Source: Malacoraja senta (lineage: Eukaryota). From it: a stretch of DNA of 64,000 nucleotides. Shown one piece after another: positions 1 to 64,000 of the stretch; position 1 is the first letter of the stretch; the number at the start of each line of letters is the position of its first letter. The notes below the pieces were generated by a model. That model was not told where the DNA came from. It ran no database searches and saw only the letters and a list, made by a program, of their open reading frames with translations. The stretch covers positions 22,012,001 to 22,076,000 of the forward strand of contig CM075988.1 of NCBI GenBank assembly GCA_038087875.1, read 5' to 3'. The translations under genes and the position numbers were made by a program.

Positions 1-969
1 TATCCCCTGACTCCGCTATTTTTAAGAGACCTATCTAGCTCTCCCTTGAAGACATTTGGACAGGTACATGGATAGGGAAGGTTTAGAGGGAAATGGACAA
101 ATTCAGGCAAATGGGATTAGCCTGGATGGGGAATGGACAAGTTGGGCCAAAGGGTTATGTTTGGTTGGGCAAAGCTGTGTTTTGGTGTAATTATGAATAA
201 TTAGTGTCAGGACATCTGAAATGTTCTGATTTAGAGGGATATGGGCCTCTGATACTTTGTGAGCACTTTAGTATAGGGCTTCCAACGACACCACAGTGTA
301 TTTGCAGGTGCAGAAGATCCACTTTAACATTGGCAATGGGCCATTGGGTAAATACACACCAGAGCACTGTTTTACCGAGGCAGCCCGAGACAGCAAATGT
401 TTACAAAACTATAAAAGACCTTTTTCCTGAAGGCAAGGTCACAGTGACGACAATCCTGCACTTGACACCGCCTCGTTCTTGCAGTACGTGACTGCAGTTT
501 ACTGTCTAAACAAAGGATTACAGCACCTTGAACATTTAGTCTCCATTAAGTTTGAATCTGAAATGAATACAACTCCGTCACAAGATACAAAAAGCTGGAG
601 CAACACTGCGGGACAGGCGGCATCTCTGGAGAGAAGGAATGGGCGACTTTCTGGTCGAGACCCTTCTTCAGACGTACAACGCTCAATACAGACAGCACCC
701 ATGGCCAGGATCGAACCCGGGTCTCTGGTGCTGTAAGGCAGCAACTCTAACGCTGCGCCACTGTTTTGATAACCAGCATCCCCAAGTGCCCACACTAGTG
801 TCACACTGGATCTCCCAGTACAAACTCTATGCAGCAGGCTTGCAGATGGTCCTTCCATAAATGAGGGTATTGTCCGCTTCACCTCTACCCCATTGAGGAC
901 ATTGGGATTTAGTCTATGGAATTGGAGCACTACAATGCTGAGAACCATATTCTGCACTCTGTGTCCTTA

Positions 970-1195
970 AGGGCCTGTCCCACTTGGGCGTCATTTGCGC
1001 GTAATTTACGCGACATGATTTCTGCGTCCCGACACACGACGTGCGCGTCGTGCCGCGCACGTGGTGCACGCATTGTGCGTGGTGATGCAGGCAGGGACGC
1101 GCGGTCGCACATGGCGCCCCAGGATTTTGGGATGTACAAAATCTTTGTGCGCCATCTGCGTGACGCGCAAATAACGCCCAAGTGAGACAGGCCCT
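970..1195. mobile_element. PIF/Harbinger-type MITE
   Basis: TIR AGGGCCTGTCCCACTTGGGCGT / ACGCCCAAGTGAGACAGGCCCT; TSD TTA/TTA. Confidence 0.85.
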
Positions 1196-1517
1196 TTACC
1201 CTTTGCTCTACCTAATGTACGTGAGTTTGACTTGATTGTATTTGTGTATAGTATTATCTGGTCTGTTTAGAGCTTTTCACTGCACCTCGGTACACGCGAT
1301 AATAATAAACCTAATATAAACATGAGTGCCTTTGTCTTCAAACCTCAAACTGTGCCGTGCCTGTCAGTGGCGAGGGAGGGAGCGTTCACGGGCGGATGTG
1401 TGAAGTGTCTGAATTGAGGCTATTGCGGACTGGGCCTCTGGAGGCCCTGCAGCAGCCTGGGACTCAATTAGATCGGCCGCCGCTCCAAGTGGCCTAGCAC
1501 GTGGATCGGACGCAGCT

Positions 1518-2111
1518 TGCAGAGGCTGAGGAGGAGGCTCAAGAAAGCCCACCTGTCCCCCCAGATCCTGACCAACTTCTACCGGTTTACCATCGAGAGC
1601 ATCCTGACCACCTGCTTCACGGTATGGTACAGCAGCTGCACTGTTGCGGACAGGAAGGCACTACAACGGGTGGTGAAAACCGCGCAGCACATCATCGGTG
1701 CCCCGCTCCCTGCCATGGATGCCCTCCACCGAAAACGGTGTCTGAAACGGGCTGGGAAGATCATTAAAGACCCCTCCCACCCCAACCATGGACTTTTTGC
1801 CCTCCTCCCATCAGGGAGGCGGTACAGGAGCCTCAGGTCTCGTACCAGTAGGATGAGGAACAGCTTCTACAATTATACCGTCGCATTGTTGAACTCGGAG
1901 TCCCGCCGACAGATTCCTCCGGTCCCACCGTCCCCATTGTTAATTATTCTGTATTTTTGATTATTCTGTATCCTCTTTTTTTTTAAATTTCTATATTGCG
2001 CTACTACTACGGACTGACGCAAAACTGCATTTCGTTGTACCCATATTCAGTATTTGTGCAATGACATTAAAGTTGAATTGAATTGAATTGAATTGAATTG
2101 AATTGAATTGA
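1518..2111 (+). mobile_element. Rex1/Babar-type LINE 3' end
   Basis: LRRLKK..FYRFTIESILT..WY..LLPSGRRYRS..TSRMRNSF; (AATTG)n tail. Confidence 0.9.
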
Positions 2112-3312
2112 AGGAGCGGCGGAGCAGCGGTGGAGGGACATCGACACATCACCTGGCCAGGACAACCGCTGCAACTCCAACCCAGTGCCACCACAGGACA
2201 ACCAGCCTTTATGGCCAAGTTTAACAATTCTGAACTTGAAGGGTAAAAGATGGCGCTGAAAACGAGGCGACGTTTGTGCACTACCTCAGTGTTATCTACT
2301 TTTTTAAACTCTTAAGTATGATTGTGCCTAATGTTTAGTTAGATTGTTACTGAACTGTATGCAAAAAAAGAATTTCACCGTGCCTCAGTTGTAAAGCAGA
2401 AACATTTAATAAGACATTTAGACAGGTACATGGATAGGAATGGTTTAGAGGGAAATGGGCCAAACGCAGGCAGGTAGGACTGGTGTAGATGGGGCACAAT
2501 GGTCGGCATGGGCAAGCTGGGCCGAAGGGCCTGTTTCTGTGCTATATGACTCAATGGACCCGATGATTCTATGACATTCTATGACAATAAAATACCAAGA
2601 GTGAAGAGTATCATGTGTCCCAGATAGAACAATGAAATTCTTACTTGCAGCAGCACAACAGAAACCTGTAATATTGCATGATAGGGCGTATGGATTAGCT
2701 AAACAATCACATTTACCACAGAACAAAAGCACCAAATTCTTCCTCTGGTGATTGTTCAGAATTTTCTCGACAATGTGACACATTGTTTAAAGAGGGAAAA
2801 CAAAACAATAACATAAAAATACCACCCACTTCTCGACTCGACCGCCCGCTGGCCCCCCCCCCCCCCACCTCTGGCCCGCGCGCCTGCTGCCCGCCCGAAC
2901 ACCACCAGGCCCAGTCCCGCGACGCCATTGCTGCCACGACGAACAGCACCAACACTCACCGCCTTCCTGGCAGATCTCAGGCCCGGACCACCGAAGATGC
3001 CGCCGCCGTCGACCTTCACCCCCTCCCCGTGGCCATTGCCGCCGCCCTTCACCGCCTCCCCGGGACCGCCGACCCTCGCTGCCCCCCCCCCACCGGCCAT
3101 CCCGTGACCGGCTCTTCCGACGCTTTGTCCGCTGACCTCCACGACTCCACTCCGCGCGGACCTCCGCCAGCGACTCTGCCGGCCCGAGCCACGCCACCGC
3201 CCACCAGCGGGACGCAGCCGTCGCCTTACCTGCGTCCCAGGATCAGCACCGGGCCCACAGTCTACACTTTGAAGACTCTCACACCACGGGGCCTGCCTGT
3301 GCTGGGTCCTAA

Positions 3313-3731
3313 AGGGCCTGTCCCACGAGCAGGCGACTGCATGCGGCAAGCGCGACCTAACGTGGTCGCTTGAGCCGTACGGCCTCGCGGGGCCGGTCCA
3401 ACTTCGATGGCCGGAGCCGTATGGAGTTGTGCGGAGCTGGTCCCGACATCGAGCGGGGCTCCGAAATACTGACACTGTTCAAAAATTCCCGCGCGGCAAC
3501 GGCCTGCCGGCCCGCAGCCGCCTCGATGCCGTACGCACCGCCTCGACGGGCGTGCGCAGCGTCTCAACGCCATACGCAGCGTCTTGACGCCGTACGCAGC
3601 ATCTCGACGCCGTACGTCACGCGCGAACTTCCCGCGGACTTCGCTCGAACTTCACGTCACTCCACGCGGCCCCCGCTTCCGGTTTGGTCGCGCTTGCCGC
3701 ATGCAGGTCGCATGCTCGTGGGACAGGCCCT
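3313..3731. mobile_element. PIF/Harbinger-type MITE
   Basis: TIR AGGGCCTGTCCCACGAGCA; TSD TAA/TAA; CpG-rich interior. Confidence 0.85.
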
Positions 3732-4032
3732 TAATGCTCTCCTCCCTCCTCTACAGGGAACCTTAGTGGGGGTTCCACTGGATCTCGCCATTCCCCTTCT
3801 AGCCAGGTAGCCCCAGCAACTCTCCCACCTACACTATAGGGGGGGGGGGTTGCACGTAAGGTCATCGGGTCAAAGGATGTGACGCACGGAGCAGCTCAAT
3901 CCTTCTGGAGGACATGGCAGCCTCTGGCATACACTGTTAACACACTAAATGCCTACTTACCTGTTAAAAACCGCCGAAATGGTCCATTTTAGCGCTGTAA
4001 ATAATTGTGGAGGGTGACTGAGCGCTCTGAAC

Positions 4033-4052
4033 CAAATGCTCTAGTATCTTTG
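4033..4052. mobile_element. 20-bp remnant of the same micro-element family
   Basis: CAAA-TG-CTCTAGTATCTTTG with perfect 8-bp TSD ctctgaac. Confidence 0.65.
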
Positions 4053-4326
4053 CTCTGAACCCGAGCACCAAGGTGTAATCGGCCAAAGGAGCGCATCCCT
4101 CGGGACAGCCCCCACTCTCCCCCCCCCCCCCCCATGGCTGCCCTCCACCCACCCTCCCCCTGTCGCATTGTCACGGGCTGTGGGTCGGCAGCGCCCACAC
4201 ACAGGGCCGGGTGGAGCGGGACCGCGGCTCCGGGCTGCGGGCACACGGGGACGAAAACCCGGCAACGTCCCCGTCAGCTGCAGCAGAGTTGGGGACAGAC
4301 TGGTTCCTCCGCCCACCCAGAGTTAC

Positions 4327-4503
4327 CAACAAGGGAGGTGCCGTGGTGGTCTGGCCCGCTGACCTCTACTGGGCTGAGGCCAGGCGACAACTCTCAGACA
4401 CCTCCTCCTACTTATCCTTAGACCATGACCCCCACAGACGAGCACCAGGCCTTAATATCAAGCATCATCACTGACTTCATCACTTCTGGCTCCCTGCCTT
4501 CTA
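4327..4503 (+). mobile_element. Penelope-like element RT fragment
   Basis: NKGGAVVVWPADLYWAEARRQLSDTSSYLSLDHDP resembles the DKG-motif region of Penelope RTs; frameshifted. Confidence 0.75.
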
Positions 4504-4663
4504 AAGTGCTGGAGGAACTCAGTCGGTCAGGCAGCACCTGTGGAGGGAATGGGCAGACGGGTTTTGGGTTGGGACCCTTCCTCTGACTGATGGAGTAAGG
4601 GGGAGAAAGTTGGAAAAGAGAGGTGGATGTGGAGCAATTTGCAACCTTAGCGTGACCAAGATG

Positions 4664-4936
4664 TGCGGCACGGTGGCGCAGCGATAGTTGCTGCCTCACA
4701 GCACCAGAGCCCCGTGTTCCATGCTGACTACGGGTGCTGCCTGTACGGAGTTTGTGCGTTCGCCAGTTTCTTCCCCCACACCAAAGACGTGCGGGTTTGT
4801 AAGTTGATTGGATTCTGTAAATTGTTCCTGGTGTGTGTAGGATAGCACTAGTGTCCGGGGCGATCGCTGGTTGGCTCGGACTCGGTGGGCCGAAGGGACA
4901 GTTCCCATGCTGTATCTCTAATGTCTAAAGTCTAAA
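4664..4936 (+). mobile_element. tRNA-derived V-SINE (HE1-like)
   Basis: A/B-box head, central TTC..CCCACAC.CCAAAGAC core, CR1-type 3' tail. Confidence 0.8.
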
Positions 4937-4981
4937 GAGTGGATACATCCCAAACAGCCTTTGGGGATATTAATGCTCAAA

Positions 4982-5186
4982 TAAGGTAGACACAAAATGC
5001 TGGAGTAACTCAGCGGGACAGGCAGCATCTCTGGAGAGAAGGAATGGGTGACGTTTCGGGTCGAGACCCCAAGGGTCTCGACCGGAAACGTCACCCATTC
5101 CAGAGATGCTGCCTGACCCGCTGAGTTACTCCAGCATTTTGTGTCTGCCTTCGATTTAAACCAGCATCTACAGTTCTTTCCTACAC
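4982..5186. mobile_element. Fold-back Penelope-derived element
   Basis: Inverted copies of the terminal repeat. TSD ttaatgctcaaa at 4970-4981 and 5927-5938, split by an L1 insertion. Confidence 0.8.
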
Positions 5187-5188
5187 TT

Positions 5189-5915
5189 TTTTTTTTTTTA
5201 AATATTTTTAATTTATTAGAAGTAAGTACAATTGTATACAATCATATTTTCATAATACCTTTTATGTACAGCTTCTTATTTAAAAAAAATTTTGTAATAA
5301 AGAAGAAAAAGAAAAAAGTTAGATAATGAAAAATAGAAAAATGTGAGATATATAGTGTGTGAAAAAGAAAAATAAAGAATGAAAAAAGAAAGTTGAGACA
5401 TAGAAAATAGAAGAAAGAGAATAAAAGAAGAGAAGAGAAGAAAAGAAAATAGAAGTAAGGAGATCATTTATAATCTTGACCATCCGCAGTCACGGATTAG
5501 CTTTTACACCTGTTTTGCACCATACGTTTCCAAAAAGACGACAAATGGAGACCAACTCGTTATGAATTGGTCAAATTTATCTATTAGGAGGAATCGCATT
5601 TCCTCAAGATGTGCGGTATCCAACATACTTGCAATCCACATTTTGAGCGTTGGTATTGGTGTATTTTTCCAAAATTTCAATATTCATTTTTTTGCTATTA
5701 TTAAACCATAATTAAAAATTGACTTTTGAGATGAGCTCAATTTGTACCCGTCTTCCATTACCCCAAATATAATCAATTCATTATTGGGTTCCATTTTTGT
5801 CTTAAATAGTTTTGTAAATATTTTGAAAATATCACTCCAAAATCCATGAAGTTTTATACAAGAAACAAAAGAGTGTGTTATAGTTGCGTCTTGGGTTAAA
5901 CATTTATCGCAAAAA
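5189..5915 (-). mobile_element. L1-clade LINE 3' end
   Basis: Minus strand encodes an ORF2 C-terminus (DKCLTQDATITHSFVSC..FW); poly(A) tail; TSD ctttcctacactt. Confidence 0.85.
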
Positions 5916-6599
5916 CTTTCCTACACTTAATGCTCAAACAGACTGTTGCTGGATTTAAAGCATTTCATCAACACATCAAAATACTGATAATCCTTTCATT
6001 TTCCATTCCAGGCATAAAGATGATCAATTGCACAACACAATGATATTTCCTGAATGACGCTACATTTGATGATTCATTACAACAAATAACAAAATGAAAC
6101 TGACGCTATCCAAAGGAAGGAAATTGGCCAAAAAAAATCTATTGCATGTTGAAACCCAATACAATTTTGTAACAGGGGGTGTAACTTAATGAAAGGTCAT
6201 TGATTGAAGTTGATTTAAAATGAAAGATAGAGAATGACAGTAGGGAATAAAATAGCACAGGCCAAATGCTTGCACACTCAAAACAAGGTCGTACAATTGA
6301 ATACCAACACTCCTTTTCCCCCCAAAATACACTTTATTCAGAATAAAAGTTGAAACAAAGCAAAAGCTATGCAAAAACTCTACAGACATTCTCAGCTAAT
6401 ACACATTCATTAGTAGGCACAGAATGCTGGAGGAACTCAACGGGACAGGCAGCATCTTTGGAGAGAAGGAATGGGTGACGTTTCGTGTCGAGACCCTTCT
6501 TCAATCTTCGGTTTAAATCAACATCTGCAGTTCCTTCCTACACATTCATTCGTGTTAGGCTCAGTAGTGTTCACACCTACCTTCAAACAAAACACTCTT

Positions 6600-7110
6600 C
6601 CCACTCATGTGGGCCCCTGGGGTGATATCCCTTCCCTTGTTTGAGGAGCGTCTCCACTGGACTCTGCCCCTCAATGTCCAGCAGCGGAAGGACCCTGGAC
6701 TGTAGCCCTCCACCACAGAGCCTTGGCGTTGGCTGCAACGAGCTTCAGTGCGTCCCTCCGCACGTACTCCTGCACAGTCTGGAGCGGGCAGGTCGGGAAC
6801 ATTCCTTGACGGACATCTTGCCCTGCCGGGTGGTTAACAAGTTTCGGGCCAACCAAAGAGCGTCTCTCACCGAGTTGATGACCTTGCAGCATCACTTGAT
6901 GTCCGTCTCTGGTTGTGTCCCCGGGAACAGTCCGTAAATCAGAGAATCCTCTGTGACGGAGCTGATCAGGATGAACCATGAGGAGGACCCTTGCATCATT
7001 CTCCAGATCCTCTTCACAAATCCACACACAGCAAAGAGGTGGGCAACCGTCTCCTCTCTGCAGCATCCTTCACCCGAGGGCATTTCACCAGACATACGGG
7101 GCAGTTTGCT
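6600..7110 (-). mobile_element. Decayed Tx1-clade LINE fragment
   Basis: EETVAHLFAVC..IW, SVTEDSLIYGLFPG and RLQEYVRRDALKL motifs across frames. Confidence 0.75.
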
Positions 7111-7307
7111 TAGGGAACCACAGCACAGGATCCATCGAGTCCTTGGTCCTACAGTGCCTGCAGGATGTTCTGTGCTGACAGCTGTTCAATGGGCTTGTGG
7201 TCAAAGGGGCTGGTCTGGTAGAACCTTTCCACAAAGGATGCGGCAATGTCCAGCTGACTGGCACACTGTGTGGCATCAGTGCCAATGACATTGTGGGGCT
7301 GAGAAGC

Positions 7308-7968
7308 AATAGACAATAGGCGCAGGAGTAGGCCATTTGGCCCTTCAATGTGATCATGGCTGATCATCCCCAATCAGTACCCCGTTCCTGCCTTCTCCCC
7401 ATATCCCCTGACTCCGCTATTTTTAAGAACCCTATCCAGCTCTCTCTTGAAAGCATCCAGAGAACCTGCCTCCACCGCCCTACGCGGCAGAGAATTCCAC
7501 AGACTCATCACTCTCTGTGAGGAAAAAGTGTTTCCTCGTCTCTGTTCTAAATGGCTTACTCCTTATTCTTAAACTCTGGCCCCTGGTTCTGGACTCCCTC
7601 AACATTGGGAACATGTTTCCTGCCTCTAGTGTGTTCAAGCCCTTATCAATCTTATATGTTTCAATGAGATCTCCTCTCATCCTTCTAAACTCCAGAGTGT
7701 ACAAGCCCAGCTGCTCCATTCTCTCAGCATATGACAGTCCCGCCATCCCGGGAATTAACCTTGTAAACCTACGCTGCACTCCCTCAATAGCAAGAATGTC
7801 CTTCCTCAAGTTAGGGGACCAAAACTGCACACAATACTCCAGGTGTGGTCTCACTAGGGCTCTGTACAACTGCAGAAGGACCTCTTTGCTCCAATATTCG
7901 ATTCCTCTTGTTATAAAGGCCAACATGCCATTCGCTTTCTTCACTGCCTGCTGTACCTGCATGCTTTC
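7308..7968 (-). mobile_element. CR1 LINE 3' fragment
   Basis: LYRALVRPHLEYCVQFWSP ORF2 C-terminus plus 3' UTR hairpin and tail. Confidence 0.92.
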
Positions 7969-9574
7969 ATGCTGCACAGAGACAGGAGATCATTTGCAGC
8001 AGAGTTTATCCTTCAAAGAACATCTCAGTTATGATGGAACTTCAGACAGGAACAGTTGCGAACAGAGAGCTGTTTCTTCCAATGGTGCTTTTGCACTAAT
8101 TTCTTCCCTTCATTCTTTTTTTCAGTGTTTTTCTTTTTGTTGTACTAAATAGTTGATGTCTAATTTATATATGATTTTGTGCATGATTTATATGATTTAT
8201 ACGTAATTATGCATGATTTACACACAAATTATGTTTTTGTGTGTTGCCTGAGTCTAGGTGCTACAAACAAAATTTTCATTTTGACTGTACGTCATTGTAA
8301 AAAAAAACCACACAAAGTGCTGAAGCAACTCAGCGGGTCAGGCAGCTTCTCTGGAGAACATTGATATGCAATGTTTTGGGCGGAGACATTTTGTCAGACT
8401 GATTGTAATAGATATTTTTAAGGCAGAGATAAATGGATTCTTGATTAGTACGGGTGTCAGAGGTTATGGGGAGAAGGCAGGAGAATGGGGTTAGGAGGGA
8501 GCGATGAATGGTAGAGTAGACTTGATGGGCCAAATGGCCTAATTCTACTTCCATCACATGACCTTATGGCAAATAGTTGTGGGGGGGGGGGGGAGAGAGA
8601 AAGCTGGAAGAGAGGAGGGGCGGGAAAATGCCAGGCAAGTGATAGGTGGATAGGGGTGACGAGTGTTTTTGAAGTCTGGATAAAGGCTCAGAGATGATAA
8701 GGTGTGAGAAAGGTGTGAAAGAGTGTGAGATACGGAGATAAGGATAGAAGAGGAATGAATTGTGAAGCCAGAGGATGAAATATAGGGGGGGGGAGGAGGG
8801 GAGAGGGAAAGGGAGAAATGGGTGTTCATTCAGCCGTACATCTGCTTCCGATGATAAATACTTGACTTGATCTGGTCTAACATCAGAAGACAGAGATTCC
8901 AGCATCTGCAGTCGCTCGTGTTGACACAAATTTCCAAATGATTGGCCGTTTGACCATCAGGTCTGCTGCAAGGGTGTGGTGTCTGAAGAAGAGTCCTGAT
9001 CCGAAACGTCGCCTATCCATGTACTCCAGAGATGCTGCCTGTCTGAGTGCTGAGTTACTCCAGCACGTTGTGCCTTTTTGTTGTTGTTGTAACCCCAGCA
9101 TCTGCAGTTCCTAGTGTCTACGTGCAGGGTTGTGATACTGGCACCTAATCATGTGCTCAATGCAGTATTTGTCTACATATCTCATGTAGCATTTAGTTTA
9201 GTTTATTGTCGCGCGTACCGACGTCCAGTGAAAAGCTTTTGTTGTGTGTTAAGCGGAAAGACTGTAAATAGACACAAAATAATAACATCCTCGTTAGACA
9301 CAAAATGTTAGAGTAACTCAGCGGGACAGGCAGCGTCTCCGGAGAGAAGGAATGGGTGACGTTTCAGGTGGAGACCCTTCTTCAGACCTAAAAGACTGTA
9401 CATGATTGCAGTCGAGCCATCCACAGTGCACAGATACAGGATAAAGGGAATAACGTTTAGTGCAAGTCATGAGAATAACGTTTAGGTCTGTTCATCTTTG
9501 CATATGTGCACAGTTTATGAAGTGCATTTAATGACCCCACATGAATCTTTTGAAGCCATTGACATTTTCATCTT

Positions 9575-9766
9575 AGGTACACAAAAATGCTGGAGAAACT
9601 CAGCGGGTGCAGCAGCATCTATGGAGCGAAGGAAATAGGCAACGTTTCGGGCCGAAACCCTTGGGTTGCCTATTTCCTTCGCTCCATAGATGCTGCTGCA
9701 CCCGCTGAGTTTCTCCAGCATTTTTGTGTACCTTCGATTTTCCAGCAATCTGCAGTTCCTTCTTAT
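9575..9766. mobile_element. Fold-back Penelope-derived element
   Basis: Palindrome with 13-bp TSD acattttcatctt (9562-9574, 9767-9779). Confidence 0.8.
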
Positions 9767-10611
9767 ACATTTTCATCTTGTTGGAATTTAAAATAGTGCC
9801 TCGATTTAATTGTTGAAAATATACGCATATTCTTCAAACACTCCTGTTTCCTAATAATTTCCAGATAGGGCATGCTCTATCACTTTATAGATTCATAAAA
9901 GACCAGAGCACAACTCACTGGAAGGCCATTCAACCCTTTGAGTCTGTTCGATAACAGAGGAAAGCACAATGAGGTCCATTGCACTCTTTCCCCATGGCAC
10001 CATACTATTTTAGACACAAAAAGCTGGAATAACTCAGCGGGTCAGGCAGCATCTCTGGGGAAACGGAATAGGCGACGTTTCGGGTCGAGACCCTTCGTCG
10101 GACTGATTCTCAGTCACTCCAGCTTTTTGTGTCTATCTTCGGTTTAAACCAGCATCTGCAGTTCCTTCCAACCCCAGGTTAATGTTCTCTTTTATTTATT
10201 TAAGTAGCTCTCTTTAAAATGATTCAGAGAAATGAATATCCGCTTATGAAGAAAGATAATTCAAACCTTTCAAATCTGAGGAAACATTTCTCGAATTGCG
10301 ACTGAGCAATATTCCATTATCGTTTCCGACTCCTAGTCGGGATCCCCGGATATTAGAACCTTTCTTTTTTTCATCAAAATAAGCTTCAGGAAGGAGAAGC
10401 GATGAAGGAAGGAAGGAGGACAAATATGCGTGATCAAAGCAGAAGTACATACCTTTCTACATGACAGAAAGTGCCAAGAATTAAACCAGTTTTAAACAAG
10501 TATGTATAGATGTTTCTCAGACTCAATAACTAAAACAAAATGACAAGATAAGTTAAATTCCCTGCATTCATGCAATGGAAATAATAACTGAGTCTCTCTC
10601 TGTTAGCTTCC

Positions 10612-12096
10612 TATACATAGATACATAGATACATAGAAAATAGGTGCAGGAGTAGGCCATTCGGCCCTTTGAGCCTGCACCGCCATTCAATATGATCATG
10701 GCTGATCATCCAACTCAGTATCCCGTACCTGCCTTCTCTCCATACCCCCTGATCCCTTTAGCCACAAGGGCCACATCTAACTCCCTCTTAAATATAGCCA
10801 ATGAACTGGCCTCAACTACCCTCTGTGGCAGAGAGTTCCAGAGATTCACCACTCTCTGTGTGAAAAAGTTTTTCCTCATCTCGGTCTTAAAGGATTTCCC
10901 CCTTATCCTTAAGCTGTGACCCCTTGTCCTGGACTTCCCCAACATCGGGAACAATCTTCCTGCATCTAGCCTGTCCAACCCCATAAGAATTTTGTACATT
11001 TCTATAAGATCCCCTCTCAATCTCCTAAATTCTAGCGAGTATAAGCCAAGTCTATCCAGTCTTTCTTCATATGAAAGTCCTGACATCCCAGGAATCAGTC
11101 TGGTGAACCTTCTCTGCACTCCCTCTATGGCTATAATGTCCTTCCTCAGATTTGGAGACCAAAACTGTACGCAATACTCCAGGTGTGGTCTCACCAAGAC
11201 CCTGTACAACTGCAGTAGAACCTCCCTGCTCCTATACTCAAATCCTTTTGCTATGAAAGCTAACATACCATTTGCTTTCTTCACTGCCTGCTGCACCTGC
11301 ATGCCTACTTTCAATGACTGGTGTACCATGACACCCTGGTCTCGCTGCATCTCCCCATTTCCTAATCGGCCACCATTTAGATAATAGTCTGCTTTCCTGT
11401 TTTTACCACCAAAGTGGATAACCTCACATTTATCCACATTATACTGCATCTGCCAAACATTTGCCCACTCACCCAGCCTATCCAAGTCACCTTGCAGTCT
11501 CCTAGCATCCTCCTCACAGCTAACACTGCCCCCCAGCTTAGTGTCATCCGCAAACTTGGAGATGTTGCCTTCAATTCCCTCATCCAGTTCATTAATATAA
11601 ATTGTAAATAGCTGGGGTCCCAGCACTGAGCCTTGCGGTGCCCCACTAGTCACTGCCTGCTATTGTGAAAAGGACCCGTTTACTCCTACTCTTTGCTTCC
11701 TGTTTGCCAGCCAGTTCTCTATCCACATCAATACTGAACCCCCAATACCGTGTGCTTTAAGTTTGTATCCTAATCTCTTATGTGGTACCTTGTCGAAAGC
11801 CTTCTGAAAGTCCAGATACAACACATCCACTGGTTCTCCCCTATCCACTCTACTAGTTACGTCCTCGAAAAATTCTATAAGATTCGTCAGACATGAGTTA
11901 CCTTTCGTAAATCCATGCTGACTTTGTCCAATGATTTCACCACTTTCCAAATGTGCTGCTATCCCATCTTTAATAACTGACTCAAGAAGTTTCCCCACTA
12001 CCGATGTTAGACTAACTGGTCTGTAATTCCCCGTTTTCTCTCTCCCTCCCTTCTTAAAAAGTGGGGTTACGTTTGCTACCCTCCAATCCTCAGGAA
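10612..12096 (-). mobile_element. CR1 LINE (HER1-like), RT domain to 3' tail
   Basis: YLDFQKAFDKV, PQGSVLGP and KFADDTK motifs. One in-frame TAG at 11660-11662 splits the ORF. (TCTATGTA)n tail. Confidence 0.95.
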
Positions 12097-12147
12097 TCCT
12101 ACGACCTCCTACGACTATGCTTGCTGTCTCAGCACTTTAATCACTAA

Positions 12148-12690
12148 AGGGCCTGTCCCACTTGGACGACCTAATCCACGAGTTTAGAAGACCCTAGACG
12201 AGTTGAAAAAAAGGTCAAGATCGTGTTGACTCGCCGAAGTAAAAGACCTCCTACGACCTCCTACGACTATGTCTACAACTTCTTACGACTATGTCTACGA
12301 CCTCCTACGACCCCCCTCGACCTCAGTCTTCCACATCTAAGACCAACTACGACTAGCTACGTGTGGAAAATGATCACATGATTAAATTATGTCATGTCTG
12401 CATTTATTGTCTCGGGCCAGTTACCGACCTACGACTACCATCACAACCTACGAGTAGAAAGTGTCCATTTTGTCCATGCCGACCTTTTTTTAAAACTCGT
12501 GGACAGTCTTTATCAGGCTGGAAAAAACGCCGCGACCTACTTGAGGCCACGAGTTTGCGGAGACCACTCATGAGCATAAGGAAGAGTTACGAAGACCTCC
12601 TACGACCTCGTGGTGACCACGCTGCGAGTATGAGTCGAGGGCAAACTCGGCAGAGGTCACCAATTAGGTCGTGAAAGTGGGACAGGGGCT
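12148..12690. mobile_element. PIF/Harbinger-type MITE with internal CTACGAC repeats
   Basis: TIRs with CTGTCCCACTT core; flanks TAA/TGA. Confidence 0.8.
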
Positions 12691-13997
12691 TGAAGCAGTG
12701 ACACAGGTAGACACAGACTCTGGAAGAAAACATGTACAGGCCTCTCGTGTTTTACACGGGGGTTAGGTGCTTAAAGAAGTGTGTAATTCTAAAACGTTTA
12801 AGTCAAACGTATACACGACTGCGCCGTCAGCAGTAAATTTGATCGTGTTAAATCAGCAATCTTCTTTTTTTCGTGTCCATCTTGTTACAAATGTTGAAGG
12901 GCCGAATGGCCTCCTCCTGCACCTATTGTCTATTGTTGGCCTCGCTGTCATCGTCCGTCCTGAAAAGAACGCGAGCTTCCGGCGACAATCAGTGGGAGGC
13001 ATCAATTGTCGCAATAGACGATGGTGGTAGCAGATTTAGCTCAGGATACTTCCGGTTTCTAGCCCCGCGACGTGAATGCTTCTGCTATGGGGCGAAATCA
13101 GCAATGGTGGTAAAGGAACTAGCGCATTATTTCAAAATCATACAAATCAAAAGAGACATAAAACGCAAGAGGCCTGTAATTGATTCATCGGATGAGGCAC
13201 TGAGTGTATTATCTAGGCATCATCATGTTATGGTCGTACAATACGTTGGAGTATTGTATGCATTTCTTGTCACCATGCTAAGTAGTGAATTGTGAAAGGC
13301 CTGGATAGAGTGGATGTTTCCACCAGTGGGAGAGTCGAGGACCAGAGGCCACAGCCTCAGAACTAAAGGACGTACCTTTGGAAAGGAGATGAGGAGGAAT
13401 TGCTTAAGTCAGACGGTGGTGAATCTGTTGAATTCATAGCCACAGACGACTGCGGAGGCCAAGTCAACAGATATTTATAAGGTGGAGATTGATAGATTCT
13501 TTATCAGTACGGATGTCAGGGGTTATGGGAAGACAGGAGAATGGGGTTGAGAGGGAAAGATAGATCAGCCATGATTGAATGGCGGAGTAGACTTGATGGG
13601 CCGAAAGGCCTAATTCTGCTCCTATAGCCTATGAACCTATAATGGAAGGATGTGATTGCAGAGATTCCAGAAAAAAATCCATAGAATTGTTCCTTGGGCA
13701 GGAATGACTGAGTTATCAGGAGAGATTGGATAGACTGGGACTGACTTCCCTGGAGCAAAGAAGGCAGAAAGGTGACCCTCTGGAGATTTATAACATTATG
13801 AGGGGCATAGACAGAGCGGAACAGTCATAGTCTGTGGAAATCTAAAACTAGAGAGCACAGGTTTAAGGTGAGAGTGGAAAAATTTAAACAAGATCTGAGG
13901 GGCAACTTTTTCCTCACATTGGGGGGGGTAGTTATATCTAACAAGCTGCCAGAGGAGGTGGCAGAGTCAGGCACAATAACAATGCCTAAAGACATTT

Positions 13998-14272
13998 CCG
14001 GTGGCGCAGTGGTAGAGTTGCTCCTTTACAGCGCCGGAGACCCGGGTTCGATCCCGACCACGGGTGCTGTCTGTACGGAGTTTGTACCTTCTCCCCGTGA
14101 CCGCGTGGGTTTTCTCCGAGATCTTCGGTTTCCCTCCCACACTCTAAAGACGTAGAGGTTTGTAGGTTCGTTGGCTTGCTGTATGTGTAAATTGTGCGGG
14201 AATCACTGATCGGTGCGGTCTCAGTGGGCCGAAGGGCCTGTTTCCGTGCTGTATCTTTAAACTAAACTAAAC
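13998..14272 (+). mobile_element. tRNA-derived V-SINE (HE1-like)
   Basis: GGTGGCGCAGTGGTAGAG...GGGTTCGATCCC head; (AAACT)n tail. Confidence 0.85.
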
Positions 14273-14867
14273 ATTTGGCCAGGTACATGGATAGGAAGTG
14301 TTCAGAGGAATTGTAGCCAGACGCAGGCAAATGGGATTGGATACTCATTTGTTCGGCATGAACCAGCAGGACCTATTTCCGTGCTGTATAACTCTATGAA
14401 TCGTTATAATGAAATACAAAACATTTGCTCAGTGATCCCTATATAAATAAGAGTATATAATGCACCAAACTGCTGACACAGATAGACTTCAAAATGGACC
14501 AATTTTTCAATGAAAATTTGTCAGTGCCAAATCAAGTGGCAGTGCCAACTTCAATTAAAATGAACAACCCCTTCAATATCTAACCAAATTGTTTAGAGAT
14601 AAGAGGGCAGAAACAGGCCCTTCAGCCCACCACGCCAACCGGCAATCCCCGTACACTAGCACTATCCTGCACAATAGGGACAATTTACAATCTTTACCGA
14701 AGCCAATTAACCTACAAACCTGTCTGTCTTTGGAGTGTGGGAGGAAACTGAAGATCTCATCCACCAAACGACTTAAACGATTATGTGTGTCAATATAAGC
14801 AGCTGAACTTCCCGTTGCCCTGCATTGCACCTGTCGCCACTGCAGCACGACAAACCTTCACTATGGA

Positions 14868-15066
14868 TAGACACAAAATGCTGGAGTAACTCAGCGAGAC
14901 AGGCAGCATCTCTGGAGAGAAGAAATGGCTGAAGTTTAGGGTCTCGGCCCGAAACGTCACCCAATCCTTCTCTCCAGAGGTGCTGCCTGCCCCGCTGAGT
15001 TACTCCAGCATTTTGTGTCTATCTTCGGTGTAAACCAGCATCTGCAGTTCCTTCCTACACAATAAT
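14868..15066. mobile_element. Fold-back Penelope-derived element
   Basis: Palindrome with 13-bp TSD ccttcactatgga (14855-14867, 15067-15079). Confidence 0.8.
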
Positions 15067-15237
15067 CCTTCACTATGGAACTCACAGAGTGTCAACATGA
15101 GTTAATGGAGGCCGAATCCTAAAGGGTTAATAATTTAGAATTAAAACGGTGTATAGCATCCCACAGTGGAGGATGTCAGCAGCACAGTGGCAGCTTGCTG
15201 TCGGTGAGGTGTAGCTGGAATTTCTCTCGGACCCACC

Positions 15238-15271
15238 CAAAGATACTAGAGCGGAGATACTATGATCTTTG
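15238..15271. mobile_element. 34-bp hAT-like micro-element
   Basis: CAAAGATACTAGAG...GATCTTTG with perfect 8-bp TSD gacccacc. Confidence 0.75.
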
Positions 15272-15892
15272 GACCCACCTACATCGACTCTGTCTCATTT
15301 TGTTTCATTGCTTGTGATAACAACAGCTGTGTGCTTCGTGTCAACACTGAGGAGCGTGTGATAACAATATGGGGATGGCACCTAAATTCAGATACTGCAG
15401 AGTAACTTCATTGTTCCGTGAGACTGTGGAACATGATTGAAAAAAATAAATAAAGGACAATGGTTAATAGTCTAGCGTCCAAGGTAATAGACATAGAACC
15501 CTCTAGCCCAACCAAGATCCCCCCATCTAAGCCAGTCCTATTTGCCCACATTGACCCATATTCCTCGAACCCTTTTCTTCCATTTACCTGTCCAAATATC
15601 TTTTTAACTATTAGTATTGTACCTGCTTCAACTAATGCTGCTTGCAATTCATTACATACACTCTCCATCCTCCGAGTGAAATAGTTGTCCCTCAAGTTCC
15701 TATTAAATTCTGCCCCCTTATCTTCTCAACAGCCAGACCTGACCTCCCATCTACCTCACTGGAGACCTTTGAACGATCTTTAATCAGACTTTATCAGAGT
15801 CCAATGTTATATCTTGCATTAAATGTAGTACCGTTCATCCTTTATCCGTGTACGGTGGACGTTTGATTGTATTCATTTGCAGTCTTTTCTTT

Positions 15893-16110
15893 AAGAAGGA
15901 ACTGCAGATGCTGGAAAATCGAAGGTAGACAAAAGTGCTGGAGAAACTCAGCGGGTGCAGCAGCATCTATGGAGCGAAGGAAATAGGCAACGTTTCGGCC
16001 CGAAACCCTTCTTCAGGCTGAAGAAGGGTTTCAGCCCAAAACGTTGCCCATTTCCTTCGCTCCATAGATGCTGCCTCGCCCGCTGAGTTTCTCCAGCACT
16101 TTTGTCTACC
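15893..16110. mobile_element. Fold-back Penelope-derived element
   Basis: Palindrome with 15-bp TSD tgcagtcttttcttt (15878-15892, 16111-16125). Confidence 0.8.
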
Positions 16111-19100
16111 TGCAGTCTTTTCTTTGACTGGATAGCACGCAAACAAAAGCTTTTCACTGCACCTCGGAACATGTGACAATAAGAAACTAAATTAAACCAA
16201 AAAGCTAAACTAATCTAAACTCAACTAAACTGCTCAGCTCAACTTAGCTTAAACTAAACTCTATGTCCTCTGGTTCTGGATTCCCCGACCCTGGCAAAAA
16301 GACTCTGTGCATTCACCCGATCTATTCCCCTCATGATTTTATGCACCACTATTAGATCCCCCCTCCCCCCGCACAGGGAGAACAAGGAGGGAAGAGACGG
16401 AGACTAAGACTTTGCCTCCATCACAGTGAGGGTGTGCTTGGTGAACTCACTGTGGTGGATGTTTAATTTGTGTTTATTGTCTGTTTTGTTATTATTGGTT
16501 CTGTGTATGACTGCAGGCAACATAATTTCGTTCAGACCGAAAGGTCTGAATGACAATAAAGGAATCTATCTATCTCTCTATCTATCTATCTCATTGTTGT
16601 AGAAAGATAGGGATCAAGAAGCTCGAGTGGCAGCAAGGATTGCAGAAGAGGTTACAGGAGTGCAGAGAGAAGAAGCTGTCTGGAGGTCGTGTAGAATCAT
16701 AAGGTCATAAATGATAGGATGACATCCGTGTGGTTAAAGGCAAGGAGCAGGAGGGTAAGGTGCAATGTGGCGGTGTGCATTCTCCAGGCTGCTAAATATT
16801 GAGAGGAGGATGTGGAGGAGCAACTCTGCCGTGAATCACATAAATACGGACAAGCGGAGGGTTTCAATTACTCCAAAACTTGGTGAGTGTAAACACACCC
16901 CCCCCCCTCCCCCCAAAAAAACTTTATGAAATGCATTTGGGAGAAATTCTTTGATCAGTATGTTTACAGCCCAATGAAGTTGTACTTGTGTGAATACAAT
17001 GTTCAGTAGATGCAACAAACGTACTCAGCATTGCTGTTTATTTAAATACATTGGATGGCTTGCACAGTTCCTAAACACATTTAGATTAGTACTGGTGTCA
17101 GGGATTGTGTGGAGAAGTCAGGAGAATGGGGGTTAAGAGGGAAAGATAGATCAGCTACGATTGAATGGCAGAGTTGACCTGATGGGCCAAATGGCCTAAT
17201 TCTGCTCTTATCACTTACGAACTTATGAGCACACACTGAATTCAAATGACGTCACGCGCTCCAGGTGGCTGTGCGGATGCATGATGACGCGCGCGACCAT
17301 CGCGCGTCTGTCATTACCGGCCTGTCGCGTAAATGACGGCCAAGTGGGACAGGCCCTTTACACCGCACCTCATTTAAACTTTCACTCTCTGACCTTAAGG
17401 CTGTGCCCTCCAGCATGCGGCATTTCCAGCCTTAGTGAAGCATCATCCATTTACCACAGTTCAGACATAGAACTTTTTGTTCTGTGACCTCATCATATGT
17501 CGATGAATCGACACAGAGATCAAACAGGATACAGGTTCTATACAGAAACAGGAAATTCCAATGTTGCTGCACCCTTTGAAATGTAAAGAGGTCTAACCAG
17601 TCTCCCTCTACTACTCCCCTTCCTCTGTCAAACCTATGTGGCAATTAAACAACTTCTGTAACTGGACGGCACGGTGGCGTAGCGGTAGAACTACTGCCTT
17701 CCAGCGACAGAGACCTAGGTTCGATCCTGACTACGGGTGCTTGTCTGTACGTTCTCCCCATGACCTGCGTGGGTTTTCTCCGAGATCTTCGCTTTCCTCC
17801 GACACTCCAAAGTCGTACGTTAATTCACTTGGTATAAGTGTAAATTGTCCCCAGAGTATGTGGGATAGTGTTAGTGAGCGGGGATCGCTGGTCGCACTGT
17901 AGTCGGGATCGAACCCGGTTCACTGGCGCTATAAGTGCTGCAACACTACCGTTGCGCCACTGTGCCTCTCAGGTAGTTCCTGTATTAGACACGTTTCCAC
18001 AAATATAATACGATCGATGAATTAGGAAACACTGTTTGCATTATGTGGGTTATAACGCTAAAGATAGACACAAAAGCTGGAGTAACTGGTGCGGGACAGA
18101 CAGCATCTCTGAATAGAAGGAATGGGTGACGTTTTGGGTCGAGACCAGACTTATAACGCTACTTTGATAAGGAACTAAAGAAGCCATTAAAAGTTATTTT
18201 GGAAATTGGCAATTAAAAAAACCCACTGGAGTCTTGTTTTTGTTTCTGACCCGAAATGTCACACATCCATGTTCTCCAGCGATGCTGCCCGACCAGCTGA
18301 GTTACTCCTGCACTTTGTATCTATCTTCAGTATAATCCAGCATTTGCAGTTCCTTCGTACACAAGCAATAAAAATAAGTCGACTGGAAAAATATCTGTAT
18401 TTCCTGTAGTAATCAGACACTATTGTATCTTAAGAACACAGCTGCTACTTTCAATGTGGGAGCCCATTGAAATTGAATAGCGATCGCTTCTATTAACATT
18501 TAAACAATGCCACATATAGCCTTTTGTAATTTTAGCTTGCAGTAACAAAAATCATTTCATAGTTATTAAAAAGAGCTTTCTTTTTGACCGAAGGGTCACC
18601 TAATGATTTCCAGTAAACTAGACTGGATCACACAATGCTGATGGATTGGATAGGTTTAGAATGGAGAGGTAGACACAAAAAGCTGGAGTAACTCAGCGGG
18701 ACAGGCAAAATCTCTGGAGAGAAGGAACGGGTGACGTTTCGGGTCGAGACCATTCTTCAGACTGGTTAGGGATAAGGGTAACGAGAGATATAGACCATGA
18801 TGTGGAGAGATAAAGGATGAAGAGGACAGGTTTAGAGGGATTTGGGCCAAATGCAGGCAAGTGGGACTAGTGTAGATAAGGTTGTTGGTTGCATGTTTGT
18901 CGGCGTGGGCAAGTTGGGCCTGTTTCCATGCTGTGTGACTCTGATCACTCTGCAGTTTTCACCCACACGCCAATGGGGCCATATGCATGGATGTTACACC
19001 CCTGTTGTCAGCAAAGTGGAGACACAAGGAACTGCAGATGCTGGAAACTTGAGAAAAAGCAAAGCGCAGGAGAATCTCAGCGGGTCATGCAGCATCTGTG

Positions 19101-21780
19101 GAAAGAATGGACAGACATTGCTTCTGAAGTAGGGTCCTGACCCTGTCTGTCTATTTAGTTTAGCTTATTATTGTGACGAGCACCAAGGTACAGTGAAAAG
19201 CTCCTTTTGTTGCGTGCTATCCAGTCAGTAGACAATAGGTGCAGGAGTAGGCCATTCGGCCCTTCGTGCCAGCACCGCCATTCTAGGTGATCATGGCTGA
19301 TCACATTGATCAGCCATGATCAATGAAAAGACTATACATGATTATAATCAAGCCATCCACAGTATACAGATGCAGGATAAAGGGAATAACTTTGAATACA
19401 AGATAAAGACCAATTAAAGATAGTCCAAGAGTCTCCCATGAGGTAGATGGTGGATCAAGTCCGCTCTCTAGGTGGTGATAGGATTGGTCCATTGCCTGAG
19501 AACAGATGCTGCCTGACCCGCTAAGTCACTTTATTTTCCAGTAAATTAACTTAGTATTTGCCAAATATATACAGTATGTGGGCTTTGTACCCTTTAACGC
19601 TGGTATGTGAATCTTTCAAAGTATCTTTGTAATTGTTGAGAAGTTTATCTAGATATGGAAGTGATCAAAGGTCATGAGTGTTTTTTTGTCATATGTACCG
19701 GAATGGGACAAAGAAATTCTTACTTGCAGCACCAGCAGCACAACAGGTTTGTAAACACGATGCTCAGTAGATAATATAATAACCAAATGAAAAAGGTTGC
19801 AAGTTATAGGAGTAGAATTACGCTTTTCGCCCCATCGAGTCTACTCCACCATTTAATCACGGCTGATCTCTGCCTCCCAATCCCATTTTCCCGCCTTCTC
19901 CCCATAACCCCCAACACCTGTTCTTACGAAGAAGTCAACATTGGTCCCTTAACCAGTTATGACATTAAAATGCAAGGTTTAAGAGTTCTTCCCGAGTTCA
20001 AAATAATAAAAATGTTGAAAAACACCATATAATTAAACTATTAGAGTATGCAGAACACAGTGAATACATTCCACACTCTTTTTGACATTTGGAATTAAGT
20101 GATTTTAGTTTAAGTGGTATCCAAGACCAAACTAGGCTATGCATAATAGATTTTGTGATACAACATGGAAACTTGCCGCCCGGCCCACACTGATCAACAA
20201 CCACCCATTTACACTAATCCCGCTCTAATCTAATCCAACTTTATCCTCACCGTATTGTCATCAACTTTCCCCAGATTCCATCACTCACTACACACTAGGG
20301 GTAATTTACAAAGGATAATCAACTGAACCAACCGATCAAGCCTTTGGGATGTGGGAGGAAGCCACACAGACACAGGGGGGACGTGCAAACTCCAAACAGA
20401 CAGCACCCAAGGTCAGGATTGAAAATAAACTCAAATGGTGAATTTTATTTCACCATATGCAAAATCAATGCGAAAAGACATTTTGGTTTATTTACATTTA
20501 CAGGTTAAGACAGTTCTACCCTTATTTGCAGCAACATCCTCTGGAAGATTTGGCACTCCATGGGTTGGTGGGTGCAGGGTGATTTATGCTGGCTTGCACA
20601 TTACATTAACATCGCTTAGCCTTAAAATACAGAACTGCAGTGTAAAACATTGTTATTTAAAAAGATAAGGAGGTGGCATACCGTTCAGTTATTTATTTCA
20701 GGGTTTGTGCACAGAATACCAGCGTGTGATGAACAATTCTCATGCAAGCATAAATCCCATTCCCCGCGGATGCCACAGGGCTGAGAATAAGCGTGGGAGA
20801 AAAATGCAAGGTTGGCCAGAAGAGATGGAAGAGAATGGTTCCCAAGATGGCTGACCACAGTTACAAGGGTAGGTTCGAGAGCCACTCGGAGTAATAGAAT
20901 AGAATACTTTATTGTCACATGTTTTAGTATTAGTTTTCGAGATACGGTGTGGAAACAGGCCCTTCGGCCCACCGAGTCCATGCCGACCAGCGATCCCTGC
21001 ACATTTACGCTATCCTACACACACTAGGGACAATTTACCAGGCCAATTAACCTACAAACTTGTACAATCTGTGACAAGCCACAGTGATTATTTGCTTGCA
21101 TATCTTGCCAAGGTATGCAAATAGTCATCACGTAAACGGCGTTTAAAAGTTACAAAATTAAATGGAAGAATCGCTGACCACAGTTAAAAGATAAATTTGG
21201 GAGCAACTAGGGCAAATGAAATGTGGTTTAATTAGTAGAACAGAGTCAAGTAAAATAGAGTCATACAGCGTGGAAAAAGGCCCTTCAGCCCAACTGGCCC
21301 ATGCTGACCAACATGCCCCATCTACACTAGTCCCACCAGCCTGCATTTGGCCAATATCCCTTTAAACTTGTCCTATCCATGTCCCTGTCTAAATGTTTTT
21401 TTTTTTTTTAAATGTTGTGGCATGAGTTGTCACAGCCCAAAAAGAGGCCATTTGGTTGATGAACAGGATTTTATAAAGTAAGAGGGTCTTTGCAGAATGG
21501 ATTATGCCATACTCTTCCCTTGGTGGCGGGGTCAAGCACTTGAGTTCTTAAGTAGAGTTGGGTTTAGTCTGTTGTCATGTGTACCGAGGTATAATGAAAA
21601 GCTTTCGTTGCGTGCTAACCAGTCAGTGGAAAAGTATAAAGGGAAAGAAAGATAACACTTTTTTTTTTTTAACACATAGTTTACGGTTGGAATCTAGCAT
21701 GCAATGCCGAGAATGTGGTGAAAACAGGTTCCCTTGCTGTCTTCAATGGGTAATTGAGTAGATAAGATAAGACCAGCGGA

Positions 21781-22066
21781 AGGCACGGTGGCACAGCGGT
21801 AGAGTTGCTGCCTTACAGCGCCAGAGACAGGGGTTCGATCCTAACTACGGGTGCAGTCTGTACGGAGTTTGTACATTCTCCCGTGACCGTGTGGGTTTTC
21901 TCCCGGGATCTTTGGTTTTCGCCCATACTCCAAAGACGTACGGGTTTGTAGGTTAATTGGCTTGGTAAGTTGTTCCTATTGTGTGTAGGATAGCGTTAAT
22001 GTGCTGGGTGTCAGCGGACTCGGTGGGCCGAAGGGCTTTTTCCGCGCTGTATCTCCAAAACAAAAA
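21781..22066 (+). mobile_element. tRNA-derived V-SINE (HE1-like)
   Basis: Full head-core-tail structure. Confidence 0.85.
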
Positions 22067-22359
22067 CATGTGACAAATAAACTAAACCGTATAATGAAAT
22101 CTCCTTGTAACTAACTTTTCACACGATGGAATCTGGGAGTGCGCTGCTTACAGATGTGGGTGGAGCCAGGAAACCTAGTGGTCTCGAGAAGTACGGGGAT
22201 AAAATCTGAGAAAGGACGAGGTTATGGACTTAGTGAGTCCAGCAGAGGCACGCTGGACTTAGAATTCACCACTCGACACGCCGACCACAGTACCCGATGT
22301 GTCGGAAGGGACGACAGATGCCTGTTTACACCGAAGATAGACACAAAAAGCTGGAGTAA

Positions 22360-22690
22360 TAGCCCCTGTCCCACGGTACGAGTTCATTCCAAGAGCTCTC
22401 CCGAGTTTAAAAAAAATCAAACTCGTGGTAAGCACGGAGAATGAACATAGCGGGTACGACGGAGCTCGGGGACGTCTCTTAGCGGCTCGTTACGCTAACG
22501 GCAGGTACTCGGGAAGACTCGCTAATGGCAGGCAAGCTCGGGATGACTCCTGAAGATTTTTCAACATGATGAAAAATGTCCACGAGAGCCCCGAGTACCG
22601 ACGAGCGGCCATTACCGTAAATCTCCGAGTTCGAATCAGGGCAAATTCAGGAGAGCTCTTGGAATGAACTCGTACCATGGGAGAGGGCTA
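22360..22690. mobile_element. PIF/Harbinger-type MITE inserted in a Penelope repeat
   Basis: ~40-bp TIR TAGCCCCTGTCCCACGGTACGAGTTCATTCCAAGAGCTCTCC; flanks TAA/TTA. Confidence 0.85.
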
Positions 22691-23659
22691 TTACTCAGCG
22701 GGACAGGCAACATCTCCGGAGAGAAGGAATGGGTGACGTTCTTTGATGTGCAGGGAGAATATCAGCAGAGGAGTGGAAGGGGTTAAGAGGTGATATAGAA
22801 ACACGCGAGTCATCTCAGTCTTGGAGAACTGGTTTGGGACGAATGAGGGCTGTCGGCATTGTTTTTCTTCAAAGGCATAAAGAGGCTTTGTAAAGGAATA
22901 CCTCATGGTTCGCCCATCTCCCAGCCCCCCCCCCCCCCCCCCCCACCTTTGCCTCATAACATTAGACGTGATGGCGTGCAATTTCTTCCAGGACACGGAG
23001 TTCGTGCCGATACACCTTGATCAAATCTCTCATAGCAAAGTAGCACATACAGTTCCAGATGCTCTGCCACCGCACCACACGGTAATGTTCTCCATATCTC
23101 TTGTCACACGCTGTTAGTTTCCCCGTAATAAAACACAACCCCATCAATTTATCACAACCTGATCCTATAGCTGAGGCACTGATGTGTGCCTTCAACCTCC
23201 ACCACTTCAGCCAAAGGAAAACAGACAATCTATTCATGGCCAAGCCATTAACCTGGCCATTCCGTCCAAACCCAGGATATTGTGACCATGCGTCACTGAC
23301 TAAACGTCACTAATCTTCTCACAGAATGCAAAACACTCGCTGGGAAAATGCAAGTTAGCACAGAGACCAGGGCACTTTGGTTAAGTGAACCAAAGAAAAA
23401 TCTCCATGCTGTTATAATACTCCAAGGCTTGAGGGGCAGTAAGGACCCATGCTTAGCTCTCAGTCTGTGCTCCTTCATTCGAAAATGGTATTTGACTGTA
23501 ACATATCCAAGTTCATTAGTGTAAAGAAGTTCTAACGACACATCGTTACTTTACTATCTTTATTCATACTGGAGCATTACATATTGCACTAGCTGTACGT
23601 GGTCTGTCACAGGAACTAGAGAACGATCTGTGGGTGGGGAGGTTGTAGTTATACTTATA

Positions 23660-23708
23660 TTCTGGTCTCCAACTGGAGGCGTGGGTTCGAATCCCACTTC
23701 TGACACCA
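23660..23708 (+). pseudogene. 3' half of tRNA-Leu(CAA) including CCA (49 nt, extended PBS)
   Basis: TTCTGGTCTCCAACTGGAGGCGTGGGTTCGAATCCCACTTCTGACACCA matches vertebrate tRNA-Leu(CAA) from position 38 to CCA. Confidence 0.88.
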
Positions 23709-23755
23709 TGTAAAGAAGTTCTAACGACACATCGTTACTTTACTATCTTTATTCA

Positions 23756-23759
<4 letters not shown>

Positions 23760-23791
<32 letters not shown>

Positions 23792-24091
23792 CCGTAAATG
23801 TTTTTTTATTAGATTTTTAAACAAATGTACAATTTACAAGGAAGGGTAGAAAGCTCACACAATTTTAAAAACCATTTACACATAATTATCAAATTAAAAT
23901 ATTAACATTTTTATCTATAATATATTCAACCTCCTGCGGTGACCAGCGTTCACAGAAGGCCTCCACAGTCCCCGTGGACACCGCGTGTTCCCTCTCTAGG
24001 GACACGCGGGCACGGACGTAACCCCGGAAAAGGGGCAGGCAGCCGACCGCTGTGCGGCCGTCGACCGCCCGCTGCCTGGACCCGCGAATGG
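23760..24091 (-). mobile_element. 5'-truncated Tx1/L1-clade LINE
   Basis: Pure poly(A) tail, 14-bp TSD tctttattcatact (23746-23759, 24092-24105), homologous to 39116-39942. Confidence 0.85.
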
Positions 24092-24136
24092 TCTTTATTC
24101 ATACTGGAGCATTACATATTGCACTAGCTGTACGTG

Positions 24137-24336
24137 NNNNNNNNNNNNNNNNNNNNNNNNNNNNNNNNNNNNNNNNNNNNNNNNNNNNNNNNNNNNNNNN
24201 NNNNNNNNNNNNNNNNNNNNNNNNNNNNNNNNNNNNNNNNNNNNNNNNNNNNNNNNNNNNNNNNNNNNNNNNNNNNNNNNNNNNNNNNNNNNNNNNNNNN
24301 NNNNNNNNNNNNNNNNNNNNNNNNNNNNNNNNNNNN
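24137..24336. other. Assembly gap (200 N)
   Basis: Run of N. Confidence 1.
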
Positions 24337-25765
24337 CCCACACTCCAAAGACATACAGATCCTGACTGCGGGTACCGTCTGTACAGAGTTCGGACGTTCA
24401 GAAGGGAATAGATCTTTAAGGCAGTGAGTGTGGCTGCAATCACAGTCAGCGAGTGTGGGCTGCTTTGTCCAAATGACGTTGAACTTTTTCCAGTATTTCC
24501 TGAATTCCAGTAGGTGGCAAATTGCATGAACGGGAGGTCATTTTACCAGTCGCACAGAGAAACCTGAATCCATTGACAAATTAGAATGAAAATCTAATTT
24601 TAAAGCTTTATGCAACAACAGATGGGTAGGTTTACAATGAGTCATTCAGTAAACTGCAATATAGGTGTAAAATTGACTCTGTGGTATTAACCACAGTTTG
24701 TTTAGTTTAAATAAATGTCCAGTGCCAAGCTACGATAAGTATATCAAATATCAAAGGCGCTGCAATTAGGTTTCTTTCTATTGTTCATTGACTCAAGGAA
24801 GACACTTCACACAGACATCATTGTAAGGCCTCTATAAAAGGCTCATTGTTTAAAAGAAAAGTTAGTCATAGAGTCAGAGTGATACAATGTGGAAACAGGC
24901 CTTTCAGCCCAACTTGCACACACACCAGCCAACATGTCCCAGCTACACTAGTCCCACCTGCCTGCTATATCCCTCCAAAACTTGTCCATGTACCCGCCTG
25001 TTTCGTAAACGTTGGGATAGTCCCAGCCTCAACTACCTCCTCCGGCAGCTCGCTGCCAAGGAAATGCACATTGAAATAGTTTAGGTAGCCAACCATTACT
25101 TAAATTTGGTTCAAAAACCATCACCAAGCTGATTTGTCGCTGTGACAAATAAAAGCCAAGCAGAAAACCAAGATTAATTTGAAAGCTGTGTAACTATAGT
25201 CATACAGCGTGGAAACAGGCCCTTCGGCCCAACTTGCCCACACCAAACAAGATGTCCCATCTACACCAGTCACACCTGCCTGCGCTTGGCCCATATCCTT
25301 CTAAACCTGTAGGAAAGAACTGCAGATGCTGGTTTAAACCGAAGGTAGACAAAATGCTGGAGTAACTCAGCGGGACAGGCAGCATCACTGGAGAGTAGGA
25401 ATGGGTGACGTTTCGGGTCAAGACCTAAACCCTTCCTATCCATGTACCCGTCTAATTGTCCCTCAAACCTGCGCTAGTCCCTGCCTCAACTATCCCCTCC
25501 GGCAGCTTGTTCCATACACCCACCACCCTTTGTGTGAAAAAAGTACTCCTGCAGATTCCTATTAAATCTTCCCCCCTTCAGTTTAAACCTATGCCCTCTG
25601 GTCCTCGATTCCGCTACTCTGGGCAAGGGACTGTGCATCTACCGGATCTATTCCTCTCATGACATTATACACCTATATACTTTCAGGTATTAAAAGACGT
25701 CAAGAGTACTTAATTGTCATGTGTACCGACAAATGGAAAGAACATTCTTACTTTCAGCAGCTTAA

Positions 25766-27140
25766 AACCCCTGTCTCACTGTGCGAGCTGACCCACGAGA
25801 TACCCCGAGTTTAAAACAAATTTAACTCGTGGTAATCACGTACAATTAACGTAGCGGGAACGTCGGAACTCGTGGACGCAACTTAGCGACTCGTGGCGCT
25901 AACAGCAGGTACCCGTGAAACTTGTTAACTCTTGAAAAAGTTCAAACATGTTTGAACTTTTTCAACGAGTAAAATGTACTCTTGAGGTTAAAATTTGAAA
26001 CATTTCAACTCGTTGTAAGAACGTAGTGGCCCGTGCGTTTACCTTTGTGACTCGTGAGTCTACCGTGGGAACTCTTTTTAGAAACAATAATCAGGGACAG
26101 AAATATCAGTTACTTAGACTTTTTAAAGACAAATTCTGCTTAACAAAGTAAAAGTTATTGATAAGGTGACAGAGTGGGTTGAAAAGCAAAAATTGCTTGA
26201 AGTTTATATATAGATTTTGTGTATTTGGGACTGAGCTCGCAACCTTAAGACAAACCAGTATTGAGGAACAGCGTGAGAACATTTTATGACACTTCGTGGC
26301 AGCCTAATCTGAGGTTTGCCAGTCACGTCCAGAAGCCATCTCTACCAGTGCTGTTGAAGAAGACAGGGTTGTGTTCACCTCTCCTGCACCCCTGTTCCGT
26401 AGGACAACACCAACTCTTTCATTATGCGGATGTTAAAGGCTGGGTTTTATTCTCAAGCCATGATGCCAGATTCCCGATCTCTTTACTGAACTTTACTGAA
26501 TCAAAGGGTTCTATATGAGGTGCTGCCTCAAAAAAGCAGCCAGCATTGTCATGGACCCACACTACCCTGGCCATGCTCTCATTTCATTCCTGCTGAGCAG
26601 AAGGTATAAGAATCTGAAAACCATGACCTCCAGGTTCAAGAACAGCTTCTTCCCAACAACCATCGGGCTCTTGAACGCTACAAATGCTAACTGAACTATG
26701 AACTACAAACTGCCTTGGTTGCACTAAGGACTCGGATTTTTGCAATAATACTGGATTTTTTTAATATATATTTTCTTTGTTTAGTATATTATCTATGAGT
26801 ATTGTGTTTACTGGCCTATTATGCTGCTGCAAGTGGGAACTCTTTAACAGCGGGCAGGCAGCATCAACAAATGAAGCACAAATAAAAGTATTTCCACTAT
26901 ATACTAATTCAGCTGAGAAACACGTCGATATACATTGTTGCCTCAAGATTAACGGGAGAGGAACTTGGTACACTTGGGAGACGAACTTGGAACATCGCAG
27001 AAATGAGAAGTAAACGGCAAACTTAGACATACCCGTGGGAACTCGGTTAAACACTGGATCATAAACTTGTAGTCACGTACGCAACCACGAGTCTTTCACT
27101 CGGGGTACCTCGTGGGTCAGCTCGCACACTGTAACAGGGC
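25766..27140. mobile_element. Longer Harbinger-type non-autonomous element containing a Rex1 fragment
   Basis: Left end AACCCCTGTCTCACTGTGCGAGCTGACCCACGAG is matched by inverted CTCGTGGGTCAGCTCGCACA near 27110-27128; right end decayed. Confidence 0.6.
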
Positions 27141-28049
27141 TTTACATGTAAACACAATGCAAACTGATAACATATAATTTAAAAATTCAATGAAGTAATA
27201 GCCACAAGACTGGTGCAATAATATATAGTCATTAGTGCAACCAAAGACATTCAATGGAAGTTCGTAGTTGGGGTTTAGTGTTGTGCAGTGTTCAAGAACC
27301 TTGGGTGGCACGGTGGTGCAGCGGTAGAGTTGCTGCCTTACAGCACTTGCAGCATGGGAGACCCAGGTTCGATTCCGACTATGGGACTGCGTGGGTTTTC
27401 TCCGAGATCTTTGGTTTCTTCCCACACTACAAAGACGTACAGGTTCGTAGGTTTAAGAAGGAACTGCAGATGCTGGAAAATCGAGAGTAGACACAAAAAT
27501 GCTGGAGAAACTCAGCGGGTGAGGCAGCATCTATGGAGCGAAGGAAATGGGCAACGTTTCGGGTCAAAACCCTTCTTCAGACATATTTCCTTCGCTCCGT
27601 AGATGCTGCCTCACCCGCTGAGTTTCTCCAGCATTTTTGTCTACCTAGGTTTGTAGGTTAATTGCCTTCGGTTTGTATACTTGGTATAAGTGTAAATTGA
27701 CTGTAGTACGTGTAGGCTTGTGTTAACGTGCGGGGATCACTGGTCAGTGTGGACCCCGTGGGTCGAAGGGTCTGTTTCCACGCTGTATCTTTAAACTAAA
27801 CTGAACCTGATGGTTATAATAATAATAATAATAGATTTTATTTATATAGCGCTTTTCAGGACTCAAAGTTGCTTCAGGGAAGAAGTTGGTCCTGACGCTG
27901 CTGGTAAAGGTTTTCCCCTCATCTCAATGGCAGGAGAAAAATTAGAACGTGGCCACGGTGATCTTAGCAGTATTCTGAGAGCAAGATCATTCTGAAGAAT
28001 CTATCAAAGCATTTTCAAGGCAAAACTGAGACACCACATCTCCTTTCAA

Positions 28050-28678
28050 GACATAGAAACATAGAAAATAGATGCAGGAGTAGGCCATTCGGCCCATTGA
28101 GCCTGCACCGCCATTCAATATGATCATGGCTGATCATCCAGAATCAGTACCTCGTTCCTGCTTTCTCCCCATATCCCTTGATTCCGTTAGCCCTAAGAGC
28201 TATATCTAATGGCTCTGTCCCACGGTACGAGTTCATTCCAAGAGCTCTCCCGAGTTTTAAAAAAAAGTTGAAAAATGTCCACGAGAGCCCCGAGTACCGA
28301 CGAGTGGCCATTACCGTAAATCTCCGAGTTCGAATCAGGGCAAACTCGGGAGAACTCTTGGAATGAACTCGTACCGTGGGACAGGGCCATTACTCTCTCT
28401 TGAAAAGACCCAGTGAATTGACCTCCATGGCCTTCTGTGGCAGAGAATTCTACACATTCACAACTTTCTGGGTGAAAAAGTTTCTCATCTCTGTCCTAAA
28501 TGGCCTAACCCTTATTCTTAAACTGTGACCCCCGGTTCTGGACTTCCCTAACATCGGGAACATTTTTCCTGCATCTAGCCTGTCCAATCCCTTAAGAATT
28601 TTATATGTTTCTCTAAGATGCCCTCTCATCCTTCTAAATTCTAGTGAATACAAGCCAGGCCGATCTATTCTTTCATAT
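28050..28678 (-). mobile_element. CR1 LINE 3' fragment, interrupted by a MITE
   Basis: GLYSLEFRRMRG..ETYKI; (TTCTATGT)n tail. Confidence 0.88.
28210..28389. mobile_element. PIF/Harbinger-type MITE inserted in a CR1 3' end
   Basis: Deletion derivative of the 22360 family; flanks TAA/TTA. Confidence 0.85.
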
Positions 28679-31589
28679 GCAAGAAGGAACTGCAGATGCT
28701 GGTTCAAACATGAAGGCGGTACAGGCTCGAAGGGCCGAATGGCCTCATCCTGCACCTATTTTCTATGTTTCTACATACACTTCTATATACACTTTTCTCC
28801 AGAGATGCTGCCTGACCCACTGAGTTACTCCAGTATTTTATGTCTATCTTTCCAAGTTATGGTGTGCATGTCATCACTTAGATAGTTGCCACAAGTTAAC
28901 GGGGTTTCACAGAGTCTCACTGCTACTACAAACTATTTTGACAATTGCTCCTGACAGTAATTATGTGCAAGTTAATCAGTATTTAAAGAGAATATTTTGT
29001 AAAAGAATGACAGAGCAGGGACGCAGCCCCTTCAGCCCCACTGAGACCGTACCAACCATCGAGGACCCATTTACATTGACGCGGTACCAAACCAATTCTA
29101 TGTTCTCTACGCATCGTTCTCACAAGTTCATAAGTGATCAGAGCAAAACCAGGCCATTCGGCCCATCAAGTCTACTCCACCATTCAATCATAAATGATCT
29201 ATCTTTCCCTCTCAACCCCATTCTCTTGCCTTCTCCCCATAACCCCCAACACCCGCACTAATCAATAATCTGTCAATCCCCACCTTCAAAATATCCATCG
29301 ACTTGGCCTCCACAGCCTTCTGTGGCAATGAATTTCACAGATTCACCACCCTCCGACTAAAATACCTCCTCATCTCCTGTCTATTCTGAGGCTATGGCCT
29401 CTGGTCAGAAACATCCTCTCCACATCCACTCCTTTCACTATTCGGTAAGTTTCAAAGAGGTTACACCCGCTCATCCTTCTAAATTCCAGCAAGTACAGGC
29501 CCAGGGCATTCAAACACATATGTTCAACCAATCATTCCTGGGATAATTCTCGTAAACCTCCTCACCAACGCCAGCACATCCTTCCTCAGGAATGGGGCAT
29601 AAAACTGCTCACAGTTTTCTCAATTCCCCTCAGATTATAGAACAAAAGTAATTTGCTGAAGCAAATTAACTGCATGTCTTTGGAATGCGTGAGGAAACGC
29701 ATAAATCAGGCTATAATAAGCTGGGATAGACACTGAAGTAACTCGGCGGGACAGGCAGCATCTCTGGAGAGAAGGAATGGGTGACGTTTCGGGTCGAGAC
29801 CCTTCTTCAGACTCCTGGGGACAACCTGCAGTTCTGGCCTTCGTCCTGTTGAATTCACCAGTGAGAAAGGATCTTGGAAACTCAACATTCCTTTGTTCAC
29901 ACTTTAATTTAATACAACGCACCTTGTTAACGCAATTACATTATGTCCTTGAACAACCCATAACTACTGTTCATAAGTTGGAAAGGACATAATCAAGGAT
30001 TGATACTATGATGCACATAAAAGTTCGTTAGCGAGTCACATTTTTTTTTTTTAAACCAACTGGAAGAAGAATCGAGTTTAAATAAAAGGGTTGTGTTCTT
30101 GGATATCTTGATAATGAGTAGCTATTTGTCAGGATTTTAAAAAAAAAAGTCCTTTCATGTTTCAGATGCAGGCTGATGGAAACATTTGAAGCAGAATTGA
30201 GATTTCTCTAATGTGTTTGCGCACTGACTTTAACGGAAGTGTAATTAAAAGCGGTATTACTTGTTGGAGATTGTAATGACAAGAAGCTATCGGTGAAAGT
30301 CAAAAATAATTCCTTCTTCGTCTCAGGTATGTGCTAATGGAAAATGTTTTGAACCAGAATGTTTTTTTTTGTTTTTTTTTACATTAATTGTGTGTGTGCA
30401 AAATGAATCATCTGAAGTTGGAATTTAGAAGGATGAAGGGGTACCTCATTGAACCTCAGGAACGGGGTACTGAATATGGATGATCAGCCATGATCGCAGT
30501 GAATGACGGTGCTGACTCGAAGGGCCGAATGGCCTACTCCTGCACCTATTGTCTATTGGAACTTACAAAATAGTGCAATCCATATCCCTCTAAACCTTTC
30601 CCTTCCATGTACTTGTCCAAATGCCTTTTAAAAGTTGTTTAAAGCTCCTGCCTCAACTACCACCTCCGGCAGTTTACTCCATATACCCATCACCCTCTGT
30701 GTGGAAAAAGGTGCTCCTCAGATTCGTACTAAATCCTTCCCGTCTCACCTTGAACCTAGGTCTTCTGGTTCCCGATCTCCTACTCTGGGTAAAAGACTGC
30801 ACATCTACCCGATCTATCCTCTCATGATCTTACATGCCAGTATATGATCATCCCTCATCCTCCTACGCTCCAAGGAATACAGTCCTAGCCTGCCGAACCT
30901 CTCCCTATAGCTCAGTCTATGCCTCAGACTTTTCATGGGATGGACAAAGGCTGTGTTGAGGTAGTGAGGAGTTAATGGTGAATTTAATCATCAACATTTG
31001 CCTTCATTCAGGAGTGGCTCCTGAGATATGGTCCTTGCTTTACAGAACCTGATCACAGATGTTTATTGTTGGAGAAAGACAAAGGGCGATGGTTTAAGCG
31101 GTCCCGACCCAGCCCATCAGCTATCCACGTTTCCTGTGATGCTGCCTGACCTGCTGAGTTACTCCAGCATTTTAGAAACATAGAAACAGAAACTTTGTGT
31201 CCTTTTGCATGACATTATGTGGCAAATCCCGGATAGAAACATAGAAAAATAGGCGCAGGAGTAGGCCATTCAACCCTTCGAGTCAGCACCGCCATTCAAT
31301 ATAATCATGGCTGATCATCTAAAATCTGTACCCCTTATTCCTTGATTCCTTTAGCCCGAAGAGCTAATTCAAACTCTCTCTTGAAAAGATGGAGGCAAAT
31401 TGTAGAGGGCAGTCAAAGGAAAAAGTGGTTGAACAGGAACTGCAAGCTGGCTTTTTGTGATATGCTGATCACCACACCAACCCTTCCCTCCCTCACAGCT
31501 ACATGTACAATTTGCCTCGTATACAAATTAGACGACCTCAGCTCGCCAAATTCCACTTTCAACACCAGAGTTGGAATTTCCCACTTTGT

Positions 31590-31790
31590 ATTTGTTGCAC
31601 GTCAACTTCCTGATTCCATCCCCAAAGTCATCTCTGCCATGCAAATGGCATTCGATAAAGGTCAACTCCCTATCATAACCGCAGAGAATAATGACATCGA
31701 TAGCCTTCGACCTCCCACCTCACGAGTGGCACACGTTGCAAGCTTCTCCTCCAGTTTGACGAGCAACTTGTTCTGTAGCTGATTAACCCA
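31590..31790 (+). mobile_element. Highly decayed L2-like RT remnant
   Basis: KVISAMQMAFDKGQLPII resembles the L2 RT segment KVTNDI...DKG.LSLL; similarity is weak. Confidence 0.35.
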
Positions 31791-31905
31791 AGCAGATCAA
31801 ACATCCAGTTCAATCATCCTGCTCTTACGTTTAGTTTAGTTTAGAGATACAGCACAGAAACCGGCTTTTCAGCCCACCGAGTCCGCGCCGGTCCCCGCAC
31901 ATTAA

Positions 31906-32122
31906 AGGCCCTGTCCCACTTGGGCATCATTTGCACGTCATTTACGCCACATCATTTACGCATCACGACGTGCGTGTCGTGACGCACACTATGCACGTAC
32001 GGTGCGTGGTGACGTAGGCAGTGACGCGCGGTTGCGTGCGGCGCCCCAGGATTTTGGGATCCACAAAACCTTCACGTGCCACCTGCGTGGCGCGCAAATG
32101 ACGCCCAAGTGGGACAGGCCCT
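31906..32122. mobile_element. PIF/Harbinger-type MITE inserted in a SINE
   Basis: Same family as 970-1195; flanks TAA/TCA. Confidence 0.85.
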
Positions 32123-32814
32123 TCACGCTATCCGGCACACACTCAGGACAATTTACATTTATACCAAGTCAATTGACTTACAAATCTGTACATCTTTGGA
32201 GCGTTGGAGGAAACGGAAGATCTTAGATATCCCACGCAGTCACGGGACGAACGTTCTAAAAAAAAACTCTGTACGAACAATACCCATAGTTGAGATCAAA
32301 CCCGGATCTTTGGCACCGTAAGGCAGCAACTCTACCACTGTCCATGTAATTTTGTGTGAATGCTCATCTCCACACTGCTATAGCACAGGCAGATCTAATT
32401 AAAATAATGAACACAATTATCCCCAGAAGAAACAGCCCTCAATTGCTGCTAATCATCGCTGGACAGCTGATTAAGATCAGAGTCCACAGATACCTGAGAT
32501 TCCAGGTACAATTAGAGAAAACCCAACTCTCAAACATTTAAAAAAAAAAACTGCAGAGACTAGAAAGATGAAATAAAACTCAACACTAGAAACACTCAGT
32601 AGGCCAGTCAGCATCTGTGGAGAGAGACCCTTCAGCCGCACTGAAAAAGTTAGAAAAATAAGTCCGTTTTAAATTGCAGAGAAAATGGAAAAGGGACGGA
32701 TAGGACAAGGGGAACGTCCGTGATAGAATGAAGTCAACATTAACATGGCAACAGATTTGTAGTGATCGTCCAATCAAATGGGTTAATGGGGGTAGGTAGA
32801 GGAAGACCACAGGG

Positions 32815-33140
32815 TGGCAGGGTGGCACAGCGGTAGAGTTGCTGCCTCACAGCGCCGGAGACCCGGGTTCCATCCTGACTATGGGTGCTGTCCGTACAGA
32901 GTTTGTAGGTACCCCCGTGACCCCGTGGGTTTTCTCCGGGTGTTCCGGTTTCCTCCCACACTCCAAAGACGTACAGGTTTGTTGGCTAATTGGCTTTGGT
33001 AAAAAACAATTGTAAGTTGTCCCTAGTGTGTTGGATAGTGTTAGCATTGATAGGGTTAGCGGGGATCGCTGGTTGGGGCGGACTCGGTGGGCCTTTTTCC
33101 GCACTGTAAATCTTTAAACTAAAAACGAACCTAAACTAAA
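32815..33140 (+). mobile_element. tRNA-derived V-SINE (HE1-like)
   Basis: Full head-core-tail structure. Confidence 0.85.
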
Positions 33141-33851
33141 CAAATCACATTGTGACCTCTGAACACAGTACACTAGGTTGAAAGAAGTCCATGTGATTTG
33201 CTGCTTCACCTGCAGAGATTGCTTGGGTCCCTGGGTGGTCATTTAGTTTCGAGATACAGTGCAGAAACAGGCCCTTCGGCCCACCGAGTCTGCATCATCC
33301 AGTGCTTCCCATTTATTAACCCTATCCTACACACAGACAAGGGACAATTTACAATTTATACCAGGCTAATTAACGTGCACTTGGAGTGGGGTGGGGGGTG
33401 GGGGGGGGTAGCACCTTTGCGGTCATTAGGAGAACGTACAAACTCCGTACAGACAGCACCCGTAGCCAGGGTCGAACCTGGGTCAATGGCGCGGTGAGGC
33501 AGCAACTCTACCGCTGCGCCAATGAGCCAGCCCCAAACTTGACCCAAGCCATTACCAATGTTATAGGCAGGGACATCTTTAAGCTAAAGGAGATTTGATA
33601 AATGACCATGGATCATTGCTCCAGCATGAAATGAAGCTGTCCTTGCCGAGACACCGTTCAGTCTTGGAGTAAGATGCCCACTCATTATTCTCCATTCAAG
33701 AGTCAAGAGTGTTTTATTGTCATATGTCACAGATAGAACAATGAAATTCTTACTTGCAGCAGCACAACAGAATATGTAAACATAGTACACTATAAACAAT
33801 ATAATAAGCGGGAGAGAAAAAAGTGTCTGTATATATACACATGTATACACT

Positions 33852-33885
33852 GGTCTGAAGAAGGGTCTCGATCCGAAACGTCACC
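33852..33885 (+). ncRNA. Minimal type I hammerhead motif (Penelope repeat)
   Basis: GGU-CUGAAGA-A-GGGUCUCGAUCC-GAAAC-GUC-ACC, with a GGU/ACC stem I. Confidence 0.65.
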
Positions 33886-34386
33886 CATTTCTTCTCTCCA
33901 AAGATACTGCCTGTCCCGCTGAGTTACTCCAGCTTTTTATGTCGATCTTCTCACAAGTACACATATATATATAGATCATATATACGCACACATACGCACA
34001 CACAAAAACAAACAGTTCACAGCTTATTTGAGGTTGCAGTGTTTAATAGCCGAATGGCTGCAGGTATCAATGATTCACACCGTATGGTCATCACTGGCAA
34101 AGGATGCAAATTGTCCTTGCGTTAAGGAGGCAGGGAAGAGTTAACCTACATGTAGATTAGAGCAGATTTGTTTCACTCAAGGGTTATTATTGAATCAGGT
34201 GGGGGGTTTTAACAACCCAAATGGTAGGTAACATTGTTTTTTTAATTTGTTATTGAAGTACTTAAACTTAAATTCCCCAGCTGCTATGTCAAAAAGGAGC
34301 TCACATCTTGCGGAACTTCATTAACTTTGCCTTTTAAACAACCATTGGACAGATTATATGGGTAGGAAGGGTTTCGAGGGCTAAAT

Positions 34387-34706
34387 GGGCGGCACGGTGA
34401 CGCAGCGGTAGAGAGTCGCTGCCTCACAGCGCCAGAGACCTGGGTTCGAACCTGACTACGGGTGCTGCCTGTACGGAGTTTCTACGTTCTCGCCGTGACC
34501 TGCGCGGATTTTCTCCGGGATCTCCGGTTTCCTCCCACACTCCTAAGACGTACAGGTTTGTAGGTGTATTGGCTTGGAATAAATGTAAAATTGTCCCTAG
34601 TGTGTGTAGGATAGTGTTAATGTACGGGGTGATCGCTGGTCGGCGCGGACTCGGTGGGCCAAAGAGCCTGTTTCCACGCTGTATCTCTAAACAAAACTAA
34701 ACTAAA
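34387..34706 (+). mobile_element. tRNA-derived V-SINE (HE1-like)
   Basis: Full head-core-tail structure. Confidence 0.85.
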
Positions 34707-37419
34707 TATGACCAACCCAATGTACTAACTTGGTCAGCATAGACAAGGTGGGCCAAAGGGCTTGTTTCCACACTGTAGAACTCTATTAATCTATAAGGTC
34801 ATAAGGAATAGGAGTAGAATTAGGCCATTCGGCCTATCAATTCTACTCTGCCATTCAATCATGGCTGATCTATCTCTCCCTCCTAACCCCATTCTCCTGC
34901 CTTCTCCCCACAACCTCTTGACACCAGTACTAATTAAGAATCTATCTATCTCTGCCTTAAATATATCCGCTGACGGCCTCCACAGCCTTCTGTGGCAAAG
35001 AATTCCACAGATTCACCACCCTCTGACTAAATACATTTCCCCTCCTCCTTCCTAATTTAATTGTGAGAATTATGATTCTCAATAGCACTGAGAATAGACA
35101 CTACTCCACCCATTCAAGTTAGTCACCTTTCACAAGAGGGAAGTCTAACCACCAATCTGTGAATTCAAAGGCATTATCATTGTTCAACATTCTGGGGTTA
35201 TTTTGACTGGATCAGTATTTGGAGAAATCTGGGAGGGATGGTAAAATTCTAGAACAACTGATCGCTGAAAAGGTGAAGGTGTTAGGGGTATTAGCACGCC
35301 TAAAGGTGGATGAATTCCCAGCGTTCAGTGAGATGTATCCTCGGCCACTGGGGGCAGCAAGCAAGGAGATGTCTGGCATCTCTGACAGAAATGTTCAAAT
35401 CTTCTACGTTGGCATGGTGGCGCAGCGGATAGAGTCGCTGCCTCACGGCGCCAAAGACCCGGGTTCGATCCTGACTACGGGTGCTCTCTGTGCACAATTT
35501 GTACATTCTCCCCGCCACCACATGGGTTTTCTCCGGGAACTCTGCTTCCCCCCCCCCCCCAACACTCCAAAGACATGCAGGTTTGTAGGTTGATTGGCTT
35601 TGGTAAAATTGTAAACTTGTCCCTAGTGTGTGTGTAGGATGGCGTTAGCGTACGGCGTGACGGCTGGTCAGCATGGACTCGGTGGGTCGAAGGGACCGTT
35701 TCCGCACTGTATCTCTGTATCTCAAAAAGTCTAATAGACGCATGCCAAGGATGGTGGGCGGTGCTTTTGTCTGCAGGGAGTACGGGACATGCACCTTTCC
35801 ACAGGTGAGGTCCCCACTGTCAGATTGTGACGGGGTAGTGAGATTTATGCAAAGTTTCACTGATGTAGAATAGCCGGCAGAGCACGCAAGCCCGCTGATG
35901 TTCGTGTAGGGCGTGCAACATGAGGGTGTGGTGGCTCCAGATGAATGTTATGAATAAGCATTAATTAATTGTGATTGTTGTTCCATGGGGGTGTGGTGCT
36001 TTGAGCTGCATTTCACGGTTAGGACGGACGCTGTAGCATTGATAGTCTTCACGTGCGTGGAACGTATTGGACTTCTTGAGGCACCACATCCATTTCTTGG
36101 AATTGCCTTTTCTTGGCATAAATGCCCAGGGCTCTCTCTCTCCCTCTGCCTTCTGAACCTGGCTGGAATAGATCGAACATCTCTCCTCCAAGACTCTCAC
36201 TGCAGAGTCCCAAGGATCTTGACCGACGTCAAGACCTTTCTAATGAACAGGCATCATCACCTGGTCGTTCACAGCAAGTACACGACATAAACAGAAAGTG
36301 TGATTTAAGGATAGAAGAAATAAAAGCCGGTGGTAGTTAAGCCTGGGACTATCCCAACGTTTAAGAAGCAGTTAGACAGGTACATGGATAGGACAGGTTT
36401 GGAGCGCTATGGACCAAACGCAGGCAGGTGGGACTAGTGTAGCTGCGACATGTGTTGGGCAAGTTGGGCCGAAGGACCTGTTTCCACGCTGTATCACTCT
36501 ATGACTATGAGTAGGTTGTTTGGCCCTCGAATGTTCCTCTCTCGCCAATGTGTACAAGATATGAGGGACATGGATAAAATGAAGACCCACAGACCTTTTC
36601 CCAGGGCAGAGGATTCTAAAACTAGAGTGTTTGTGTGTTGTCCGAGTCTAACACCTGCAATACTGCTGCAGGTAACATTTTCATTGTACCTGCACCTCAC
36701 CGTACTTGTGCATCTGACAATAAACTTGACTGGACTTGACTAACCTCCAGCCTCCCGTCCATCGACTCCATCTACACCTCACGCTGCCTCGGCAAGTCCG
36801 CCAGCATAATCAAGGACCAGTCTCACCCCCCGGTCACTCCCTCTTCAAACCTCGAGCAGGTACTACCACAACGTTTAAGAAACATTAGACAGGTACATGG
36901 ATAGGATATGGGCCAGACGCAGGCAGGTGGGACTACTGTAGCTGGGGCATGTTGGTCGTTGTGGGCAAGTTGGGCCAGAGTCTGTTTCCACACTGTATGA
37001 CTCTATGACTCGCCCATCGGGCAGGAGATACAGGAGTATGAAAAAGCCTACCTCCGGATTCAGGAAATTTCTTCCCAGCTGTAATCTATTACTGAACAGT
37101 CCACTCCTCAGCTAGAGTGCGGTCCTGACCTCCCATCTACCTAATTTTAGACTTTGGAACCTTTGTTGATCGGACTTTATGAGATTTGCAATGTTATATC
37201 TTTGCACTAATACCTTTATACGTTATCTTTACAAATGTACGGCTCAATCATAGTCACACACGGTCTTTTTCTTTTTGTGCTTGGACATCACATTAACAAA
37301 AGCTTTTCGCTGTATCTACCGCGGTACATGTGACAATTATAAACTCAACTCAACTCAACTCAACTTGTTTTCAAGGGGCCGTCAAGTTGAGCCTGTAAAT
37401 AAGATAAAGAAAAAAAAAG

Positions 37420-37845
37420 ACAGACTCAAAAATGCTGGAGTAACTCAGCGGGTCAGGCAGCATCTGTGGAGAAAAGGAATAGGTGACGTTTCGAGTCGAG
37501 ACCTTTCTCAAGACAGAGTCAGGTAAAAGGGGAAAGAGAGATGTAGATGGTACTTAGGAAAATGATTGGAAGATATGCAAAGAGCAATGATGATCAAGGA
37601 AAGGTGGAGCCCACAATGGTCCATTGTTGGCTGTGAGCTAGGTGATAATGAGGTGTACAAACAATAGAACTCAACAGGATGACAGTGAAATTATTACGAT
37701 GACTAGGGTGGGGGGAGGGATGGAGAGAGAGAGAGGGAGATGCAAAGGTTACTTGAAGTTCGAGAAATCAAATTCAAATCACTGGGTTGTGAGCATCATA
37801 AGCGAAATATGAGGTGCTGTTCCTCCGATTTACGTTTTGGCCTCA
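37420..37845 (-). mobile_element. Penelope-like element 3' end (ORF C-terminus plus terminal repeat)
   Basis: Minus strand encodes AKRKSEEQHLIFRL, typical of the end of the PLE GIY-YIG domain. It runs into the same terminal repeat found throughout the window. Confidence 0.75.
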
Positions 37846-38104
37846 CACAAGGATAGATGGAAGAGCTGAGGAGGGCGATGGGGAATTGGCACAGGAGAGA
37901 AGTTGAGGCCAGCATTTACAGCATCAGCCATGAACACATTGGATGGCAGGGAAAGTTTGAACAGTTTGGTGGACAATCTCTACTCCAGTTTTCTTGTTCC
38001 ATTCTCGCGCTGTTCATTATGTACGGTATAGTGCGCTACTTTATTGTCACAAGTAGCGAGGTACAGTGGAATTCAGTACAAGTATCACTGTATATAAGCA
38101 CTAA

Positions 38105-38341
38105 AGGGCCTGTCCCACTATCACGACCTAATTCACGACCTTTTTTACTCGTGGACGTTTTTCATCATGCTAGAAAAAACGCCCCGACCTACTTGATGCC
38201 ACGAGTACCTACGACTAGCATCACGGCCCGCTACGACCTACCTACGACCTCCTACGACCTCGTGACGACCATGCTGCGAGTACGAGTCAGGGCATACTCG
38301 GCAGAGGTCGTGAATTAGGTCGTGAAAGTGGGACATTCCCT
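38105..38341. mobile_element. PIF/Harbinger-type MITE
   Basis: Related to 12148-12690; flanks TAA/TTA. Confidence 0.8.
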
Positions 38342-39115
38342 TTAGATACATCTTAGATAAGCATCTCAGATACTGTACAAGTGCATAGCAGTGGTGCACT
38401 GTGAATGTACACAGAGTCGCCAGCTTGGCGCCATTTTCAAGTCCCGGTTGTAGTAAGTGCAGGGATCTTGACCTGGCCGTGAAGGCCCGTTGTCATGGCG
38501 ACATTGCAGGGTCGGCCTGGCCAAGCTTAGCCTTGGTGTCCTCCGCCGCTTCTACCACCGCTGTAGGCCGCGTGCGGTCCACGTGCCCGGCCTGTTGGAG
38601 CAGCGCCCGGTCCAGCCCAGCCCCGTGGCATCCCGGTCATTGTGCGGCACCTTTAGATGGTTACACCAGTGACACGTAGCCTGTTACATAAGTGTGTGGT
38701 ACTCCCGAGAGCACTGGCCTCTGGGCTTTGAGAACACAAAGGAGCAGAGTTATTTCAATCGCACTTAGATTAAGGGAGTTGACCAGATATATTGGTAAAC
38801 GGAACAGGTTAGGTTGACTCGATGAGTCAGTGTCACGAACGATCCCATGAGCAGTTCGTTAATAATAGTTCTGTTTCTTTCTTTCTAGTTATAGCACTGT
38901 TTGTGGACACACGTAATATGTGGTGTCAACGTGTCAACATTCTGGCAACATAGAACCGCTGCCTCACGGGTTGATCCAGGTCAGTCTGAAGAAGGGTTTC
39001 GGCCCGAAACGTTGCCTATTTCCTTCGCTCCATAGATGCTGCTGCACCCGCTGAGTTTCTCCAGCATTTTTGTGTACATCCGGGTTGAATCCTGACCTCC
39101 TGCTGCTATCTGTTT

Positions 39116-39942
39116 TTTGTTTTTTTTGTTTTTTTTAATTCAAAAAATTTATTCAATTATTTTAAAAAAAAATATTACACCACAAAAAAAAAAAAACAGA
39201 CCCTCCACCATAATAGAATACAAACAAATATCCCTTAATAAACTACTGTACAACTATCTTACACTCCTTGTCAAGGATGCATTCAACACCCTGCGGTCCC
39301 CGGAACTCCCCAGGGCGCCCGTGGACAGGGCGTATTCCCTTTCTAAACCGACCCGGGCACGGACGTAGCCCCGGAAAAGGGGCAGGCAGCCGGCTCGGGT
39401 AGAGCCCTCCACCGCCTGGCGCCGTGACTCGCGGATGGGCAGCTTGGCCAGGCCCAGGAGCAACCAAACCAGGACATCTTCAGCCCTACCCTCTCCCCTA
39501 CGCACAGGGTGTCCAAAGATGAGGGTGGTGGGTGTGAAATGCAGCCAGAAGGCAAGGAGCAGCCCCTTTAGGTGTTCAAACAGTGGCTGCAGCCTCACGC
39601 ACTCCATATACACCTGGTACACAGAGTCTTCCAGCCCGCAAAAGTGGCAGGGGGTTGGCGAGTCTGTGAACCGCGAGAGAAACAGGTTGCAGGGAACACC
39701 TCGGTACAATACCCTCCACCCCAGGTCCCCAATGTAGAGGGGGAGAATCCCTACGTAGAGGGACCGCCACCGGGGGTCCCCCTCGTGACCGGAAGGCAAA
39801 ACCGACCGCCACTTGGTGTCCGGACGGTGGACCAGGGCGAGGAAGTGCAGGATGTGCAGGAGGAGCCAGTACAGGACACGCCTCCCTGCGTCTCGGAGGG
39901 AGATGAAAGGTGTCGAGGAAAAGCGGCTCAAATTGTGTGGGC
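39116..39942 (-). mobile_element. Tx1/L1-clade LINE 3' end inserted in a SINE
   Basis: ORF2 C-terminus (GDLGWRVLY..CHFCGLEDSVYQVYMEC), A-rich tail, 14-bp TSD gctgctatctgttt. Confidence 0.88.
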
Positions 39943-40511
39943 GCTGCTATCTGTTTGGAGTTTGCACGTTCTCACGTGGAGATCCTCCCGGGTGCTCCGG
40001 TTTCATAAGTTCACAAGTTGTAGGAGCAGAATTAAACCATTCAGCCCATCGAGTCTACCCCGTCATTCAATCATGGCTGACCTATCTCTCTCTCTGAAGC
40101 CCATTCTCCTGCCTTCTCCCCATAACCCCTGACACCCGTACTCATCAAGAATCCTCCCAAAGACATTCGGGCTTGTAGTTTAATCGAGCTCTGTAAATTG
40201 ACGTTAGTGTGTAGTGAGTGGTTGAGAAAGTGGGGTAACACAGAACTTGTGTGAATGGGTGACCGATGGTGAGCACAGACTTGGTGGGCCGAAGGGCCTG
40301 TTTCCGTGCTGTATATTTAGAAATGTGGTGGACTGTTTCAACTCATCCTGCACTGTGTTTTATCTCCACTTCAGAACTTCCTCAGCAAAAAATACCCTTG
40401 ACAGAGTACACTTCTCAAATCTTTCATTGCGTTAAAATATATGTAGCCTAATTTATTGATTAATACCTAACTTTATCTCAGATGTTCAGCATCTGCTGTG
40501 TTTACCTGATA

Positions 40512-40627
40512 GATGGGTGGGTGGGATTGGTGGGTGGGTGAGTGGGCGGGCGGGCGGGCGGGCAGGTAGGCAGGTAGGCAGGTAGGTAGGTAGGTAGGTA
40601 GGTAGGTGGGTAGGTAGGTAGGTAGGT
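40512..40627. repeat. Compound microsatellite (GGGT)n(GGGC)n(AGGC/AGGT)n
   Basis: Seen directly. Confidence 0.9.
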
Positions 40628-41299
40628 GAGACAGCCAACCGAGTCCACACTGACCATCGATCGCCCGTTCACACGAGTTATATGTTATCCAACTTTCTCA
40701 TCTACACCCTACACACTAGGGTTAATTTTACAGCAGCCGATTGACCTACAAACCCGGACGTCTTTGGGATGTTGGAGGAAACTGGACATCCGGAGGAAAG
40801 TCACACGGGAGGACATGCAAACTCCACGCTGGCAGCACCGGAGGTCAGGATCGAACCTGGGGTCTCTGGCGCTGTGAAGCAGCCGCACTACCAGCTGCGC
40901 TACCGTGCCACCCCCACTCTCCCTCTTCATCAGTGTTCCGTCAAGACCGAGGACTTTATCAGTCATCACCTTCATTTCAAATGTGGACTCTCATTTTATG
41001 TTGCATTTCTTCTATTTCACTGCCTTGAATTCCAGAACTCTTTCCAAATACCACTAGCCGTGGACAGCGTAACATTCCATCACACTGCAGGTACGGTATC
41101 TAAAGGCTGAATCCACACAGTTTCCCACCTGACATTCCACCGGGGATTACAGACAACTCGAAATCGGACGCGTCTATGAATTCTATGAATTCTTTTCCGA
41201 TGAGTAGTTTGGGCCTCAGTGATGCATTTCTGCAAATGTGATTGTGTAACAGCATTTCTGTTCAACACAGCTGATCAGGCATCCGGGCTCAATCTCGTT

Positions 41300-41516
41300 A
41301 GGTAGACACAAAAAGCTGGGGTAACTCAACGGTTCAGACAGCATCTCTGGAGAAAAGGAAAAGGTGACATTTCAGGTCGAGACCCTTCTTCAGACGTCTC
41401 GATCCGAAACGTCACCTATTCCTTTTCTTCAGAGATGCTGTCTGACTCTCTGAGTTACGGCAGCTTTTTGTGTCTATCTACGGTTTAAACCAGCATCTGC
41501 AGATCCTTCCTACACA
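41300..41516. mobile_element. Fold-back Penelope-derived element
   Basis: Same inverted terminal-repeat structure, flanked by tcaatctcg repeats. Confidence 0.75.
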
Positions 41517-42173
41517 TCAATCTCGGTAAGTTTAGGTTTAGGTTTATTAGTGTCACAGCGTAAAGCTTTATGTTGCATGCTACTCAAATGAACATTGACA
41601 CAAACAGTTCAAACTCAAGTACAATAGGTAGAGCAAAGGGGAAGATACAGAGTGCAGAATATAGTTCTCGACATTGTAGTGCATTAGTTCCTTAGACAAA
41701 GTCCAATGTCTCTCAATGGAATCAAACAGTACCCTAACTTATGGAAAGATCATTTCAGATGCCTGATAACAGAGGGGATGAAACTGTTCTCCAGTCTGGT
41801 GGTACATGCTTTCAAGCTCCTGTACCTTCTTCCAGATGGGAACAAGAAGAAATGATGGGGATTATGTTGGCTGCTTTTCCGAGATAGTGTGATAGCACCG
41901 GATGGCTGGAGGCATCTTTCAGAAAACTAAAGTGACATCTTTCAATGACTGCCGCCCTGTAGCCCTCAACATCCACCAGAATAAAGTGCTATTTGCATCA
42001 AACGCTCGGACAATCGAGACGCTTTGCAATTTGCTTACAGAAAAAAAAGGTTGTGCTCAAAGGCCCAGCAGCTGCAGTTCATCGTGTCTCTTGCTTATTT
42101 CTCTTGTTTCCAGTTCTAGTGAACGATCATTGACTGGAATCAACGCTGTCCATCTTTCCGCAGACGCTGCCCG

Positions 42174-42798
42174 AAGATTCAAGATTCAAGAGAGTTTATT
42201 GTCATGTGTCCCAGATAGGACAATGAAATTCTTGCTTTGCTTCAGCACAACAGAATATAGAAGGCATGAATACAGAACAGATCAGTGTGTCCATATACCA
42301 TTATATAAATATATACACACATGAATAAATAAAACAGATAAAGTGCAAATAAACAGATAATGGGCTATTAATGTTCAGAGTTTTGATTGAGTTGAGTTTA
42401 ATAGCCTGATGGCTGTGGGGAAGTAGCTGTTTCTGAATCTGGTCGTTGCAGTCTTCAGGCTCCTGTACCTTCTACCTGAAGGTAGTGGGGAGATGAGTGT
42501 GTGGCCAGGATGATGTGGGTCCTTGATGATGCTGCCAGCCTTTTTGAGGCAGCGACTGTGATAGATCCCATCGATGGTAGGGAGGTCAGAGCCGATGATG
42601 GACTGGGCAGTGTTTACCAAAGATACTAGAGTATCCTCTAGTATCTTTGGTGTTTACTACTTTTTGTAGTCTTTTCCGCTCCTGGGCGCTCAAGTTGCCG
42701 AACCAAGCCACGAAGCAACCGGTCAGCATGGTCTCTACTGTGCACCTGTAGAAGTTAGAGAGAGTCCTCCTTGGCAAACCGACTCTCCGTAATCTTTT
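42174..42798 (-). mobile_element. Rex1/Babar-type LINE 3' end
   Basis: FYRCTVE..LPSGRRYRSLKTATTRFRNSYFP; (TCTTGAA)n tail. Confidence 0.9.
42618..42649. mobile_element. 32-bp hAT-like micro-element
   Basis: CAAAGATACTAGAG-TATC-CTCTAGTATCTTTG with perfect 8-bp TSD gtgtttac, inside a Rex1 ORF remnant. Confidence 0.8.
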
Positions 42799-44213
42799 GC
42801 AGGGTAGACACAAAATGCTGGAGAAACTCAGCGGGTGAGGCAGCATCTACGGAGAGAAGGAATTCAGCCACTGTCCAGCATTCTGTCTCACACAGTATTG
42901 TGCAGTGTTTGCAGGTGTGATTCTGTCTCACACACAGTGTTTGCAGGGTTTTGTTTCCTTGTTATGTGAGTTGAGAAAATGGTTCAGTGTCGTCACTTTG
43001 TGGTTCGTTGCTGCCACCCGCTGGCTGAGAGTCATATCACAGCCAACATTGTGAAGACCGAAAAAAACGCCACAAAGCGTTGGGGGAATTCAGGCAGCAT
43101 CTCTGAAGAACATGGGATAAGAACGTGGGCTGGGGAACGGTGCCCAGTACTCCAAATGTGGTCTTACCGCTGTCATCTACAGTTGCAACATCCAAACTTT
43201 GGTACGCAGTACACGAGCTGTTGATGGCGTGTCAAATGCCTTATTTCGTCAGCAACTTACCTACTTGTGTTTAAGAAACACAAGTTTCTTTCCTCCTTTC
43301 CTTCTTTCCTTCGCTCCATAGATGCTGCTGCACCCACTGAGTTTCTCCAGTACTTTTGTCTACCTTGTGTTTAAGAAAGAACTGCAGATGCTGGAAAAAA
43401 ATCGAAGGCAGACAAAAATGCTGGAGAAACTCAGCGGGTGAGGCAGCATATATGGAGCGAAGGAATAGGTGACATTTTGGGTCTCGACCCGAAGCCCCAT
43501 AGATGCTGCCTCACCCGCTGAGTTTCTCCAGCATTTTTGTCTACCTACTTGTGTCGTCACTTTCATGGAACAATGCACCTGCACCCCTTTTATCGTAGAC
43601 CACACCACCCTCATCGATCCTCATCGAGACTCAATCCAATTTCCCATGCACAAAGCCATGGTGACTATCCCCAATTAGTCCTTGCCTTTCCACATGTAGA
43701 TCCTGTCTCTCAGAGTCCCCTCTGATTGTCCATAAGGGACAATTTTATTGTCTCTTATGTTCAATAAAATATAAAGGACCGGGGGCAGTTATGTTCCAGT
43801 TAACCCATGACAATGACTGTGGGGGAATTAACAGCAAGGCCAGGCCCAATCTCAGCTGGAGGTTGAACAAACCCCAGGTACACAGACTGCTGGCTCTATG
43901 TACATCTACTCTGCATCAAATCCTCCGCTCTCTGTAATATATACAGGTGAGCCAGCTCCCACTATCCACCCACCACTATTATGCTCACTGGTCTGTAGTT
44001 CACAGGCTTTTCCTTGCTGCCTTTCTTACATAAAGGCCCAACATTTGGGTTGGCACGGTGGCACAATGTGGTATTGTTGCCTTTACAGCCAGGAACCCGG
44101 GTTCGATCCTGACTACGGATGCTGTCTGTACGGAGTTTGTACGTTCTCCCCGTGACCTGCGTAGGTTTTCTCTGGGTGCTCCGGTTTCCTCCCACACTCC
44201 AAATACGTGCAGG

Positions 44214-44926
44214 CAGTGCCGGATTTAGATGAAGAGAGGCCCTGGGCTATTCCACTTGTGAGGCCCCTCCCAATACCCAACCCCCCAAAACTAGAGGAAG
44301 ATGGAAGAGTGTTTTAAATAATTTGAGTAAAGCCAAGGATGATGACAGGTGTTTAAAATTCCGCAATTCGCAATTCCTTCTCTAAAGGACATAAAAAGTT
44401 ATTGTAAAATACCGTAGTGATTGAGTAGGTTTCTAGCAACGATTATCAACTCTACCCCGAGCATTGCTCCTTGCCAACTTCCTAGTTCAAATATCTTTGC
44501 ACTTTCCTACTTACCCTTGAGTTTTGACTTTTGAAGCCTGCAAGTATCCAAAGATGTTCGCTGCACCCGCCATCGCTGCTTACTGGAGCACGTGTGAAAG
44601 TTTGCCGGACCCCGGTGCCTCCAGATTAACACCGATGTACAGTCGAGTGTGGCCAATGAGTTAAGGGGCTGGAAAGCTGCGCTTTTTAAAAACATTTATT
44701 TATTGCCAGTGCTAGTGTCGAGTTATCGGCTTAAAGCAGTATTATTCTGAAATGGAGGGCAAGGAAAATTACTGAAGGGTTGTTTAGAGACAACAGTGCG
44801 TTGTGACAGCATATGTAAGAAAGGCCTATGACAGTGCCAAAAATATTATACACCTTGGCCGGAGGCCCCCTAGATTTTGAGGCCCTAGGCTTCTGCCTGC
44901 CAAGCCTAGAGGTAAATCAGTCACTA
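44214..44926. mobile_element. Non-autonomous hAT DNA transposon inserted in a SINE
   Basis: TIR CAGTGCCGGATTTA / TAAATCAGTCACTA, 8-bp TSD cgtgcagg/catgcagg, subterminal GAGGCCC motifs. Confidence 0.75.
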
Positions 44927-45435
44927 CATGCAGGTATGTAGGTTAATAGGCTTTGGTAAAATGTATATTGCCCCGAGTGTAGATAGTGTTAGTGTGCGGG
45001 GATCGCTGGTCGGCCTGGATTCGACTCCCTCACCTCACACATAATGATCAATGATACAATTATCTCCATCAGGCCCTTACAATTTCTTCATTCAGTTGTA
45101 ACCTGTGAGACTTTGCAAGCTTAAGGTGCAGAAAATGCCTCAGCAGAGAATCTAAACCTACCCCTTAGATCTCTTCCAAAATTCACCCCCTTCCTACCCT
45201 ACAACCTTGCCCTCTAGTTCTACATTCCACTGCCTTGGTAAGAAAGACTATCTCATCTACGCTCTGGGTTATTTTACAAACCTCGCAGCCCTGTCAGAAT
45301 AATAAGAGCATCTTATAATCTTTAAAAAGCTGGCACAGTGGTGCAGCTGGAAGAGCTGCTGCTGCCGCGCAACGCCAGAGACCCAGGTTCGATCGAGGTT
45401 TGACCCCGAGTACTGTCTGTGTGGAGTTTGCTCGT

Positions 45436-45858
45436 TAGAAACATAGAAAATAGGTGCAGGAGGAGGCCATTCGGCCCTTCGAGCCAGCACCGCCATTCAT
45501 TGCGATCATGGCTGATCGTCCCCAATCAATAACCCGTGCCTGCCTTCTCCCCATATCCCTTGATTCCACTAGCCCCTGGAGCTCTATCTAACTCTCTCTT
45601 AAATCCATCCAGTGACTTGGCCTCCACTGCCCTCCATGGCAGGGAATTCCACAAATTCACAACTCTCTGGGTGAAAAAGTTTTTTCTCACCTCAGTCTTA
45701 AATGGCCTCCCCTTTATTCTAAGACTGTGTTCCCTGGTTCTGGGTCCCTGTAACATTGGGAAAAAATTTCCTGCATCTAGCTTGTCCAGTCCTTTTATAA
45801 TTTTATATGTTTCTATAAGATCCCCCCTCATCCTTCTAAACTCCAGTGAATACAAGCC
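45436..45858 (-). mobile_element. CR1 LINE 3' fragment inserted in a SINE
   Basis: RVVNLWNSLP motif and CR1 tail. Confidence 0.9.
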
Positions 45859-46584
45859 TCTCGTTCCCTCTGTGACCACGTGGGTTTTATCCAGGTGCTC
45901 CGGTTTCCTCTCACATCTCAAAAACTTGGAGGTTTGTAGGTTAATTGGCCTCTGCAAAAATACCCTTGGTGTGTAGAGAATGGACTAGAAAAGTGGGATA
46001 ACATAGAACTAGTGTGAATGAGCGATCGATTGTTGGCGTGGACTCGTTAGGCCGAAGAGGCCTTTTTCCACGCTGTATCTTTCGATCAATCAATTAATTT
46101 TAACTGTTTAGAAAAAGACATGTGTGACATGATGCCCATGTACTGAAACTCTTCCTCTCAGACTTATTGTAACAATTATATTCTTGCTTCATTTTCGACA
46201 TACACAGTTTAACCTTCTTTTCTTGGGCAATGTACAAACGCTGGACACATTGTTGAACAACCGCTTCTCGTGACGGTCATAGCGCAGGTAAATCATCGCA
46301 CGTCCCTGCATCTGCCTTCTGCTGAGTGATCCCAAACCTCACCTTTTAAGATGAGATTTAATAGGAACCCGAGGGGTAACTTTTTCACCAAGGGCGGTGG
46401 GTGTATGGAATGAGCTGCCGGAGGAGGTAGTTGAGGCTGGTACTATCGTGGCGTTTAAGAAACATTTAGTCAGGTGCATGAACAGGATAGGTTTGGAGGG
46501 ATATGGACCAAGGACAGGCAGATGGGACTAGTGTAGATGGGACAAGTTGACGGAAGGGCCTGTTTCCACTCTGTATCACACTAT

Positions 46585-46714
46585 CTTCTTCTTCTTGAGT
46601 ATGGCGTGCACAGCCTAAAGTTGTAGGACAACTTGTTCCATTTGATCTTATTTGACTGTGCACACCGGGTTGATTGCAATCGTCAAAACAGTGAAGGTTG
46701 CAATCTCCCACCCC
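46585..46714 (-). mobile_element. Same ribozyme-headed retroposon with TSD; ribozyme internally deleted
   Basis: (AAG)n tail. 14-bp TSD ctgtatcacactat (46571-46584) / ccgtatcactctat (46715-46728). About 11 nt covering P3'/P1' are missing. Confidence 0.75.
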
Positions 46715-46788
46715 CCGTATCACTCTATGATTCATTAACAACATTAGGCAGCTAACCCACACAATTCCACAGGGCTTCCCCTGTATTG

Positions 46789-46794
46789 TTTATT
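46789..46794 (-). terminator. Candidate poly(A) signal of the Ly6 gene
   Basis: AATAAA on the minus strand ~470 nt after the stop, at the end of a repeat-free 3' UTR-like stretch. Confidence 0.55.
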
Positions 46795-47260
46795 ATTTCA
46801 TTCAGTCAGAAATTACAGATCCGTTCATTTACAGATCCTTACACTTACAAGCTTTCTTCATTTGTCCGGCAATGGCTGTTCCTGGATAAGACCATCTTGG
46901 TGGACAGTATCGCTATAACCTGTGACCTGGCCTCCTTAAGATTTCCCCTCATTCTGAAGATAACTCAATCAGATCACGTGTATGTTCATTCAAAGTTGCA
47001 CTCAGCGCCACGATGCTCAGCTAGCCAAGTCTTTATGAGTTTGACTGAAGATGCAGTGACACTCTGACGGTTGATTTTCACACGGATAACCCGGTAGACA
47101 ATGACAGAAGTTTTCACCTTAATTGAACCGCAGCAAGGGAGAAAAAAAACGACGACACTTGAAGGAAACGGCGCATTCTGAGCAGGAGAAATGACCATAT
47201 TTTCCCATTGGAAGCTTCTCCTGCAAACGGAGCAAGTGCAGCTGGGCACAAGCGGTCGGG

Positions 47261-47481
47261 TTAGGTTGAGCTGGTCAGTTCCAGCAGGGTCCAGGGGAGG
47301 GCGGTGGAGGCTGCCAGCAATGGCCAGCGGAGGCCGGGGCAGAAGGCAGCATTGTCGACATTGCACAGGTCCGTGGAGCAGCAGAGAACCTTCCTCCCTC
47401 CGACCACCAAGTTACTGGCGTCAGCATTGCACTCCGTTTGAAAGGAACACTTCTTGCTTACTGTGACGTAACCAAGTCCTA
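47261..47481 (-). CDS. Ly6/uPAR gene exon 3 (LGLGYVTVSKKCSFQTECNADASNLVVGGRKVLCCSTDLCN plus putative GPI signal)
   Basis: Acceptor cttttacag, Cys6-10 with the canonical CCxxDxCN terminus, hydrophobic tail, TAA at 47263-47261. Total CDS 399 nt = 132 aa. Confidence 0.92.
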
Positions 47482-47811
47482 CTGTAAAAGCATAAAGATA
47501 CAATGTCAACACACTGACACACTGGAGTGATATAGAGAGTTAGAAAAAGATAAGAAAGCTGTGTTAATGGATAGGCGACGTTTCGGGTCGAGACCCTTCT
47601 TCAGACTAATGTAGGGGGGGGCGGGCGGGAAAAAAATGAATTTTACCAAAGCCATTTTTGTCTACCGATGTTTCCAGCATCTGCAGTTCTTTCTCAAACA
47701 TTTCATCTCCACTGCAAAATCTCCTCAAGGTGTGTCTCCTCCTCTCGCCGAAGACAGTTTAGCAGCCTCCTCTCTCACTGGCTTCCTTTATTTTTCCCGC
47801 CCCCCCACATC

Positions 47812-47845
47812 AGTCTGAAGAAGGGTCTCGACCCGAAACGTCACC
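47812..47845 (+). ncRNA. Minimal type I hammerhead motif in a Penelope terminal repeat (representative copy)
   Basis: CUGAAGA-A-GGGU(CUCG)ACCC-GAAAC-GUC: hammerhead core, stem II hairpin and palindromic ACGU in place of stem III. Confidence 0.7.
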
Positions 47846-48273
47846 TATTCCTTCGCTCCATAGATGCTGCCTCACCCGCTGAGTTTCTCCAGCATTTTTG
47901 TCTACCTTAGATTAGACACAAAGTGCTGGAGTAACTCAGCGGGACAGGCAGCATCTCTGGATAGAAGGAATGGTTCTTCCCTCTTGCGTTTTAAGAATAA
48001 GGGGGTAAGCCATTTAGAACAGAGAGGAGGAAACACTTTTTCACACGGAGAGTTGTGAGTCTGTGGAATTCTCTGCCTCAGAGGGCGATGGAGGCCGGTT
48101 CTCTGGATACTTTCAAGAGAGAGCTAGATAGGGCTCTTGAAGATAGCGGAGTCAAGGGATATGGGGAGAAGGCAGGAACGGGGTACTGATTGGGGATGAT
48201 CAGCCATGATCACATTGAATGGCGGTGCTGGCTCAAAGGGCCGAATGGCCTACTCCTGCAGCTATTGTCTATT

Positions 48274-48386
48274 GTATGGCGTGCACAGCCTAAAGTTGTA
48301 GGACAACTTGTTCTGTTTGTGCACGCCAGGTTGATTGCATTTGTCGAAACAGGTTGGACCACGTGAAGGTTGCAATCTCCCACCCC
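48274..48386 (-). mobile_element. Same ribozyme-headed retroposon, tail lost
   Basis: Matches 60646-60785 with a short internal deletion; abuts a CR1 tail. Confidence 0.75.
48334..48386 (-). ncRNA. Minimal HDV-like ribozyme motif (Ly6 intron 2, sense)
   Basis: GGGGUGG-GAG-AUUGCA-ACC-UUCACGU-GGU-CCAACCU-G-UUUCGA-CAAA-UGCAAU. P2 and P3 are perfect; P1 has one G-A mismatch. Confidence 0.75.
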
Positions 48387-49271
48387 AAGAAATGGCTGAC
48401 GTTTTGGGTCGAGACCCTTCTTCACAAGTGTCTGAAGAACTTCTGAAGAAGTGTCTTGACACGAAATGTCACCCATTCCTTCTATCCAGAGATGCAGTCT
48501 GTCCTGCTGAATTACTCCAGCATTTTGTGTCTATCTTCGATGTAAACCAGCATCTGCATTTCCTTCCTACTAATTTATATGAGTTTGCAACCTAACTACA
48601 TTTATGTTTCGTGCCTTATATTCTTTAACAGAGACAAATGTGAGCAGTGCAAGTCACTGGAGTCTTTGGGCAATATTTTCAAGGCGGAGATTGACAGATT
48701 TTTGATTGGTAAAGGTTATGGGGAGAAGGCAGGAGAATGGTGAGTGGTGAGTCTGTGGAATTCTCTCCCTCAGAGGGCGGTGGAGGCAGGTTCTCTGGAT
48801 GCTTTCAAGATAGGGCTCTTAAAAATAGCAGAGTCAGGGGATATGGGGAGAAGGCAGGAACGGGGTACTGATTGGGGATGATCAGCCATGATCACAGTGA
48901 ATGGCGGTGCTGGCTCGAAGGGCCGAATGGCCTACTCCTGCACCTATTGTTTATTGTCTATTGTCTATTAATGGGGTTGAGAGGGAAAGATAGATCAGCC
49001 ATGATTGAATGGCGGCATAGACTTGATGGGCCAAATGACCTAATTCTACTGCTAGATCCTATGAACTTATAATCAAGAATCTGTCAATCTCCACCTTAAC
49101 AATACCTGGTGACAGCCTTCAGTTGCAATGAATTCCACAGATTCACCACCCTCTGACTAAAGAAATTCCTCCTCATCTCCTTTCTAAAGGTATGTCCTTT
49201 TATTCGGAGCAAAACAATCTGTGAAGCAGCAAGTGAATGGTAAACTATTTCCCCAAGAGGCCAAGAGCCCA

Positions 49272-49660
49272 AACGTACAAAATTCTTATGGGGTTGGACA
49301 GGCTAGATGCAGGAAGATTGTTCCCGATGTTGGGGAAGTCCAGGACAAGGGGTCACAGCTTAAGGATAAGGGGGAAATCCTTTAAGACCGAGATGAGGAA
49401 AAACTTTTTCACACAGAGAGTGGTGAATCTCTGGAACTCTCTGCCACAGAGGGTAGTTGAGGCCAGTTCATTGGCTATATTTAAGAGGGAGTTAGATGTG
49501 GCCCTTGTGGCTAAAGGGATCAGGGGGTATGGAGAGAAGGCAGGTACGGGATACTGAGTTGGATGATCAGCCATGATCATATTGAATGGCGGTGCAGGCT
49601 CGAAGGGCCGAATGGCCTACTCCTGCACCTATTTTCTATGTATCTATGTATCTATGTATG
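49272..49660 (+). mobile_element. CR1 LINE 3' fragment (Ly6 intron 2)
   Basis: Near-identical to the 3' end of 10612-12096. Confidence 0.92.
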
Positions 49661-49683
49661 TTATCAAAAGTAAAGCAACTTAC

Positions 49684-49812
49684 ACTGACTGAAGCCGACT
49701 GTCTTCACCGCAGTGAGGCACATAGTTTTGTTTGTGGGACATTGCTGGCGATCAGTGGTGCAAACCATTGCCATTCTTGCATTGGTACAGTTGTAGCATT
49801 CCAACGCTTCAG
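49684..49812 (-). CDS. Ly6/uPAR gene exon 2 (AEALECYNCTNARMAMVCTTDRQQCPTNKTMCLTAVKTVGFSQ)
   Basis: Acceptor attgcag, LECYNC start of an LU domain with Cys1-5, 129 nt, phase 1-1, donor GTAAGT. Confidence 0.92.
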
Positions 49813-50397
49813 CTGCAATGTCAATAGAACATAGAACAGTACAGCACAGGAACAGGCCCTTCGGCCCACAATGTCCATGCCGCACATGACGCCAAGTTAC
49901 ACTAACCTCCTCTGCCTCATGAAGGGCATTTGGCATCAAAAGTGTCAAGTCAGCACAACAAGCAAGAGGACTGTACTTTACATGTATCTACACACCGTAA
50001 TGGCTCGATTGTAATCATGTATTGTCTATCCGCTGACTGGATAGCAGGCAACAAAAGCTTTTCACTGTACCTCGGTACATGTGACAATAAACTAAACTAA
50101 CTTCCTTGATCATGTTGCTAACAAAAGCATTACCCCATTAATTTAGAGAAAATATAACCAAGAAATAATTGAAAATGCAATACGTCATATATTATTATCT
50201 GTCAGATACCACTTTCCAGGATTCACACACTATCATTAAATTTTTGCATTGTTGATTAACCATGATTTTCATTTCAAATTCAATTTGGAGTTTTGCGTTA
50301 TTGCACTACAGTATTTTTGAAAAACATCTCCAAGTCATTTTGATCCCTTTGATTCCCACGTATGTTCTGTTTGTCAGCCTCATTATCCAGGTGCCTT

Positions 50398-50706
50398 TTA
50401 GTTTAGTTTAGAGATGCAGCTCAGAAACAGGCCCTTCGGCCCACCGAGTCCGCACCAACCAGCGATCCACGTACACTAACACTTTCCTACACACACTAGG
50501 GACAACTTACAATCCTACAAAAGCCAATTAGCCGACAAACCCGTAGGTCTTTGGAATCGGGGAGGAAACCGGAGCGCCCGGAGAAAACCCACGCGGTCAT
50601 GGGGAGAACATACAAACTCCGTACAGACAGCACCCGTAGTCTGGATCGAACCTGGGTCCATGGCGCGGTAATGCAGCAACTCTACTGCTGAGCTATCGTG
50701 CCGCCA
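50398..50706 (-). mobile_element. tRNA-derived V-SINE (HE1-like)
   Basis: Reverse-complement full-length copy. Confidence 0.85.
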
Positions 50707-50715
50707 TGCTGCAGA

Positions 50716-50760
50716 GGTTTCCAATTGGAGGCGTGGGTTCGAATCCCACTTCTGACACCA
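50716..50760 (+). pseudogene. 3' part of tRNA-Leu including CCA (extended PBS)
   Basis: GGTTTCCAATTGGAGGCGTGGGTTCGAATCCCACTTCTGACACCA: variable arm, T arm, acceptor 3' strand and CCA; no 5' half. Confidence 0.85.
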
Positions 50761-50938
50761 TGTTGTGTTTTGTCTGTATAATAACTGGAGCCTTACACCA
50801 TGATAAAGATCCAAAGACTTTATTAACTACATAGCAAGCACGACCACACTTGCACGTCTCTCTAATTCTAAGGGAACCAGGCAAGGAGTGATTACTGTAA
50901 AGCTAGTGGGCATAACTACAAAAGCATGACTCATAACA
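50761..50938 (-). mobile_element. Gypsy-type LTR (178 bp) in Ly6 intron 1
   Basis: TG...CA ends with inverted TGTTATG/CACAACA and an internal AATAAA. Directly followed by the tRNA-Leu PBS TGGTGTCAGAAGTGGGAT. Confidence 0.8.
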
Positions 50939-52279
50939 TGAGTGACACTGAATTACAGTGGAAGTGAAGTTCAATGTCCAAATAGGATGTCAAAACCATT
51001 CCCCCCTTAACTTTAGATGCCATTGAAAGACATGGGGACAGTAACGGGAAAGTAGTGACTCCCATTGTCTCCTCACTAATGTCTATTGCCACCAAACCAC
51101 ATCATTGAGAAAACTTCAACATTTCAAAGTTTCAGATCATGGAAATTGACAAGTGATCTCTTCTATCGACACGTGTACAATGATACTTTATTTATCAATG
51201 CAACATGGAGTCTTTGTAACAAAAATAATAATAAAAACTATAATAAATAGATATGAAAAAACCCCGTAATTTCTGAAAGTCCCATCAGAGGTGATTAACT
51301 TTTTTTCGTGAGTGTGAAACTCTCTAGCCCCTAACCCCCTTTTCCCCATTGACACAGCCATGTTTATAGCTTGATCTATACAACGCGAGGATTCTGAGGA
51401 ATGCAGCTGTTACGTTCTAGGAGAGCTACCTGTACACTTGCTTATGTCACCCAGTTCTCCTGAGTTTGCACATCCCTGAGATCCTGAAGTTGTGCTCCTG
51501 GGCGGGCAGGTCGAGAGGGAGGTCCTGGACAAAGCGTGGTCCAAGAAGTAGACCTCGACGATGGTGGAACGTGGGGAGGATGGAGGATGGATGGATGGAT
51601 GCACCACAACGGCCGAGAAGACGGGAGAAGGCTGCGGCAGCAGGGAGAGACTCCAAACTGTGGTGGAGTCCATGCCGGCCGACCCAGGTCTGCCCAGGTC
51701 AAGGACCATGTGGTGGCCGCCCGTGCACCAAAGATGTCGCAGACGGAAGTCCACCTGGACCGACACATCCTGGCTTTTTTGACCAAGAGGACAATCATAC
51801 CCGACTTTGAGTAATCGTCGATGTTGATGTCGCCCAAAGTTTTTATCTTGCAGAATAGCCACAGACCTATCGGCAGAGATTGAAAGGGGAAGGAGGTTGG
51901 CCAGGAGAAGGGATTGTTAAGGAGACATTTTTAGAGGGAAGTAGTCCAAATGCAGGCAAACGGGATTGGCAAGAATATGTTCAGTTCAGTTCAGTTTTAT
52001 TTGTCATATGTACGTTGACACAGGGTCAACGGTACAATGAAATGTGTTTGACAAGACAACGGGTCACCTCAGCAATGATATTACAAGGATAAAATTAAGG
52101 TTAAAAAAAAATAAAAAAATAAAAAAAAATGATGGACCAAAGGGCCTGTTTGCTTGATGCACAGGCTCTATGACACTCGCTAAGACAGTTTTGATTAAAT
52201 TACATCAACATAAAATTTTAAGTGGTCTTTCATTTGTTGCAACCAATAAAAAATAATGCGATCAAGCATGTGATCTTAC

Positions 52280-52328
52280 CGCATAGGGAGCAAAGTGCTG
52301 CAATGAAGGCTCCAGTAATTAATTTCAT
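52280..52328 (-). CDS. Ly6/uPAR (three-finger) gene, signal-peptide exon (MKLITGAFIAALCSLC+G)
   Basis: ATG at 52328, hydrophobic signal-like peptide, 49 nt, phase-1 donor GTAAGA. Phase is compatible with the next exon. Confidence 0.85.
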
Positions 52329-53052
52329 TTTGATCTTATCTTTAGCTGCTGAATGTCAACGATTCTACCTTCTGTCCGCTTCCTGGTGAGAAACATAAAC
52401 GTGTACCACTATTTTAAACTTAAAACATCCTGTAACAATTGTATCTACAGTAAATCAGATCCACCCTCCGCGGACTCTCGAATCGGCCTCGAGCCACTGG
52501 CCTCGAGGAACCGAGCTGCCGAGAGCGAGGAGGGACCAAGAGTGGGGTGAGAACAATGGGGGTACCCGGCGTGGGGGGGGGGGGGTGGGCAGAGAATAAA
52601 GGGACCCGGCGTGAGGGACGCCAACGTGAGGGGCCACCAAGAACAAAGGGGAGGCTCGGCGGGCCCAGACTTTGCCAAAGAGCAAAACTTCACAAAGGTC
52701 TTTCAGGTGAGGACCTCAGTCCATATTCCAGATTCATTCAAGACCCAGTGCCCTCTTGAACTAACTCTGAGGGACATTGAGATGCGGCAAGCTGCTCTGT
52801 GAAACCACAATAGGCCTGATGGAACTGACTTTAGCCAGCTGCCTGTTGCCACCGCAACCCCAACCCACTCCATCCAACCTATGGCCCATCCATTCTCGTA
52901 GGAACCAAGAAATGAAGGACTAGTCAAAACTGCGGTTGTTGTTTTAGATTCATAGCATGTGAAGTTTCTCTTTGATCATCACTTCTTTGCCATCATACAA
53001 GAGCAGTAAGAAGCTGAGATGCAGAGTCCTGCTGACAAGCTGTTATTGTATA

Positions 53053-53484
53053 ATAGAAACATAGAAACATAGAAAATAGGTGCAGGAGTAGGCCATTCGG
53101 CCCTTCGAGCCTGCACTGCCATTCGATATGTTCATGGCTGATCATCCAACTCAGTATCCCATCCCTGCCTTCTCTCCATACCCCCTGATCCCTTTAGCCA
53201 CAAGGGCCACATCTAACTCCCTCTTAAATATAGCCAATGAACTGGCCTCAACTACCTTCTGTGGCAGAGAATTCCACAGATTCACCACTCTCTGTGTAAA
53301 AAATGATTTTCTCATCTCAGTCCTAAAAGACTTCCCTCTTATCCTTAAACTGTGACCCCTAGTTCTGGACTTCCCCAACATCGGGAATAATCTTCCTGCA
53401 TCTAGCCTGTCCAACCCCTTAAGAATTTTGTACGTTTCTATAAGATCCCCCCCTCAATCTTCTAAATTCTAGCGTATACAAGCC
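53053..53484 (-). mobile_element. CR1 LINE 3' fragment
   Basis: Same subfamily as the copies at 10612 and 49272. Confidence 0.9.
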
Positions 53485-54669
53485 GATAAATGCCTGGTGT
53501 GAATGAATTGGGTATCTGCCTCATTGGAAAGTGCCTGAGTTCAGTCTTGTCTAGTGCCTGGATCTGCAACTCTTCCACCCACAAAAGTTCATGATCACAT
53601 CGCCGCCACGACCAACAGCACTTGACCATTGAGAGCTCGTAGTCTCGGGTAGAGACCGTAGATGTCGGGAGCTCCAACGACGCAGAAGGTTCGACCAGCC
53701 CCGACCCGGGGTCCGATCGCCCGGCGCGGGGAGCTGACATCACCCCGATGCAGGAGCTTGATCGCCCCGACGCAGAGGACCCAAACGCCGCCGGCTACGG
53801 GAGTCAAGATCGTCCCGTCAACGGAAGGCTTGAGGCCCTCGACCGCGGGAGAACAAAGAAGGGTCTTTTTTTCGCCTTCCATCACAGTGAGGAATGTGGA
53901 GGAGTCACTGTGGTGGATGTTTATGTTAAAATGTATTTTGTGTGTTCCGTTGCTTTTTATTTGTATGACTGACTTGGCAAATCAAATTCCACATATGTTG
54001 CAAAAATACTTGGCTAAGTATTATTGTATTGTAAAATGTTTTACACTGAAATACAATGTTAAAATTAATGAGTTCATGAGCAGCAGTAAAACAAGAGATC
54101 TCTAATTTCACTTTTTAATTGTCAATTATATATTAATATATTTTTTTATTCAATATTAACATGTAAATTTTAATATATTATGTATCACAAAATAGAATGA
54201 TTCAAATTTTTGATTAACTTCCTCATTGTTTTTGGGGAAAAAAACTTTTATTGAGAAAGTTTTGAGATAGTTTTTAAATTTGTTTTCTGGGCAATTAAAG
54301 TTTTTTTTCCCCTTCTGCTTACACTTCCTAAAGGATTACTTTCACCAAGGTCCCATTCGTACGTACCTTGTAATGAGGGTCGCCTCGATGTGTCTAGAAC
54401 AGAGGCAGTAAAATGAACAAGACTTTGGGAGAAATGATGTGTCCAGTGATCTTAAGCGACTCTTGGTCATTTACAATTCAGAATCGTACAAGCTGGATAC
54501 ATGCATGGCATAAGCACGTCAGTTATCAGTTTAAAATTAAATACTGCTGTAATATTGCATCACAATCACTGGACACCACGACTGTGATCAAGCTATAGAT
54601 AGGGAAGCATTATGATGTCACAGAAGGTAGACACAAAGTGCTGGAGCAACTCAGCAGGCCAGGCAGTAT

Positions 54670-54703
54670 CAAAGATACTAGAGGAGTTCCTCTAGTATCT
54701 TTG
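54670..54703. mobile_element. 34-bp hAT-like micro-element
   Basis: CAAAGATACTAGAGG-AGTT-CCTCTAGTATCTTTG. TSD ggcagtat/ggcagctt, where the host repeat consensus is ggcagcat. Confidence 0.75.
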
Positions 54704-57700
54704 GGCAGCTTCTCTGGAGAGAAGGAACGGCTGACATTTCAGGTTGGAACCCTTCTTCAGACTGAAAGTAGAGAGGTGGGAACTGGAGGTAGTAAAAATG
54801 GCATCATATATGTATATATCACATTCTGTGTCTATCCATTGATATTGGTATCAGTTTAATAGTCATGTTTACAGACGGTGAAAGCTTCATTTGCGAGCGA
54901 TCCAACTGTACAGTCGGGGTCAAGGAAAGAGCGTTCACGTCGCGGCCCTGTTTCCACCAATCATTCCACCACCACGCACAAGAAGCGACAAGACAGACAC
55001 CATTGTATGCAGATGCCGAGAAGTGTGTTCGGCTCTGGCTGAACAACTTCTAATCTTGTGTGTGGACTTGATAAGAACTGTACAGTCAAGTCATACACAA
55101 GTGCAAAGAGAAAAATACAAGCATGCAGAATACGTTATTACAGTGTTATAGAGGGAACGGTCCAAGGTCTGCAATTCTCTGCAATTTCTTGCGGTCTTGG
55201 ATGGAGCTGTTCCCAAACTATGCTGTGATGCGTCCTGAAAAAACTATTGCCACGGCGCATTTGTAGAAATTGGTTAGAGTTGTTAGGAACATGCCGAACT
55301 TCCTAGCCTTCTAAGGACGTTGAGGCGTTGGTGTGATTTCTTGGCCATTCCCTTCAATATGGGTGGACCAGAACAGTACAGGAACGGAAATTTGGCCAAC
55401 AATGTTTGTGCCGAACATAATGCCATGTTAAACTGAATCTCATGATCCATATCCCTCCATTTCTCTGTGCCTATCTCAAAGCCTCTTAAACACCACTACC
55501 CACGTTAGCAAGGATAAAGAGCATGTTGCAGGAGAATTTGCTCCAATTGTACAAGGTCTTGCTGAGAGCACACCTGGAATAGTAAATACAGGTGTGGTCT
55601 ACCTCTCTAAGGATGGATACACTTGCGATGGGGTTAGTGCAGTGAAGCTTCGCCAGATTCATTTATTGTAGGAGAAAAGAATAGGCAGACTTTCGTGATT
55701 TTCTGAAAATAAGATGTGACCATGTTCACCCATACAAAGTTGTAAAGGGGCATTCTAAGTGTGGATGTAGATTTGATGTTTTCCTTAGTTGGGCTGTCTG
55801 GAAGCAGAAGTCTCTGTCAGAATAAAGAGTGAGATAACAAGACATGGTGTCCAATCAGTTCACATTGGTGAAACCTTGTATTCTCTACACCAGGCAGCTG
55901 TGTAACCAGTCATTTTCATTCACAGAAAGAGACATCAATAGATTTCTGAACAGTAAAGGAATCAAGGGATACAGTGATCGTGCTGAGGTCAAAATCTGTC
56001 ATAATAATAATAATAATAATGAATTTTATTTGCGGGCGCCTTATACCGAGGTCTCAAGGACACCTTACAGAGATTTATAGGAAACATATAATCAGAATTT
56101 AAAAAAATAAGTTATAAAGACCAATACACAAATCAGGGACAGAATTCCTTCCAAAAACACAAAAAAAGAAAATCAGAAGCACAATTTGAGGAGAGAGCAG
56201 CGGCAACGAAACCGCACCAGCGTCCACTCTCCCCTCCGACCGCCATCTTGAACACAGACTAACAAATACAATTACAAACAATTACATACAAAAATCATCC
56301 CCCCACAATGATTTCCACTGTGGGGGAAGGCACAATGTCCAGTCCCCAGCCCCAGTTCACCCAAAAAGGTCAGGCCAAATGAAGCCCCCGCTATTGCCTC
56401 TACGGAGGCCCGATGATCCTGGCCGTTCTCGCCGGGTGATGTAGCCCCGGTGTCGGGAGAGTCCTCTAGCGGTTGGGCCACCTGGAACGGCCGCATTCCT
56501 CACCGGAGGCCGCAACTACGGCTGGAACGGCCGATTTCCCGCAAGCGTCCGCAGCACCTGAAGCCGACAAGGCCGCGCGTCATGATCTGAGCTGGCTCCG
56601 CAGTCTGAATGGCCTACTCCAGCTCCTCTCTGGTCAGGTGAGGTCAAGTTGAATTGAGTTTATTGCCAATATGCACAAGTGCAGTAATGTACAGGCAGCA
56701 TCACCAGCAAATACATTCAGGTAACACACAAAAAGATAAATTATTGTTAAATTACACATAAATTCTGCAAAATAATGAAAAGACAAAAAGAAACAAGACA
56801 TTAGTGTGAAAAAAACCTCAAGTGCATGCATGGTCACGACAGTCTCAACATAATGTTGTGAACCTTTGGATTTCTGTACTGAACAATGTAGGTGTAATCT
56901 CACAAAAGAAGCTTGTATCTTCTCCCTGTCATCGCATGGGTATTTCACAGCTGCTCCAATTTAATCCCACATCCAACAAATATGCTGGCAGTTTAATTAG
57001 GTTAATTAGTGCCTAATTAATAGCAATTTATAGTAGCTAATTAACCTAACCCTATAGTGGAGGCAGCTCAGTATTCCACAGACAGAGAACACTCAGGTGT
57101 GAGAGGGAGGATGCAGAAGAGGCAGGTGCATCATTATTTTAATGAAGGAGTCCGTTTGGTGAGGTTTTATTTGAGAGATACAGCGCGGAAACAGGCCCCA
57201 GGGTCATCCGAGTCCGCGCCGATCAACAATCACCTGTACACTAGTTCTATCCGACACACTTGAGACAATTTACAGAGGCTGATTAACCTACACGTCTTTG
57301 GAATGTGGGTGGAAACCAGAGCTCGCACAGGTAGAACGTGCAAACTCTCAATGCTCAGAGCTGATTTTTACCCTCTGTAAGATAAGGTCAGTTCACACCA
57401 GCAGGTTTGGTGGCAATGTGGAGTTGGTCCTTGGTGAGTGGATAGACGGATTGAAAGATACAGCGTGGAAACAAGCTGTAGGCCCAACGAGCTGACCACC
57501 GATCACCCGTTCATACTCGTTCTATGTTATCCTACTTTCGCATCGGCTACTTACACACCAAGAGCAAATTACAGAAGGCAATTAACCTACAAATCTGCAC
57601 GTCTTTGGAATGTGGGGAGGAAACCGGAGCACCCGGAGGAAACCCACGCAGTTGCAGTGAGATTGTACAAACTGCACACGGACAGCACCCAATGTCAGGA

Positions 57701-60450
57701 TCAAACCCATGTCTTTGATACTTTGTGTAATTGGAACAAATTTTCCTGCAATAAAGCCCGGCATAACATTTATGATTGCTGCGTTAGTGCACAAGGAATG
57801 GTAACATTTGAACCAATGTCATGCTGGTGACATATCAAGCATAGATCGAGGGAGGGAACATGACTGGAGGGATGTCCATTGGGTTGGGAAGTGTGATGGC
57901 AGGGCAATAGATCCACTGTCCACAGTGACGGCTCCTGGCAACTAAATGGACAAGAAGGTGAAGGTGGTGGAACAAGAGCACTGTGTTGACCTCGGAATTT
58001 CTTCAGATGTGAACATTGCAATATTAGCACGAGGCCTCTGCCAAGAGCTGAAGGTTCATACCATTAGAAAGGAGATGAGGAAGAATTTCTTTAGGCGGAG
58101 GGTGGTGAATCTGTAGAATTTATTGCCACAGACGGCTGTGGAGACCGAGATCTTTTTAAGGCAGAGATTGACAGATTCTTGATTAGTACAGGTGTGAAGA
58201 GTTATGGGGAGAAGGCAGGAGAATGGGATTGAGAGGGAAAGATAGATCAGCCATGATTGAAATGGCAAAGTAGACTTGATGGGCCGAATGGCCTAATTTC
58301 CTCCTAGAACTTATGAACTGATTGTTTGCAATGAGAGAATTTCAAATATAGTGAAAACACATCATGATCTTAAATCATGAAGAAGGGTCTCGGCCCGAAA
58401 TGTCACCTATTCCTTCTCTCCAGAGATGCTGCCTGTCCCGCTGAGTTACTCCAGCATTTTGTGTCCACCTCATGATCTTAAATGTCAACTCTCTGAATAG
58501 ATGCTGCCTGACTTGAATACTTTTAGCTGCTCTATTTTCATTTCAAATTTCTATCATCTGCAGTATATATATTTTGATTATTGTTAACTTTCTGTAATTT
58601 GGCTCAGTTTCTTCTACATACCAGTCAGCATTTGCGTGTCAGCATTTTGATTTTTTGTTTTTCCTTTCAAAGTGAGTAACTTGACATTTCACTCCATCTG
58701 CCTACCTCTTTCCAGCCCACTTAACCCACCCACATTCCTTGCAGCCTGTTCTGACTTTTCCCTTCAATTGCCAAGTCTAGTACCATCAGCAAATTTCAAT
58801 ACCTTTCATTCAGTCCCATTAGCTTAAAATCGGATAAAGATTGCAATTAAGTGGATTTTACAACCTAGAGGATGACCTTTTAAACCATCTCATAAGCAAA
58901 GAGAACTAAACGCAGAAAATTACCACCATTATGTGTTGATTGTTTCTGATTAACGTCCTTTCAGTACATTAGAACGGAGACGAGGAAACACTTTTTTTAC
59001 AACGGAGACGAGGAAACACTTTTTCTCACAGAGAGTTGTGAGTCTGTGGAATTCTCTGCCTCAGAGGGCGGTGGAGGCCGGTTCTCTGGATACTTTCAAG
59101 AGAGAGCCAGATAGGGCTCTTAAAGATAGCGGAGTCAGGGGATATGGGGAGAAGGCAGGAACTGGGTACTGATTGGGGATGATCAGCCATAATCACATTG
59201 AATGCCGATGCTGGCTCGAAGGGCCGAATGGCCTACTCCTGCACCTATTGTCTATTGTCTATTGGTACGTTTTACGATGCAGTGAATGATAGGAGAAAGA
59301 CAGTGGGATGGTTTGCATTTGGGCAGAAATCAGACAAGCTCAATTAACAATAAGAACATCAGTGTAAGACAGGAATGGTATAAAGAACAACCAAGTGGAC
59401 CAGCAGAATTACTGGGAATCATGATCTAAAATCTGAAATAACGTGCACCACACTATTGCTATTGAGAATGTCACTGAATTTGATGCCTAATGTGGGAATG
59501 AAAGTTCAGTTTACACTTACAGTTAGTCATACAGCGTGGAAACAAGCCCTTCGGCCCAACTTGCCCACAGACCAACATGCCCCATCTACACTAGACCAAC
59601 CTGCCCATGCATAACTCATTACCCTTTAAATCTATCCTATCCACATACTTGTCTAAATGTCTCTTAAATGTTGTGATAGTACCTGCCCCAACTACGTCCT
59701 CTGGCAACTCGTTCCATATACCCACCGACCTTTGTATGAATAAAAGTTACCCCTTAGGTTCCTATTAAATCTTTCCCCCCTCACCATAAACCTATGTCCT
59801 CTGGTCCTTGATTCCCCAACTCTGGGCAAAAGACTCTGCATTTACCTGACCTATTCCGCTCATGATGTTGTACACTTGTATGCCAATGGTCAGGCTCTTA
59901 ATTTCCATTTCTATTACCAGTACATTTTATGGAACCAGATTCCGTTTACTGCTGGGAAATATTAAAATAGACGCAGAGAAATCACGAGAAGCTTAATGTT
60001 TGCAAGATGAGTGAATTAGATATTTATGATTTTGTTTACAAATAGCATGAAATGGTTTGTGCGCCAGGGTTATACAACACAAGTGGTTTTGATATAATGA
60101 GAATATAACAGATATTAGCCAATTCCAAAATTATCCTCCTGGCACATTGCTTGCAAGTGAGATAGCTCCACCTTCATTACATCTACTTGATGAATACAAA
60201 CTTTCTTATTTAATAAATAAAAATCAATGGTGATATTTTCCACTCTTTCATTCAGCATTTAATTGTCCATAAATATTGTTGCTGTGGTTGTGTCGATTTT
60301 GCTTTCATGCTTCATTGTGTAATTTTACTTCGCTGATGTGGACATCAAGTCCCGAGTAAATGTTCATTTGAAACGCTGGTACCCTCCTTTTGGAAAGAAG
60401 ATAGTAATAAACGTTGTTGCTGTGCTGGTATCAACACTCTTAGTAGCTCT

Positions 60451-60576
60451 CTAGCTTCCAGCAGATGGGGTATTTTCATGCAAGTTTTGCAAGGCCAGGT
60501 CAGTCCATTTCATGTCTTGTTCATTAATCGATTCTGTTGTTCCCCCGTTATCTTGCTCGGGTTCCGGAAGTTCACT
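60451..60576 (-). CDS. ANAPC13: ANAPC13 last coding exon (SELPEPEQDNGGTTESINEQDMKWTDLALQNLHENTPSAGS*)
   Basis: Acceptor ttttccttccctag, then a translation matching the APC13 C-terminus (ELPEPEQDNGGTTES..KWTDLALQ.LHEN). TAG at 60453-60451. 33+41 = 74 aa, the usual APC13 length. Confidence 0.97.
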   Translation of the reverse strand, partial: SELPEPEQDNGGTTESINEQDMKWTDLALQNLHENTPSAGS

Positions 60577-60645
60577 CTAGGGAAGGAAAATAAACACGCA
60601 GGATATAGACAGGCACCTTTCTAAGATGCATATTAATGGGCAACT

Positions 60646-60785
60646 CTTCTTCTTCTTCTTGCGTATGGCGTGCACAGCCTAATGTTGTATACTTGTTCTA
60701 TTAGATCTTATTTGATTGTGCACGCCGGGTTGATTGCATTTGTCGAAACAGGGCGGACAACGTGAAGGTTGCAATCTCCCACCCC
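60646..60785 (-). mobile_element. Short non-autonomous ribozyme-headed retroposon (Vingi/Ingi-like), full length
   Basis: ~140 bp, 5' GGGGTGGGAG, 3' end CGCCATACGC(AAG)n. Same family at 46585 and 48274. Confidence 0.75.
60733..60785 (-). ncRNA. Minimal HDV-like ribozyme motif (ANAPC13 intron, sense)
   Basis: GGGGUGG-GAG-AUUGCA-ACC-UUCACGU-UGU-CCGCCCU-G-UUUCGA-CAAA-UGCAAU folds by hand into P1 (G1-U), P2, P3 (one mismatch), L3, a mini P4 with UUCG and J4/2 with C. Confidence 0.75.
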
Positions 60786-61162
60786 ATAGGCTCCTCCGTT
60801 TACAGGATCTCCAGAGGGAATTCACAAGTTCATATGTTATAGGAGCAGAATTAGGCTTTTCGGCCCATCATGTCTACTCCGCCATTCAATCATGGCTCTC
60901 AACCCCATTTTCCTGCCTTCTCCCCATAACCCTTGAAACAAGTACTTTTCAAGAATCTGCAAATCCTCCCCTTTAAAATACCCAATGACAGCCTACACAG
61001 CTTTCTGTGGCAATGAATTCCACAGATTCACCACCTTCTGATGAAAGAAATTCCCACTCATCTCCTTTCTAAAGGTATGTCCTTTTATTCTGAGGCAATT
61101 ACAGATGTTAGACTAACTTTAGGCTGTTCAAACGTGAGAGTTACTCTGAGTACAGTACATAC

Positions 61163-61261
61163 CAAAGGTATCTCCACATCCTCATACGGCAGCTTGTCTT
61201 CCCGCCACGCATCATCAATCAAGTCCAGAATTCTGCCGTCTCGTTGTACCTCACTGTCCAT
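61163..61261 (-). CDS. ANAPC13: Anaphase-promoting complex subunit 13, first coding exon (MDSEVQRDGRILDLIDDAWREDKLPYEDVEIPL)
   Basis: Manual translation matches the vertebrate APC13 N-terminus as I recall it. ATG at 61261, 99 nt, phase-0 donor GTATGT at 61162. An upstream acceptor (ctccag) near 61293 implies a non-coding exon 1. Confidence 0.97.
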
Positions 61262-61761
61262 TTAATCGGTTGTCAGACCACACTAATGAATCCTGGAGTT
61301 ACAGATGTGAATATGTCTTTAAGATAAAGAAATGAGCAAGTGCAGATGAAGCCTTTTCCACAAATTTTTTTAATACAGGATCCAGGAGTCCTCCAAGCTA
61401 ACAATGATCTATTCTACATGTTCCTGATCTCCACCCCCCTTGATGTCTCGTTTTCACACCCCTTCCTTATCTCTCTGTCGCCCTCTCCCGATACTCAGTC
61501 TGAAGAAGGGTCTCGATCCGAAACGTCACCCATACCTTTTATCCAAAGATGCTGCAGCATTTTGTGTCTACCTTAGGTGTAAACCAGCATCTGCAGTTCC
61601 TTCCTACACATTTTCCAATCCAGCATCCTTTTGTAACCATGGGTTCACACAAACCTGTTCTTCATTACACATATGTTACGTCAAATGTAAACCAAGAGGC
61701 TGTAGTTGCTTGAATCTAAAACTGGAAAAAAAAACACCTTGGACCCTCTTTGTCCCTTCCT

Positions 61762-62303
61762 GCTCCCACCCTCCCCTCTCCTTCCTGCCACCAACCCCTT
61801 TATTCATCCTCCCTTCCCCCTACCACCCAGTACAAGCTCCACCGTCCCTCCCACTTACTACCACCCCCACCCCCCCCCCCACTACCCATCCCCACACACA
61901 CACCTATATCTTCTCCTCCTCCTCCTCCTCCTCCTCCCTCTCCAACCCCTTCATTCATCCTCCCTCCCTCCCTCCCTCCCTCCCTCCTCCACCCACAAGC
62001 TCCACCATCCCTCCATCCCTCTCCTCTACCCCAACACCTTGATTAATCCTCCACCCACAAGCCCCTCCATAACTCATCCTCACCCTCCCTCCCTCCCTCC
62101 CTCCCTCCACAAACTCCTCAGAACCTCCATCTTCCCTACTTACCAACAACAGCCCATCTCTCTCCCCTCTCCCTCTCCAACCCCTTCATTCATCATCCCT
62201 CCCTCCACCGTCCCTGCCACTTACCAACAAGAACCACCCCCTCTCTTCTCTCTCTCTCTCTCTCTCTCTTTCTTTCTCCTTCTCTCCTTCCCTCTCTCCC
62301 TCT
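61762..62303. repeat. C/T-rich low-complexity tract
   Basis: CCT, CCTC and CT runs with almost no G. Confidence 0.85.
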
Positions 62304-62396
62304 GTGTGCACCGACAGGAAGGTCCGCTGTCCTCTATAAACGATCCGACGGCTCCCACCGGCCCGGCTAAAGGTACCGGATTACAGGCAGAGGAAG
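62304..62396. promoter_or_regulatory. CpG-rich island, candidate ANAPC13 exon 1 / bidirectional promoter
   Basis: Short unique CpG-rich segment ~1 kb upstream of the ANAPC13 ATG, between a C/T-rich and a G/A-rich tract. Donor-like sites on both strands (minus GTGCAC at 62311, plus AAG|GTACCG at 62373). Confidence 0.5.
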
Positions 62397-64000
62397 GAGA
62401 GAGGAGGAGAGAGGAGTTGAGAGGGGGAGAGAGGAGTTGAGAGGGGGAGAGAGGAGTTGAGAGGGGGAGAGAGGAGTTGAGAGGAGTTGAGAGGAGTTGA
62501 GGAGTTGAGAGGGGGAGAGAGGAGTTGAGAGGGGGAGAGATGAGTTGAGAGGGGGAGAGAGGAGTTGAGAGGGGGAGAGAGGAGTTGAGAGGGGGAGAGA
62601 GGAGTTGAGAGGAGGAGAGAGGAGTTGAGAGGGGGAGAGAGGAGTTGAGAGGAGGAGAGAGGAGTTGAGAGGAGGAGAGAGGAGTTGAGAGGAGGAGAGA
62701 GGAGTTGAGAGGAGGAGAGAGGAGTTGAGAGGAGGAGAGAGGAGTTGAGAGGGGAGAGAGGAGTTGAGAGGGGGAGAGAGGAGTTGAGAGGGGGAGAGAG
62801 GAGTTGAGAGGGGGAGAGAGGAGTTGAGAGGGGGAGAGAGGAGTTGAGAGGGGGAGAGAGGAGGAGAGAGGAGAGAGGAGTTGAGAGGAGAGAGAGGAGT
62901 TGAGAGGAGGAGAGAGGAGTTGAGAGGGGGAGAGAGGAGTTGAGAGGGGGAGAGAGGAGTTGAGAGGGGGAGAGAGGAGTTGAGAGGGGGAGAGAGGAGT
63001 TGAGAGGGGGAGAGAGGAGTTGAGAGGAGGAGAGAGGAGTTGAGGAGTTGAGAGGAGGAGAGAGGAGTTGAGGAGTTGAGAGGGGGAGTGAGGAGTTGAG
63101 AGGGGGAGAGAGGAGTTGAGAGGAGGAGAGAGGAGTTGAGGAGTTGAGAGGAGGAGAGGAGTTGAGAGGAGGAGAGAGGAGTTGAGGAGTTGAGAGGAGG
63201 AGAGAGGAGTTGAGAGGGGGAGAGAGGAGTTGAGGAGTTGAGAGGAGGAGAGAGGAGTTGAGAGGGGGAGAGAGGAGTTGAGAGGGGGAGAGAGGAGTTG
63301 AGAGGAGGAGAGAGGAGTTGAGAGGAGGAGAGAGGAGTTGAGAGGAGGAGAGAGGAGTTGAGAGGGGGAGAGAGGAGTTGAGAGGGGAGAGAGGAGTTGA
63401 GAGGAGGAGAGAGGAGTTGAGAGGAGGAGAGAGGAGTTGAGAGGGGGAGAGAGGAGTTGAGAGGAGGAGAGAGGAGTTGAGGAGTTGAGAGGAGGAGAGA
63501 GGAGTTGAGAGGGGGAGAGAGGAGTTGAGAGGAGGAGAGAGGAGTTGAGGAGTTGAGAGGGGGAGAGAGGAGTTGAGAGGGGGAGAGAGGAGTTGAGAGG
63601 GGAGAGAGGAGTTGAGAGGAGTTGAGAGGAGTTGAGGAGTTGAGAGGGGGAGAGAGGAGTTGAGAGGGGGAGAGATGAGTTGAGAGGGGGAGAGAGGAGT
63701 TGAGAGGGGGAGAGAGGAGTTGAGAGGGGGAGAGAGGAGTTGAGAGGAGGAGAGAGGAGTTGAGAGGGGGAGAGAGGAGTTGAGAGGAGGAGAGAGGAGT
63801 TGAGAGGAGGAGAGAGGAGTTGAGAGGAGGAGAGAGGAGTTGAGAGGAGGAGAGAGGAGTTGAGAGGGGGGAGGAGAGGAGGAGAGGAATTGAGAGGAGG
63901 AGAGAGGGAGTTGAGAGGGGGAGAGAGGAGTTGAGAGGAGGAGAGAGGAGTTGAGAGGAGGAGAGAGGAGTTGAGGAGTTGAGAGGGGGAGAGAGGAGTT
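62397..64000. repeat. Purine-rich minisatellite, ~18-bp unit GAGAGGAGTTGAGAGG(G/A)G
   Basis: At least 1.6 kb tandem array with essentially no C on the plus strand; runs off the window end. Confidence 0.95.

What the first reader, a model, noticed from the sequence alone, without database searches (positions are those of the whole stretch)
46585..60785. A ~140-bp retroposon headed by a 53-nt minimal HDV-like ribozyme
Seen: three minus-strand copies (46585-46714, 48274-48386, 60646-60785) start at exactly the same G. Their consensus folds by hand into the HDV double pseudoknot: P1 GGGGUGG/CCGCCCU with the G1-U wobble, J1/2 GAG, P2 AUUGCA/UGCAAU, P3 ACC/GGU, L3 UUCACGU, a single G for P1.1, P4 reduced to a UUCG loop, and J4/2 C(G/A)AA with the putative catalytic C. 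There is no tRNA head. The 3' half has a 10-bp stem GGCGUGCACA/UGUGCACGCC and ends CATACGC(AAG)n. Known: HDV-like ribozymes cleave 5' of G1 and set the 5' ends of R2, RTE and Ingi/L1Tc-type retroelements. Inference: this is a non-autonomous Vingi/Ingi-like element that cuts itself out of host transcripts. The principle is known, but I do not know of such a minimal version described in a cartilaginous fish.
Basis: partly seen in the sequence, partly recalled or inferred. Interest (0 to 1): 0.8.

Follow-up and report, generated by a model that had tools for sequence, protein, structure and literature searches.

The report
Tiny self-cutting RNA heads jumping element
A 135-base jumping-DNA element present about ten thousand times in this genome begins with a 54-base, stripped-down version of the hepatitis-delta/CPEB3-type self-cutting RNA fold inherited from its parent LINE, which most likely trims the element's RNA to its exact first base.

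Summary
Three minus-strand copies start at the same G, and the genome holds about 10,000 more.

- **What it is.** The element is an internally deleted, ORF-less derivative of a ~3.1-kb single-ORF endonuclease + reverse-transcriptase LINE ("LINE-A"). That LINE carries the same head and the same last ~35-40 nt.
- **Sharp ends.** 80 of 90 copies seeded from the tail begin at nt 1-3. In 49 of those 80, an exact target-site duplication abuts G1.
- **The fold.** Across 26 heads from 7 sequence families of this genome, 94.1% of 439 pair cells are paired, against 36-48% when partners are slid. 11 of 18 pairs change on both sides.
- **Rfam.** Sister LINE heads pass the curated cut-off of the mammalian CPEB3 ribozyme model, at 40.7-64.2 bits against 35. 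The window's P4-less head reaches only 17.1 bits.
- **Clade.** Published Vingi 5' ends show the same motif.

Self-cleavage itself is inferred and was not shown. None of the three window copies is fully intact. I class this as a new variant of a known kind. It also suggests that the "mammal-only" CPEB3 ribozyme is of Vingi-LINE origin.

The parts
60644..60785 (-). Copy 3, the whole element: head, body, CATACGC and (AAG)n tail.
   Evidence: In read laying, depth from four runs covers 60644-60787 and collapses at 60788-60811. No target-site duplication was found.
60732..60785 (-). Copy 3, the 54-nt HDV/CPEB3-type head. P1 is 60779-60785 with 60750-60756. P2 is 60770-60776 with 60732-60738. P3 is 60767-60769 with 60757-60759 and is broken by a private G27U at 60759. 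L3 is 60760-60766. P1.1 is C 60764 with G 60749. The linker is 60743-60748. J4/2 (CAAA) is 60739-60742, with the putative catalytic C at 60742.
   Evidence: The private change at 60759 is shown, where all four runs read the other base.
60717..60726 (-). Copy 3, 5' arm of the 3' stem (GGCGTGCACA).
   Evidence: Its function was not tested.
60667..60676 (-). Copy 3, 3' arm of the stem (TGTGCACGCC). It lies in the ~35-40 nt shared with the LINE 3' end. The LINE stop codon TAG sits just upstream of it.
60646..60660 (-). Copy 3, (AAG)5 tail.
48274..48386 (-). Copy 2, the element from G1 to CATAC. The tail is missing and another repeat abuts the end.
48333..48386 (-). Copy 2, the 54-nt head. It has one P1 mismatch (P1' is CCAACCU, giving G4.A33); everything else is intact. 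It passes the generic descriptor.
   Evidence: the hit on the window's minus strand.
46585..46714 (-). Copy 1, the whole element. A 14-bp target-site duplication with 2 mismatches abuts G1.
46672..46714 (-). Copy 1, remnant of the head. An 11-nt deletion removes P3' and most of P1', so this copy cannot form the fold.

Best explanation
The ~135-nt repeat is a bipartite, ORF-less, non-autonomous derivative of a Vingi-type LINE ("LINE-A": ~3.1 kb, one ORF, APE + RT + C-terminal CCHC).

**What it keeps from the LINE.** It keeps the first ~80 nt and the last ~35-40 nt, which include the ORF stop codon, an 18-nt 3' UTR and the (AAG)n tail.

**The head.** Its first 54 nt are a P4-less member of the HDV-like (delta) ribozyme lineage to which the CPEB3 ribozyme belongs:
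- P1, 7 bp with G1.U36
- P2, 6-7 bp
- P3, 3 bp
- L3, UUCACGU
- P1.1, C22-G37 (plus U21.U38)
- a 6-nt linker in place of P4
- J4/2, C44-N-A-A

**Proposed mechanism.**
1. The element is transcribed as part of a longer host or read-through transcript.
2. The head folds and cleaves the phosphodiester bond 5' of G1, so the RNA starts exactly at G1.
3. The LINE-A protein recognises the shared 3' end and primes reverse transcription on a nicked target (T-rich, then A, at the nick).
4. Full-length cDNA synthesis gives insertions that begin at G1, flanked by 11-13-bp duplications.

**Shown:** the shared ends with the LINE, the sharp 5' ends and target-site duplications, the covarying double pseudoknot, and Rfam membership of sister heads.

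**Inferred:** co-transcription, catalysis by the P4-less version, and trans-mobilisation by LINE-A.
For: **Partner LINE.**
- In L009 the ORF C-terminus ends in a TAG inside the shared tail.
- There were 2110 first-look candidates; 150 were scored and all had E<=6.4e-33.
- L059 is a near-full copy: head minus ~9 nt, then the 5' UTR, then APE and RT.
- 6 of 10 LINE 5' loci carry the head.

**5' ends.**
- 80 of 90 tail-seeded copies start at reference nt 1-3 (66, 11 and 3 copies). The other 10 are LINE tails, truncations or nested insertions.
- 49 of those 80 have an exact duplication of >=6 bp ending at position -1.
- Depth in contigs from four coded organisms stops at G1.

**Structure.**
- A5 alignment, 26 heads from 7 families, 18 pairs: 94.1% of 439 cells are paired, against 36.3-48.0% when slid. 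11 pairs change on both sides. The covariation score is 0.559, against <=0.119. 0 of 500 shuffles reach the observed paired percentage, the cells changed on both sides or the covariation score; 86 of 500 reach the count of 11 pairs.
- Smaller alignments give the same picture.
- C22-G37 is kept in 26 of 26 heads.

**Rfam.**
- RF00622 CPEB3_ribozyme scores 64.2, 63.8, 52.6 and 40.7 bits (gathering score 35) on four LINE-C 5' ends.
- Genome-wide, 39 of 59 scored candidates are over the cut-off; 0 of 14 control genomes give a hit.
- On an intact SINE copy the best two of four weak hits are both HDV-family models aligned in register: CPEB3 at 17.1 bits (E=0.016) and HDV-F-prausnitzii spanning exactly G1 to the end of P2'.

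**Published detail.** The CPEB3 ribozyme has the same P1.1 (one G-C plus U-U) and a 4-nt J4/2 (PMC4836649 passages).

**Shared variants.** The common variants in the head are pair-compatible (G32A, C31U, C35U) or fall in unpaired positions (G8A, G42A, N45).
Against: - No RNA evidence exists. No run is on record as RNA, and only contigs were available.
- The window's own head fails the Rfam gathering score: 17.1 against 35 bits on an intact copy, and nothing at all on copy 3.
- Within the SINE family itself there is no compensatory change; the copies are only 5.7% diverged. All covariation therefore comes from comparison with other families.
- Only 31 of 76 full-length copies keep every pair and every core base. 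None of the three window copies does.
- P4 is absent, and activity of this natural P4-less form is assumed from published minimal variants. I saw only a passage on these.
- LINE-B heads have G1-C36 instead of G.U, plus a constant A.C mismatch.
- A sharp 5' end could also come from an internal promoter.
- My generic descriptor gives about one unrelated hit per 80 kb.
- The MFE z-score of the whole element is -1.22.
Confidence: 0.8

Rival explanations
1. The first ~55 nt act as an internal promoter that starts transcription at G1, as Pr77 does in L1Tc. On this view the conserved fold is a structural or protein-binding element and not a catalyst.
For: - Sharp 5' ends fit a fixed transcription start just as well.
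- In L1Tc the same 77 nt are both promoter and ribozyme (abstract of PMC3383444).
- No RNA data discriminate between the two.
Against: - The pattern of conservation is that of base pairs, not of a DNA motif. 11 of 18 pairs change on both sides while pairing is kept.
- Sister heads are members of a ribozyme family proven to self-cleave (RF00622).
- The catalytic-site layout C-N-A-A directly 5' of P2' is kept in all seven families.
- The two roles are not mutually exclusive.
Confidence: 0.08
2. The P4-less head is a catalytically dead relic of the CPEB3-type ribozyme. On this view the SINE spread from one or a few source copies whose transcripts happened to start at G1.
For: - P4 is missing and the head fails the Rfam cut-off.
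- 45 of 76 copies already have a defect.
- No cleavage data exist.
Against: - About 10,000 copies in several subfamilies (G8A, G32A, N45 variants) all keep the G1 start. This implies that many successive source copies produced RNA with the same end.
- A second, independent-looking 54-nt P4-less family (famE) also exists and still passes the RF00622 cut-off at 36-44 bits.
- Minimal P4-less delta ribozymes are reported active (passages of 10.1101/2023.06.13.544163).
Confidence: 0.07
3. The fold's main selected role is not 5' processing. It would instead protect the uncapped 5' end, be recognised by the LINE protein, or start translation of the LINE ORF, which begins ~107 nt after G1. Cleavage would be secondary.
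For: - Such roles are described for R2 ribozymes: cap-like protection (PMC13708176 passages) and translation initiation, recalled from Ruminski 2011, which I could not read.
- Bipartite derivatives keep the LINE 5' end although they encode nothing (PMC5786205 passages).
Against: - These roles presuppose a cleaved, folded 5' end, so they add to the cleavage model and do not replace it.
- The ORF-less SINE has no use for translation initiation, yet it keeps the fold.
Confidence: 0.05

Closest known systems
Mammalian CPEB3 ribozyme (Rfam RF00622), an HDV-like ribozyme in an intron of CPEB3
   Same: - The segment lengths up to G37 are identical: 7/3/6/3/7/3/7/1.
- L3 is the same (UUCACGU).
- P1.1 is the same (C22-G37 plus U.U).
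- J4/2 is the same 4 nt (CGAA).
- Sister LINE heads in this genome score 40.7-64.2 bits on its model.
   Different: - The window's head has no P4, and the sequences of P1, P2 and P3 are fully replaced. It scores 17.1 bits, below the cut-off of 35.
- It sits at the 5' end of a mobile element in ~10^4 copies, not at one conserved intronic site.
L1TcRz in L1Tc and its short derivative NARTc (Ingi clade, trypanosomes)
   Same: An HDV-like ribozyme occupies the first nucleotides of a LINE and of its internally deleted, non-autonomous derivative. Ingi is the sister clade of Vingi (abstracts PMC3185411 and PMC3383444; PMC5786205 passages).
   Different: - The host is a protist.
- The ribozyme is 77 nt and doubles as the promoter.
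- I made no sequence comparison.
R2 SIDEs (short internally deleted R2 elements, Drosophila)
   Same: Non-autonomous elements made of the LINE's 5' ribozyme plus its 3' end (abstract PMC3414825).
   Different: - They are site-specific in rDNA.
- They use an RLE-type LINE.
- The ribozyme is larger.
- There are few copies.
Vingi LINEs and their bipartite derivatives (Vingi-1_EE derivatives; SINE2-1_AMi with a Vingi 5' part)
   Same: - The LINE is compact, with a single ORF, APE + RT and no RNase H.
- It produces 5'+3' derivatives.
- The printed 5' ends of Vingi-2_Gav, -4_Crp, -1_BF and -2_SPur carry the same GCG/UUC(A/U)CGU/CGC ... CGAA motif.
   Different: [quoted passage not shown]
- Those published heads keep a P4 hairpin.
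Minimal (P4-less) delta ribozymes from metagenomes, and theta ribozymes of gut phages
   Same: The double pseudoknot lacks the P4 domain and is ~50-60 nt long.
   Different: - Those come from microbiome and phage sequences, with tRNA-linked or unknown roles.
- This one is in an animal genome, on a retroposon, with P4-bearing relatives beside it in the same genome.

Membership tests
HDV-like (delta) self-cleaving ribozymes | Nested double pseudoknot: P1 crossing P2, with P3 and P1.1 inside. | tested here: met
   18 pairs. 94.1% of 439 cells are paired, against 36-48% when slid. 11 pairs change on both sides.
HDV-like (delta) self-cleaving ribozymes | G1 at the cleavage site, paired with U at the base of P1. 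| tested here: met
   - G1.U36 is seen in the SINE, LINE-C and famF.
- G is at position 1 in 65 of 76 SINE copies.
- LINE-B has G1-C36 instead.
HDV-like (delta) self-cleaving ribozymes | Catalytic cytosine in J4/2, just before the 3' strand of P2. | tested here: met
   - C44 is present in 67 of 76 copies; 7 of the others read T at a CpG.
- C-N-A-A precedes P2' in all 7 families.
HDV-like (delta) self-cleaving ribozymes | P4 hairpin. | tested here: not met
   It is replaced by the 6-nt UUUCGA. P4 is known to be dispensable in minimal variants (passage).
HDV-like (delta) self-cleaving ribozymes | Site-specific self-scission 5' of G1. | not testable with these tools
   There is only the coincidence of the predicted site with the 5' end defined by target-site duplications.
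Rfam RF00622 CPEB3_ribozyme | Score at or above the gathering threshold of 35 bits. | tested here: not met
   - The window gives no hit.
- An intact SINE copy gives 17.1 bits, E=0.016.
- The threshold is met by LINE-C heads at 40.7-64.2 bits and by 39 of 59 scored genome candidates.
Vingi clade of non-LTR retrotransposons (the partner LINE) | Single ORF with APE and RT, and no RNase H domain. | tested here: met
   Pfam finds Exo_endo_phos_2 and RVT_1 on the L059 pieces, and nothing on the two C-terminal pieces. The copies are broken, so the absence of RNase H rests on the reading frames that I chose.
Vingi clade of non-LTR retrotransposons (the partner LINE) | RT groups with Vingi reference elements in a phylogeny. 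| not tested
The only support is by-eye 5'-end homology to published Vingi consensus fragments.
Bipartite non-autonomous LINE derivative | Shares the extreme 5' end and the 3' end with an autonomous LINE, and has no ORF. | tested here: met
Classical SINE (tRNA, 7SL or 5S head with a Pol III promoter) | Head derived from a small RNA gene. | tested here: not met
   ARAGORN finds no tRNA in the three copies. Rfam finds no small-RNA family.

The most novel reading that the evidence does not exclude
**Claim 1.** The ribozyme at the 5' end of Vingi-type LINEs and the mammalian CPEB3 ribozyme are the same lineage. CPEB3 is reported as 'not found outside of mammals' (PMC8233481 passage). On this reading the CPEB3 ribozyme is an exapted Vingi 5' end, and this genome supplies the missing outgroups.

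**Claim 2.** Within that lineage, evolution has at least once removed P4 to give a 54-nt natural minimal ribozyme. That form still sets RNA 5' ends and is scattered in ~10^4 copies, thousands of which may still cut the host transcripts they sit in.
Probability: 0.6. Interest if true: 0.85.

Novelty: new variant of a known kind. Interest (0 to 1): 0.72.

Why it matters
- **A further LINE clade with a 5' ribozyme.** This adds Vingi, and a vertebrate host, to the LINE clades known to process their 5' ends with delta-type ribozymes. It may explain why Vingi, like RTE, Ingi and R2, readily spawns 5'+3' derivatives.
- **A natural deletion series.** One genome offers P4 of 8 bp, P4 of 6 bp and no P4, which is material for studying what P4 contributes.
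- **A possible effect on host genes.** About 41% of sampled copies keep every pair. The genome may therefore hold thousands of cleavage-competent sites inside host transcription units, which could influence intron continuity and gene output, as proposed for the CPEB3 intron.
- **An origin for CPEB3.** CPEB3-model hits at LINE 5' ends give a concrete and testable origin for a ribozyme so far regarded as mammal-specific and lacking outgroups.

Tried and rejected
- **Rfam on the window.** The gathering scan of the whole window gave 0 hits. The E-value scan of copy 3 gave only a chance RAGATH-9 match. The private P3 mutation and the missing P4 explain this.
- **RNA evidence.** No RNA holder is listed. 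The runs that were laid are contigs, which cannot show RNA starts, and the 'begin or end' table was empty.
- **MFE folding.** The whole element gives z = -1.22, which is uninformative for a pseudoknot.
- **Covariation inside the SINE family.** There is none; the copies are too young.
- **Generic HDV descriptor (my own script).** It finds the heads, but also ~9 unrelated hit types in 714,812 nt, including the antisense strand of the SINE. A descriptor hit alone is therefore weak evidence.
- **A 5'/3' panhandle in the LINE.** Only 7 nt are complementary, and 218 of 500 shuffles do as well. I rejected this as support for the 3' stem.
- **MAFFT alignment A2.** It misplaced LINE-B's P2', so P2 was counted on A3, A4 and A5 instead.
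- **Protein Atlas.** It gave APE + RT clusters but no clade name.
- **The search of earlier findings.** Nothing relevant came up.
- **Host gene context.** A Pfam scan of 19 window ORFs found only an RT fragment and a short ALKBH8_N match.
- **Papers not held.** Kojima 2011 and Ruminski 2011 could not be read, so what I say of them is recalled or second-hand.
- **A wasted search.** The literature search was badly framed and gave only general transposon reviews.
Full report
**1. The observation**

The three minus-strand copies are real. The 24-nt head occurs exactly at 46691-46714, 48363-48386 and 60762-60785, with 0.00 matches expected from shuffles. A 20-nt block near the 3' end is exact in the same three copies.

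In the window's own 1.94-Gb assembly the head has 4695+4715 matches and the tail block 5172+5149 matches at up to two mismatches. The reversed controls give none. The tool calls such counts lower bounds.

The alignment of the three copies shows that none is a perfect instance of the fold:
- Copy 46714 lacks 11 nt, covering P3' and most of P1'.
- Copy 48386 has P1' CCAACCU, which gives a G4.A33 mismatch.
- Copy 60785 has G27U in P3. This change is private to that copy, since the contigs of all four laid runs read the other base there.
- Copy 48386 has no (AAG)n tail; another repeat abuts its CATAC.

ARAGORN finds no tRNA in any of the copies.

**2. What the element is**

I took the first 90 tail-block matches listed on contig 1. 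This makes the sample blind to the head. I aligned each to a natural reference copy (L016).
- 66 begin at reference nt 1, 11 at nt 2 and 3 at nt 3.
- The other ten are two nested insertions, three truncations and five that share only the last ~20-35 nt.
- Upstream of nt 1 the flanks are unrelated.
- 49 of the 80 full-length copies have an exact direct repeat of >=6 bp, mostly 11-13 bp. Its upstream copy ends at -1 and its downstream copy follows the (AAG)n tail.

This is the signature of target-primed reverse transcription of an RNA that starts exactly at G1.

**3. The partner LINE**

The copies that share only the tail are 3' ends of a LINE.
- In L009 an ORF runs into the shared block and ends with the TAG of CTT-TAG-GC. 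This leaves an 18-nt 3' UTR before (AAG)n.
- A search with its C-terminus gave 2110 first-look candidates. The 150 that were scored all have E<=6.4e-33.
- A near-full copy (L059) holds, in order: the head lacking its first ~9 nt, a short 5' UTR, an ATG ~107 nt after G1, an APE domain, an RT domain and a CCHC-type C-terminus. The whole is about 3.1 kb. Pfam finds Exo_endo_phos_2 and RVT_1, and nothing in the C-terminal pieces.
- The LINE-specific 5' UTR has only 64 first-look candidates. Most LINE copies are therefore 5'-truncated, as usual for LINEs.
- Of ten 5' loci, six carry most of the head.

The short element is thus the LINE's first ~80 nt joined to its last ~35-40 nt. In the terms of Kojima 2018 it is a bipartite, ORF-less, non-autonomous LINE derivative (PMC5786205, passages).

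**4. The fold**

The head reads: P1 GGGGUGG/CCGCCCU (G1.U36), J1/2 GA, P2 GAUUGCA/UGCAAUC, P3 ACC/GGU, L3 UUCACGU, C22-G37, linker UUUCGA, J4/2 C-N-A-A.

Inside the family the copies differ from the column majority by 5.7% on average, and no compensatory change is seen. The shared variants are either pair-compatible (G32A in 22 of 76 copies, C31U in 7, C35U in 6) or fall in unpaired positions (G8A in 19, G42A in 14, position 45 G/A/U). Seven copies have lost C44 at a CpG.

The decisive evidence came from relatives. The RT search showed other LINE families at 40-48% amino-acid identity. I fetched their 5' ends and the loci of the Rfam hits. All have the same segment lengths up to G37 and the same L3, UUC(A/U)CGU. 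All have C-N-A-A directly before P2'. Their helix sequences differ:

| Family | P1 | P2 | P3 | P4 |
|---|---|---|---|---|
| SINE / LINE-A | GGGGUGG/CCGCCCU | AUUGCA/UGCAAU | ACC/GGU | none |
| LINE-C | GGGGAUC/GAUCCCU | GUAGAA/UUCUAC | GCG/CGC | 8 bp |
| LINE-B | GGGGGAC/GCCCCCC | GGAUCA/UGAUCC | GCG/CGC | 6 bp |
| famE | (G)GGGUC/GGCCCC | GAAAGA/UCUUUC | GCG/CGC | none |
| famF | GGGGGUC/GACCCCU | GUAGAA/UUCUAC | GCA/UGC | present |
| famG | 5'-truncated | GCAGGA/UCCUGC | GCG with CAC or CGU (both copies altered) | present |

The counts on the 26-sequence alignment A5, with 18 pairs written as a pseudoknot, are as follows:
- 94.1% of 439 cells are standard pairs, against 36.3-48.0% with partners slid by 1-3 columns.
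- 11 pairs change on both sides, and 95 cells do so, against 2-17 when slid.
- The covariation score is 0.559, against <=0.119.
- 0 of 500 shuffles reach the observed paired percentage, the cells changed on both sides or the covariation score; 86 of 500 reach the count of 11 pairs.
- C22-G37 is kept in 26 of 26 sequences.

Three caveats apply. The rows are copies from only seven lineages, so cells are not independent events. For famE I kept one flank base to hold the register, and it counts as four unpaired cells. For the minimal rows one P2 pair falls in gap columns. The smaller alignments agree.

**5. Family membership**

- Rfam's CPEB3_ribozyme model scores 64.2, 63.8, 52.6 and 40.7 bits on the four LINE-C heads first fetched, against a gathering score of 35. 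It scores 19.9 bits on LINE-B.
- Over the genome, 51 of 59 scored candidates have E<=0.001 and 39 pass the cut-off. None of 14 control genomes gives a hit.
- The window's type of head does not pass. On the intact copy L016 the best two of four weak hits are CPEB3_ribozyme (17.1 bits, E=0.016, in register) and HDV-F-prausnitzii (14.4 bits, spanning exactly G1 to the end of P2').
- The details match the CPEB3 ribozyme as described in PMC4836649 (passages): P1.1 of one G-C plus a U-U, a four-nucleotide J4/2 with the active cytosine, and U20/G25 in L3.

I therefore file the head as a P4-less derivative of the CPEB3-type branch of HDV-like ribozymes. By the Rfam criterion it is not a member of RF00622.

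**6. Clade of the LINE**

The supplement of PMC5786205 prints the 5' ends of Vingi-2_Gav (nt 2-74), Vingi-4_Crp, Vingi-1_BF and Vingi-2_SPur, aligned to an alligator SINE. Read by eye, Vingi-2_Gav has the LINE-C architecture and is ~85% identical to LINE-C outside P4. Two differences are compensatory: P1 A5-U32 against G-C, and P2 U12-A against C-G.

I could not feed the published fragments to tools, and I made no RT tree, so clade membership is supported but not proven.

[quoted passage not shown] It notes that RTE, Ingi, Vingi and R2 make bipartite derivatives. Vingi is the one without a reported ribozyme.

**7. Mechanism**

The fold predicts scission immediately 5' of G1. The target-site duplications show independently that the retrotransposed RNA began at G1. 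The agreement holds for the SINE (80 of 90 copies) and for LINE-C, where five of the six further full-length heads start at GGGGAUC and one has an extra G.

The most economical reading is the one established for R2, RTE and L1Tc. The element is co-transcribed with flanking sequence. It cuts itself free at its first base. It is then copied into new sites by the LINE protein, which recognises the shared 3' end.

Shown here: the shared ends, the sharp 5' boundary, and the conserved and covarying catalytic architecture.

Inferred: co-transcription, activity of the P4-less form, and trans-mobilisation.

The 10-bp 3' stem exists and is predicted in the MFE structure. I found no support for an equivalent 5'/3' pairing in the LINE, and I have no evidence on the stem's role.

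**8. Rival readings**

An internal promoter could also give a fixed start, as Pr77 of L1Tc does. It does not explain pair-preserving covariation, and it is not exclusive of cleavage.

A dead relic is hard to reconcile with several subfamilies and ~10^4 copies that keep the same start, or with a second P4-less family that still passes the CPEB3 model.

No RNA evidence could be had. Catalysis therefore remains the untested step.

**9. Novelty and literature**

The principle is known: delta-type ribozymes at LINE 5' ends, and short derivatives that keep them (R2 SIDEs, NARTc).

My searches gave the following:
- 'Vingi' + 'ribozyme': 6 papers, none claiming a Vingi ribozyme.
- 'HDV-like ribozyme' + 'shark': 1 paper, on R2.
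- 'CPEB3 ribozyme' + 'retrotransposon': 21 papers. 'CPEB3 ribozyme' + 'transpos': 11 papers. Judged from the listings, none derives the CPEB3 ribozyme from a LINE.
- Minimal P4-less delta ribozymes are described from metagenomes and phages, with origin and function open (passage).

These searches cover an open-access library only. Kojima 2011 and Ruminski 2011 were not readable, and I did not see Repbase or Dfam annotations.

The new points are:
- the clade (Vingi);
- the host (taken to be a cartilaginous fish, which I did not verify);
- the natural P4-less 54-nt form at very high copy number, beside P4-bearing relatives;
- sequence-level kinship with the CPEB3 ribozyme.

**10. Verdict**

The remaining gap is biochemical proof of cleavage. 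I class it as a new variant of a known kind. The CPEB3-Vingi connection is the boldest lead, and it deserves a dedicated check.

Noticed in passing
G000 genome-wide; e.g. L137:107-190(-), L136:306-389(+), L145:53-125(+): The Rfam 'Mammalian CPEB3 ribozyme' model hits this non-mammalian genome. 39 of 59 scored candidates are over the cut-off and 0 of 14 control genomes are. The hits I inspected lie at the 5' ends of Vingi-type LINEs. By eye, the human CPEB3 oligos printed in PMC5984629 and the Vingi-2_Gav / SINE2-1_AMi fragments printed in PMC5786205 are near-identical outside P4.
   Followed up: partly
L153, L154, L155, L156, L157, L162: There is a second P4-less 54-nt head family (famE). It reads (T)GGGGTC AAG GAAAGA GCG TTCACGT CGC GGCCCCT G TTT(T/C)CA CCAA TCTTTC. 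It still passes the RF00622 cut-off (36-44 bits). Its linker resembles the SINE's UUUCGA, so the P4 loss may be shared. P1 seems to be 6 bp, and the base before the first G is T in 5 of 6 copies.
   Followed up: partly
L134 and L135 (reverse complement): Two LINE-C copies carry 4-6 tandem repeats of the first 27 nt (the 5' strands of P1 and P2, P3, L3 and P3') before the complete ribozyme. Each unit gives a partial RF00622 hit. The origin is unknown; 5' template switching or a promoter-like monomer array are possibilities.
   Followed up: no
C1:3934655/3935271, C2760:532893/533116, C1:120995636/120996049, C8:52752983/52754346: In several LINE-A copies the 5' segment lies inverted next to the 3' part, as in twin-priming 5' inversions of L1.
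   Followed up: no
flanks of 80 full-length copies (L010-L130): There is a target-site pattern. Position -1 is T in 46 of 80 copies, positions -15 to -13 are T-rich, and A is commonest at -12. Duplications are mostly 11-13 bp.
   Followed up: partly
L025:740-1480: One SINE copy is split by an insertion that encodes a GIY-YIG-like motif typical of Penelope-like elements; I read this from the translation by eye. L007, L002 and L003 also hold SINE copies with nested insertions.
   Followed up: no
window 48200-48273 (-); also L023, L029, L125: Another abundant repeat, ending in (CTATTGT)n-like units, repeatedly abuts or interrupts the SINE. In window copy 2 it takes the place of the (AAG)n tail.
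   Followed up: no
one search list, e.g. C297:63871-64035, C3984:119903-120067: Dozens of loci match only residues 1-55 of the LINE-B ORF at ~82% identity, with short frames. LINE-B may have internally deleted derivatives of its own.
   Followed up: no
window 56467-56549 (-): ARAGORN calls a tRNA-Arg(gcg)-like sequence between copies 2 and 3. It may be a tRNA gene or the head of a tRNA-derived SINE.
   Followed up: no
window 10715-12133 (-): Two adjacent ORFs match RVT_1. This is a fragment of another LINE.
   Followed up: no
window 60644-60787: Contigs from runs of three other coded organisms (A, B, C) cover the element at very high depth, with the same boundaries and the same ribozyme core. 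The family is therefore shared beyond this species.
   Followed up: partly
L132, L144, L139: LINE-B heads consistently have G1-C36 instead of G.U, plus an A6.C31 mismatch. L139 has one extra G and one extra C. LINE-B scores only 19.9 bits on RF00622.
   Followed up: no
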